A DNA stretch of 48,041 nucleotides from Parcubacteria group bacterium (GCA_943356745.1 CALRFT010000006.1:1-48041); one strand, 5' to 3'. Numbered from the stretch's first letter, positions 1 through 48,041 are shown. Notes: a model not told the origin generated them from the letters alone. Numbers and translations are program-made.

Positions 1-1743
1 ATTTTTATACTCTTTTCTTTTTTCTTTGCGTCTTTCGCATATGCAGAAAATATTGACCCAGCAGATGCTGGTAATGATTTTGCGGTGCTTGAGTTTGATG
101 ATTCCCAAATATCTTTTGATTGTACTTCTTGTAATGTTGAAGTAACTGATTCTGAAATTACAGGATATGCTTGGGGAGAAAACACTGGTTGGATCAATCT
201 TCAGCCTGGATCTTCTGGAGTTTTAAATGACGGTAATGGAAACCTTTCGGGATATGCTTGGGGAGAAAACACTGGTTGGATAAATTTCGAACCAACTTTC
301 GGAGGGGTTTCTATTGTTGACGGAGAATTTGACGGATATGCTTGGAGTGAAAATTATGGATGGATTCAATTTGATTGTGGGATTTCTGGTGCGTGTGTTG
401 AAACAAGTTGGCAGCCTGCAGGTGAGGAACCAGGAGGGGGTGGTGGAGGTGGGGGGTCTGGAGGAAGTAATCCAAATCCAGTAGATCCAATCCCAGGTTG
501 TACAGATAACGCTGCTTTGAATTTTAATTTGCAAGCAAATCAAAATGATGGAAGCTGTATTTTCCCAGCAGATACTATTTTTGGTTGTACTGTGAGTGAG
601 GCTCTCAATTACAACCCTAATGCTGATATAGATGATAATTCATGCCAGTTTGGTCAGGTGGAAACTCCAGATAATCCAGAAGATGATGACGGTGAAAACC
701 CTTTTGATTTACCAAATGAAGATACTGATCCGGAAAGTGAAGATGACCAAAACGGAGAATCTCTCGGGGGTTCTTCTCAAAATGAAGAGGGAAATAATAA
801 TACCTTTATTCCAAATTACACTTTTTCAAAAATTGATGTAGAGGAGGCTTCAAAAATAATCCCAATAATTCTTCTTGGTCTTTCTTTGCTTTCTATACCA
901 TTTCAACAACTACTTCAAGTTCCATCTCGAGCGGCTCAACTTATCTTCTCTTGGTTTGGAATTGGAAAGAAAAAAACATGGGGAGTGGTTTTTGATTCAA
1001 TGACAAAACAAGCTCTTGACCCTGTTGTTGTTGCATTGAAAGATATGCAGGGAAAAATAGTTCAAACCTCAATCACAGACATGGAGGGAAGGTTTGGATT
1101 TATTACAAGCCCTGGATTATATAGTTTGGAAGCACATAAGGCAGACTACACTTTCCCATCTCAAAAACTTGCTGGAAAAACTGGAGATGGATTGTATGAC
1201 GACTTGTATTTCGGTGGAACATTTCAAGTATTAGAAGAGGGGGAAATTATTACAAAAAATATTCCTCTCGATGCTGTAAACTTTAACTGGAACGAATATG
1301 AAAAAGCTCGTCTTGGAATCGGACACAAAAAAACTTTGTGGGAGAAAATTCAAAAATACGGAACCGCAATATTTGCTTTTGGATTCACCTTATCAATTGT
1401 CGCTGTGTTTATCCTCCCAACAATTTGGAACTATATCGTTCTCGGTTTGTATATTGTTGCGGGAATTCTTCAAATGCTTGGACTTCCAAAACATTCAGGA
1501 AAAGTTACAAGAAATGGACAACCACTTTCTTTTGGTGTGATGAGAGTATTTTCAAATTCACTCAAAAAAGAAATGAAAAAAGTTGTAATAGATAATCTTG
1601 GTAACTACTATTGTCTCATTAGAAGCGGGGAGTACTATGTAACATTTGAACAAAGAAATGAAGATGGTACATATGGGCTTGTCTATACTTCAGAACCATT
1701 TAAGGTTCGAAATGGTTCAATCCGTAAAAAATTTAATATTTAA
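1..1743 (+). CDS. Secreted/membrane-anchored mosaic surface protein, 5'-truncated by the window edge
   Basis: Frame 1 is open from base 1 (IFILFSFFFASFAYA|ENIDP..., the end of a signal peptide), so the start lies upstream of the window, not at 85. It has three GYAW(G/S)ENxGWI repeats, a Gly linker, two GCT-x3-ALN(F/Y)N-x2-A-x2-D-x-SC repeats, an acidic linker, TM segments and carboxypeptidase-regulatory-like beta domains (TSITDMEGRFGF..PGLYSLEAHK). Confidence 0.75.
   Translation: MFILFSFFFASFAYAENIDPADAGNDFAVLEFDDSQISFDCTSCNVEVTDSEITGYAWGENTGWINLQPGSSGVLNDGNGNLSGYAWGENTGWINFEPTFGGVSIVDGEFDGYAWSENYGWIQFDCGISGACVETSWQPAGEEPGGGGGGGGSGGSNPNPVDPIPGCTDNAALNFNLQANQNDGSCIFPADTIFGCTVSEALNYNPNADIDDNSCQFGQVETPDNPEDDDGENPFDLPNEDTDPESEDDQNGESLGGSSQNEEGNNNTFIPNYTFSKIDVEEASKIIPIILLGLSLLSIPFQQLLQVPSRAAQLIFSWFGIGKKKTWGVVFDSMTKQALDPVVVALKDMQGKIVQTSITDMEGRFGFITSPGLYSLEAHKADYTFPSQKLAGKTGDGLYDDLYFGGTFQVLEEGEIITKNIPLDAVNFNWNEYEKARLGIGHKKTLWEKIQKYGTAIFAFGFTLSIVAVFILPTIWNYIVLGLYIVAGILQMLGLPKHSGKVTRNGQPLSFGVMRVFSNSLKKEMKKVVIDNLGNYYCLIRSGEYYVTFEQRNEDGTYGLVYTSEPFKVRNGSIRKKFNI
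163..281 (+). repeat. 32-bp exact intragenic direct repeat (163-194 and 250-281) encoding GYAWGENTGWI; diverged third copy at about 334-365
   Basis: ggatatgcttggggagaaaacactggttggat is identical in both copies. Confidence 0.9.
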
Positions 1744-1747
1744 AAAT

Positions 1748-1787
1748 AAAAACAAACCCATCTGTTGAAAAGGTGGGTTTGTTTTTT
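1748..1787 (+). terminator. Intrinsic terminator-like hairpin
   Basis: AAAAACAAACCCATCT-gttgaaa-AGGTGGGTTTGTTTTT directly after the stop. Confidence 0.75.
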
Positions 1788-1803
1788 GGTACAATACAAA
1801 GAC

Positions 1804-4620
1804 ATGAAGAGGAATTTTCTCTACATACTTATACTTCTTCTCTCTCTCACTTTTTATACAAAAAGTGTTTTTGCTGTACCACCAGCAGGAGGATATGAAC
1901 CAGGGGAAACACTTGATCCAAACTGTGCTCCGGGGGATGCAGATTGTATTGTGACTCCACTCATTGCTCAAGATGAAGGAGTGGATCTTTCAGGTAATGT
2001 TCTCAAATTAAACTTCACAGGTGATGGAGTTTCTTCAAGTATTTCAAGTGGAGTGGTGACAGTGAATGTGCCAGGAGGGCCAATAGAAGAACTTTTTCCT
2101 GGAGGGCAGTTTGGCCAAGGTTCAACTCTTTCTAGTACAGGAGTCGGTGCTGCTACAGGTACTAGTATAGGAGGTAATGTTTATTTAGGTTGGCAAGCAG
2201 GGCATAGCGAGCTAAATTCTGGTTACGGTAATACAGCGGTTGGAAGCAAAGCTGGTTCGAGTCTGTTTTTCTCTGGAATAGCAATTGGTCTTAATGCTGG
2301 AGGTGATGGAGACATTGCACCTCCTTTTGGTGATGGAAATGGACAAAATGGAGGTGTCTTTATTGGTCAAGGTGCTGGAAATACAGCTAGAGCAGTTGAT
2401 GGTATTGGTATTGGGGACGGTGCATTAAGACAGGCTTCTAGAATGACAAATGTTATTGCAATTGGTGAACGCGCAGGTTCCAACATAGCACTCACAAAAT
2501 CAACTAACCCTACCTCAAACTCTATCATGATTGGAGATGATACATATCACGGAGGTTTCTCAAACTCAATTGCCCTTGGTACAAACGCTGAAAATACTGC
2601 GCCTAACCAACTTCTTTTAGCTAGTTCGTACACAAACCTATCTCTCAGAGGTGTTAATTATGTTTTACCTGGAAGTGGTGGCGGAGCAGGTACTGTTCTA
2701 ACAAACGATGGTTCAAATAATCTTTCTTGGTCTGCAATTCCTGATAGTAATAATATAACACCTTCGCTCACTCTTCAGTCAACTTTCGAGCTACCTCAAT
2801 CATATTTGAATCTTCTTGGATATAAAGAATCCCTTTTCTTAAAATCTAGTAATCAATTTACAGCTATTGATGTTTCAAATCCTTATTTGCCAAATATTAT
2901 AGATTCAGAAACTCTTACTAGTTCTTCAGGGAATTCTGGCGCTATGGATATTGATACTAATACTGCCGTAGTTTCTACTGGGGATAATATAGATATATTT
3001 GATATATCAAACACATCAAATATAGTAAAGACAGATACTCTATCAATTACAGAGCCATATGATATTAAAATATACGGTCAATATGTTTATGTGCTACATA
3101 ACTCTGTTTCAAATACACTTTCAGTTGTAGATATTTCAGATAAACAAAATGTCTCTATTGTTAATACAGTTTCATTATCTTTTAGTTCACCTCGAATTAT
3201 TTCGTTAGAAAATGACACAATGGTAATTGGAGATCTGGGAGAAATTCAAATCATTGATGTTTCAAACTCATCAGATCCAGTTCATGTTGAGACTTCAAAT
3301 AATCTTGGGTCTTCGTATTTTTTTAACAATGCTACAATCGACGGTAACTATGCTTATGTTAGTTATAACGATGGTGTAACTCTTGAGTTAAGAGTTGTAG
3401 ATATTTCAGATATTTCTAATATAGTTAATTATTATTCCGTAGAAACAGGAGGTGTATTCTTGGTGAGACTTGAAAAACAAGGAGATTATTTGATTGCCAC
3501 TGGCTATGGATCTGGATCTGCGACTATTAATATGTTGAATATAGAAGATCCTGACAATGTTTCTCTTGTGTCATCTATTAATGCAGATACCGATGAACTT
3601 ACAGGAACTGCTATAATTGGAAATAGGGTATTTACAGCTGATGTTGTTGAGGTTACAAATAATTTGTATACATATAATATTGGAGGTATTAAAACACCCT
3701 CGATTATTTCATCTGTCATAAAAGCTGGTGATATTACAGCACAGAAAATAATTTCAAATTTTGCTAAGATAGATAATGCACTTTCGGTGGGGCAGGGTGG
3801 TATAATCTCCTCTGGATTAATGAGTATTTCTCCGAATTTTTCTACAGATCAAATTGCATTAAGAGCAGGAAGTTCATTTGTAACTGATGGAACTGCGATT
3901 CTTCGACTTCAAGATGCAAACAGTACTTGTGATTTTGATGCTGATACTGGATCTCCAACTTGCGGATCTGATGAAACACTTAAGAAAAATATTTCTTCAA
4001 TAGAAGGTTCACTTTCAAAAGTTTTAGGTCTTCGACCTGCAAACTATAATTGGCTTACTGAAGAAGATGAGGCACCACTTCAACATGGATTTATTGCACA
4101 AGAAGTAGAGGTAGTATTTCCTCATTTGGTAAGTGAAAATACTTGGATTGATGGAACAACAAGAAAGTTCTTGAACACCGGAGGAATGATTCCATACATT
4201 GTCGGTGCAATCAAAGATATGTATACAGAATTTAAGACAAATTTTGTGACGAAGCGTGTTCAGGTTGAAGAAGAGATTTGTTTTGATGATGTGTGTTTGG
4301 ATAAAGAAAAAGTTCTTGAGCTTTTGAATGAATCAAATATAAGTTCATCATCAAATTATAATCAAGATCAAGAAGAGGGTCAGGTGATTGAATCTTCCGA
4401 AAATAATTCAACCCTACAAAACCAAACCTCTTTATCTGAAGAACAAACACAAGAAGAAACATCAGTAAACACTGAAGTAGACACAGAAGAGCAGGTCACA
4501 AACCAAAACCTTGTAGAAAAACTACTAGAAGAACAACCAGCTCCAACAGAAAAACAAACTACAGAGGAAACTGAAAATGGCTCAGTAGAAGAAACAATTG
4601 CCCAGCAAACTACTGAATAA
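1804..4620 (+). CDS. Secreted fibre/adhesin-like protein with Gly-rich head repeats, LVIVD-like repeats and a peptidase S74 intramolecular chaperone domain
   Basis: ATG at 1804 begins a signal peptide (MKRNFLY...SVFA|V); the 1765 start lies inside the terminator. YadA-head-like xxIGxxAG repeats, LSVVDIS/LRVVDIS/IQIIDVS repeats, the S74 motifs CGSDETLKKNI and GFIAQEVEVVFPHLV, and an acidic tail are present. Confidence 0.75.
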   Translation: MKRNFLYILILLLSLTFYTKSVFAVPPAGGYEPGETLDPNCAPGDADCIVTPLIAQDEGVDLSGNVLKLNFTGDGVSSSISSGVVTVNVPGGPIEELFPGGQFGQGSTLSSTGVGAATGTSIGGNVYLGWQAGHSELNSGYGNTAVGSKAGSSLFFSGIAIGLNAGGDGDIAPPFGDGNGQNGGVFIGQGAGNTARAVDGIGIGDGALRQASRMTNVIAIGERAGSNIALTKSTNPTSNSIMIGDDTYHGGFSNSIALGTNAENTAPNQLLLASSYTNLSLRGVNYVLPGSGGGAGTVLTNDGSNNLSWSAIPDSNNITPSLTLQSTFELPQSYLNLLGYKESLFLKSSNQFTAIDVSNPYLPNIIDSETLTSSSGNSGAMDIDTNTAVVSTGDNIDIFDISNTSNIVKTDTLSITEPYDIKIYGQYVYVLHNSVSNTLSVVDISDKQNVSIVNTVSLSFSSPRIISLENDTMVIGDLGEIQIIDVSNSSDPVHVETSNNLGSSYFFNNATIDGNYAYVSYNDGVTLELRVVDISDISNIVNYYSVETGGVFLVRLEKQGDYLIATGYGSGSATINMLNIEDPDNVSLVSSINADTDELTGTAIIGNRVFTADVVEVTNNLYTYNIGGIKTPSIISSVIKAGDITAQKIISNFAKIDNALSVGQGGIISSGLMSISPNFSTDQIALRAGSSFVTDGTAILRLQDANSTCDFDADTGSPTCGSDETLKKNISSIEGSLSKVLGLRPANYNWLTEEDEAPLQHGFIAQEVEVVFPHLVSENTWIDGTTRKFLNTGGMIPYIVGAIKDMYTEFKTNFVTKRVQVEEEICFDDVCLDKEKVLELLNESNISSSSNYNQDQEEGQVIESSENNSTLQNQTSLSEEQTQEETSVNTEVDTEEQVTNQNLVEKLLEEQPAPTEKQTTEETENGSVEETIAQQTTE

Positions 4621-4639
4621 AATTCTTCATAGTGTGACA

Positions 4640-4672
4640 AGAAAAACCCCTACTAAACTAAGGGCTTTTTCT
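4640..4672 (+). terminator. Weak terminator-like hairpin
   Basis: AGAAAAACCCCT-actaaacta-AGGGCTTTTTCT (imperfect). Confidence 0.5.
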
Positions 4673-4686
4673 GTAATTAGAAATAA

Positions 4687-4757
4687 CTTGCATTTTTCTG
4701 TATATATTGTATTATTTAAATAAATTAAAACCCAAAAAAATGAAAAAGTTCTTTGTT
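4687..4757 (+). promoter_or_regulatory. Sigma70-like promoter, A-rich leader and start; copy 1 of a duplicated expression module
   Basis: TTGCAT(4688)-N16-TATTAT(4710) followed by aaaacccaaaaaaATGAAAAAGTTCTTTGTT; 63/72 identical to 7759-7830 by manual alignment. Confidence 0.7.
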
Positions 4758-5453
4758 TCTATCGTATTATGTTTCTCTTGCGTCTTTGTTCGAGGGCAAG
4801 ATACATGCCTTGTTGAAAATATGGAAGTTGTGGGAAGTCTTGGCGGTGCTTGGCTTCGTCAATCCTTCACTCTTGCAGAAGATATTTCTCATCCCCATAT
4901 TTCTATGCCGATTTATGCACCAATCACAACTTTTATGGTCCGAATCAGTTTGTATCAAGGAAGTGTCTGGGATCAAAATCCTACCTTGCTTGGTGAGATA
5001 GTGCAAGGGCCTGTTGTAGCAAATCCAAATAGCTGGTGGCCAGATATTCCATGGTTTGGAATATCTGTACCAAATATCACTTTGTATGCTGGGCAGCAGT
5101 ATTTCATAGAAATACAAGATGATGCCGAGGATATTAGTGTGTTTTCTTTTGGACAAGCTGGATTTGATGATCTTTTTCCTGGAGGAGAACAGCGTGATCC
5201 ATTCACAAATCAAATCACTACTAATGTATGGTTTTCTGATATCGCAATACGAATCAGTGGAACCTGCGGTGAAGCATGTCTTGGAGATATTAACCAAGAC
5301 GGTATTGTCGGGATAGCCGACATTATGATTGTGCTCAACACCTTTAGTTGTGTTGGTGCGAACTGTGGTCTCTCGGACTTGGATGGCAACGGTGTTGTCG
5401 GCGCATCAGATCTTCTTCTCATTATGAATCTCTTTGGAGAATCATGTAATTAA
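4740..5453 (+). CDS. Secreted protein with C-terminal dockerin-like (double EF-hand) domain
   Basis: Signal peptide MKKFFVSIVLCFSCVFVRG|Q from ATG 4740; C-terminal CLGDINQDGIVGIADI...SDLDGNGVVGASDLL...FGESC. Confidence 0.7.
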   Translation: MKKFFVSIVLCFSCVFVRGQDTCLVENMEVVGSLGGAWLRQSFTLAEDISHPHISMPIYAPITTFMVRISLYQGSVWDQNPTLLGEIVQGPVVANPNSWWPDIPWFGISVPNITLYAGQQYFIEIQDDAEDISVFSFGQAGFDDLFPGGEQRDPFTNQITTNVWFSDIAIRISGTCGEACLGDINQDGIVGIADIMIVLNTFSCVGANCGLSDLDGNGVVGASDLLLIMNLFGESCN

Positions 5454-5459
5454 AAAAGT

Positions 5460-5491
5460 AATCCCCATTTCTTACGAAATGGGGATTTTTT
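5460..5491 (+). terminator. Intrinsic terminator
   Basis: AATCCCCATTTC-ttac-GAAATGGGGATT-TTTT. Confidence 0.8.
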
Positions 5492-5512
5492 AGTGTATAA
5501 TTTGTATACAGT

Positions 5513-7708
5513 ATGCGTAAAATTTACATAGCTATCATAGCTTTTTTTGGTATTGTGGGATTTGCTCATGGTGTTTTTGCTGCGCCGCCAACTGGTGGCT
5601 ACACTCCAGGACAAACACTCGACCCAAACTGTGCTCCGGGGGATACTGACTGTGTTGTAACCCTAACTCCATCTCCATGGGAAGTTTCTGGATCTAACAT
5701 TTTCTACGATGCAGGTAATGTTGGGATTGGGACAAGCAACCCTGGATCTGCAAATTTTATGGTTGTTGGTGATAGTCTCTTTAGAGGTCGGGCTGATTTT
5801 GAGGGATTATCAGGATCTTCTACTGTAATTTCCTCTGGTATTCTTGGTACTGAGGGTGGTTTGTATGCTTCCTCTGGCGATCAGCAAATAGCAACCTATG
5901 ACGAGCTTACTAGTTTCTACAGATATGCAAACGGTGCTTTAGTGTATGATGAAAACAATAATGAATTTACTCAAACAGGTTTGAGTAAATTTACCAGAGG
6001 TAGTGCAACTGGAACTTATTTATCTGCTGAGATTCTTGAAACAGAGGCAGGACTTTACAGTGCGGTTGCAGATCAACAAATAGCAACGTATGACGAAATT
6101 TCAAACAGGTATACTTATGCCAATGGGGCATTACAATACAACGCAGACACTGGATTTTTAGGTGTTGATGGAATATCCACATTCGAACTTATCGCTGGTG
6201 GAAATGTATCTTTTTATACTGAAGGCTTAGGGATCAATGCCAATACAGTACACCCTTCAGCCGTGCTCGATATTTCTTCTACGACCCAAGGTTTACTTGC
6301 TCCACGAATGACGACGGTTCAAAGAAATGCCATAGCATCACCTGCAACAGGTCTTTTGGTGTACAACACCACAGACAATGCTTTTAATTTCTATAATGGA
6401 ATATCTTGGACAACATTCGGGGGCGGTAGTAGTTTGATTGGATCTACTAGTCAAATCAATCCAGGTGCTATATTCGAAACTTTTCTTGGGGAAGAGGCGG
6501 GAAGTGTCGGTGATATGGAATCAGCTGTGGCTGTTGGTTGGAGGGCAGGTAAAAGTAATACAGATTCTGGGGGAGTTTTTATTGGTGGAGAAGCGGGATA
6601 TACTCCAAATTCTGGTGATCTTTTCACTTCTACAATAGTTGGTCTTCGAGCAGGATATGAATCAGAAGGAGACATTACAGCTTTTGGAGAGCTTGCAGGT
6701 AGTGGTGTAAGTATGCCAAATGGAAATTATGGAACATTTGTGGGTTATGCAGCAGGTTCTGATGCAACCAATGCCAGTGATTCTGTTTTTATAGGAAGTG
6801 GTGCAGGTTCTTCAGCAGCTAGTGCACGAAATAGTATTTTTATTGGTGCAAATGCTGGCACTGCTGATTTTGTTGATAATACCACTTCAGAATATTCTAT
6901 CCTTATTGGTAAAAATACTTCTACTGGAAACTTTTCAAACTCGATTGCTCTTGGTTTCAGTGCTGCAAACACCGCCTCAAATCAATTCCTTATCGGTAAT
7001 AGTACCTCAAGCCCTATCAATACTACTCGTATCAACGGTAGTGCAGGTACTCAATGTACCATCACCACGGGGACAGGTATCGCGTGTACTTCAGATGAAA
7101 GGCTGAAGGATAATATACAAAGTATAGAGGATGGTATTCTAGAAAAGATACAAGGATTAGATGCTGTGACCTATACATGGAGTCAGGATGAAAATAGTAC
7201 AACTCAAATAGGATTTCTTGCTCAGCAATTGGAAACAATCTTCCCTGAACTAGTAGCCACAGACAGTGAAGGATACAAATCTGTATTTTACTCACAAATG
7301 GTACCAATACTCACTAAGGGGATACAAGAGATATATGAATTAGTGGAAGGAATATTTGAAAATCTGGAAACACAAAGAGTTCAGACAGAAGAACTCTGTG
7401 TCGGCTCAACATGTATTACTGAAGAGCAATTTTTGGAAGTGTTTGGTTCAACAGGGCAATCTGGTTATGTTGAACAAAACAGTCAGGAGCAAAATGAAGT
7501 AATGCAAGATAATCAAAATTCTGAAAATCAACAAATTGTACCTGAGGAGAATAATGAAGCATTAGACCAATCTCAGAATCAAGAAAATAACCCAGAAATC
7601 ACTTTAACTGAAACAGAATCTTCACAAGAGGAAGCTGAAATTCAGCTCATGGAAGAAACAACCCAAGAGGGAGATATGCAAAATATCGAACCTTCTAATA
7701 TTGAATAA
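5513..7708 (+). CDS. Second secreted fibre/adhesin-like protein with a peptidase S74 chaperone domain
   Basis: Signal peptide and the same N-terminal PPxGGYxPGxTLDPNCAPGDxDC motif as 1804..4620. It also has GNVGIGT, SAVLDISSTTQGLLAPRMTTVQRNAIASPATGLLVYNT, xxIGxxAG repeats, the S74 motifs CTSDERLKDNI and GFLAQQLETIFPELV, and an acidic tail. Confidence 0.75.
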   Translation: MRKIYIAIIAFFGIVGFAHGVFAAPPTGGYTPGQTLDPNCAPGDTDCVVTLTPSPWEVSGSNIFYDAGNVGIGTSNPGSANFMVVGDSLFRGRADFEGLSGSSTVISSGILGTEGGLYASSGDQQIATYDELTSFYRYANGALVYDENNNEFTQTGLSKFTRGSATGTYLSAEILETEAGLYSAVADQQIATYDEISNRYTYANGALQYNADTGFLGVDGISTFELIAGGNVSFYTEGLGINANTVHPSAVLDISSTTQGLLAPRMTTVQRNAIASPATGLLVYNTTDNAFNFYNGISWTTFGGGSSLIGSTSQINPGAIFETFLGEEAGSVGDMESAVAVGWRAGKSNTDSGGVFIGGEAGYTPNSGDLFTSTIVGLRAGYESEGDITAFGELAGSGVSMPNGNYGTFVGYAAGSDATNASDSVFIGSGAGSSAASARNSIFIGANAGTADFVDNTTSEYSILIGKNTSTGNFSNSIALGFSAANTASNQFLIGNSTSSPINTTRINGSAGTQCTITTGTGIACTSDERLKDNIQSIEDGILEKIQGLDAVTYTWSQDENSTTQIGFLAQQLETIFPELVATDSEGYKSVFYSQMVPILTKGIQEIYELVEGIFENLETQRVQTEELCVGSTCITEEQFLEVFGSTGQSGYVEQNSQEQNEVMQDNQNSENQQIVPEENNEALDQSQNQENNPEITLTETESSQEEAEIQLMEETTQEGDMQNIEPSNIE

Positions 7709-7712
7709 GTCT

Positions 7713-7745
7713 ACAAAAAGCCCGCTTTTGAGTGGGCTTTTTTGT
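7713..7745 (+). terminator. Intrinsic terminator
   Basis: ACAAAAAGCCCGCT-tttg-AGTGGGCTTTTTTGT. Confidence 0.8.
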
Positions 7746-7758
7746 TTGTTTTAAAAAG

Positions 7759-7830
7759 CTTGCATTTTTATTTTTATATTGTATAATGTAGCTAAATCAA
7801 AACCCAAAAAAAATGAAAAAGTTCTTTGTT
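7759..7830 (+). promoter_or_regulatory. Sigma70-like promoter, A-rich leader and start; copy 2 of the duplicated expression module
   Basis: TTGCAT(7760)-N16-TATAAT(7782) followed by aaaacccaaaaaaaATGAAAAAGTTCTTTGTT. Confidence 0.75.
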
Positions 7831-9348
7831 AGTTTAATGCTTTTTGTGTCATGTTTTGGCGCTCAAGCTCAAGATGAAACTTGTCCAGAAGGGACAGTTC
7901 AATACATTGTTGCTATTACTGTTGACTACTATGGATCAGAAACAGGATTTTACATTAATGAAAATCCCGACATGATTCAGTATGATGGAGTAAATGACCC
8001 AATCTCAAGCCTTGGTCCGATTGTTTATTCAATTCCCGCAGGTACTTATCCTGACTTAATTCAGGGGCAAACTTTTTTTGAAGAAGTTTGCCTTACTAAT
8101 GGATGCTATTCCTTCAGTATTTATGATACTTGGGGAGATGGTATAGGATTTACAAATGGCTCATATCAGCTTTTGGTGGGGGATTCTGTAGTATTGTTTG
8201 GCGGTGGAAATTTTGGCGCCTGGGATTCACAAGTTTTTTGTGTTGATTCAGCGATCGAAATTTTATCTGTTCTTGGTTGTACTGATACTAGTGCTTGTAA
8301 CTATTATCCAGGCGCAACAGAAGATGATGGAAGCTGTTTGTTTCATGGCTCGCCATGTGCACATGAGAATCCTCTCATTACGAATGCAGTTTTTAATGAA
8401 AATTGTTTTTGTGAAGGAAGTATTATTTACGGATGTACAGATTCACTTGCTATGAACTACAATCCAGAAGCAGCTGTTTCCGATGGTCAATGTTATTACA
8501 CACCAGGTTGCACTGAAATCTTGGCTTGTAACTACAATCCACTGGCTGATTGGAACGACGGTAGCTGTGATTTTGTGTCTTGTATGGTCATTGGATGTAT
8601 GGATGAATTGGCAAATAATTATGATTCACTTGCTACTCTTCCAAACCCCAATGCTTGTCTGTATCAAACAGTATCTTTTTCAGTTGTTCAAAACTGCAAA
8701 GAGGTTATGTTGATCAACACAACTCCAGACGCTCCCGTGGCTGGTCCCGGCGTATTCTTTATTTGGGAGTTTGGGGATGGTGAAAGTCTTACTACATTGT
8801 ATGATACTTTGTATTATGGATATGAAAATGGTAGCTATACTATTACACTTATCTATGCGCAAGGTATGTCGCTTCAGTCGGTGTCTTACGACATTACGGT
8901 CTCTGATTTTTTAGAAACCCCGGAGCTTCAACTTGTGGGTCAGACACTTGTCTGTTCTGCAGATGCAGTGGAGTATCGATGGTTTTTAGATCAGGTGGAG
9001 ATTGCTGTCACTTCTGATAATGCACTTGAGGTTAATGCTACTGGTGAGTACCGCTGTCAACTTGTTGGACATGGTGGATGTCTTGCGTCTTCTCTTCCAT
9101 ATATAGTGAACACTGTCTCGTTGGAAGAAATGAAAGACGTACAACCTTTCATTGCCCCTACTTTAGTCAACACAGATTTTACTGTGAGAAATATAGAGGG
9201 TCTCTTGTCTATTTATGATATTTCAGGACAAGGTGTCTGGGAAGGGAATGTATATAATGGAGTGCGGGTAGACTGTTCTTTCCTTGCGTCTGGAACGTAT
9301 GTGGTAAGATTGCCAAATTGGACCACTTTACGTTTTGTAAAAAATTAA
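7813..9348 (+). CDS. Secreted Cys-repeat/PKD/Ig-like protein with a T9SS type-A sorting-domain-like C-terminus
   Basis: Signal peptide MKKFFVS...AQA|Q; GCYSFSIYDTWGDGI domain; four GC(T/M)(D/E)xxAxNY repeats; PKD-like WEFGDG...GSYTITL; C-terminal SIYDISGQ...LASGTYVVRL...LRFVKN. Confidence 0.7.
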   Translation: MKKFFVSLMLFVSCFGAQAQDETCPEGTVQYIVAITVDYYGSETGFYINENPDMIQYDGVNDPISSLGPIVYSIPAGTYPDLIQGQTFFEEVCLTNGCYSFSIYDTWGDGIGFTNGSYQLLVGDSVVLFGGGNFGAWDSQVFCVDSAIEILSVLGCTDTSACNYYPGATEDDGSCLFHGSPCAHENPLITNAVFNENCFCEGSIIYGCTDSLAMNYNPEAAVSDGQCYYTPGCTEILACNYNPLADWNDGSCDFVSCMVIGCMDELANNYDSLATLPNPNACLYQTVSFSVVQNCKEVMLINTTPDAPVAGPGVFFIWEFGDGESLTTLYDTLYYGYENGSYTITLIYAQGMSLQSVSYDITVSDFLETPELQLVGQTLVCSADAVEYRWFLDQVEIAVTSDNALEVNATGEYRCQLVGHGGCLASSLPYIVNTVSLEEMKDVQPFIAPTLVNTDFTVRNIEGLLSIYDISGQGVWEGNVYNGVRVDCSFLASGTYVVRLPNWTTLRFVKN

Positions 9349-9353
9349 AATCT

Positions 9354-9390
9354 AAAAAGCTTCGCACGTGTGCGAAGCTTTTTCTTTTTT
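9354..9390 (+). terminator. Intrinsic terminator (14-bp perfect inverted repeat)
   Basis: AAAAAGCTTCGCAC-gt-GTGCGAAGCTTTTT followed by a T-rich tract. Confidence 0.8.
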
Positions 9391-9415
9391 CTTTTTTTAT
9401 ATACAATAGTTTTAT

Positions 9416-9919
9416 ATGAATACAATCAAAGATTATGGAAATTTTGGACCGATGAGTTCATCTAAAAAGAAAAAACATATTACTTTAAAACGAGGGGTAT
9501 TTTTTGGGTTGATAATTCTCCTACTCGCGGCTTTAGTTGGAGCTGGATTTTTGTGGTACAAGAAAAATCAATCACCAGAAGAATTGTCTCAAAAACAAAC
9601 AGAAAAACTTCTTGAAGAAATGTCTCGGTTTGTACTTCTCCCTGATGAGATTCCAGCTGTTTTTACTATTTCAGATATTGATACCCTTGTTCAACAGCAA
9701 CCTTTTTTTACAGGTGCCCAAAATGGGGATGTTCTTTTCGTTTTTCCTCAAGCTGTGAAGGCTGTAGTTTATAGTCCAGACCGAAAGCGGATTATAAATA
9801 TGGGTCCTGTGACAGGAACTGGATCAGAAAATTCACAAATAAGTCAGCAGATAAGTGCCCCAGCCCAACGAACAGGAGAGATTATATCAAACGAAGACAT
9901 AGAGGCTCCAGTGGAATAA
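9416..9919 (+). CDS. Hypothetical single-pass membrane protein
   Basis: Lys-rich N-terminus and one TM helix; QPFFTGAQNGDVLFVF...VVYSPDRKRIINMGP resembles a conserved CPR hypothetical family (from memory). Confidence 0.7.
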   Translation: MNTIKDYGNFGPMSSSKKKKHITLKRGVFFGLIILLLAALVGAGFLWYKKNQSPEELSQKQTEKLLEEMSRFVLLPDEIPAVFTISDIDTLVQQQPFFTGAQNGDVLFVFPQAVKAVVYSPDRKRIINMGPVTGTGSENSQISQQISAPAQRTGEIISNEDIEAPVE

Positions 9920-9957
9920 TATAAAAAAAGACTGTTTTCAACAGTCTTTTTTTATAT
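9919..9957 (+). terminator. Terminator, 18-bp perfect inverted repeat
   Basis: ATATAAAAAAAGACTGTT-ttc-AACAGTCTTTTTTTATAT. Confidence 0.8.
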
Positions 9958-10026
9958 ACACGATATAATACAAGGGTGGCGTGTTCTATGGTTTTATTAG
10001 TTTTTAGTAACATTTATACATAATAC

Positions 10027-11577
10027 ATGAAGAAATTTATAATACTATGCTTACTCGGAATGGCGATTGCTACTCCTCAGAGTTCTCAAGCAGTAACTCT
10101 TTCTGAGGTTGTCACAAAAATAGAACAACTTCAAAGAGATGTTGAGGATCTTCGTATGAGATTTATGGGGCAAGCTAGTGGCGCAGCTCTCGTGGGTGGG
10201 TTAGCAACTCCACTTCGAAGAGGTTCGACAGGAGTTGAGGTAACAGAGCTACAAAACTTTTTATCTGAGCGAGGTTTCTATACCGGACTCGTTGACGGAG
10301 TATTTGGTATGTCTACACTCAATGCTTTGAATGCATACAAAGCTTCACTTGGATTTTCAAGCTTTGGATCTTCTTTTGGGGGATCTTGGCGAGTGATTGG
10401 TGATCCTGTCACAACATATGTAGTGAGTTCATCAGCATGTAAGGCAGACTTTGATGGAAATGGAAGAGTTCAGATAGCAGACTATATTCTACTTGAAGAA
10501 AAACTTGGTACAGTTCCAAGTCCTGATCAAATTATGTTCGATATTAAAGTTGATGGTATTATCGACAAATATGATATTCGAGAATGGATGACACATTACG
10601 GAAAAACAAATTTCTGTTTTAATGCTCAAGCGTCAACAGAAGCACAGTGGATTGCAAGTACTGCTGGTAATGTAGTAAATCCACCAGCGCCAAGTGCGGT
10701 ACCTGCAAATTCAAACTGGTCAGCAGAAACTTTGGGAATTGCAGAAGAAGACGCGTGGCTTTGGGATTATCAGGTGGTGCGAGTTACTAGACATGCACGA
10801 CGACAGGTTCCTGTGACAGTCGGGGGTGTTTCATCAGGAAATGGTTTTGTGAGTGTGATTGAGCCAGTACAAAACTCTCCAGTTACTCTACTTGCACACC
10901 AATTTGCTGGTATGTATGATCGAGTAGAAAACAACAATGGTACATTGTTTCTTGTTCAAGAGGCAACATATATATCACCAAATGGACGACAACATGATAC
11001 TGTACGAAAGTTTGAATTGAAAAAGCCAACTGCAAGTGAAAACCAAACAACAAGTATCGATATGATATATACGAAAAGTGATACTGGAATTGAAGGAACA
11101 ATCTATATCAACAAGCGACCAATTTCTTCATATAATGGAGTGTTTCCAAGATTCTTTAACTTCTTTACTACAGACGCAAAATGGATGATGACGATGAGAG
11201 TTTTGAATGATGGTCCTATTGAAAATACAAGTGTGCTTGGGGTAAATGATAATGCCCCAGAAGCAGCATTTACTTTTGAAACAATCGCGGATCCAAGATT
11301 GGCATCAATCAATATTATGCAAGGATCTTCTACTTTTAATCCAACAACACCACAAGGATATTACAATCCAGATACTAATACTATCACTTTGAAGCCAAAC
11401 CAAGGACAGGTAGTATGGTTTAAACTTTTCCAAAAACCACCTTCAGTATTTCCAATAGGATTTTCTGGTATGAGTGAGACAAAAACATTTGGAACAGATT
11501 TTGCTATTAATCTCCAAAGAAATACAGCTGTGATTCAAAATGGTGATTTTGTGTCATTGCAAGAACAGGGACTTTAG
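10027..11577 (+). CDS. Secreted protein with a peptidoglycan-binding domain (PG_binding_1-like) and a dockerin-like EF-hand pair
   Basis: Signal peptide, short coiled coil, LRRGSTGVEVTELQNFL...VDGVFGMSTLNAL and CKADFDGNGRVQIADY...DIKVDGIIDKYDI; the C-terminal half was not recognised. Confidence 0.7.
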   Translation: MKKFIILCLLGMAIATPQSSQAVTLSEVVTKIEQLQRDVEDLRMRFMGQASGAALVGGLATPLRRGSTGVEVTELQNFLSERGFYTGLVDGVFGMSTLNALNAYKASLGFSSFGSSFGGSWRVIGDPVTTYVVSSSACKADFDGNGRVQIADYILLEEKLGTVPSPDQIMFDIKVDGIIDKYDIREWMTHYGKTNFCFNAQASTEAQWIASTAGNVVNPPAPSAVPANSNWSAETLGIAEEDAWLWDYQVVRVTRHARRQVPVTVGGVSSGNGFVSVIEPVQNSPVTLLAHQFAGMYDRVENNNGTLFLVQEATYISPNGRQHDTVRKFELKKPTASENQTTSIDMIYTKSDTGIEGTIYINKRPISSYNGVFPRFFNFFTTDAKWMMTMRVLNDGPIENTSVLGVNDNAPEAAFTFETIADPRLASINIMQGSSTFNPTTPQGYYNPDTNTITLKPNQGQVVWFKLFQKPPSVFPIGFSGMSETKTFGTDFAINLQRNTAVIQNGDFVSLQEQGL

Positions 11578-11624
11578 CCCAATAAAAATAACCTCTCTCG
11601 AGGTTATTTTTATTGGGCTAAAGT
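11571..11624. terminator. Bidirectional terminator: 25-bp perfect inverted repeat covering both convergent stop codons
   Basis: actttagcccaataaaaataacctc-tctc-gaggttatttttattgggctaaagt. Confidence 0.85.
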
Positions 11625-12260
11625 AAAACCATACACAGACCTTGCTCCATTTTGAATTAAAATATTTTTTAATTCAAAAATAGTTGCTCCTGTTGTTGTT
11701 ACATCGTCTATAATAATTATGTTTTTGTTTTTAAAAAAATCTTTATTTGTGATACTAAAACATTTTGAAATATTTGCTATTCTTTCATTTTTATTTTGTA
11801 TCTTCGCTTGAGGTATTGTATATCTATTTCTTATGATATGTTTTGTATCTATATTAAACAATGAAGGATTTCGTGAATATATCCCGAATGCAATTAGTTC
11901 AGATTGATTAAACCCTCTTTCCTTGAGTCGTTTTGTATGAAGAGGAACAGGTATGAGTACTGGTTTTTCTAAATTATTAAACAATTGTAAATCTTGCATT
12001 TCATCAAGTAAAACATCAAAAGCTTTTCGAGATAGGGTATATGCAATATCTTTTTTATTATAAAATTTTAAATTCCAAATAGCTTTTTTAACAATTGGAT
12101 TTTTATAAGAAAATGCAAAAAATATATCACTTCTTTTATTTTTTATTTCAAAAGGTATTTTTTCAAGGCAGGTGTTGCAAAGGTGTGTTTCATATTTTTG
12201 AAGACAATTAACACAATGTATTGGAAATAGTATATTAAGAAATTTCTTTAACAAATCCAT
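11610..12260 (-). CDS. comF: ComF family competence protein (amidophosphoribosyltransferase-like)
   Basis: LFPIHCVNC...LCNTC, IPVPLH..RLKERGFNQS and IIIIDDVTTTGAT (PRTase motif). The start was placed at MDLLKK (12260) to avoid overlap with pilM. Confidence 0.9.
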   Translation of the reverse strand: MDLLKKFLNILFPIHCVNCLQKYETHLCNTCLEKIPFEIKNKRSDIFFAFSYKNPIVKKAIWNLKFYNKKDIAYTLSRKAFDVLLDEMQDLQLFNNLEKPVLIPVPLHTKRLKERGFNQSELIAFGIYSRNPSLFNIDTKHIIRNRYTIPQAKIQNKNERIANISKCFSITNKDFFKNKNIIIIDDVTTTGATIFELKNILIQNGARSVYGFTLAQ

Positions 12261-12278
12261 GGTATAATTGTAATACAT
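12260..12278. promoter_or_regulatory. Overlapping divergent -10 elements for comF and pilM
   Basis: + strand TGgTATAAT (12260-12268), 10 nt before the pilM ATG; - strand TACAAT (12272-12267), 6 nt before the comF ATG. Confidence 0.6.
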
Positions 12279-13418
12279 ATGGCTAATATTCTTCAAGATA
12301 TAACAAAAAATTTTTCTGCATTATTTAAAAATAAATCACAGGGTAGTGTGATTGGTGTTGATATTGGTTCTTCTTCAATAAAAGTTGTACAACTAAAAAC
12401 AGAAGGTGGTATTGCTGTTCTTGAAACATATGGAGCTGTATCTTTTGGATCGTATATTTCAAATTCATATATAGGACAAGCTGTTAATCCATCTCACGAC
12501 CAAACTATTCAAGCGATAAATGATCTAATAAAAGAGGCAAATATAACGACCCTTTCTGCGGCGGTGTCTATACCCTCTGCGTCGAGCCTTGTTTTTCTTA
12601 TTGAACTTCCTGCGACTGTGCCACAAAAAGAATTTGCAAATGTAATTCCTCTTGAGGCGAGAAGATATATTCCAGTACCAATGACAGAAGTTTCAATTGA
12701 TTGGTGGGTTGTTCCTCATGATGAAGTTTTTGAAGGGAATGACGATTCTGGAGAGATTGAAAATATTAAAAAAGTAAGACCTTTTCGGGTGCTTGTTGCA
12801 GCAATACACAATGAAGCCCTCGGTCGTTTTCAAGAAGTTGTAAAAGACGCAAAGCTTTCTTCAGATTTTTTTGAAATTGAAATGTTTTCTAATGTGAGAT
12901 CTTGTATTGGTAAAGATCTTTCCAATGTTGTATTAGTAGATTTCGGAGCGGCAAAGACAAAAGTTACTGTTGTGTACAGGGGAGTACTTCAAGATTTTCA
13001 TATTGTAAATCGAGGCTCTCAAGATCTCACAAGGATACTCTCAACCGGATTAAATATCCCTGTTGTAAAAGCAGAAGAGGTTAAGAAAAAATATGGAATA
13101 CTTCCAAATGATGAATACAAAGAATCTGAAAATATTATTTCAAGTTCTTTAGAGTATTCTATGGCAGAAATAAATAATATTATTTTATCATATGAAAAAA
13201 AATATAATCAGAGTATTGATAAAATAATTATTACAGGTGGAGGATCTGCACTTCCGGGGCTTGTTGAATATATGTCAAAAAAACTTCCAGCACCTGTTTC
13301 AAAATCACATCCGTTTTCTCATGTGAAATCACCAGCTTTTTTAGACCCAATTTTAGCAGAAGTAGGTCCCGAATTTGGTGTCGCTCTTGGTCTTGCGATG
13401 AGAAAGTTAACTTCGTAA
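12279..13418 (+). CDS. pilM: Type IV pilus assembly protein PilM
   Basis: Actin-like fold motifs IGVDIGSSSIKVV, LVDFGAAKT, IIITGGGSALPG and VALGLAMR; first gene of the T4P operon. Confidence 0.92.
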   Translation: MANILQDITKNFSALFKNKSQGSVIGVDIGSSSIKVVQLKTEGGIAVLETYGAVSFGSYISNSYIGQAVNPSHDQTIQAINDLIKEANITTLSAAVSIPSASSLVFLIELPATVPQKEFANVIPLEARRYIPVPMTEVSIDWWVVPHDEVFEGNDDSGEIENIKKVRPFRVLVAAIHNEALGRFQEVVKDAKLSSDFFEIEMFSNVRSCIGKDLSNVVLVDFGAAKTKVTVVYRGVLQDFHIVNRGSQDLTRILSTGLNIPVVKAEEVKKKYGILPNDEYKESENIISSSLEYSMAEINNIILSYEKKYNQSIDKIIITGGGSALPGLVEYMSKKLPAPVSKSHPFSHVKSPAFLDPILAEVGPEFGVALGLAMRKLTS

Positions 13419-13480
13419 TCACACAAAAGAAATCCACTGCATTGTTTCTTGTTTTCAAGATATAATAAAAATATAAATTT

Positions 13481-14086
13481 ATGGATCAAGAATTTCAAAC
13501 ATCGTTTATTCCTAAAAAGACTCTTACACAAAAACCAGAAAGAACTTCTGGAGGGTCTTTTGGTTTAGTAAATGTTGTTGCTTTTATTATCATGATAATT
13601 TCTCTTCTGGTTGCGGGCGGTGCTTACTTATATAGAGATAATTTGTCAAAAAAAGTTGATGAAATGAAAGTTTCTCTTGAGCGTGCTCAGAATATATTTG
13701 AACCAGAATTACTAGCTGAACTTGAAACTCTAGACAGAAGAATTCAGGCCGCTGATGAGATTCTATCAAAACATATTGCTGTATCCCCAATTTTTGAAGT
13801 TTTGCAAGAAATAACCTTACCAACAGTTCGATATATTGATTTTACATACGAAATTGATGCTATTAATCCAGAAGTCGTGCATGTTTCAATGACAGGAGAA
13901 GCTGTGTCTTATGATGCAATTACATTACAAGCAGATCTTTTTAGTAATAATAGATTTATTCGAAATCCAATATTTTCAAATTTCTCTTTAAATCGAACAG
14001 GTAGTGTTGAGTTCGATCTTATGTTTGATGTTTCGAAATCACTTGTAAATTTTGAGCAGAAAGTTGAAAGAACAAGTTTGGATTAA
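13481..14086 (+). CDS. pilN: PilN-like pilus assembly protein
   Basis: N-terminal FIP motif, TM helix, coiled coil and ferredoxin-like C-terminal domain; lies between pilM and pilO. Confidence 0.7.
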   Translation: MDQEFQTSFIPKKTLTQKPERTSGGSFGLVNVVAFIIMIISLLVAGGAYLYRDNLSKKVDEMKVSLERAQNIFEPELLAELETLDRRIQAADEILSKHIAVSPIFEVLQEITLPTVRYIDFTYEIDAINPEVVHVSMTGEAVSYDAITLQADLFSNNRFIRNPIFSNFSLNRTGSVEFDLMFDVSKSLVNFEQKVERTSLD

Positions 14087-14092
14087 AATATT

Positions 14093-14725
14093 ATGCGTTT
14101 CTTATTGCCAATCATTTTTATAATAGTTGCTATCACCGTTTTTATGGGGGTTATTTCTCCTATTTATGCAAATATTCAGGATCTTACATTGCAGGCTGAA
14201 AGTTATAATGAAGCTTTGTCTAATTCAAAGCGTCTTCAGGTTCGTCGGGATGAGCTGACTCAAACATATAACCAATTTTCTCAAGATAGTGTTAAAGCGC
14301 TTGAAGTGATGATACCTAATTCTGTGGATAATATTGGTCTTATACAAGAAATTCAAAGAATGGCTCTCCGTTTGGGTATTGTTATTAAGAATGTAAATTT
14401 TGACCCAAATCAAGTCCAGCTTGAAGATGGTGAGTTTGAAGAAGGAGCTGAAAATACAGCAGTGGTTCAACAACAAAATCAAAATCTCCCAAGAAGAGGG
14501 GCTGTTGAAGAGAATGGTCTATATGATACTTTTCTCCTCGAGTTTACAATAGAAGGTTCTTATCAGGATTTCGTTGCCTTTTTGCAAGAGCTTGAAATGA
14601 ATCTTCGAATCGTGGATATTAGTAATATAAATTTTACAGCAACATCTTTGGATTCTCAGGGTTCAGTTAGTGATGTTTATGACTATACTTTTACAACGAA
14701 AACATATCGTTTAATCACAGAATAA
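14093..14725 (+). CDS. pilO: PilO-like pilus assembly protein
   Basis: N-terminal TM, coiled coil and EGSYQDFVAFLQELEMNLRIVDI. Confidence 0.85.
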   Translation: MRFLLPIIFIIVAITVFMGVISPIYANIQDLTLQAESYNEALSNSKRLQVRRDELTQTYNQFSQDSVKALEVMIPNSVDNIGLIQEIQRMALRLGIVIKNVNFDPNQVQLEDGEFEEGAENTAVVQQQNQNLPRRGAVEENGLYDTFLLEFTIEGSYQDFVAFLQELEMNLRIVDISNINFTATSLDSQGSVSDVYDYTFTTKTYRLITE

Positions 14726-14729
14726 ATTT

Positions 14730-15245
14730 ATGAGTAAAACACTTAAGAAAATAATAATAATTCTAGTAATTTTTGCACTTGTTGGTGTAGGAGCTTCTTT
14801 GTTCTTGGGTGGTGAGGGTCAAACAACAAATCAACTTCAATCTTTAGGAAGTGGAACAACAGCTGCTCCTCTTACTCAAAACGCAACTACAAATACTTCA
14901 GTTGCTGATACTGAAGAAATAAATAGAGAATTCATCTCTATGCTTTTAAATCTCCAAACAATTAATCTTAATGATGACATCTTTTCAGAGCCAGCATTTC
15001 AAGCTCTTGTAGATAATACTGTCAGACTCAATCAGCCTGGAAACCAAGGAAGACCAAATCCTTTCGCTCCAATCGGTACAGATGATTTTCTATCTGGTAG
15101 AAATATGGAAGCCAGTGCTTCAGCCGCTCTCGATTCCGCGTCGGTGAGTGAATCAGTTGCTAATGATGTAGAGACTGCTTCAGATATATCAAATTCTGAA
15201 AATGTAACTGACTCAAATCCATTATTGCCATTAGGATCTATTTAG
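14730..15245 (+). CDS. Hypothetical membrane-anchored pilus-locus protein in the PilP position
   Basis: N-terminal TM and a GRPNPFAP motif reminiscent of PilP RDPF; operon position. Confidence 0.6.
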   Translation: MSKTLKKIIIILVIFALVGVGASLFLGGEGQTTNQLQSLGSGTTAAPLTQNATTNTSVADTEEINREFISMLLNLQTINLNDDIFSEPAFQALVDNTVRLNQPGNQGRPNPFAPIGTDDFLSGRNMEASASAALDSASVSESVANDVETASDISNSENVTDSNPLLPLGSI

Positions 15246-15249
15246 TATT

Positions 15250-17004
15250 ATGAGTCTTATACAAGAACTTGTAACAAGAGGAGTTGTCTCGCAAGGACAA
15301 GTTGCTGATGTTGTTAGACTTGCAGATGAAAAATATAACGGAGATATTGATGAGGCTCTTGTAGCTGTTGGTGTCAATGAAGATCAATTACTTGCTTTTA
15401 AAAGCGAGTATTTTTCTCTTCCATCAGCAACTCTTGGAAAAGAGGGTGTTGATGGAGAGGTTTTGAAACTTTTCCCAAGAGAGACAATGAGTCAATATAA
15501 AATGATTCCACTTTCCATTGAAAATGGAATTATGAATGTTGGTATCCTTAATCCTGAGAATACAGAAACTACAGACGCGCTTCAATTTATTTCTTCAAAA
15601 AATGGTCTCGGTTTTAAAATATTTATTATTCGAAAAAAAGATTACGATAAAGTAACTCAGCAATATCAGGGTTTTTCAAGTGAGGTTACAAAGGCTCTTG
15701 ATGATCTTGATTCTGAAGGACCAAATGCTCCAGGTTCTGAATTTAAAGATAGTACTTCTGATATCGTTGATATTAATGCTCCAAATCAGGTTTTATCCGG
15801 AAAAAAAGAAGATGCAAAAATTGTGGAAGATGCACCGGTTATCAAAATTGTAGCTGTAATGCTTCGTCATGCAACAGAGGGAAACGCCTCAGATATTCAT
15901 ATTGAAAATACAGGGGCTGAAGTGAAGGTGCGTTTTCGTGTTGATGGTATTTTACACACCTCTCTTAAATTACCTCTCAATGTATATTCAGGAGTTGTTG
16001 CTCGTGTAAAAATTCTTTCAAAACTTCGCCTTGATGAAAAAAGAAGACCACAAGATGGAGGTTTTTCTGTAAAAATAAATAACAGAAAAGTTGATTTCCG
16101 AGTTTCTACATTCCCTGCTTATTATGGAGAAAAAGTAGTACTTCGTATTTTGGACCAAGAAAAAGGTGTTCGATCTCTTGAAGATCTAAACTTTAGTAGC
16201 GAACATTTTTCAATGATTAAAAAAGCACTAGATCTCCCGTATGGATTGGTTATTATTTCTGGTCCAACGGGTTCTGGAAAATCAACAACATTATACGCAA
16301 TGCTCAATGCTCTTGATCGTGAAGGGAGAAATGTAGTCTCTCTTGAAGAGCCGGTTGAATATCAGATTGAAGGAGTTACCCAATCTCAAGTTCGACCAGA
16401 AATAGGATACACCTTTGCTGCAGGGCTTCGGTCAATACTTCGACAAGATCCAGATGTTATCATGGTGGGAGAAATTCGAGATGCAGAAACAGCGCAGCTT
16501 GCAATTCAAGCTGCTTTGACTGGACACTTGGTAATTTCAACTCTCCACACAAATAACTCAATTGGTATTGTTCCTCGTTTGGTTGATATGGGAATCGATC
16601 CATATCTTATTGCACCAACTCTTCGGCTGGCAATAGCTCAGCGTCTTGCTCAGAGAAGTTGTGAAGATGCGACACGTGAAGTTGCAATGGACGAATCAAT
16701 TCGAACTATGATCATGAATCAGTTTAAAGATCTTCCAGATCAATTTAAATCTTCTCTTGGAATTACATCAAAGGTTGTTCAAACAACATCTTCTCCGACA
16801 TGCCCATCGGGAACAAGGGGGCGTATCGCGATATTTGAAATGTTTGAGATAACAAAAGAAATAGAACGAATGATTTTGGAGACTCCAACAGAACAAGATC
16901 TTTATAAGGCACTTCGAGCAAAAGGTATGATTACCATGAAAGAAGATGCACTTCTTAAATCTCTTAAGGGTGAAATACCACTGAAAGAAGTTTATAAATT
17001 CTAA
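15250..17004 (+). CDS. pilB: Type IV pilus extension ATPase PilB (GspE/PulE family)
   Basis: ASDIHIE, RFRVDG, EKRRPQDG, Walker A GPTGSGKST, LRQDPDVIMVGEIRD and TGHLVISTLH. Confidence 0.95.
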   Translation: MSLIQELVTRGVVSQGQVADVVRLADEKYNGDIDEALVAVGVNEDQLLAFKSEYFSLPSATLGKEGVDGEVLKLFPRETMSQYKMIPLSIENGIMNVGILNPENTETTDALQFISSKNGLGFKIFIIRKKDYDKVTQQYQGFSSEVTKALDDLDSEGPNAPGSEFKDSTSDIVDINAPNQVLSGKKEDAKIVEDAPVIKIVAVMLRHATEGNASDIHIENTGAEVKVRFRVDGILHTSLKLPLNVYSGVVARVKILSKLRLDEKRRPQDGGFSVKINNRKVDFRVSTFPAYYGEKVVLRILDQEKGVRSLEDLNFSSEHFSMIKKALDLPYGLVIISGPTGSGKSTTLYAMLNALDREGRNVVSLEEPVEYQIEGVTQSQVRPEIGYTFAAGLRSILRQDPDVIMVGEIRDAETAQLAIQAALTGHLVISTLHTNNSIGIVPRLVDMGIDPYLIAPTLRLAIAQRLAQRSCEDATREVAMDESIRTMIMNQFKDLPDQFKSSLGITSKVVQTTSSPTCPSGTRGRIAIFEMFEITKEIERMILETPTEQDLYKALRAKGMITMKEDALLKSLKGEIPLKEVYKF

Positions 17005-17010
17005 AATACT

Positions 17011-18081
17011 ATGAACAACTACGAACAAAAATTACATGATGTAATATCATATGCGTTTCGTGAACAAGCTTCGGATATTCACTTGGCATCTGAACGTTTC
17101 CCTATGATGCGTGTTTCTGGTGAATTAATACAAATTCCAAATCTTGAAGCACTTTCATTGGATGACGTTGTTTCTATTTTGGCAGTTATGGTATCTAATC
17201 ATGACAAAATAGAAGATGTTTTGTTGAAACGTCGAGAGGAGCTTGATTTTGCGTATGAATTTGATCATTCTATTCGCCTTCGTGGAAGTGCTTATTTTCA
17301 GCAGGGAAGACTTTCTGTTGCACTTCGTGTTATTCCAAAAGTAAAAACTTTCGAAGAACTGCAACTTCCATCAATTTTGAAAGATTTTACAAGAATCAAG
17401 CAAGGTTTTTTCTTGATCGTTGGTCCGGTCGGGCAGGGTAAATCAACAACGATGGCCGCAATGATTGATCTTATAAATCAAGAGAGAAGAGAACATATTA
17501 TTACAATCGAACAACCAATTGAGTATGTTTTTCAAGAGTCTAAATCAATTATCGATCAACGAGAAGTTGGTCTTGATACTGGCTCATTTGAATCAGCGCT
17601 TAAGTCTGCTTTCCGTCAAGATGCAAATGTGATTATGATTGGAGAAATGAGAGATTCAGAAACGATTGCTGCTGCTGTTACTGCCGCTGAGACGGGTCAT
17701 TTTGTTATTTCTACTCTCCATACAAATAATGCGTCCCAAACAATTGATAGAATTATTGATTCTTTTCCAGGTGATCAACAAGAGCAAATTAGAACACAAC
17801 TAGCAAATTCACTCACTGGAATATTGTCTCAGAGATTAATTCCAAAAGTCTCAGGTGGACTTGTTCCTGCTTTTGAACTTCTTGTGAACACAAAAGCCGT
17901 GGCGAATCTAATTCGAGAAGGAAGAACACATGAGATTGATATTCTTATCGAAACAGGAAGAGAACATGGTATGATTGATATGAGTTATAGTTTAGCAACC
18001 CTTGTTCAACAAGGACAGATAAGTGTTGATAATGCTAAACGGTATGCTTTTAATGAAAAATCTTTGTCTAGTATTTTATAA
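17011..18081 (+). CDS. pilT: Type IV pilus retraction ATPase PilT
   Basis: GPVGQGKST, QREVGLDT, GEMRD, AAETGH, STLHTN and AVANLIRE. Confidence 0.93.
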   Translation: MNNYEQKLHDVISYAFREQASDIHLASERFPMMRVSGELIQIPNLEALSLDDVVSILAVMVSNHDKIEDVLLKRREELDFAYEFDHSIRLRGSAYFQQGRLSVALRVIPKVKTFEELQLPSILKDFTRIKQGFFLIVGPVGQGKSTTMAAMIDLINQERREHIITIEQPIEYVFQESKSIIDQREVGLDTGSFESALKSAFRQDANVIMIGEMRDSETIAAAVTAAETGHFVISTLHTNNASQTIDRIIDSFPGDQQEQIRTQLANSLTGILSQRLIPKVSGGLVPAFELLVNTKAVANLIREGRTHEIDILIETGREHGMIDMSYSLATLVQQGQISVDNAKRYAFNEKSLSSIL

Positions 18082-18091
18082 ATAAATTATT

Positions 18092-19294
18092 ATGCTTTTT
18101 ACATACCAAGCACTTGACCAAGCGGGAGCAAAAAAAAGTGGAACAATCGATGCTCTCAATAAAACAGTCGCAATAAGCGCCCTTCAAAGAAGAGGTCTTA
18201 TTGTTGTTTCGATTCGTGGGGAAGAGGAAAAAGGAGTTTTTCAAATGACTTTTTTTGAAAGAGTTCCTCTTCGAGATGTTGTAGTAATGTCGCGTCAAAT
18301 TTCAACTCTTTTTTCTTCTCAGATTTCAGCATTAAAAGCTTTTACGCTTCTTGGTACAACAACAGAAAATCCACTTCTTCGAAAACAACTTCTTCAAATT
18401 GGAAATGACCTCCAAGCAGGGTCTTCAATATCAGCAGCGCTTTCAAGACATCCTGAATCTTTCTCAAGTTTCTATATCTCAATGGTAAAGGCTGGGGAAG
18501 AGTCTGGAAAGTTAAATGAAGTATTTGATTTTCTTGCGGATTATCTTGATAGGCAGTATGAACTTACCTCAAAAGCAAGAAACGCTTTAATTTACCCAGC
18601 GTTCGTTATTGTGGTATTTATTGTGGTGATGGTTCTTATGTTCACTATGGTAATTCCAAATCTTTCAAAGCTTCTTTTGGAATCTGGACAAGAAATTCCT
18701 GTGTACACACGTGTGGTTATTGGAATTAGTGAATTTTTTGTAAACTATGGAGTGTTTATTCTTATTCTTCTTGCTGTTGTTGCTGTGTATCTTTTCTTTT
18801 CTGCACGAAAAGAATCAGGTAAGCGAGCTCTAGATCATCTCAAAATCTCAACACCGTTGATTGGAAGTTTGTATAAGAAAATGTATCTTGCTCGTATTGC
18901 AGACAACCTCCATACAATGCTTTCATCCGGTATCCCAATTCTTCGATCTATTGAAATTACAGGTGAAGTGGTGGGTAATAAAATATATTCTGATATTATG
19001 AAAAAGTCAGAAGAGGCAGTAAAAGCAGGATCATCTTTCTCAAAAGCTCTTTCTCAATATCCAGAAGTACCAGCGCTTCTAACTCAAATGATTCAGGTTG
19101 GAGAAGAAACAGGATCTCTTGGTGATATTTTAAAAACTCTTTCAGGTTTTTACAAACGAGAGGTAGACGATGCTGTTGATACACTGATTGGTTTGATTGA
19201 ACCAATTATGATCGTACTACTTGCTCTTGGGGTAGGTGTTCTTTTGGCGGCTGTTCTTGTCCCAATCTACAATATTGCTTCAGGAATTGTATAA
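18092..19294 (+). CDS. pilC: Type IV pilus platform protein PilC (GspF family)
   Basis: GEESGKL, ALIYP, GEETGSL and LIEP; three TM segments. Confidence 0.95.
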   Translation: MLFTYQALDQAGAKKSGTIDALNKTVAISALQRRGLIVVSIRGEEEKGVFQMTFFERVPLRDVVVMSRQISTLFSSQISALKAFTLLGTTTENPLLRKQLLQIGNDLQAGSSISAALSRHPESFSSFYISMVKAGEESGKLNEVFDFLADYLDRQYELTSKARNALIYPAFVIVVFIVVMVLMFTMVIPNLSKLLLESGQEIPVYTRVVIGISEFFVNYGVFILILLAVVAVYLFFSARKESGKRALDHLKISTPLIGSLYKKMYLARIADNLHTMLSSGIPILRSIEITGEVVGNKIYSDIMKKSEEAVKAGSSFSKALSQYPEVPALLTQMIQVGEETGSLGDILKTLSGFYKREVDDAVDTLIGLIEPIMIVLLALGVGVLLAAVLVPIYNIASGIV

Positions 19295-19370
19295 AAATAT
19301 CCACAGGTTCTTTAAAAAAGGCTTGATATAATGAAAATGTCTTAAAATTTATTAATAGATATTTAGTATT

Positions 19371-19781
19371 ATGAATAAAAATAAAAAATCAGGATTTACC
19401 CTTATCGAACTTCTTGTGGTGGTGGCGATTATTGGTATCCTTGCATCTCTTGTGATTGCATCTTTGAACCAAGCTCGATCTCGAGGAATTGATGCTGCGA
19501 TTAAAGGAACAATGTCTTCAATGCGAGCACAGGCAGAAATTGCATATGATGATAATAATGATTATGATGGAATCTGCGGAGGAATATTACTTCCTTTAAT
19601 AACAGATGTTGATTCAAAAAATGGAGACACTGTTGGGGTGGAATGTAATGCCTCTGGTCAGACCTGGGCAGCTGCTTCACGACTAACCTCGAGTACGACA
19701 GAGGGATTCTGTGTGGACCATACTGGCTTCGCTGGTACTATAACAACATCCCTTGGATCAGTTACAACTTGTCCTCAATAA
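19371..19781 (+). CDS. Major type IV pilin
   Basis: KSG|FTLIELLVVVAIIGILA; it has its own TGaTATAAT promoter (19324-19332) and terminator; C-terminal Cys residues including FCVD. Confidence 0.9.
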   Translation: MNKNKKSGFTLIELLVVVAIIGILASLVIASLNQARSRGIDAAIKGTMSSMRAQAEIAYDDNNDYDGICGGILLPLITDVDSKNGDTVGVECNASGQTWAAASRLTSSTTEGFCVDHTGFAGTITTSLGSVTTCPQ

Positions 19782-19822
19782 AAATAAAAAAACCTCTCTT
19801 TTGAGAGGATTTTTTATTTTTT
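19780..19822 (+). terminator. Terminator after the major pilin
   Basis: AAAAATAAAAAAACCTCTC-tttt-GAGAGGATTTTTTATTTTTT. Confidence 0.8.
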
Positions 19823-19839
19823 AATGATACAATTACAAT

Positions 19840-20649
19840 ATGTATTTTTTGCTTTCAATTTTTTCTTTTATTTTCGGAACATTAGTTGGTTCATTTTTGA
19901 ATGTTGTTATTCTTAGGCATGGAACCGGAATGGGGCTTGGTGGAAGGTCTCGATGTGTTAGCTCAGGAAATATTTTGAAATGGTATGAACTTATTCCTGT
20001 GGTTAGTTTTATAATTCAAAAAGGAAGATCAAGATATACAGGAGCAAAATTATCATGGCAATATCCGTTGGTTGAAATACTTACAGGATTTCTATTTTTA
20101 CTTTCTTTTAAGAATGCATTTTCGATGTTTGGTTTTTTACATGACACAGCTTTGATTATCTCTTTCTTCTTTTTCACTCTAGTTTCAATTTTTATTGTTT
20201 TAGTATCTGTCTACGATATCAAACATATGATAATTCCAAATCAGTTTATCTATCCACTGATTGGACTTTCTTTTGTTCAGCTTTTCATCTCCCTCCCTTC
20301 ACTCGCTTTTGAAATCCCTTCTGTTTGGCTACTTCTTTCCGGTCCAATTCTAGCACTGCCTTTTGTTTTGCTTTGGTTTGTCTCTCAAGGAAAATGGATG
20401 GGTTTTGCTGATTCAAAAGTAGCTTTGGTAATTGGGTGGTTTTTGGGTGTGTCACAAGGTTTTTTTGCAATAATTATTTCTTTTTGGATTGGCGCAGTTA
20501 TTGGCGTTTTATTGTATCTTTACGCAAAAATTCTAAAAAAGAAAACAATTCACCATGTGCCTTTCGGTCCCTTTCTTCTCACAGGTCTTATTCTTAGTTT
20601 CTTGTATAATATAGACATCGGAACTTTTATTAGCCTTCTATATTCATGA
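19840..20649 (+). CDS. pilD: Prepilin peptidase PilD (A24)
   Basis: GSFLNVVILR, WYELIPVVSF, YPLVE, catalytic Asp motifs YDIKH and MGFADSK, and VPFGPFL. Confidence 0.92.
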   Translation: MYFLLSIFSFIFGTLVGSFLNVVILRHGTGMGLGGRSRCVSSGNILKWYELIPVVSFIIQKGRSRYTGAKLSWQYPLVEILTGFLFLLSFKNAFSMFGFLHDTALIISFFFFTLVSIFIVLVSVYDIKHMIIPNQFIYPLIGLSFVQLFISLPSLAFEIPSVWLLLSGPILALPFVLLWFVSQGKWMGFADSKVALVIGWFLGVSQGFFAIIISFWIGAVIGVLLYLYAKILKKKTIHHVPFGPFLLTGLILSFLYNIDIGTFISLLYS

Positions 20650-21326
20650 GTGTATTTTCATTTACAAAAAATCTGAAAGCTGGAATGACCTCGATTGAAC
20701 TCGTTGTTGTGTTTAGTATTTTTGCAGCTCTTGCTGCAACGGTACTTTTTAACTATCGAGAATTTAGTACGAATATCAAACTCCAAAATCTTGCCCAAGA
20801 TATCGCGCTTCAAATTAGACAAGCACAAAATAGATCTGTATCTGGTTCTTATCCAAATTTAAATAGTGCACAACTTCCTCCTAGTATAAACTGGACTCCA
20901 AGTTATGGTTTATATTTTTCTACAGAAGAGGCGCTCAGTAATCAATTTATTTTATTTTTTGATAGAAATGATTCAGCAATTAGTGATCCTCAGCCTTTTA
21001 ATTTTGGAGATAGACAAATACCACAAGGTGATATTGATTGTAATTCAACAGATACAAACTCAGAATGTCTGGATATTATTCAAATTACAACAGGGGAGAG
21101 GATTACGGATATTTGTTTAGACGAATTTAGTTATGGGAATGGAGATTGTGATTCTGCAGAAGATATCCATATTGTTTTTTCTCGACCATTAAATAGAGCT
21201 TATATTTCATATACTGGAATGCCTCAAGATGTTTTTATTTCTGATGTATCTTTGTATGTAGTATCGGTTGATGGACTATCTTCTGTTATAAGAGTAACTG
21301 CAACGGGTCAAATTATCGTTGAATAA
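20646..21326 (+). CDS. Minor pilin (FimT/FimU-like)
   Basis: AG|MTSIELVVV prepilin motif; ATGA overlap with pilD. Confidence 0.8.
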   Translation: MSVFSFTKNLKAGMTSIELVVVFSIFAALAATVLFNYREFSTNIKLQNLAQDIALQIRQAQNRSVSGSYPNLNSAQLPPSINWTPSYGLYFSTEEALSNQFILFFDRNDSAISDPQPFNFGDRQIPQGDIDCNSTDTNSECLDIIQITTGERITDICLDEFSYGNGDCDSAEDIHIVFSRPLNRAYISYTGMPQDVFISDVSLYVVSVDGLSSVIRVTATGQIIVE

Positions 21327-21329
21327 TAC

Positions 21330-22004
21330 ATGAAAATTTGTAAACAAAAATCCTATATTGAAAACAAGAAAGGCTTTACTTTGGTAGAAGTTCTTGTTTC
21401 AGTTACTTTGTTTACAGTCGTTGCTGTGGTAGGTATTTCTGCTGTGATTGTTGCAAAATCTGCATATGAAAAAAATCAAGCAATAAAAGCAACAAGTGAT
21501 TCACTTATGTTTGTTGTTGAAGATATTTCTCGAACAGCACGTCTCGGGGATCTATATCGTTGTTTGCCTTCAGTGGTTCCAAGTATTAACTTGGAAGATA
21601 TTGAGTCTCCTCAAGATAGTATTCCAGGTCAAAATTGTTATGGTGTGGCTTATGAGCCATTTTGGAATATGACTTCTGGAGACCCTGAGGATCAGATTAT
21701 TTACGCATTTGCGCCGGTTGAAGATGATGGTGAAATTGTCGGGGCTCTTTTCGCACGTAGCTTAGACGATCAAACAGCAGGAGGTTTAATTGGTATTAAT
21801 GATGGTTATTTTCAAAGAATTACTCCAAGAAATTTGAATATCGATTTAGAAAGATCAGGCTTTGATGTTGTTGGATCGGAAGATTTTATATCACAACCTC
21901 GAATTGTTATGAGAATTCATGGGACGATTACTGAAAGAAATCAAACAACAGAGTTGTCTCTTCAGACAACAATTTCACAGCGTGCTATTCGTGTTCAACC
22001 ATAA
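21330..22004 (+). CDS. Minor pilin (PilW/GspJ-like)
   Basis: KG|FTLVEVLVS; C-terminal LQTTISQR. Confidence 0.85.
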   Translation: MKICKQKSYIENKKGFTLVEVLVSVTLFTVVAVVGISAVIVAKSAYEKNQAIKATSDSLMFVVEDISRTARLGDLYRCLPSVVPSINLEDIESPQDSIPGQNCYGVAYEPFWNMTSGDPEDQIIYAFAPVEDDGEIVGALFARSLDDQTAGGLIGINDGYFQRITPRNLNIDLERSGFDVVGSEDFISQPRIVMRIHGTITERNQTTELSLQTTISQRAIRVQP

Positions 22005-22006
22005 TC

Positions 22007-22549
22007 ATGTTTACAAAAATACACACAAAACAATATAGTTATGAATACAAAAAAGGATTTACCATTATCGAAGCTTTGGTGGCTATTTTTATTCTGACTG
22101 TTTCTGTAACTGCACTGATGTCTGTAGTAACTCAAGGTATTTTTAATTCTTCATATATTAAAAATAAAGCAGTTGCAATTTCTTTAGCTCAGGAAGGTAT
22201 GGAACTTGTTCGAAATATTCAAGACTCAGCTTTGTTGTCTAACGAATATGTTGATTTCGACTCGTTGGCTTCAGATGTTTTTCCCCCTTGTGTTTCTAAT
22301 GATGGGGTTTGTACAATTGACCCACTCTCTCTTGAGGTTGCTTCTTGTCAGGATGAATGTCCGCTTCGTTTATCTGATACAGGTTATTTTAATTATACCT
22401 ATGGAGAAGTGAGTCCTTTTACTCGTACTATTACAATGAATTCAGATACGGTTGATTCTGGAACTGTAGAGGTTATTGTGTCCTGGGTACAGGGAAATAC
22501 TCCCCGCGAAGTTGCGTATCAATCAAATCTATTTCTTTGGATAGAATAA
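22007..22549 (+). CDS. Minor pilin (PilV/GspI-like)
   Basis: KG|FTIIEALVAI; AISLAQEGMELVRN. Confidence 0.85.
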   Translation: MFTKIHTKQYSYEYKKGFTIIEALVAIFILTVSVTALMSVVTQGIFNSSYIKNKAVAISLAQEGMELVRNIQDSALLSNEYVDFDSLASDVFPPCVSNDGVCTIDPLSLEVASCQDECPLRLSDTGYFNYTYGEVSPFTRTITMNSDTVDSGTVEVIVSWVQGNTPREVAYQSNLFLWIE

Positions 22550-22553
22550 ATAT

Positions 22554-23018
22554 ATGAATATCATATCTTACAAACAAGGTTTTATATCTCTATTCACAGT
22601 TCTACTCGCAACTGTGATTTTGGCTATTACGATTGGTATGTCTTCGGTTGCTTTAAAACAAATCGTACTGACTTCAACGGTTGATGATTCAAACGAAGCC
22701 TTTTATGCTGCTGATTCTGCTCTTCAATGTGCAATTATGCTTGATGTTCAAGGTATTTTCCAAGTTGGAGGTCCTGATGAAGTTTACTGTGGTTCAATAG
22801 GTCCAATTTCTATTGACGACAGTGACTCAGGTATTTTTATTTTTAATCAACAGACAAATGGATTTGAGTGGGCTAATTCAAACTGTACTCGAGTTCGTGT
22901 GGAAAAAGATGCTGCTGCGACTCAAATTGAAGCACTTGGATATAATGTTACCTGTGACCAAGTTGGGCAAAGTCCAAGAACTGTAGAGCGTGCCCTACGG
23001 GTAAGGTATGGAAATTAA
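22554..23018 (+). CDS. Minor pilin (PilX-like, lacks Glu5)
   Basis: QG|FISLFTVLL; AFYAADSALQCA. Confidence 0.8.
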   Translation: MNIISYKQGFISLFTVLLATVILAITIGMSSVALKQIVLTSTVDDSNEAFYAADSALQCAIMLDVQGIFQVGGPDEVYCGSIGPISIDDSDSGIFIFNQQTNGFEWANSNCTRVRVEKDAAATQIEALGYNVTCDQVGQSPRTVERALRVRYGN

Positions 23019-25061
<2,043 letters not shown>

Positions 25062-25087
25062 ATTTGATATACTACATAGTATAAAGT

Positions 25088-25579
25088 ATGAAGCACGAAA
25101 ATAACTTTTTCATGTATGCAATAGCATCTGCATTTCTCATGGTATCAGGAATGATGCTTATTTCGAGTGCTTCTTATGAAAGAAATGTTAATCTTTCAGC
25201 AAACATTGTTTCTGTTACAGCTATTGTTCCCGAAAAGGAAATATATAAACCATATTCAGTATCAGGCTCTATTACTGGTTTGGATGAAAATTCAAAACAG
25301 GTTGTAAAAGTTTCTTTGTGGCGTGAAAATGGAGACGGCGCAATGAAGCAGATTGATTCTCTGCAGTTAAATGAAACAACAGGATTTTCTTACTCATTTG
25401 AAAATCTGCGAGCTGGGTTATATGCTCTCAAACTCGAACCAAGTGATGGGGTAGATGTTTTGGAACCAAGGGCATTTATTCAAGGTATTTCTGAAAGTTC
25501 ACATATTATGTTTATCTCAACCACGCCGGAATATGTAAACTACATCGCTCCTAATTTCACAGTTTCAGAGACTTTATAA
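25088..25579 (+). CDS. Hypothetical membrane-anchored protein with an Ig/prealbumin-like domain
   Basis: N-terminal hydrophobic segment; SVSGSI...YSFENLRAGLYAL. Confidence 0.6.
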   Translation: MKHENNFFMYAIASAFLMVSGMMLISSASYERNVNLSANIVSVTAIVPEKEIYKPYSVSGSITGLDENSKQVVKVSLWRENGDGAMKQIDSLQLNETTGFSYSFENLRAGLYALKLEPSDGVDVLEPRAFIQGISESSHIMFISTTPEYVNYIAPNFTVSETL

Positions 25580-25622
25580 GGGTATCTTGCGCTTATAAGT
25601 CATACAAACTATACTTATCACC

Positions 25623-25898
25623 ATGACACATGAAGAAATAAAAAAGCTCGGTTTCCTTGCTCGAATTGAGGTTTCTGAAGAAGATACTGTCCGCTTTGCG
25701 GGAGATATGGATAATATTCTTAACTTTTTAAAGCAGATTGAATCTGTTGATGTTTCAGATGTTACTCCAGTACATCGTTTTAAAAATGTTTCTCGGGAAG
25801 ATGGAAATCCATATGAAAAAGGTCAATTCTCTCAAGATCTTTTGGCGGAAGCTCCAGATGTGCAAGATGGTTTTATTAAGGTAAAGAAAATTCTCTAA
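25623..25898 (+). CDS. gatC: Asp/Glu-tRNA amidotransferase subunit C
   Basis: LARI, NVSRED and AP..DGFIKVKKIL; adjacent to gatA. Confidence 0.92.
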   Translation: MTHEEIKKLGFLARIEVSEEDTVRFAGDMDNILNFLKQIESVDVSDVTPVHRFKNVSREDGNPYEKGQFSQDLLAEAPDVQDGFIKVKKIL

Positions 25899-25900
25899 AT

Positions 25901-27325
25901 ATGGAAATCGATATTCTCAAACTTACTGTAGCAAAAGCTCATGAAGATATGAAAGCAGGTCTTTATACTCCAAAAGATTTGTTTTTTGCTTGTAAAAAAA
26001 ATATTGATGAAAGAAATGATTCAATTAATGCATTCCTTGAGGTTTTTGATGATGCAGAAGAAATGGCAATAAGGGCGGGTGAGATGTTTCAAAATGGAAC
26101 AGCAACTCTTATGACTGGAATCCCTGTTTCTTTGAAAGATAATATTTTATACAAAGGTCATCGAGTGAGTGAATCATCAAAAATTCTTGAAGGATACAAA
26201 GCTCCGTATGATTCAAAAGCAGTTGAAGAGCTCAAAAAAGTCGGCGCTGTGATTATTGGACGAACAAATATGGATGAATTTGCTATGGGTTCTTCAACAG
26301 AGTCAAGTGCGTATGGAATTACAAAAAACCCATTAGACGAAACAAGAGTTCCAGGGGGTTCTTCAGGTGGAGCGGCGGCAAGTGTTGCTATGGGTGGATG
26401 TCTTGTTGCTCTTGGATCTGACACAGCGGGATCTGTTCGACAACCTGCAGGTTTCTGTGGAGTTGTTGGACTGAAGCCAAGTTATGGAACTGTTTCCCGA
26501 AGTGGGCTTATGTCTATGGGATCTTCACTTGATGTTATTGGACTACTTGGAAAAACAGTTGAATGTGCACGAGCTGCATATGATGTGATTGCTGTAGCTG
26601 ATTCACTCGACGGAACTTCTGTTTCAGATGAAATGAGAAAAGCTGTTGTTTCAAAACCAGTTACAAAAATCGGTATTCCAAGAGCCTTTGTGCAAATGGA
26701 AGGAGTCACAGAAGAAGTGAAGCAGAGATTTTTTGAAACTCTTGAAAAACTAAAACAAAATGGATATGAGATTATAGACATTGAACTTCCACATATTCAT
26801 TACTCACTTCCAACATATTACATCGTAATGCCGGCTGAAGTTTCAACAAATCTTGCGCGGTATGATGGTGTAAGATTTGGGCTTTCTGTTCCAGGAAAGA
26901 ATCCAGATGAATCATATATGAAAACTCGAGAGACTGGATTTGGGAGAGAAGTAAAGCGAAGAATCTTGCTTGGTACTTATGTGCTTTCTCATGGATATGC
27001 TGATGCATACTATAATAAGGCGATTAAGGTACGTCATAAAATTACAAAAGAAATTGAAGAAGTTCTTAAAACTGTGGATGTTATTGTAACACCAACATCG
27101 CCAGCACCAGCATTTCAGTTTGGTGAAAAACAAGACCCTCTTCAATTGTACGCTGCTGATATTTTTACTGTACCAGCAAACATTGCAGATATTCCAGCGA
27201 TTTCGATTCCAAACGGAATGAATAAGCAAAATCTTCCGCTTGATATTCAAGTCATGGGTTCATATCTTCATGATCAAGACATGCTCTCGTTTGCTCAAAA
27301 ACTCGAACAAATAATTTCACAATAG
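25901..27325 (+). CDS. gatA: Asp/Glu-tRNA amidotransferase subunit A
   Basis: Amidase signature: KDN, NMDEFAMGSS, PGGSSGG, GSDTAGSVRQPA and NLARYDG. Confidence 0.97.
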   Translation: MEIDILKLTVAKAHEDMKAGLYTPKDLFFACKKNIDERNDSINAFLEVFDDAEEMAIRAGEMFQNGTATLMTGIPVSLKDNILYKGHRVSESSKILEGYKAPYDSKAVEELKKVGAVIIGRTNMDEFAMGSSTESSAYGITKNPLDETRVPGGSSGGAAASVAMGGCLVALGSDTAGSVRQPAGFCGVVGLKPSYGTVSRSGLMSMGSSLDVIGLLGKTVECARAAYDVIAVADSLDGTSVSDEMRKAVVSKPVTKIGIPRAFVQMEGVTEEVKQRFFETLEKLKQNGYEIIDIELPHIHYSLPTYYIVMPAEVSTNLARYDGVRFGLSVPGKNPDESYMKTRETGFGREVKRRILLGTYVLSHGYADAYYNKAIKVRHKITKEIEEVLKTVDVIVTPTSPAPAFQFGEKQDPLQLYAADIFTVPANIADIPAISIPNGMNKQNLPLDIQVMGSYLHDQDMLSFAQKLEQIISQ

Positions 27326-27335
27326 AAAACTTTTT

Positions 27336-27365
27336 ACATAGCTCCATGATATAATGGAGCTATGT
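27336..27365. promoter_or_regulatory. 12-bp perfect inverted repeat centred on the -10 box and covering the start codon
   Basis: acatagctccat-gatata-atggagctatgt; TATAAT at 27350-27355, ATG at 27362. Confidence 0.6.
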
Positions 27366-28078
27366 TTAATTCTGGTAACTTTGAACCAACATATTTAAAT
27401 GTCGAATACCTCTTCTTCTTGGTTTATAGACTTTTTAAAGGAATTGTAAATTTCTTTAAGGGGCTTTTTACTGGTTTTAGTGGAGAGTCGAGATTTCTAA
27501 AATTTTATACAAGCACTGGAGGTGAAGGGAACTGTAATCCATTTCTTGGTGATATTTGTTCTTCTACTACCTCTGGAGATGTTGGTGGGATTTCTTCTTC
27601 TGGAGCGGCTGCGTTTGGAATGGGGCTTCGTGTTTTTCTTATAATCCTCATCCTTCTTCTTTTGTGGGTGATTATCTACTCGTATCGTGAATGGAAAAAA
27701 GTAAAAGACGCATCGGATAAACATATTGAAGGTTTAATACCTATTGAAACACCAGAGCAAAAAGAAAATAAACGATGGAAACATGTCCAAGAGTTGATTG
27801 CAACAAACAATCCGAATGATTGGCGAATGGCAATTCTTGAGGCGGATTCAATGCTTGAAGATTTAACTATTGCGATGAACGTGCCCGGTGATACACTTGG
27901 AGAAAGACTCAAGGCTATTGAACCAAGTGATTTTCTTACACTTCAAAATGCTTGGGAAGGTCACAAAGTGCGAAACCTTATCGCTCATCAGGGAAGCACG
28001 TTTCAGCTTGATCAAAGAACAGCTCTGAATGCTATAAAGAATTTTGAAGCAGTATTTCAAGAGTTTGAGGTGATTTAA
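27362..28078 (+). CDS. Conserved hypothetical membrane protein
   Basis: TM segments; C-terminal WRMAILEADSML...GDTLGERLK...AWEGHKVRNLIAH with a HEPN/DUF4145-like RNxIAH motif. Confidence 0.7.
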   Translation: MFNSGNFEPTYLNVEYLFFLVYRLFKGIVNFFKGLFTGFSGESRFLKFYTSTGGEGNCNPFLGDICSSTTSGDVGGISSSGAAAFGMGLRVFLIILILLLLWVIIYSYREWKKVKDASDKHIEGLIPIETPEQKENKRWKHVQELIATNNPNDWRMAILEADSMLEDLTIAMNVPGDTLGERLKAIEPSDFLTLQNAWEGHKVRNLIAHQGSTFQLDQRTALNAIKNFEAVFQEFEVI

Positions 28079-28085
28079 AAACAAT

Positions 28086-28115
28086 AAAACCATCCTTTTG
28101 AAAAGGATAGTTTTT
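28086..28115 (+). terminator. Terminator-like hairpin
   Basis: AAAACCATCCTTTT-g-AAAAGGATAGTTTT. Confidence 0.65.
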
Positions 28116-28140
28116 AGTAAATTATGATATTATTTTAAAT

Positions 28141-29052
28141 ATGAAAATAGTAATTACAGCAGGGGAAGCTTTTACAGATATAGATGTTTTTGCTTCTGCT
28201 GCCGCTTATTCGGAATTATTAAATCTCAAAGGTATTGAAAATCAAGTTGTTTTACCTGGAATTCTCAATGCTAGTGTGCCTAAAAAAATATTGGAATTAT
28301 TTCAGAATTTTAAAACAAATCCAACGTTTGAAGACTTTGAAGTTGTTATTGTGGATGTTTCTGAGCCTGCATTCGTTGCAAAATTTGTAGATATTGAAAA
28401 TATTTATGAGATCTATGACCATAGGTATGGGTTCGAAGATTTTTGGAGAGAAAAATTAGGTGAAAAATCCCACATTGATATGGTGGGGGCTTGCGCTACT
28501 CTTATTTGGGAAAAATATAAAGAATATGGATATTCTGAATCTATTTCACAAGCTTGTGCCAATTTAATTTCAATTGCAATTGTTTCAAATACTCTTGATT
28601 TTAAATCTTCAGTTACTACACAAAGAGACATTATTGCTTTTGAGGAGTTGTCTAAGTTTACTAATCTTTCAGACACTTGGAAAAAAGATTATTTTAATGA
28701 TGTTGAAAGCTCTATCTTCCAAGATATAAAAAATGCAATAGCTGGAGATACAAAAAAAATTAACTTCGGGGATAACGCAGTTGTTATGGGGCAATTAGAG
28801 TTGTGGAACGGTGGTTCTGTGATTTCGGAATACGCGAAAGATATTGAAGATATAATGAATTCTTTTGATGATGAAAATTGGTTTTTGAGTATAGTTTCTA
28901 TTTCTGAAAATAAAAACTATTTTTATACTAAAAGTGTTTATGTAAAAGATATATTATCAAAAATCATTCCAATTAACTTTAAAGAAGATATTGGGTTTAC
29001 TGATAAACTCTGGTTAAGGAAAGAAATTCGTAAAAAGCTTTTATTGCTTTAA
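28141..29052 (+). CDS. DHH-family phosphoesterase (family II pyrophosphatase/exopolyphosphatase-like)
   Basis: TDID, IVD, DHR (DHH variant), VGACATLI and C-terminal LRK (SRK-like). Confidence 0.75.
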   Translation: MKIVITAGEAFTDIDVFASAAAYSELLNLKGIENQVVLPGILNASVPKKILELFQNFKTNPTFEDFEVVIVDVSEPAFVAKFVDIENIYEIYDHRYGFEDFWREKLGEKSHIDMVGACATLIWEKYKEYGYSESISQACANLISIAIVSNTLDFKSSVTTQRDIIAFEELSKFTNLSDTWKKDYFNDVESSIFQDIKNAIAGDTKKINFGDNAVVMGQLELWNGGSVISEYAKDIEDIMNSFDDENWFLSIVSISENKNYFYTKSVYVKDILSKIIPINFKEDIGFTDKLWLRKEIRKKLLLL

Positions 29053-29059
29053 AAATAAA

Positions 29060-29099
29060 AAAAGAAAAACACCTATTTGAAAATAGGTGTTTTTCTTTT
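29060..29099. terminator. Bidirectional terminator between the DHH gene and tRNA-Asp
   Basis: AAAAGAAAAACACCTATTT-ga-AAATAGGTGTTTTTCTTTT. Confidence 0.85.
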
Positions 29100-29175
29100 G
29101 GCGCAGTCGACGAGACTTGAACTCGCAACCTCCCGCGTGACAGGCGGGTGCTCTAACCAGTTGAGCTACGACTGC
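29099..29175 (-). tRNA. tRNA-Asp(GTC)
   Basis: GCAGTCGTAGCTCAACTGGTTAGAGCACCCGCCT-GTC-ACGCGGGAGGTTGCGAGTTCAAGTCTCGTCGACTGCG-CCA folds as a cloverleaf; CCA is encoded. Confidence 0.95.
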
Positions 29176-29227
29176 ATTTGTAACCTTGGGTAACATTATA
29201 CTAGCATATCTGCTGGTATTTTGTCAC

Positions 29228-29406
29228 TTGTGTCGAGGGAGAGAATTGGTCAGGAATATTTTGCTTCGCAAAATTTCACGACCCTGCCTCAGCTGTTTCG
29301 CTTCGCTCAACATGCTTCCGGCTTTCAATTCTCTACGAAAAGCAAATAAATTTGCTTTTCTCCCTCTAAACTTTTTTTAAAAGTTTTGTGTCGAGGGAGA
29401 GAATTG
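29228..29406 (-). repeat. 21-bp direct repeat of the tRNA(CAT) 3' end flanking a 137-bp hairpin-rich insert
   Basis: ttgtgtcgagggagagaattg occurs at 29228-29248 and 29386-29406. Confidence 0.85.
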
Positions 29407-29462
29407 AACTCTCGACCTCAGCGTTATGAGTGCTGCGCTCTAACCATCTGAGCTACCCCGAC
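29389..29462 (-). tRNA. tRNA with CAT anticodon (elongator Met, or Ile2)
   Basis: GTCGGGGTAGCTCAGATGGTTAGAGCGCAGCACT-CAT-AACGCTGAGGTCGAGAGTTCAATTCTCTCCCTCGACA; paired G1-C72, no encoded CCA. Confidence 0.9.
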
Positions 29463-29546
29463 GTCTATATTGTAGGGAGAGGCACTTTGGGGTGTCACTC
29501 CCATATTTTATTTGTGCGAATATTGTATTTGACAAGACTCGCATTG

Positions 29547-29617
29547 TTGCGGGATCTGGACTCGAACCAGAGTCTTCAGGTTATGAGCCTGACGAGATAC
29601 CACTTCTCTATCCCGCT
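29547..29617 (-). tRNA. Initiator-type tRNA-fMet(CAT)
   Basis: AGCGGGATAGAGAAGTGGTATCTCGTCAGGCT-CAT-AACCTGAAGACTCTGGTTCGAGTCCAGATCCCGCAA; unpaired 1:72 (A:A) and A11-U24. Confidence 0.88.
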
Positions 29618-29665
29618 ATATAATTTACTTTGCAAAACAGGGAAGCTTGGTAAGACTCAAAACCT

Positions 29666-29722
29666 TTCAGGTTATTCGCTCTTATGATTTCCTTTCGGAG
29701 ATACCACTTCTCTATCTTGCGA
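29666..29722 (-). pseudogene. Degenerate copy of tRNA-fMet
   Basis: 19-bp exact match gagataccacttctctatc (29698-29716 vs 29594-29612) plus ttcaggttat (29666-29675); the anticodon arm is disrupted. Confidence 0.65.
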
Positions 29723-29844
29723 TATTTACATACCTTTCGGCACGTCACACACTATAGCATAAATGACATTTTATGCAAATTTTATTATACCCATTTCCAT
29801 AAGTCCTGTTATACTAGAGATATTAATATAATAGTAATTTTTTT

Positions 29845-30267
29845 ATGTATTACAACGTTGATTTACTTGCGATACTCGCAGCTTCCATAGGATCCTTTAT
29901 TTTTAGTTGGTTTTGGTATTCCCCAAAGATTTTTGGTACAGTATATCGAAAACTTCAACCTGTGATTCTTTACGAAGACTTAAGTATTAATAGAGCAAAA
30001 AAAGTAAATCGAAATGCTTCAATATTAATGTTTTTAACAAACATGATTCAAGCTTCTGTGTTGTATTTCCTTGTCTTCATCACACGAGCAGGATCAGTTG
30101 CTCAACTTATGACAATCGTATTTCTTACTTGGGCGGGATTTAGTTTGGTTAATATTATTATGGATGTTATGTGGAAAGATATTTCCCCAAAACTTATCAT
30201 TATCGATGGATTCTTTTCATTGTTCTCAAGTGTTTTGATGATGTTTATTCTTCTTCTTATTCTTTAA
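29845..30267 (+). CDS. DUF1761-like four-TM membrane protein
   Basis: LAILAA...F..WFWYSPKIFG motif; four hydrophobic helices. Confidence 0.7.
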   Translation: MYYNVDLLAILAASIGSFIFSWFWYSPKIFGTVYRKLQPVILYEDLSINRAKKVNRNASILMFLTNMIQASVLYFLVFITRAGSVAQLMTIVFLTWAGFSLVNIIMDVMWKDISPKLIIIDGFFSLFSSVLMMFILLLIL

Positions 30268-30322
30268 AATACATACATTGAAAAAGCTGAGTAAATAGGC
30301 TATATTGCTGATACTCAGCAAT

Positions 30323-30395
30323 GCCGTTGTAGCTCAGCTGGTAGAGCACTCCCATGGTAAGGGAGAGGTCTCGGGTTCGATCCCCGACAATGGCT
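30323..30395 (+). tRNA. tRNA-Thr(GGT)
   Basis: GCCGTTGTAGCTCAGCTGGTAGAGCACTCCCAT-GGT-AAGGGAGAGGTCTCGGGTTCGATCCCCGACAATGGCT. Confidence 0.95.
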
Positions 30396-30403
30396 CAATA
30401 TTT

Positions 30404-31084
30404 ATGCAACATTCTTGGGAACGGGAATATACAAACCCCACATTTATTTCAAAAGACGGAAAGCCTCAAGAGGACTTTCTCAAGTTTTTGAAATGGGTGA
30501 AAAAGAACAGAGTGCGAGAGTTGGAAGGATCGAGTATTCTTGATGCGGGTTGTGGTACGGGAAGAAACGCATTCTATTTGGTAGAAAAATACGATGCAAA
30601 AGTAGAGGCTTTTGATTTTGCAAAATCTGCAATCTCTTTTGCAAAAGAAAACTTTTCTCATCCACATATTTGTTTTTCTGTTCACAATATGAAAGACACA
30701 CTCTCATATTCTGATGAAAGTTTTGATTTTGTCTTTGATATCATGGCTTCGTTTTCGCTTTCTGATGGTGATAGAGAAATATACCTCCAAGAACTTCATA
30801 GAGTTTTGAAGCTGGATGGGCTCATGTATGTACGAACCCTTGCAAAAGAAGGAGACAAGAATGCTCAGTTTTTGATTAAGAATAATCCAGGAGACGATCC
30901 TGATACCTATATCCACCCAACCTTGTTGTCACAAGAAAAAGTTTTTTCAGGTCCAAGTTTTAAAGAAGTATATGAAAAATATTTTGAAGTAGTGTTTATG
31001 GAACGAAAAAGCGGGTATCAAAAATTTGATGGACAGCCATATAAAAGAAATTATTGGAATGTATATTTAAGAAAAAATGTCTAA
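30404..31084 (+). CDS. Class I SAM-dependent methyltransferase
   Basis: ILDAGCGTGRN, SFDFVF and RVLKLDG; the start was moved to ATG 30404 because the upstream frame is tRNA-Thr. Confidence 0.88.
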   Translation: MQHSWEREYTNPTFISKDGKPQEDFLKFLKWVKKNRVRELEGSSILDAGCGTGRNAFYLVEKYDAKVEAFDFAKSAISFAKENFSHPHICFSVHNMKDTLSYSDESFDFVFDIMASFSLSDGDREIYLQELHRVLKLDGLMYVRTLAKEGDKNAQFLIKNNPGDDPDTYIHPTLLSQEKVFSGPSFKEVYEKYFEVVFMERKSGYQKFDGQPYKRNYWNVYLRKNV

Positions 31085-31952
31085 AGAGGAAATTCAAAAA
31101 AAGATAGAGATACTTGAAAGTGAAATGTCTTCACCGCATTTTTGGTTTGATAAAAATACTGCTCAAGCAAAAATTAAAGAACTTCAAGAACTCAAAGATG
31201 AACTTTTGGGTGTTGGCAAGTATGATAAGCTCGGATCGGTGATTACTATTTTTGCTGGTGTTGGAGGTGATGATGCAGAAGATTTTGTTTCCATGCTCTA
31301 TAAAATGTATTCAAAGTATTGTGACGGAAAAGGTTGGCAACAAAATATTTTGAACGAAAGTGAAAATAGTAACGGAGGTTATAGAAGTATCACTCTTGAA
31401 ATTCCGAATAAAAATTCTTATGGAGTTTTGAAAAATGAATCAGGGGTTCACAGACTTGTTCGAATTTCTCCATTTAACGCTCAAGGAAAAAGACAAACCT
31501 CCTTTGCTATGGTAGAAGTTGTTCCGCTTATTGGTGATACCGAATCCTTTGTTTTGGATGAAAAAGATTTGAAAATTGAATTTGCAAAATCAGGCGGTGC
31601 AGGAGGACAAAATGTAAATAAAAGAGAAACAGCGGTGCGAATTGTTCACACGCCAACAAATATTTCTGCAGGATGTCAGAGCGAGAGAAGTCAGGAGGCA
31701 AACAGAGAAAAAGCAATGAATCTTTTGAAAGCAAAACTCGTGAAAAAATTTGAAGAAGATAAAAAGAAAGAAGAAGCAGGACTTGCGATTTCAAAGACGG
31801 TTGAGATTGAGTGGGGGAATCAAATTCGAAACTATGTTTTGCATCCTTATAAGCTTGTTAAGGATCTTCGAACAGATTTGGAAACAAGTAATGTTGACGC
31901 TGTACTCGCTGGGGATATTGAGGGATTTATTCAAGCGGAAAGAGAACTCTAA
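31077..31952 (+). CDS. prfB: Peptide chain release factor 2, short form
   Basis: ESGVHRLVRISPF (SPF), GGAGGQNVNK and IEWGNQIRNYVLHPY. Confidence 0.93.
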   Translation: MSKEEIQKKIEILESEMSSPHFWFDKNTAQAKIKELQELKDELLGVGKYDKLGSVITIFAGVGGDDAEDFVSMLYKMYSKYCDGKGWQQNILNESENSNGGYRSITLEIPNKNSYGVLKNESGVHRLVRISPFNAQGKRQTSFAMVEVVPLIGDTESFVLDEKDLKIEFAKSGGAGGQNVNKRETAVRIVHTPTNISAGCQSERSQEANREKAMNLLKAKLVKKFEEDKKKEEAGLAISKTVEIEWGNQIRNYVLHPYKLVKDLRTDLETSNVDAVLAGDIEGFIQAEREL

Positions 31953-31956
31953 AATT

Positions 31957-31978
31957 AAAAGCCCAAAAGGGCTTTTTA
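31957..31978. terminator. Bidirectional terminator
   Basis: TAAAAGCCC-aaaa-GGGCTTTTTA. Confidence 0.75.
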
Positions 31979-32086
31979 GTTGAGTGAAAATTTTATTTTT
32001 AAGACTCCCCAGATTGCGTATTTAGGAATTATGATTTGGAATTTGTTTTTGGTAATCCAATTTTTGCACTTTTTTGCTTTGGACAT
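31976..32086 (-). CDS. Putative 36-aa basic small protein
   Basis: MSKAKKCKNWITKNKFQIIIPKYAIWGVLKIKFSLN*; upstream TTGTTA-N17-TATAAT and an A-rich leader; it ends at the hairpin. Confidence 0.35.
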   Translation of the reverse strand: MSKAKKCKNWITKNKFQIIIPKYAIWGVLKIKFSLN

Positions 32087-32178
32087 GGTTTTGAAATTTT
32101 TTTTATTATACAATAATTAAATAATATTAACAAGTATTTCTTATATTGCTTGCGAGTTATCTATAAATAGTTACCATA

Positions 32179-33222
32179 GTGTGTATGGATCATCTTTTAA
32201 GGAATAGAAAATCTAAAGAAGAGCTTCTGGCTCATCTTGAACAAGAAACCTTTAAACGAAAGACTATTTCGTTTTATCGCTATGTCAAAATTTCCGACCC
32301 AAAAGCTATAAGAGATATGCTTTTCGAAAAACTTGAAAAGTTCAGTTGTCTTGGAAGAATATATGTTGCTCAGGAGGGTATTAATGCTCAGATGAATATC
32401 CCAGAGCATAATTTTGAAGCTTTTGATTATTTTATTCAATCAATCCCGGAATTTAGAGGTGTGCCTTATAAGGTTGCTGTTGAGGAAAAAGGAAAATCTT
32501 CTTTTTTGAAATTAACAATAAAAGTGAAAGAAAAAATTGTTGCCGACGGACTCAATGATTCGACTTTTGATCCGAGTAATACTGGTGAATATGTAACAGC
32601 AGAAGATGTGAATGATATGATTGATCGAGGTGTAACTGTGATTGATATGCGAAATGCATATGAAGCAGAAGTTGGTCATTTTGAAAACGCAAAAATTATG
32701 CAGGTTGATACTTTTCGAGAACAGCTTGCAAAGGTTGAAGAAGAATTTAAGGATGATAAAAACAAAGAAGTTCTTCTGTACTGCACTGGAGGTATTCGAT
32801 GTGAAAAGGCGAGTGCGTGGATGAAGCATCGAGGGTTCCAAAATGTAAAACACGTGAAGGGTGGAATTATTGATTACGCACATCAGGTGCAAGAAAAAGG
32901 ACTTCTAAATAAATTCAAAGGAAAGAACTTTGTCTTCGATGAGCGTCTTGGTGAACGTATATCTCCAGAAATAATTTCAAATTGTCATGTGTGTCAGAGT
33001 GTGAAATCAGATGATCACTTTGATTGTAATAATAAGTACTGTAATCGATTGTTTATTTCCTGCGAGTCATGTTTAGAAAAACACAAGGGATATTGCGGAA
33101 CTGTTTGTGGTATTCTCGACGGAAAACCAAGATGGATACAAAAGCTGTTTATCTTTAAACCAAAGCAGTCAAAAAATGGAGTATTTAGAAAAAGATATTT
33201 TAGAACTAAAAAATTAGCATAG
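32179..33222 (+). CDS. trhO: tRNA uridine(34) hydroxylase (YceA/UPF0176 rhodanese family)
   Basis: SFYRY, GRIYVAQEGINAQ, DMRNAYE..VGHF, YCTGGIRCEK and GKNFVFDER; the start could be ATG 32185. Confidence 0.92.
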   Translation: MCMDHLLRNRKSKEELLAHLEQETFKRKTISFYRYVKISDPKAIRDMLFEKLEKFSCLGRIYVAQEGINAQMNIPEHNFEAFDYFIQSIPEFRGVPYKVAVEEKGKSSFLKLTIKVKEKIVADGLNDSTFDPSNTGEYVTAEDVNDMIDRGVTVIDMRNAYEAEVGHFENAKIMQVDTFREQLAKVEEEFKDDKNKEVLLYCTGGIRCEKASAWMKHRGFQNVKHVKGGIIDYAHQVQEKGLLNKFKGKNFVFDERLGERISPEIISNCHVCQSVKSDDHFDCNNKYCNRLFISCESCLEKHKGYCGTVCGILDGKPRWIQKLFIFKPKQSKNGVFRKRYFRTKKLA

Positions 33223-33251
33223 GTAATTATTAAGTGATATTATGAAATAAT

Positions 33252-33803
33252 ATGGATAAAAAATTAAACCAATGGTGGTTTCGATTATTAAAAGTAATTT
33301 ATGTTATTCTATTTTTAACCACAATCGGTTTTTCTCTGGGGGTTACTTTAAGTGATTCAAAACCTCATACAAATATTTATCTAAGTACATATAATTTTAT
33401 GTGCCAAGATGGTTCTGTTCACGGTAAATATGATTCAGTTCTCCTAGATAAACAATATTACTTAGATGTCGAATATTTCGATTTTTATGATGTTACTTAT
33501 AAAAGACTTGCTCGTTTTCAATGTCAATATAATGAATATCTAAAAACTTTAGATGAAGAAGATAAAAAAGAGTGGTATACATTGGCAATTAATAATGAAA
33601 TTGAAGATTTATCAATAACAAAAAACTATACAATTGGTTTTGAAGAGAAAATTATCACTGGTACTTGGCAAGAATATTATCTTCTTATCTTGTTGTCGTT
33701 GATAGTCCCGATTATAGTTTTTAGTTTAATAAGATATATTTTCTTTTATGTTGCAAAAAATGAACATAAATTCATATTTAATGAGTTTAAAAATATCAAA
33801 TAA
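33252..33803 (+). CDS. Hypothetical two-TM membrane protein
   Basis: WWFRLLKVIY N-terminal TM and a C-terminal TM; very AT-rich. Confidence 0.65.
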   Translation: MDKKLNQWWFRLLKVIYVILFLTTIGFSLGVTLSDSKPHTNIYLSTYNFMCQDGSVHGKYDSVLLDKQYYLDVEYFDFYDVTYKRLARFQCQYNEYLKTLDEEDKKEWYTLAINNEIEDLSITKNYTIGFEEKIITGTWQEYYLLILLSLIVPIIVFSLIRYIFFYVAKNEHKFIFNEFKNIK

Positions 33804-33808
33804 TTTTT

Positions 33809-34942
33809 ATGGAAATTAATATACATACACAAGAAGAACAAGATTTGAGAAAGAGTCTTGCAGAGCGAACTGATGCAGAAGCGATGAGAATGCATCGATA
33901 TCTTTCAATGCCAGATTTGGCTCGAACTCCTGGAAGTCCGCTCCATGAAATCGTGAGACGAGTACAAAAAGTTCCAGCGCTTGCTGGACTTGATATTATT
34001 CAAATCCCAGAAATTGTCCCTGCTGAAATCACTTTTGATCTTTTTGATTTTCCTCTCGATCACGTCGCGCGAAGTACTTCTGATACATATTATGCAAACG
34101 ACAGTCATATTCTTCGAACACACAATACAGTGTCTTGGTATTACTATTTCCACAATCAAGATGTGATTGAACGAGCAAAACGAAAAGAACATCTTGGCGC
34201 ACTTTGTTTTGGAAAAGTATACCGAAAAGATGAAATTGATCGAAGACACATGAATGTTTTTCATCAAATTGATGGATGGAAACTTATCCCAAATGAAGAA
34301 GGAGTAATGCCGCTCGACGAGCTCAAAAGAGTGCTTTCAGAAATTGTAGAAACTGTATTTGGAAAAGAAACAGAATATCGATTTTTGGAAGATACATTTC
34401 CATACACAGATCCATCAACACAGATTGAAGTAATGGTGAACGGACAATGGGTTGAAATTCTGGGTGCGGGAATGGTCAAACCATCAGTACTTAAAAAAAT
34501 GGGAATTGAAGGATATAACGGTTGGGCATTTGGTTTTGGTCTTGAACGTCTTGCTATGCTTTCGATGGAACTCCCAGATATCCGACTTCTTTGGTCAGAT
34601 GATGAGCGAGTTAAAAAACAACTTGTTCTTGGAATAAAGTTTCAGGAGGTAAGTAAATACCCACCAGTAATTCGAGATATTTCATTTTTGGTAGACACAA
34701 AAGATTTTCAACCAAATAATTATTTTGACCTGGTTCGAGATGTTGTGGGAGACACAGCAGAAGAAATGGCTTTGATTGACGAGTATGAAAATGCTGCAAA
34801 ATTTGGAGAAGGAAAGAAAAGTTATGCATACAGAATTACATACCGCTCACTCGATCGAACACTTACCGATGAAGAGGTAAATTCGCTTCATAAGAATCTT
34901 GAAGATAAAACAAAAGAAATACTGCACGCTGTAGTACGATAA
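33809..34942 (+). CDS. pheS: Single-chain (mitochondrial-type) phenylalanyl-tRNA synthetase: alpha catalytic domain plus FDX-ACB
   Basis: LRTH, GKVYRKDEID..H..VFHQIDG, FPYTDPS, WVEILGAG and GWAFGFGLERLAM, followed by SKYPPVIRDISF...KKSYAYRITYRSLDRTLTDEEVN. Confidence 0.9.
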   Translation: MEINIHTQEEQDLRKSLAERTDAEAMRMHRYLSMPDLARTPGSPLHEIVRRVQKVPALAGLDIIQIPEIVPAEITFDLFDFPLDHVARSTSDTYYANDSHILRTHNTVSWYYYFHNQDVIERAKRKEHLGALCFGKVYRKDEIDRRHMNVFHQIDGWKLIPNEEGVMPLDELKRVLSEIVETVFGKETEYRFLEDTFPYTDPSTQIEVMVNGQWVEILGAGMVKPSVLKKMGIEGYNGWAFGFGLERLAMLSMELPDIRLLWSDDERVKKQLVLGIKFQEVSKYPPVIRDISFLVDTKDFQPNNYFDLVRDVVGDTAEEMALIDEYENAAKFGEGKKSYAYRITYRSLDRTLTDEEVNSLHKNLEDKTKEILHAVVR

Positions 34943-34973
34943 AAAGAACCCCTCTAAAGGGGTTCTTTTTATC
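34938..34973 (+). terminator. Terminator, 16-bp perfect inverted repeat including the stop codon
   Basis: GATAAAAAGAACCCCT-ctaa-AGGGGTTCTTTTTATC. Confidence 0.85.
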
Positions 34974-35044
34974 CCCAGTTTAATTAAAAAAATCCTTCTA
35001 TAATTAAACTATTATAAGTTTATAAGCACTGTATATAAGTTTTT

Positions 35045-38000
35045 ATGATTAAAAATATGTTTAGCGAAAAAGTGTCTACAAGTAAGAAGACACTTACTGC
35101 TGTGTTTGTGGTAGGGGTTTTGTTATTTTCTGCTTTGGTTATTAATTCTATTCAACAGAAAACAAACCTTCAGGCTCAATCTGGTTTTTTGGTTCGAACC
35201 CTTTCTAATTTAATAGGAAGTAGACTCGATCCGCTAAAAAATATACCAAATGATAACTTAACATTTTCTTCTGAATCAGCGCAACAGAATAATGCTATTC
35301 TTTTTACAGAAGAAGGACAGCCGATTATTGATTTTAATAATTTAGATAGTATAAAAAACTCATCAGCTACCGGGTCTAGTTCTGGTTTTTTTATTTTGCC
35401 AGAAGATAAAGATCCGCTAGGAGTAAATTCCTATATTGTTACATTCAAGGCGGATCCAATTGCAGAAAAAGCAAAAAATGTTTTAGCGTCCCAAGGAAAA
35501 GAAATTTTACCTGGTGAAAAAAATAAAGAAGCGCTAAAACAAGATCTTCAAAAAATTAAACCTCAAATTGATTCTCAAAAAACACTTATTGCAAATCAGC
35601 AAAATGGACTACTTACAAAAGTAGGTTCTGAATTTGGTGATGTTAAAAGTACACGAGGATCAGTAAAAGTTTATAATGATGGACAAAAAGAGGTTACAGT
35701 GCGACAACTTAAATCTGCCATCAATGCAGTGACTATTTCTAACGTAACCGAAGATGAAATAAAACAACTTACTCGAGGTGTCTCAAATATTGAAAGAATC
35801 GAGAAAGCTCAACTAATTACTGCAGACCTTACTGATACAGCAGAAATTATTAATACAGAACAATTACAACAGTACTTAGGTGCAAACGGAGTTCCTCTCA
35901 CTGGACAAGGAACAATTATCGGAGTTGTTGATACAGGGGTGGACTACACTCATCAAGATCTTGGTTCTTGCAGTTTCCTTCTTGAGGCTGGTTGTAAGGT
36001 TGCTTATGGATATGATTTTGTTAATAACGATCCAGATCCTATGGATGATCAGGGGCACGGGACTCATGTGGCTGCAACCGCTGCTGGAAATGGTTACTAT
36101 ACTCAATCTAATGGAAATACACAGCCTCTTCTTGGAATTGCTCCTGATGCAACAATATATGCATTTAAAGTTCTAGGAGCTAATGGATCAGGATCAAATG
36201 TTGGTGTTATTGCAGCTATGGAGGCTTGTGTAGATCCAAACGGAGACGGAGACATTTCTGATCGAGTTACTGTTTGTACATTAAGTCTCGGTTCTGCTAA
36301 TGGTAATCCAACAGACGCAACTTCACTTGCTGCAGATGCCGCTGTTGATGCGGGGGTTATTATGACAATCGCTGCTGGAAACGATGGTCCTGGTCCTGAA
36401 ACAATTGGATCACCGGGAACTTCAAGAAAAGCTATTACAGTTGGTGCGGCTTGTAAACCTTCTCAGGTTGGCAATGATGCTCTTTGTAATGAAGCAGTTG
36501 CTTCGTTTTCTTCGCGTGGTCCAGTACTTTTCAGTGAAAATGGACAAAATATTTCTATAAATAAGCCAGATGTCGTTTCTCCAGGTGTTTCAATATGTGC
36601 TGCACAATGGGGTGATTGGTTACAAGGAAAATCATGTCTTGGAGATAACCAACATATTGCTATTAATGGTACATCGATGGCAACACCAACAGTTGCTGGA
36701 CTTATGGCATTGTTAGCTCAAGCACATCCTGAAAAAAGTGTTGCTGAATTAAAAGAAGCATTGATGACAAGCGCAACAGATCTTAATCTTCCTGTTAGTG
36801 TGCAAGGGCAAGGTTTGGTTGATGGTCAAGCTGCTTTAGAGACTCTCGGAATACCAAATGCATTTGTTCAAATTCAAGGTTTACCATTCAATGTTAATGA
36901 TACGGGAAACTCTCAAACTGCTAGTTATTCAAAACAACTGACTTTGACCAATACTTCAAATACACCTCTTAATCTTACTGCTACCCGTGTAACTTCAAAT
37001 GCAGGTGTTGATCTTACATTTCCTGGAACTGTTTCTATTCCTGTCGGTGGTCAACAAAATTTCAACATCACTATGGGTATTGACCATACTCAAGCAATAT
37101 CTGGAAATACTAAAGAAACTATTAAGTTAATGAATGGTTCAGAAAGTGTAAATCTTACAATTTCTAGAAAAACACCAGATTATCTTACGACAAATAAAAC
37201 AAAACTTGATTTTGGATTGTTTCACGCATCTCAAGCAAACTTTAGTGCAACATTACCCATTCAATTAACAAATAGAATGAATTTCCAAGGAGAGACATAT
37301 GATGTTGTGATTGATGAATCTCTCATTCAGACACCCTATCAAGATAATATTACTGTTACACCTTCTAGTTCTCAAATTACCCTGAATGCTGGACAGCAAA
37401 CAACATTGAATGTTTCTATGTCTGCACTCTCTGCTACTGGTAACATACTTCCTAATAAGGAATATAAAGTTATATTGAAACTCGTTTCTGATAAAGAAAC
37501 TATCCCTATTGAACTTACTCTTTTCAGAGGATATAGTTTTGAATTGTATTATGGAAATGTTGTGCCTGATATGGCTACTGTGTCTGGATCAACATGGCAG
37601 CTTTCTTATGTTCCTAATCCACAAGCTCAAAGCATGATATTTAAGACTACTCAACAAGGTCCTTATCACGCTATTGGTATTTATACAGATAACCAATCTG
37701 GATTTCAAAGATTAACAACTATTTATCAACATGATATAGGGCTCAATGGAAGTACCGGAGTTGTTACTTATGATATTTCAAAAAATAAAGCAGAGCATAG
37801 AATAGAGAATACTTACTCTGGTAACGCTTGTGTTTTTAGAACTATTCCAGACACTGGTGAATGGTCAAGAGGGTTAACTTCTTCAATAGGAGGAAAAATT
37901 GCGGTTGAATATAATACAATCCCTGAAAATATGCACTTCTCTTTGATTTGCGGAGACTTAATGCCGGCAAATGATAGAATCATATTTTCTCAGATTTATC

Positions 38001-40609
38001 TGACTGAAGGATTGAATCAAGATTTTTCTTTGAATAATAATACTGCTGATATATCAACTCGATATATGTATGGTTTTGACAATAGAGAAGGAGAAGACAC
38101 ATTATCTCTCGGAATTAATATTTGTAATTTTAGGTCATTTAGAGAAAATGGTGAAGTTGATAGTAGGTATAATTTGTGTAATCTCTGGCAATATGAAGGA
38201 GGTGGATTAAATATAGAAGAGGGCGGAAGTGCGATTATTGAAGTACGAAGTCTTCACACTGATACTCCAGAAACAGCTGAGGTTCCTTCTTATCCAGCAT
38301 TTCGTATTCACGCATTAAGCGGAACAGGAACCCCTGCTGATGAATATATGTATGTTACTCCTGAAATGTTTGGAACTTCTGAAAAAATGTTCGCCTGGGC
38401 TCCAGGTATGACGGGTGCACTTACTACAAGTCAATCAACTTTAAATTATTATCAAACACACAAAATTCCACTGGTGAACGATGACTTCATAACAGTAGGA
38501 ACTGGTCCTGTTGTTGATACATCTTCAATAAAAGCTTTTAAAGATGATTTTGGATTTGTTTCTGGAAGAGATGCTAGTTACTTTAGTATGTATCGATATG
38601 CGGATGGAACTACTGAATCAGCAATGTCTCAAAATCCAAACCCAACAAAGGCAAGAATTAATTTCTTTAGAGATGGTCAGCTTGTAAAAACTGTAACGCC
38701 TAAGATGGATAGTTTCTTTGAAATGGCTGGTTCAAATATTCCAGATGAAGAAGGTGATCTGAAAGGAAATAATTATGGAGGTCCAGTTGTTGGAGACTAT
38801 CGAATTGAAATTGATAGAATAGGTAAATTTAATGGGCAGGAACAGGATGGATTTTTCTCAAGCGAGCTAGAGTTTGATATTTCTTCAAATATTGTTGACT
38901 CAACTCCTCCATTTATAAAAACTATTCAACTTGTTCAAGATGGAATTTTGCAAAATAACTTCGACCCCCAAAATCCGGGAACTTTGCGTCTATATGTTGA
39001 TCCAGGTAAAGGTATTCAATCTCACAACTTAACAGAAGACTCTGTAGGAGCTTATAATATTTCATTTATGAATGACTCTATCACTTCTATTACAGTTTTT
39101 GCAGGAGATTCATATAATCAATTGACCGCTCTGCCGAACCCTCAATTAACAGATGGTTACTATGCAGTGAATCTTGGTTCTCTTGTTGCAGCTCCTAACG
39201 AATACAAATATTTTAGAGTTGAAGTACAAGATGTTGCTGGAAATAAAATCAAATATAATTTTGCTATTGAAGTAGGTGAATCACTTACAATCGAGGATAT
39301 TGCAGATGAGTTACTTTTGGTTTGTGTTAAGAGTGCTCCTCTCATTGCTTACTCTCCAGCGACTCCATTGGTGATTGCTGGCGCACCGTATATTACATTC
39401 GATATGTCGATAAAAAATCAAGATTCTCAAGCTTGTGCTCCTACCGCACACACTGTTACACTTAAATCAAGCCAGTATCCTCCACTTAATAGTAATGCTA
39501 CAGGAACGCCAAAGATTAGAATGACTCAATGGAGTAATACACTTTCTCCAACATTTCCTACAACCACAAGTTATGTGTATACAAATCCTTACAATCCTGG
39601 CGCTACTATAGTTAGAAAAATTACTGTGAGAGCTGATGCCGGACTTGCTAACGGAAACTATCAAATTGGTGCAAGTGTAAAAGAGGGGCAAACCTCATCT
39701 ACATCACCATCTACAGAATTAACCAATCTATTTGTTGATGTTGGAGTTGTTTCAGATGATCCAATTGATACACCAACTTGTACACCAAACACAACAAGCG
39801 TTACACTGAATCCTTCGCAGTCTACAATCGACTCAGGTGGTCCTGTAACATCATTCGGATTTACAATTACAAACAATGACTCAGCTCCTTGTTCACCTTC
39901 AAGCTTCTCTCTAGCATTTGATACCGATCAATTCCCAGCATCAATATCTGGAACAAGGAAGATTCGAGGTAGTGCGACAAATACGAGTTCATTTACAACA
40001 ACAGAGTTTACGATTGCAAGTGGTTCATTAAATCCTGGACAGTCTTACACTGGAACAGGGTACCTTCGAGCTGATACCTATTTCCCAAATGGTTCATATC
40101 AAATTGGAGCAGTGCTTACTGATACAACAAACAATCAAACTCAAACAGTTCCTATGACTGTGGTTGTGAATGGGGCTGAAACAGAAAATCCAACAGGGGG
40201 AACATGTACAAGAAACCCTGCTACCGTTACCCCGATTGGTCTGATTGCTAGTCATCCAAATACAGAACTTACAACAAAAGCATACCAACTATCAATCACA
40301 AATAATGATAGTACTGGTTGTCCAAATACAACATTCAAAGTACTCATTACAGAACCGCTGGATGGATTTGGTTTAGGAAAATCAAATCTAGTAACACCGC
40401 AAAATAATCAAAACAAATTTGATCATTTCTGGTCTCTAGCTCCAGGACAGACACAAGTAAAAAATGTGTTTTATAGGAATTTTGGTTCCGTGACAGATCA
40501 GTTAGTGCCGTTGACTGTTCAAGTTACCGACATAACTCAAGTAGGTGGAGGTTCAACACATACACCTGCAACATTGCAAGGTTCAATCAAGTTTGGAAAT
40601 CCTCAGTAA
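35045..40609 (+). CDS. Large membrane-anchored S8 subtilase (Vpr-like) with Ig-like and three NEW3-like C-terminal repeats
   Basis: Catalytic triad GVVDTGVD / HGTHVA / GTSMATP, oxyanion AAGNDG, N-terminal TM and prodomain; C-terminal repeats C...I(K/T)N(Q/N)DSxxC. Confidence 0.9.
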   Translation: MIKNMFSEKVSTSKKTLTAVFVVGVLLFSALVINSIQQKTNLQAQSGFLVRTLSNLIGSRLDPLKNIPNDNLTFSSESAQQNNAILFTEEGQPIIDFNNLDSIKNSSATGSSSGFFILPEDKDPLGVNSYIVTFKADPIAEKAKNVLASQGKEILPGEKNKEALKQDLQKIKPQIDSQKTLIANQQNGLLTKVGSEFGDVKSTRGSVKVYNDGQKEVTVRQLKSAINAVTISNVTEDEIKQLTRGVSNIERIEKAQLITADLTDTAEIINTEQLQQYLGANGVPLTGQGTIIGVVDTGVDYTHQDLGSCSFLLEAGCKVAYGYDFVNNDPDPMDDQGHGTHVAATAAGNGYYTQSNGNTQPLLGIAPDATIYAFKVLGANGSGSNVGVIAAMEACVDPNGDGDISDRVTVCTLSLGSANGNPTDATSLAADAAVDAGVIMTIAAGNDGPGPETIGSPGTSRKAITVGAACKPSQVGNDALCNEAVASFSSRGPVLFSENGQNISINKPDVVSPGVSICAAQWGDWLQGKSCLGDNQHIAINGTSMATPTVAGLMALLAQAHPEKSVAELKEALMTSATDLNLPVSVQGQGLVDGQAALETLGIPNAFVQIQGLPFNVNDTGNSQTASYSKQLTLTNTSNTPLNLTATRVTSNAGVDLTFPGTVSIPVGGQQNFNITMGIDHTQAISGNTKETIKLMNGSESVNLTISRKTPDYLTTNKTKLDFGLFHASQANFSATLPIQLTNRMNFQGETYDVVIDESLIQTPYQDNITVTPSSSQITLNAGQQTTLNVSMSALSATGNILPNKEYKVILKLVSDKETIPIELTLFRGYSFELYYGNVVPDMATVSGSTWQLSYVPNPQAQSMIFKTTQQGPYHAIGIYTDNQSGFQRLTTIYQHDIGLNGSTGVVTYDISKNKAEHRIENTYSGNACVFRTIPDTGEWSRGLTSSIGGKIAVEYNTIPENMHFSLICGDLMPANDRIIFSQIYLTEGLNQDFSLNNNTADISTRYMYGFDNREGEDTLSLGINICNFRSFRENGEVDSRYNLCNLWQYEGGGLNIEEGGSAIIEVRSLHTDTPETAEVPSYPAFRIHALSGTGTPADEYMYVTPEMFGTSEKMFAWAPGMTGALTTSQSTLNYYQTHKIPLVNDDFITVGTGPVVDTSSIKAFKDDFGFVSGRDASYFSMYRYADGTTESAMSQNPNPTKARINFFRDGQLVKTVTPKMDSFFEMAGSNIPDEEGDLKGNNYGGPVVGDYRIEIDRIGKFNGQEQDGFFSSELEFDISSNIVDSTPPFIKTIQLVQDGILQNNFDPQNPGTLRLYVDPGKGIQSHNLTEDSVGAYNISFMNDSITSITVFAGDSYNQLTALPNPQLTDGYYAVNLGSLVAAPNEYKYFRVEVQDVAGNKIKYNFAIEVGESLTIEDIADELLLVCVKSAPLIAYSPATPLVIAGAPYITFDMSIKNQDSQACAPTAHTVTLKSSQYPPLNSNATGTPKIRMTQWSNTLSPTFPTTTSYVYTNPYNPGATIVRKITVRADAGLANGNYQIGASVKEGQTSSTSPSTELTNLFVDVGVVSDDPIDTPTCTPNTTSVTLNPSQSTIDSGGPVTSFGFTITNNDSAPCSPSSFSLAFDTDQFPASISGTRKIRGSATNTSSFTTTEFTIASGSLNPGQSYTGTGYLRADTYFPNGSYQIGAVLTDTTNNQTQTVPMTVVVNGAETENPTGGTCTRNPATVTPIGLIASHPNTELTTKAYQLSITNNDSTGCPNTTFKVLITEPLDGFGLGKSNLVTPQNNQNKFDHFWSLAPGQTQVKNVFYRNFGSVTDQLVPLTVQVTDITQVGGGSTHTPATLQGSIKFGNPQ

Positions 40610-40615
40610 TAATCT

Positions 40616-40650
40616 AAGAAAAAAGCCTTATTTAAAGGCTTTTTTCTTTT
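40616..40650 (+). terminator. Intrinsic terminator
   Basis: AAGAAAAAAGCCTT-attta-AAGGCTTTTTTCTT. Confidence 0.8.
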
Positions 40651-40728
40651 ATTGCAATTCATGTAAATTATTGCAAAATGCTTATTTTAAAACGTTTTTA
40701 TTGTTGTTTTGTGATATAATCTAGTCAT

Positions 40729-42777
40729 ATGGCAATCAATAAAAAAGAAGAAAAAGTCGAAAAGAAAAGCTATTCTGCAAAAGATATCTCTGTTCTTGAA
40801 GGACTCGAACCAGTACGAAAAAGACCAGGTATGTATATTGGTTCAACAGGACCACAGGGACTTCACCATCTTGTTTGGGAGATTTTTGACAACTCTCGAG
40901 ATGAGGCAATGGCTGGAGAAGCAGACAAGATTGAACTTGTTCTTCTTCCTGGAAATAGAATCCGAGTTGCTGATAACGGACGAGGTATCCCAGTTGATAA
41001 GCACCCAAAAACAAAAGTTTCTGCACTTGAAACAATCATGACGGTTCTTCATGCCGGAGGAAAATTTGGAGATGGTGGATATCAGGTTTCAGGAGGGCTC
41101 CACGGAGTAGGTGCTTCTGTTGTAAACGCACTTTCTGTCTATACTCGAGCAGAGGTTCACAAAGAAGGTGGAATTTATGTTCAAGAATATTCTATCGGAA
41201 AGAAAAAAGCAGATGTTAAAAAAATAGGTTCAACAGATTACCGAGGAACCATAATGACATTTGAACCAGATATAGAAATTTTTAAGGAAATAAAATTTAA
41301 TCTCGACACAATCATTAACCGAATCAGACAACAGGCTTACCTTGTGAAAGGTATGAAGGTTACTGTTATTGATGCTCGTGAGGTTGATAAGAAAATTGAC
41401 CCAACATCTACATTTTGGTTTAAAGATCAAGGTGTTGAAGCTCCATCTCAAACTTTTTATTTTGAAGGAGGTCTGCAGTCTATGGTTGCTTTTTTTAACC
41501 AAGATCAAAAACCAGTTCATGACACAATTTTTTATGTAGAAAAACAGCAAGATGGAGTTGGTGTAGAAGTCGCACTTCAGTATGTGGATGATATTATTTC
41601 AAAAGTAAATGGTTTCGCAAATACAATTTTTACACCTGGAGGTGGAACACACATAACTGGATTTAAAACTGCTCTTACTAGAACAATTAATAACTATGTA
41701 AAAGCTAACAAGCTTGTTCCAGAAAAAGAAGGAACCTTTGATGGAACAGATGTTTTGGAAGGGCTTACGGCTGTTATTTCAGTAAAGCTCCCAGAGATTC
41801 AATTTGAGGGACAAACAAAAGATAAACTTGGTTCAGTAGAGGCTCGGGGAGCTGTTGAAACAGCTTTTGGAGAAGCTTTTACAGCTTATTTTGAAGAAAA
41901 TCCAGACGAGGCTCGAGCCATTATTAAAAAATCTCTTCTTGCACTTCGTGCTCGAAAAGCTGCTAAAGCTGCTAAAGATTCTGTTCTTCGAAAAGGTGCT
42001 TTGGAAGGGATGACACTTCCTGGAAAACTTGCAGATTGTCAGACAAAATCATCCGATGAAGCAGAACTCTTCATTGTAGAGGGAGACTCTGCGGGGGGTT
42101 CAGCAAAAATGGGGCGAGACAGACGAACACAAGCCGTTCTTCCACTTAAAGGAAAAATTTTGAACGTTGAACGAGCGCGACTCGATAAGATGCTCGCTTC
42201 AAAAGAAGTAAAAGCTCTTGTGATCGCACTTGGAACTTCAATTGGTGATACCTTTGATTTAGACCGTGCCCGATATAAGAAAATTATTATCGCAACAGAT
42301 GCTGATGTTGACGGTTCTCACATTCAAACTCTCTTGCTTACATTGTTCTATAGACACTTCAGAGAAATTATCGATGCTGGATACTTGTATCTTGCACAGC
42401 CACCACTTTATAAAATTGTAAAAGGAAAAGATATTCGTTATGCATATAACGATGATGAAAAACACAAGATTGTAAAAGAGCTTGGTGGTGAAGTTGAAGA
42501 AGTTTCTGAGGAAGGAGATGAAAAAGAAGAAGAGGAAGAAAAAGAAAAGAAATCAAACAATAAAATTAAGATTCAACGATACAAGGGACTTGGAGAAATG
42601 AATCCTGAAGAGCTTCGGGAGACAACCTTGGATAAAGAAAAGAGAGTCTTGAAACAAATTAATGTCAATGATGCAATTGAGGCTGACAAGATATTTGATA
42701 CCCTTATGGGATCACTTGTTCCACCTAGAAAATCATTTATTCAAAATAATGCAAAACTTGCAGATATTGATCTCTAA
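40729..42777 (+). CDS. gyrB: DNA gyrase subunit B (type IIA topoisomerase B subunit)
   Basis: LEGLEPVRKRPGMYIG, DNGRGIP, GGLHGVG, EGDSAGGSAK, PLKGKILN, TDADVDG and RYKGLGEM. Confidence 0.93.
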   Translation: MAINKKEEKVEKKSYSAKDISVLEGLEPVRKRPGMYIGSTGPQGLHHLVWEIFDNSRDEAMAGEADKIELVLLPGNRIRVADNGRGIPVDKHPKTKVSALETIMTVLHAGGKFGDGGYQVSGGLHGVGASVVNALSVYTRAEVHKEGGIYVQEYSIGKKKADVKKIGSTDYRGTIMTFEPDIEIFKEIKFNLDTIINRIRQQAYLVKGMKVTVIDAREVDKKIDPTSTFWFKDQGVEAPSQTFYFEGGLQSMVAFFNQDQKPVHDTIFYVEKQQDGVGVEVALQYVDDIISKVNGFANTIFTPGGGTHITGFKTALTRTINNYVKANKLVPEKEGTFDGTDVLEGLTAVISVKLPEIQFEGQTKDKLGSVEARGAVETAFGEAFTAYFEENPDEARAIIKKSLLALRARKAAKAAKDSVLRKGALEGMTLPGKLADCQTKSSDEAELFIVEGDSAGGSAKMGRDRRTQAVLPLKGKILNVERARLDKMLASKEVKALVIALGTSIGDTFDLDRARYKKIIIATDADVDGSHIQTLLLTLFYRHFREIIDAGYLYLAQPPLYKIVKGKDIRYAYNDDEKHKIVKELGGEVEEVSEEGDEKEEEEEKEKKSNNKIKIQRYKGLGEMNPEELRETTLDKEKRVLKQINVNDAIEADKIFDTLMGSLVPPRKSFIQNNAKLADIDL

Positions 42778-42807
42778 AAGAAAAAGCGCCTCGCGGCGCT
42801 TTTTCTT
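42778..42807. terminator. Bidirectional terminator
   Basis: AAGAAAAAGCGCC-tcgc-GGCGCTTTTTCTT between convergent genes. Confidence 0.85.
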
Positions 42808-42994
42808 ATGAAAGAGATGATTTAATCATCTCTTTTAATTCCTTGATATGGTTTTCCTTGTCATTGACGAGGTTTTTCCAAAAGACTCTTTCTTCTTCAG
42901 AAGAAGCCTCTTCAAGGTAATGTTTTTTGATTCTCCAAAGACTTTTCTGCTCAGTGGTCATTTGGGTCATCAGGTTGTAAATATGGTTATCCAT
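42806..42994 (-). CDS. Small hypothetical protein (half-ferritin/rubrerythrin-like two-helix unit)
   Basis: DNHIYNL...EQKSLWRIKKHY...FW..L..DKENHIKEL; contains ExxH. Confidence 0.7.
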   Translation of the reverse strand: MDNHIYNLMTQMTTEQKSLWRIKKHYLEEASSEEERVFWKNLVNDKENHIKELKEMIKSSLS

Positions 42995-43123
42995 TGTAAA
43001 TCTTGATTAGATTTATAAGGCGTTAATCCCGTTTTACCCCCAAAATCATTATATACTATTTAAAATAAAGATTTTTGCCCAGGTACTTGCTTTTTTATGG
43101 TTTTAGGATATACTATTTTCGTT

Positions 43124-43330
43124 ATGGTAATTCGAATGAGACACACACGATCGCACACAAAAAATCGCCGATCGCATCATAAAGTAGCAAACCCTGCAAT
43201 TTCTATTGATAAAGAGACAGGTACTCCTCACTTGCGACACCGAGTGTCTTTGGAGACTGGAATGTATCGAGGAAGAAAGGTTTTGAACACAACTAAAAAA
43301 GTTGAGAAAAAAATCGCAAAGAAGGCTTAG
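43124..43330 (+). CDS. rpmF: 50S ribosomal protein L32, Cys-free form
   Basis: RHTRSHTKNRRSH, HLRHRV and GMYRGRKV; ATG 43124 lies 9 nt after TATACT. Confidence 0.9.
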   Translation: MVIRMRHTRSHTKNRRSHHKVANPAISIDKETGTPHLRHRVSLETGMYRGRKVLNTTKKVEKKIAKKA

Positions 43331-43355
43331 TCCTTCTTTGCGATTTTCTCTTTTT
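43304..43355 (+). terminator. Hairpin formed with the rpmF 3' coding end, stop codon in the loop
   Basis: AAAATCGCAAAGAAGG-cttagt-CCTTCTTTGCGATTTT then CTC-TTTTT. Confidence 0.7.
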
Positions 43356-43422
43356 CCTATATACTACATACTGTTATTAGATTATTTATAACGAGTTCTT
43401 TTTCGTTCTTAACTTACAATTT

Positions 43423-44340
43423 ATGGCAAATAGGCACCTTCAACGTTCAATAGTTTTACAAACCCTCTTTGAGTGGGATTTTAATCAGGATAAAGAAGAT
43501 TTTGATATTGTTGCATCGCTTCATCGAAATATTGATGAATTCGCACCAGGTCTTACGGATCGGGCTTTTATGGAATATTTACTTCTGCTTGTGCACAAGA
43601 AAAGAAATCTTGTGGATGAAGTAATTACAAAAGCAGCACCGGAATGGCCAATCGAAAAGATTGCAAATGTCGATCGAAATATTCTCCGTCTTGGATTAAC
43701 CGAGCTCTTGTTTGGAGAGCGTGATCAAGTTCCACCAAAGGTTGCTATCAATGAAGCAATCGAACTTGCAAAAACATTTGGAGGAGATAAAAGTTTTAAA
43801 TTTATCAATGGAGTTCTTGGGGCGGTTTACAAAGAAATTGGTGAACCAGGAAAAGAGCAGGCAAGTAAACCAAAGAAAAAGAAAGTTGATGAACCAATTG
43901 ATCCAGAAAAACTTCCTATTGAAAAGAAGGCTGGAGCGCTTGTCTATGCTATGGATGGTGATGAAATAAAATTTGCTTTTGTGCATGATGTTTTTGGCTA
44001 TTGGACAATTGCAAAAGGTGGAGTTGAAGAAGGGGAAGATTCAAAAGATGGAGCTATAAGAAAGGTAAAAGAAAAAATAGGTGTTGATATTGAAATAATA
44101 GATTTGTTGGGAGAAAACGAATATATTGCTTCTCATCCAGAAAAAGGAAAACTTCGAAAACAAGTAAGTTATTTTCTTGGTAAGTCTAATTTTGTTCCAC
44201 TTACTTTGAGTAAGGATGCTGGAGGGCTTAACGATGCAAAATGGTTCGATCTTTCTGAACTTCAGCAGGACTTTAATACCTATGACGATATTTACCCTTT
44301 GATTGCTCGTGCTGTCACAATTATTACACAGGCTAACTAG
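43423..44340 (+). CDS. nusB: Transcription antitermination factor NusB fused to a degenerate Nudix domain
   Basis: RHLQRSIVLQTLFE, DRNILR, VAINEAIELAKTFG and FINGVLG, then a Nudix fold (AGALV, WTIAKG, AKWF). Confidence 0.9.
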   Translation: MANRHLQRSIVLQTLFEWDFNQDKEDFDIVASLHRNIDEFAPGLTDRAFMEYLLLLVHKKRNLVDEVITKAAPEWPIEKIANVDRNILRLGLTELLFGERDQVPPKVAINEAIELAKTFGGDKSFKFINGVLGAVYKEIGEPGKEQASKPKKKKVDEPIDPEKLPIEKKAGALVYAMDGDEIKFAFVHDVFGYWTIAKGGVEEGEDSKDGAIRKVKEKIGVDIEIIDLLGENEYIASHPEKGKLRKQVSYFLGKSNFVPLTLSKDAGGLNDAKWFDLSELQQDFNTYDDIYPLIARAVTIITQAN

Positions 44341-44345
44341 AAAAT

Positions 44346-45044
44346 ATGAAAGATTTTACTGAATTTGAAAAAAGAATTGGAGTTACTTTTCAAGATAAAA
44401 GTATTTTACAACAAGCTTTTACTCACCGTTCGTACATCAACGAACACCCAGGTCTTGATATCAAACACAATGAAAGATTAGAGTTCTTAGGGGACGCAGT
44501 TCTTGAACTTGTTTCAACCGAAGAACTTTTTAAAAGATATCCTGATGTACCAGAAGGAGAGCTTACTGCATACCGAGCCGCAATGGTAAATACAGTTTCT
44601 CTCGCGGAAACATCGAGTGAAATTGGACTTGATTCTTTTTTGCTTCTTTCAAAAGGAGAATCAAAAGATAAAGGAAAAGGACGCTCAAATATATTAGCAA
44701 ACACTTTTGAGTCAGTGGTTGGGGCTTTATATTTGGATCAAGGGTATTCAGCAGCTCAAAAGTTTATTGCTGACACTTTGTTCCCTAAAATACAAGAAAT
44801 TGTAGATAAAAAACTATATCGAGACGCAAAGAGTCTCGTGCAGGAAATGTCTCAAGAAAAACTTGGAGTTACTCCTTCATATGAAATTATCAGTGAAAAA
44901 GGACCTGATCATGATAAGCATTTCACTGCTGGAATTTATTTTGGAGAAGAGCTCGCTGCTCAAGGACGAGGCGCTTCAAAGCAAGAAGCTGAACAAGCCG
45001 CGGCTCGAAAGGCTCTCGAAGAACGAGGTTGGCTCGATGATTAA
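44346..45044 (+). CDS. rnc: Ribonuclease III
   Basis: AFTHRS, NERLEFLGDAVL and a dsRBD (GPDHDKHF, SKQEAEQAAA). Confidence 0.97.
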   Translation: MKDFTEFEKRIGVTFQDKSILQQAFTHRSYINEHPGLDIKHNERLEFLGDAVLELVSTEELFKRYPDVPEGELTAYRAAMVNTVSLAETSSEIGLDSFLLLSKGESKDKGKGRSNILANTFESVVGALYLDQGYSAAQKFIADTLFPKIQEIVDKKLYRDAKSLVQEMSQEKLGVTPSYEIISEKGPDHDKHFTAGIYFGEELAAQGRGASKQEAEQAAARKALEERGWLDD

Positions 45045-45049
45045 TTAAC

Positions 45050-45076
45050 AAAATCCCTTATTGTAAGGGATTTTTT
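45050..45076 (+). terminator. Terminator-like hairpin abutting the smc -10 box
   Basis: AAAATCCCTTA-ttg-TAAGGGATTTT, then TGgTACAAT. Confidence 0.7.
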
Positions 45077-45099
45077 AATGGTACAATATACAAGTATCT

Positions 45100-47358
45100 A
45101 TGCTTAAAAGTCTTGAATTAAACGGTTTTAAATCATTTGCTAAAAAATCCGAACTCGAGTTCGGTTCTTCAGTTTCGGCGATTGTTGGACCAAATGGTTC
45201 AGGAAAATCAAATGTCGTAGAGGCATTTCGATTTGTGCTCGGAGAACAGTCTATCAAATCAATGAGGGGAAAATCAGGAAGTGACCTTATCTTTAAAGGA
45301 TCAAAAACAATTGCAAAGCTAAACAGAGCAAAGGTTACTATTGTTTTTGATAATAAAAAAAAAGTTTTTAAATTGTCAGCTTCTGAAGGTGAACAAACTC
45401 TCAATCTTGATTTTGATGATATTGAAATCGCTCGAGAAGTTTTTGCTGATGGGACAAATAAATATACGATCAATAACACTGAAGTTCGTTTGAAAGATAT
45501 TCATGAACTTCTTGCCTCTGTACATGTTGGTTCATCTGGTCATCATATTATCTCTCAAGGTCAAGCCGATAGACTTTTGTCATCAAATGGAAAAGAAAGA
45601 CGCCAGATGATTGAAGACGCACTTGGGCTCAAAGTTTATCAAACAAAAATAAAAGACGCTGAGAAGCGGCTTGAAAAAACAGATCAAAATATTAAAGAAG
45701 TTGAATCACTCAGAAGAGAAATTGCACCTCATTTACGATATTTGCGAAAACAGGTTGAAAAGGTAAAACAATCAGAAGAACTCCGAAACTCTCTCGCTGG
45801 AATGTATCGAGAATATCTTGCAAAGCAAAATTATCTTCTTAATAAAGAATATGAAGATTTAATTAAAGATCAGACAAGAATTACTGATGAGCTTTCAAGT
45901 CTTGATTCCAAACTTGCTGTGTTTGGAAATGAACAAAGTTTTGTTCCTGATGTAAACATTACAAAAGAAATTAATCAAGAATATGAATTAATTAAAAGTC
46001 TTTCTCTACAAAAAGAAGAATTATCTCGAACAATCACTCGTCTTGAGGTAATGCTTGAGATGTCTGAAAAAAAACATACCCCAAAACAAGAAACCTCACA
46101 ATATGTTTCAGTGAACAAACAAGACTTTGAAGTTTTTGTCAGAAATATGAATGTTTTTATTGATCAAGCATCTCAATCTCAAGATATTGTAAGTATTAAA
46201 AACATTGTTTCTCGAATCAAAGACTCTCTTTCACTTATTCAAAAATATGGAGAAGTTCAGGAAAGAGTAAATGAAAATGAACAAGTTTCCCAAGATTCTT
46301 TGAATTCTATGAGACAAGAACTTGCTTCGCTTTCTGTAAATTTCAAAGAGCTACTTACTGCTATTGATTCAAAACAGGCAAAGATTCGAGATTTTGAAAA
46401 ACAAATTGAATCAATGAGAAATGACTTTTATGCAAGCCAAAGAGAGCGGTTCGAGGTTGAGAAGGAACGTTCTCGGTTTGCTTCTCAGCAGGAGCTTGTT
46501 CATGAAAGAATTGGAAGAGTAAGAGAATCACGACAATTTTTGGAAGAGGAGATTAGAGAAGGAGTTATTTTAGTTGGAAGAGAAATTCTTTCTTACGGAG
46601 AAACAATTTTGTCCGATACAAATTTTGATAAAACAACAGTTGATGAGATTCGGAGAAATATTGAGCGAATCAAAATAAAACTTGAAGAAGCGGGCGCTTC
46701 ACAAGGTGAAGAAGTCTTGCAGGAGTTTCAAGAGGTTTCAGAACGTGATGCTTTCTTGGAAAAAGAACTTCTGGACTTATCTTCAGCTTTGGAATCACTG
46801 AAGCAGCTTATCTCCGATCTTAAACTGGCGCTTGATGAAGAATTTCAATCTGGAATTCAAAAGATTAACAAAGAGTTTCAAGAATTCTTTAGTCTTATGT
46901 TTGGAGGAGGTTCGGCAGGACTTTCTGTTGTTAAAAAACAAATCAAGAAAAAAGTTTCCGAAGATGAATCAGAAGAAGATTTAGAAGAAGAAAAACAACA
47001 AGAAGAAGGTGTTGAGATTGAGGTGAGTTTACCACACAAGAAAGTGAGAGAACTCACTATGCTTTCTGGAGGAGAACGTTCTCTGACTTCAATTGCACTT
47101 TTGTTTGCAATGTCACAAGTAAATCCACCACCATTTCTCGTACTCGATGAAACAGATGCGGCTCTTGATGAGGCAAACTCTCGCAGATATGGAGACATGA
47201 TTGAAAAACTTTCAGAATATTCTCAACTCATCGTTGTTACTCATAATCGAGAGACAATGTCTCGAGCAAAAACACTATACGGAGTTACTGTTGGAGCTGA
47301 TGGTGCTTCGAAGCTACTTTCAATTAAATTTGGCGATGCCGAGCAATATGCAAAATAA
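45100..47358 (+). CDS. smc: SMC-family ATPase, short form without a recognisable hinge
   Basis: LELNGFKSF, GPNGSGKSN, SQG, LSGGE, LVLDETDAALD and VVTH; follows rnc as canonical smc does. Confidence 0.88.
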   Translation: MLKSLELNGFKSFAKKSELEFGSSVSAIVGPNGSGKSNVVEAFRFVLGEQSIKSMRGKSGSDLIFKGSKTIAKLNRAKVTIVFDNKKKVFKLSASEGEQTLNLDFDDIEIAREVFADGTNKYTINNTEVRLKDIHELLASVHVGSSGHHIISQGQADRLLSSNGKERRQMIEDALGLKVYQTKIKDAEKRLEKTDQNIKEVESLRREIAPHLRYLRKQVEKVKQSEELRNSLAGMYREYLAKQNYLLNKEYEDLIKDQTRITDELSSLDSKLAVFGNEQSFVPDVNITKEINQEYELIKSLSLQKEELSRTITRLEVMLEMSEKKHTPKQETSQYVSVNKQDFEVFVRNMNVFIDQASQSQDIVSIKNIVSRIKDSLSLIQKYGEVQERVNENEQVSQDSLNSMRQELASLSVNFKELLTAIDSKQAKIRDFEKQIESMRNDFYASQRERFEVEKERSRFASQQELVHERIGRVRESRQFLEEEIREGVILVGREILSYGETILSDTNFDKTTVDEIRRNIERIKIKLEEAGASQGEEVLQEFQEVSERDAFLEKELLDLSSALESLKQLISDLKLALDEEFQSGIQKINKEFQEFFSLMFGGGSAGLSVVKKQIKKKVSEDESEEDLEEEKQQEEGVEIEVSLPHKKVRELTMLSGGERSLTSIALLFAMSQVNPPPFLVLDETDAALDEANSRRYGDMIEKLSEYSQLIVVTHNRETMSRAKTLYGVTVGADGASKLLSIKFGDAEQYAK

Positions 47359-47390
47359 ACCCGCTTACTTATGTAAGCGGGTTTTTTTGT
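47357..47390. terminator. Bidirectional terminator
   Basis: AAACCCGCTTAC-ttat-GTAAGCGGGTTT. Confidence 0.85.
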
Positions 47391-47391
47391 T

Positions 47392-47826
47392 TTACATGTA
47401 GTTTGCTGGTCTTTCCATGCATTTTTTTGCAAAGTAAGGAAGATGATCAATAGACTGAACTGTTTGTAAAAAAAATTCAATTTGGTTTTGGTTATTTTCT
47501 ACATGTGATTTCCAGGTATTTTCCCAGTGTGTTTCAATGGTTTCTTGAAGGTTACGTAAATCTGGATTCCCGGAACATAACTGTCTCATCTCGAGAAGTC
47601 GAACCAAGTTTGTTTCTTGTGACACAATCTCTTTTGCTCTATCTTTTGCATAATCACGAGCTTGTGAGTTTGTAAAAGATTGATTAATTCTTTCTAGGAC
47701 TTCTTCAAATGTTTGAAGATTAGAAAGAAATGCTACGATTGATTTTTTACCTGATTTTTCAAGAAAAATTTCAACATTTTGTTTGAGGATTTTTTTGCGA
47801 TCGGTTTTTTCTGTTGTTTCTTGCAT
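47392..47826 (-). CDS. Hypothetical protein
   Basis: Fills the intergenic space between two terminators; likely start MQETTEK at 47826. Confidence 0.55.
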   Translation of the reverse strand: MQETTEKTDRKKILKQNVEIFLEKSGKKSIVAFLSNLQTFEEVLERINQSFTNSQARDYAKDRAKEIVSQETNLVRLLEMRQLCSGNPDLRNLQETIETHWENTWKSHVENNQNQIEFFLQTVQSIDHLPYFAKKCMERPANYM

Positions 47827-47875
47827 AAAAGTACTTTTTAGAAGTTTGACTATTTTATAGCATATCTCAACAAAA

Positions 47876-47906
47876 AATAAAACCACCTTATAAAGGTGGT
47901 TTTATT
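47876..47906 (-). terminator. Terminator including the stop codon of the VanY-like gene
   Basis: AATAAAACCACCTT-ata-AAGGTGGTTTTATT. Confidence 0.8.
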
Positions 47907-48041
47907 GTTCTATATTTTCCTCGTCCGAAAGGTATTCGATTGTTGTAATGCCTTTATTTTGTATTGAGAGCGCATGATTTTTTCCAAGGTATCTCCAATG
48001 CCAGCTTTCTGGAATGTACCCAGTTATGGCCTCTTTTCCAG
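47902..48041 (-). CDS. C-terminus of an M15B (VanY-like) D-Ala-D-Ala carboxypeptidase, partial and absent from the ORF track
   Basis: Manual translation GKEAITGYIPESWHWRYLGKNHALSIQNKGITTIEYLSDEENIEQ* matches the VanY GYxxEPWHxRYVG pattern. Confidence 0.85.
   Translation of the reverse strand, partial: GKEAITGYIPESWHWRYLGKNHALSIQNKGITTIEYLSDEENIEQ

What the first reader, a model, noticed from the sequence alone, without database searches (positions are those of the whole stretch)
1804..9348. Tandem two-gene cassette: S74 fibre gene plus an interchangeable secreted cargo gene behind a duplicated promoter and start
Seen: the order is fibre1-terminator-cargo1-terminator-fibre2-terminator-cargo2-terminator. 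The two cargo genes encode unrelated mature proteins. Even so, 4687-4757 and 7759-7830 are 63/72 identical by manual alignment, covering TTGCAT-N16-TATWAT, the aaaacccaaaaaa leader and the first six codons (both proteins begin MKKFFVS and have FxSC...Q-D). The two fibres share N- and C-terminal modules but have different middles. Inference: this is a reusable expression/export 'socket' into which foreign surface-protein bodies are swapped, paired with modular trimeric fibres. It could be an undescribed CPR host-attachment or diversification system next to the T4P locus.
Basis: partly seen in the sequence, partly recalled or inferred. Interest (0 to 1): 0.8.

Follow-up and report, generated by a model that had tools for sequence, protein, structure and literature searches.

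The report
Shared promoter-start on two surface genes
In a tiny lake bacterium of the candidate phyla radiation, two unrelated secreted surface proteins sit between two fibre genes and share one duplicated promoter, leader and first seven codons; this looks like a one-off local duplication in a variable surface-protein island, not a device for swapping genes.

Summary
The order is fibre1 (1804-4620), cargo1 (4740-5453), fibre2 (5513-7708), cargo2 (7813-9348). Regions 4687-4757 and 7759-7830 are 63/72 identical. The mature cargo proteins are unrelated.

The "swap socket" reading is mostly not supported.
- The module occurs only twice in the 686-kb genome.
- It was not found in 19 other genomes of the family.
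- A closely related strain (L029) keeps the same four genes in the same order.
- A fibre followed by a secreted protein is not a general unit: only 3 of 18 downstream genes in the order start with a signal peptide.

What is real:
- Both fibres are Sec-exported S74 fibres of a kind common in this order (149 of 301 genomes).
- Cargo2 is built from Bacteroidota-type parts. Its N-domain matched Bacteroidota in 76 of the 80 best loci and 0 of 400 other Patescibacteria. It therefore looks acquired and placed behind a local sigma-70-like promoter.
- Cargo1 has an orphan core plus a dockerin.
- Strains differ inside cargo2, after residue 150 or 250, and downstream of it.

This scan already noted T9SS-like tails elsewhere in this genome (e1-744156). 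Interest is moderate to low.

The parts
1748..1786 (+). Terminator hairpin of the upstream surface-protein gene (1-1743)
   Evidence: Inverted repeat I7, 19-nt arms, 89% complementary
1804..4620 (+). Fibre1: signal peptide, conserved N-terminal Cys motif, Gly-rich repeats, LVIVD/beta-propeller-like middle, S74 intramolecular-chaperone domain (3967-4131, starts SDETLK), acidic low-complexity tail
   Evidence: (PF13884 55.8 bits; LVIVD 27.5 bits). A TACAAT box at 1790-1795 lies 8 nt before the ATG (read by eye), so the mRNA may be near-leaderless (inference).
2201..2600 (+). Strain-variable segment inside fibre1 (50-62% identity to strain L029, where the flanks are 93-99%)
4637..4674 (+). Weak hairpin plus T-run after fibre1 (poor terminator; read-through into cargo1 is possible)
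   Evidence: -10.8 kcal/mol, z -1.9. Not listed by the terminator scan.
4687..4757 (+). 5' module, copy 1: TTGCAT (4688-4693), 16-nt spacer, TATTAT (4710-4715), leader with AAAACCC (4727-4733) and an A-run, ATG 4740, then codons 1-6 (MKKFFV)
   Evidence: Promoter and leader roles are inferred from sequence only.
4740..5453 (+). Cargo1: signal peptide (MKKFFVS...VRG|QD), orphan beta-sandwich core (about aa 25-175), C-terminal dockerin with two DxNxDG-type repeats (5280-5429)
5460..5487 (+). Strong intrinsic terminator after cargo1
   Evidence: -17.9 kcal/mol, z -5.0
5513..7708 (+). Fibre2: signal peptide, the same N-terminal Cys motif, Gly-rich repeats, S74 domain (7091-7255, starts SDERLK), acidic tail
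   Evidence: 58.9 bits; PDB 8jov tail fibre, E 3e-5. TATAAT at 5496-5501 lies 11 nt before the ATG (read by eye).
7715..7742 (+). Strong intrinsic terminator after fibre2
   Evidence: -16.8 kcal/mol, z -4.0
7759..7830 (+). 5' module, copy 2: TTGCAT (7760-7765), 16-nt spacer, TATAAT (7782-7787), AAAACCC (7799-7805), A-run of variable length among strains, ATG 7813, then codons 1-6
   Evidence: A-run length differs in L029 and in one run.
7813..9348 (+). Cargo2: signal peptide (..AQA|QD), Bacteroidota-type beta-sandwich N-domain (7876-8259), Cys-rich GCTD..ACNY repeats (three DNA copies found at 8275-8541), PKD-like domain (about 8734-8901), T9SS-type C-terminal sorting-domain-like tail (about 9193-9315, below cut-off)
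9354..9383 (+). Strong intrinsic terminator after cargo2
   Evidence: -16.9 kcal/mol, z -5.5
8600..11600 (+). Strain-hypervariable zone: 3' half of cargo2, a small membrane protein (9416-9919) and a peptidoglycan-binding/dockerin protein (10027-11577). Identity to L029 is 44-72% at DNA level, where the backbone is 96-100%.

Best explanation
The region is a lineage-specific block of four separate surface-protein genes. It sits in a 0.69-Mb Patescibacteria (CPR) genome from lake water, just upstream of comF and the type IV pilus operon.

The two fibres are Sec-exported S74 fibres, a type common in this order. The C-terminal S74 chaperone probably helps folding or trimerisation and then cuts itself off at the Ser of SDE(T/R)LK (inferred from the family).

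The two 'cargo' genes are unrelated. Each encodes a signal peptide, a small beta-sandwich domain of binding type, and a C-terminal tag for surface attachment.
- Cargo1 has an orphan core and a dockerin.
- Cargo2 has a Bacteroidota-type N-domain, Cys repeats, a PKD-like domain and a decayed T9SS-type sorting domain. It most likely came by horizontal transfer from Bacteroidota.

Their shared 72-97-nt 5' module arose by a local duplication or gene conversion. The module comprises a sigma-70-like -35/-10 pair, an A-rich leader without a Shine-Dalgarno site, and the first seven codons. The duplication put a working local promoter, leader and Sec start in front of a second, unrelated gene (promoter and start capture). 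Selection has since kept the module.

It gives both genes the same transcription, translation start and export route. It is not an active exchange site. Strain diversity arises instead from mosaic replacement of the 3' part of cargo2 and of the genes downstream.

Shown: the anatomy, the homology of the module, its rarity, the foreign affinity of cargo2, and the strain mosaic. Inferred: promoter activity, export, anchoring, and the direction and mechanism of the duplication.
For: - Module homology and rarity: 63/72 identical, z about 5.5 against 495 other gene starts. Only two copies in the genome, E 1.2e-19. The genome has only 53 repeat pairs in all.
- No real match in the 19 other family genomes.
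- Unrelated mature proteins.
- Cargo2 N-domain: 176 relatives in species-representative genomes. Of the best 80, 76 carry Bacteroidota titles and none is Patescibacteria. The profile finds 0 of 400 other Patescibacteria genomes. Full-length relatives P0002-P0005 carry PF18962. Bacteroidota homologues sit in proteins with Q after the signal peptide and CTD-like ends.
- Cargo1 core: only 2 clusters among 1.84 billion representatives match the full length. All other hits match the dockerin only.
- The promoter is of the local sigma-70 type. Other genes of this genome have TTGACA-N17-TATAAT plus an AAAACCC leader. Shine-Dalgarno sites are rare genome-wide.
- The leader is kept in a relative: P0122 reads NKLKSKK-MKKFFV where the window reads NKLKPKK-MKKFFV.
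- Fixed content: L029 has the same order, with cargo1 99.6%, fibre2 95.6%, fibre1 90% and cargo2 69% identical.
- Independent contigs bridge the junctions fibre1-module-cargo1 and fibre2-module-cargo2 (records 20, 24, 29, 31).
- Mosaic: cargo2 residues 1-150 are 92-100% identical in three variants. The rest falls to 27-76% with sharp breaks at about 150 and 250.
- S74 fibres occur in 149 of 301 genomes of the order, but in only 2 of 20 in the family, G000 included.
Against: - No expression data. No RNA run was listed, and the promoter, leader and signal peptide are read from sequence only.
- The -35 is weak (3 of 6), and the promoter scan did not list the pair.
- The composition of the cargo genes is not an outlier (GC3 z +1.4 and +0.95), so transfer rests on the distribution of homologues alone.
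- The taxa of the closest full-length relatives (P0001-P0005, P0122-P0126) are unknown, because their contigs could not be fetched.
- Q after the signal peptide is not a clean foreign mark here: many other secreted proteins of this genome have it.
- Two copies cannot tell a small 5' copy from the remnant of a larger old duplication.
- Cargo2 and cargo1 relatives on short contigs of equal length (5,024 bp: P0130 and P0126) hint that a strain may combine a cargo2 of the P0002 type with a cargo1 only 42% identical. That would be allelic replacement of cargo1, and it could not be checked.
Confidence: 0.6

Rival explanations
1. Old tandem duplication of a whole fibre-plus-cargo unit. Only the constrained pieces are still alike: the fibre N-motif, the S74 domain and the cargo 5' module. 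One cargo body was later replaced downstream of the signal peptide by a foreign gene.
For: The two longest direct repeats of the region lie in the same order in both units, with similar spacing. D1 (fibre 5' end) is 78% over 91 nt at spacing 3706. D2 (cargo 5' module) has spacing 3072. The fibres are clear paralogues. These are the only two S74 genes of the genome.
Against: The non-coding part of the module is more alike than the third-codon positions in D1: about 15% divergence, read. The module is therefore either younger or under strong constraint. The cargo bodies share nothing, so this model still needs a non-homologous replacement and ends near the best explanation.
Confidence: 0.2
2. 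One reading: a reusable expression and export site at which surface-protein bodies are exchanged repeatedly. This would form a diversification system coupled to modular fibres.
For: Unrelated bodies stand behind one module. Cargo2 is foreign in make-up. The locus lies in a hypervariable zone. There is a possible strain with a 42%-identical cargo1 next to a P0002-type cargo2, from equal contig lengths only. The first 17 nt of the coding sequence are identical in a third gene of Bacteroidota style on C1.
Against: Only two copies exist, and none was found in the 19 other family genomes. L029 has the same two cargo genes in the same order. Strain breakpoints lie inside cargo2, not at the module. 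There are no inverted repeats or recombinase at the site. No module-to-module joint appeared in four runs (contigs only). The third gene has a different upstream region with a Shine-Dalgarno site. Genes after S74 fibres in the order are mostly unrelated: 3 of 18 have a signal peptide.
Confidence: 0.08
3. Assembly or binning artefact: Bacteroidota DNA joined by error into a CPR contig.
For: Cargo2 has Bacteroidota-type domains. GC3 of both cargo genes is slightly raised.
Against: An independent 111.5-kb metagenome contig (L029) has the same arrangement. Logan contigs of other runs bridge each fibre-cargo junction. The promoter and terminators are of the local type. Genome contamination is 0.25%.
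Confidence: 0.02

Closest known systems
Phage tail-fibre and endosialidase proteins with a C-terminal S74 intramolecular chaperone domain (Pfam PF13884; solved example PDB 8jov, 'putative tail fiber protein')
   Same: The C-terminal S74 domain is above cut-off in both fibres. It begins with Ser-Asp-x-x-Leu-Lys. Long fibre-like regions with Gly-rich repeats lie upstream.
   Different: These are cellular genes with Sec signal peptides, a conserved N-terminal Cys motif and long acidic tails after the S74 domain. They do not lie in a phage. The type is common in this CPR order (149 of 301 genomes). Sources annotate them only as 'tail fiber domain-containing protein'.
Bacteroidota type IX secretion cargo with a type-A C-terminal sorting domain (Por_Secre_tail, PF18962 / TIGR04183)
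   Same: Cargo2 has the layout of such cargo: a signal peptide ending AQA|Q, accessory beta-sandwich and PKD domains, and a C-terminal sorting-domain-like tail. Its relatives P0002-P0005 carry PF18962, and its N-domain is a Bacteroidota domain.
   Different: The tail of cargo2 itself is below cut-off: 21 against 23 bits, and 17.8 against 27. The host is a CPR bacterium. SprA, GldM and PorP models found nothing in it, though the controls were silent too. The gene stands behind a sigma-70-type promoter.
Cohesin-dockerin anchored surface proteins (Dockerin_1 PF00404; GC-type dockerin NF041540)
   Same: Cargo1 ends in two DxNxDG-type calcium-loop repeats. It scores 22.5-23.8 bits against a cut-off of 22.9. 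The atlas places it next to small 'GC-type dockerin domain-anchored' proteins.
   Different: No Pfam cohesin is found in the genome. The core domain is an orphan. There are no glycoside hydrolases or scaffoldin here.
Surface-protein gene families with a conserved 5' end (promoter plus signal peptide) and variable bodies, such as the Mycoplasma vlp, vsp and vsa loci (recalled from memory; no call)
   Same: There is a conserved promoter, leader and signal-peptide start in front of dissimilar surface-protein bodies, as direct repeats within one locus.
   Different: There are only two members, both complete and both with terminators. There are no silent cassettes, no recombinase or inversion sites, no repeat-driven phase switch shown, and no rearranged forms in related strains.
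Flexible or 'metagenomic' islands of surface genes, and allelic or domain exchange in surface proteins (PMC3909814 and PMC5266723; abstracts in search listings only)
   Same: A short zone of very low identity between otherwise 96-100% identical strains, centred on secreted proteins and with sharp mosaic breakpoints.
   Different: Here it is in a CPR genome of 0.69 Mb beside the pilus operon. The conserved part is the N-terminal domain of a foreign-type protein.

Membership tests
Peptidase_S74 intramolecular-chaperone fibre | C-terminal S74 domain above the curated cut-off | tested here: met
   55.8 and 58.9 bits against 22. Confirmed in the genome scan.
Peptidase_S74 intramolecular-chaperone fibre | Ser...Lys dyad at the start of the domain (the catalytic role is recalled knowledge) | tested here: met
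   SDETLK in fibre1 and SDERLK in fibre2 at profile position 1. Aligned to SDERLK of PDB 8jov.
Peptidase_S74 intramolecular-chaperone fibre | Trimeric fibre whose chaperone is released by self-cleavage | not testable with these tools
   No trimer model was made. Cleavage needs protein work.
T9SS type-A cargo | C-terminal sorting domain above cut-off | tested here: not met
   Cargo2 scores 21 against 23 bits for TIGR04183 and 17.8 against 27 for PF18962. It was not found by PF18962 in the genome scan at E<=1. Relatives P0002-P0005 do carry it.
T9SS type-A cargo | A T9SS translocon and attachment complex in the same genome | tested here: inconclusive
SprA, GldM and PorP-family models gave no match, but none of the 14 control genomes rang either.
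Dockerin-anchored protein | Dockerin module with two calcium-loop repeats | tested here: inconclusive
   22.5 bits in hmmscan (cut-off 22.9) and 23.8 bits in the genome scan. NF041540 gives 19.9 against 29. The two DxNxDG-type loops are visible in the sequence.
Dockerin-anchored protein | Cohesin partner encoded in the genome | tested here: inconclusive
PF00963 gave no match at E<=1.
Expression-site / shared-5'-end variable surface gene family | Several genes or silent cassettes that share the 5' module | tested here: not met
   Two copies in 685,622 bases. None in the 19 other family genomes.
Expression-site / shared-5'-end variable surface gene family | Recombination sites or a recombinase at the locus, and rearranged forms in the population | tested here: not met
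   No inverted repeats at the modules. No module-to-module joint in four runs (contigs only). The order is the same in L029. The nearest recombinase genes lie on the adjoining contig C7 at 6756-9492.

The most novel reading that the evidence does not exclude
The module is a domestication cassette. This CPR bacterium, probably living on other cells, takes surface-protein genes from Bacteroidota (possibly its host). It places them behind its own promoter, leader and signal-peptide start. It then displays them through dockerin or T9SS-type tails, on its own envelope or by using the host's outer-membrane machinery. Together with the S74 fibres and the neighbouring pili, they would serve host recognition or mimicry. 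The conserved head and variable tail of cargo2 would then track host surface variation.
Probability: 0.1. Interest if true: 0.75.

Novelty: new member of a known kind. Interest (0 to 1): 0.33.

Why it matters
If the best reading is right, this is a clean small example of how a streamlined CPR genome puts an acquired gene to work: it copies a working local promoter, leader and signal-peptide start in front of the gene.

It adds a further protein of Bacteroidota T9SS-cargo style to a genome where this scan had already noted such tails. It also shows where strains of this lake organism really differ, namely in the tail of cargo2 and the next two secreted proteins, beside the pilus operon.

That points to these proteins, more than to the module, as candidates for host or phage interaction. 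It does not reveal a new diversification machine.

Tried and rejected
- Complex prediction of the cargo2 tail (aa 425-511) with the 257-aa C1 protein: no verdict, score 0.00 (after the queue was full).
- Structure of cargo1: poor model (pLDDT 54). Its PDB matches are weak beta-sandwiches with TM 0.2-0.4, so no fold was assigned beyond 'beta-sandwich'.
- Cargo2 N-domain model: good (pLDDT 90.7), but no Foldseek match at E<=0.001. Best VIA Z is 6.5, to a calcium-dependent carbohydrate-binding module, tied with PLAT, TerD and other sandwiches. This is a generic sandwich and gives no function.
- No RNA holder was listed for the stretch.
- Laying four runs gave only short contigs, with no cover of 8801-9200 and 10001-10400. 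One joint, 158 to 8390, has a 23-nt side and probably comes from repeats or another organism.
- Cargo1 family in species-representative genomes: none.
- Metagenome scan: returned only L029.
- Rfam: nothing at or near gathering score in 1-12500.
- Type-I glutaminyl cyclase PF05096: no match.
- AAAACCC leader: 11 gene starts against a median of 4 for the 35 permutations of the word. This is a lead, not a finding.
- Composition: no outlier.
- Synteny upstream of comF/pilM in G011, G004, G019 and G015: contigs end or hold unrelated genes, so no ancestral state could be read.
- Literature; of 39 papers, 15 were listed, and none holds 'Patescibacteria'; of 59 papers, 12 were listed, and none holds both 'type IX secretion' and 'Patescibacteria'. 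I therefore found no description of S74 fibres or T9SS-type cargo in Patescibacteria in these listings.
- Supplements were not consulted.

Full report
WHAT IS THERE

The window is contig C6 of a 685,622-base, 8-contig genome. It is 96% complete with 0.25% contamination. All runs that hold the stretch are lake-water metagenomes. Earlier notes and the sources' names of fibre homologues place it among Paceibacteria-type CPR bacteria.

From 1804 to 9348 there are four genes on the + strand:
- fibre1, 1804-4620
- cargo1, 4740-5453
- fibre2, 5513-7708
- cargo2, 7813-9348

Strong terminators follow cargo1, fibre2 and cargo2 (-16.8 to -17.9 kcal/mol, z -4.0 to -5.5). Only a weak hairpin follows fibre1 (-10.8, z -1.9).

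Downstream lie a small membrane protein (9416-9919), a peptidoglycan-binding/dockerin protein (10027-11577) and a comF-like gene on the other strand. After these comes a full type IV pilus operon: PilM, PilO, PilB, PilT, PilC, pilins and prepilin peptidase.

Regions 4687-4757 and 7759-7830 are 63/72 identical. BLAST extends this to 97 nt at 81%.

Against 495 other gene starts of the genome, the mean is 38.4 matches (sd 4.4) and the best unrelated start has 50. The genome has only 53 repeat pairs at E<1e-8.

The module reads TTGCAT, 16 nt, TATTAT or TATAAT, about 11 nt, AAAACCC, an A-run, ATG, then MKKFFV. The -35 has only 3 of 6 consensus bases, and the scan tool did not list the pair. The promoter is therefore an inference.

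The mature cargo proteins share nothing (hhalign probability 0.2%).

The fibres share three parts: the signal peptide plus a Cys motif, a Gly-rich repeat block, and the S74 region.

WHAT THE GENES ARE

Both fibres carry Peptidase_S74 above cut-off. The domain begins SDETLK in fibre1 and SDERLK in fibre2, and aligns to a solved tail fibre (8jov). These are the only two S74 genes in the genome.

The type is common in the order (149 of 301 genomes, 113 of 191 genera). It is rare in the family (2 of 20 with G000). Named homologues are 'tail fiber domain-containing protein' of Paceibacteria and Nomurabacteria.

Cargo1 is a 237-aa protein with a signal peptide, a beta-rich core and a dockerin at the end.
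- The dockerin scores 22.5-23.8 bits around the cut-off of 22.9.
- Its core is an orphan. Five relatives were found among 5.8 billion clusters and none in species-representative genomes.
- In an exhaustive profile search of 1.84 billion representatives, only 2 clusters match over the full length. The other hits match the dockerin only.
- The model was poor (pLDDT 54).

Cargo2 (511 aa) has five parts:
- a signal peptide
- a 128-aa beta-sandwich N-domain (model pLDDT 90.7; no specific fold match)
- Cys-rich GCTD..ACNY repeats
- a PKD-like domain
- a T9SS sorting-domain-like tail below cut-off

The Cys repeats also occur in the gene at 1-1743 and in 16 of the 19 other family genomes.

CARGO2 LOOKS ACQUIRED FROM BACTEROIDOTA

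The N-domain has 176 relatives in species-representative genomes. By record title, 76 of the best 80 are Bacteroidota: Flavobacteriales, Saprospiraceae, Crocinitomicaceae, Bacteroidales and others. The other four are two Comamonadaceae MAG contigs, one Neomarinimicrobiota and one Zixiibacteriota. None is Patescibacteria. Assigning these names to phyla rests on my own knowledge.

A profile of 56 such domains found only G000 among 401 sampled Patescibacteria genomes.

In ten Bacteroidota loci that I read, the domain sits in secreted proteins or lipoproteins. Several end like T9SS cargo. Full-length relatives P0002-P0005 carry PF18962.

Composition gives no signal (GC3 z +0.95).

A glutamine right after the signal peptide fits the Bacteroidetes 'Q-rule' (PMC5837995 and PMC10653852, abstracts in a search listing). 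However, many other secreted proteins of this genome show it too, and no type-I glutaminyl cyclase was found. I give it little weight.

IS THE MODULE A SOCKET?

The evidence against:
1. The module occurs twice in the genome. The next best match is 81% over 41 nt, in front of an unrelated small gene.
2. The 19 other family genomes give only weak AT-rich hits. They lack cargo1 except for its dockerin and lack cargo2 except for its Cys repeats.
3. A closely related strain (L029) has the same genes in the same order and the same two modules. Identities: upstream protein 98%, fibre1 90%, cargo1 99.6%, fibre2 95.6%, cargo2 69%, ORF 9416 46%, ORF 10027 63%, comF 82%, PilM 96%.
4. A more distant relative seems to keep fibre2 (P0133, 69%), cargo1 (P0122, 81%) and cargo2 (P0128, 66%) on one 12,602-bp contig. 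A still more distant one seems to keep a cargo1 relative (P0123, 43%) with an S74 fibre (P0134) on one 105,721-bp contig. Both rest on equal contig lengths only.
5. There are no inverted repeats or recombinase at the modules.
6. Contigs of four runs show no joint between the modules. Several of them bridge the fibre-module-cargo junctions.
7. Fibre plus secreted cargo is not a general unit. I fetched 29 S74 loci from the order. My frame filter dropped 6, and 5 had no readable downstream gene. Of the remaining 18, 3 begin with a clear signal peptide and none begins MKKFF. Most look like housekeeping genes by their N-termini.

The evidence for:
1. The bodies are unrelated and one is foreign.
2. 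The leader seems to be under constraint. In P0122 the upstream frame reads NKLKSKK where the window reads NKLKPKK.
3. P0126 (cargo1 type, 42% identical) and P0130 (cargo2 of the P0002 type) both have a longest contig of 5,024 bp. This could mean a strain with a replaced cargo1. I could not fetch it.

WHERE STRAINS REALLY DIFFER

Against L029 the backbone is 96-100% identical. Three places fall well below that:
- 2201-2600 inside fibre1: 50-62%
- 8600-11600: 44-72%
- the acidic tails of both fibres: 87-92%

In cargo2, residues 1-150 are 92-100% identical among three variants. After breaks near residues 150 and 250, identity is 27-76%. The conserved head therefore extends far beyond the module, and the variable part is the tail.

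In relatives, contigs end just upstream of comF/pilM, or unrelated genes lie there. This fits a variable spot.

HOW IT MOST LIKELY WORKS

Four separate transcription units encode surface proteins. The fibres are exported by Sec, fold with the help of the S74 domain and probably shed it. Each cargo protein is exported by Sec and cut before Gln-Asp. It then likely attaches to the envelope by its dockerin or by its sorting-domain-like tail. No partner is shown for either: Pfam finds no cohesin, T9SS core models gave no match with silent controls, and the complex job gave no verdict.

The shared module gives both genes the same start of transcription, translation and export. It most likely arose by a local duplication or gene conversion that equipped an acquired gene with a working local 5' end.

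The promoter form (TTG..-N16/17-TATAAT), and possibly the AAAACCC leader, recur at other genes of this genome. AAAACCC stands before 11 gene starts, against a median of 4 for permuted words. Shine-Dalgarno sites are rare in this genome.

COMPARISON AND VERDICT

- The fibres are members of the S74 fibre family.
- Cargo2 works like, but is not shown to be, T9SS cargo.
- Cargo1 is a dockerin-tagged orphan.
- The locus resembles variable surface-gene families with a shared 5' end (recalled from memory). It fails their defining features of many copies, recombination sites and rearranged forms.

I confirmed one such domain above cut-off on C1 (47.2 bits) but not the PorP likeness of its neighbour.

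I found no paper on S74 fibres or T9SS-type cargo in Patescibacteria in two listings.

The finding is real but mostly ordinary: a duplicated 5' end in a variable surface-protein island. The probable Bacteroidota origin of cargo2 and its head-conserved, tail-variable mosaic are the parts worth a further look.

Noticed in passing
window 8600-11600: Strain-hypervariable zone: 44-72% DNA identity to strain L029 where the flanks are 96-100%. It covers the tail of cargo2, a 167-aa membrane protein and a 516-aa peptidoglycan-binding/dockerin protein. comF next to it is 82% identical at protein level.
   Followed up: partly
G000 contig C7:6616-23865 (C7 ends where the window begins): A 17-kb segment is absent from strain L029. 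It holds two serine-recombinase-like genes (6756-8135, 8116-9492), large helicase/methylase-like genes and ParB-like/methyltransferase genes. It is probably an integrated element or defence island, 3.4 kb upstream of the window.
   Followed up: partly
window 4727-4733, 7799-7805; also C4:81232(-), C4:80136(-), C5:7110, C5:18610, C5:19109, C1:244619, C1:59769: The leader word AAAACCC lies 4-14 nt before the ATG, often after a consensus TTGACA-N17-TATAAT promoter. It occurs at 11 gene starts, against a median of 4 for permuted words. It may be a leader or translation signal of this genome.
   Followed up: partly
whole genome G000: Shine-Dalgarno words are rare before gene starts. GGAGG lies 4-14 nt before an ATG-ORF of 100 aa or more only 32 times. 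Both fibre genes have a -10-like box only 8-11 nt before the ATG, which suggests near-leaderless mRNAs.
   Followed up: no
window 7806-7812: The A-run between AAAACCC and the ATG of cargo2 differs in length among strains. There is one more A in L029 and in run X8.
   Followed up: no
G000 C1:83141-83297 and C1:86161-86318: A 158-nt repeat, 94% identical, covers the 3' end and terminator of two neighbouring large secreted proteins on the minus strand. This is a shared 3' module rather than a 5' one.
   Followed up: partly
G000 C1:181315-182088(-), C1:182174-184237(-), C1:279628-282624(+): Further proteins of Bacteroidota style. A 257-aa protein has the same first 17 coding bases (MKKFFV) but a Shine-Dalgarno leader. 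Its 687-aa neighbour has a weak sorting-domain match (14.3 bits). A 998-aa protein has Por_Secre_tail above cut-off (47.2 bits).
   Followed up: partly
whole genome G000: Many predicted signal peptides are followed by Gln (for example at C1:174481, C1:254057, C4:1519, C4:60584, C4:65964, C5:54262). No type-I glutaminyl cyclase (PF05096) was found.
   Followed up: no
G011:C9, G004:C6, G019:C13, G015:C3 (loci L113-L116): In four relatives the contig ends, or unrelated genes lie, within 0.7-4.8 kb upstream of the comF/pilM pair. G004 has a serine-recombinase-like gene there. This looks like a recurrent variable spot.
   Followed up: partly
window 1-1743: The upstream secreted protein carries WGENTGWI-type repeats, the same GCTD..ALNY Cys repeats as cargo2, an acidic linker, and a membrane-spanning C-terminal half with a CarboxypepD_reg-like domain.
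   Followed up: no
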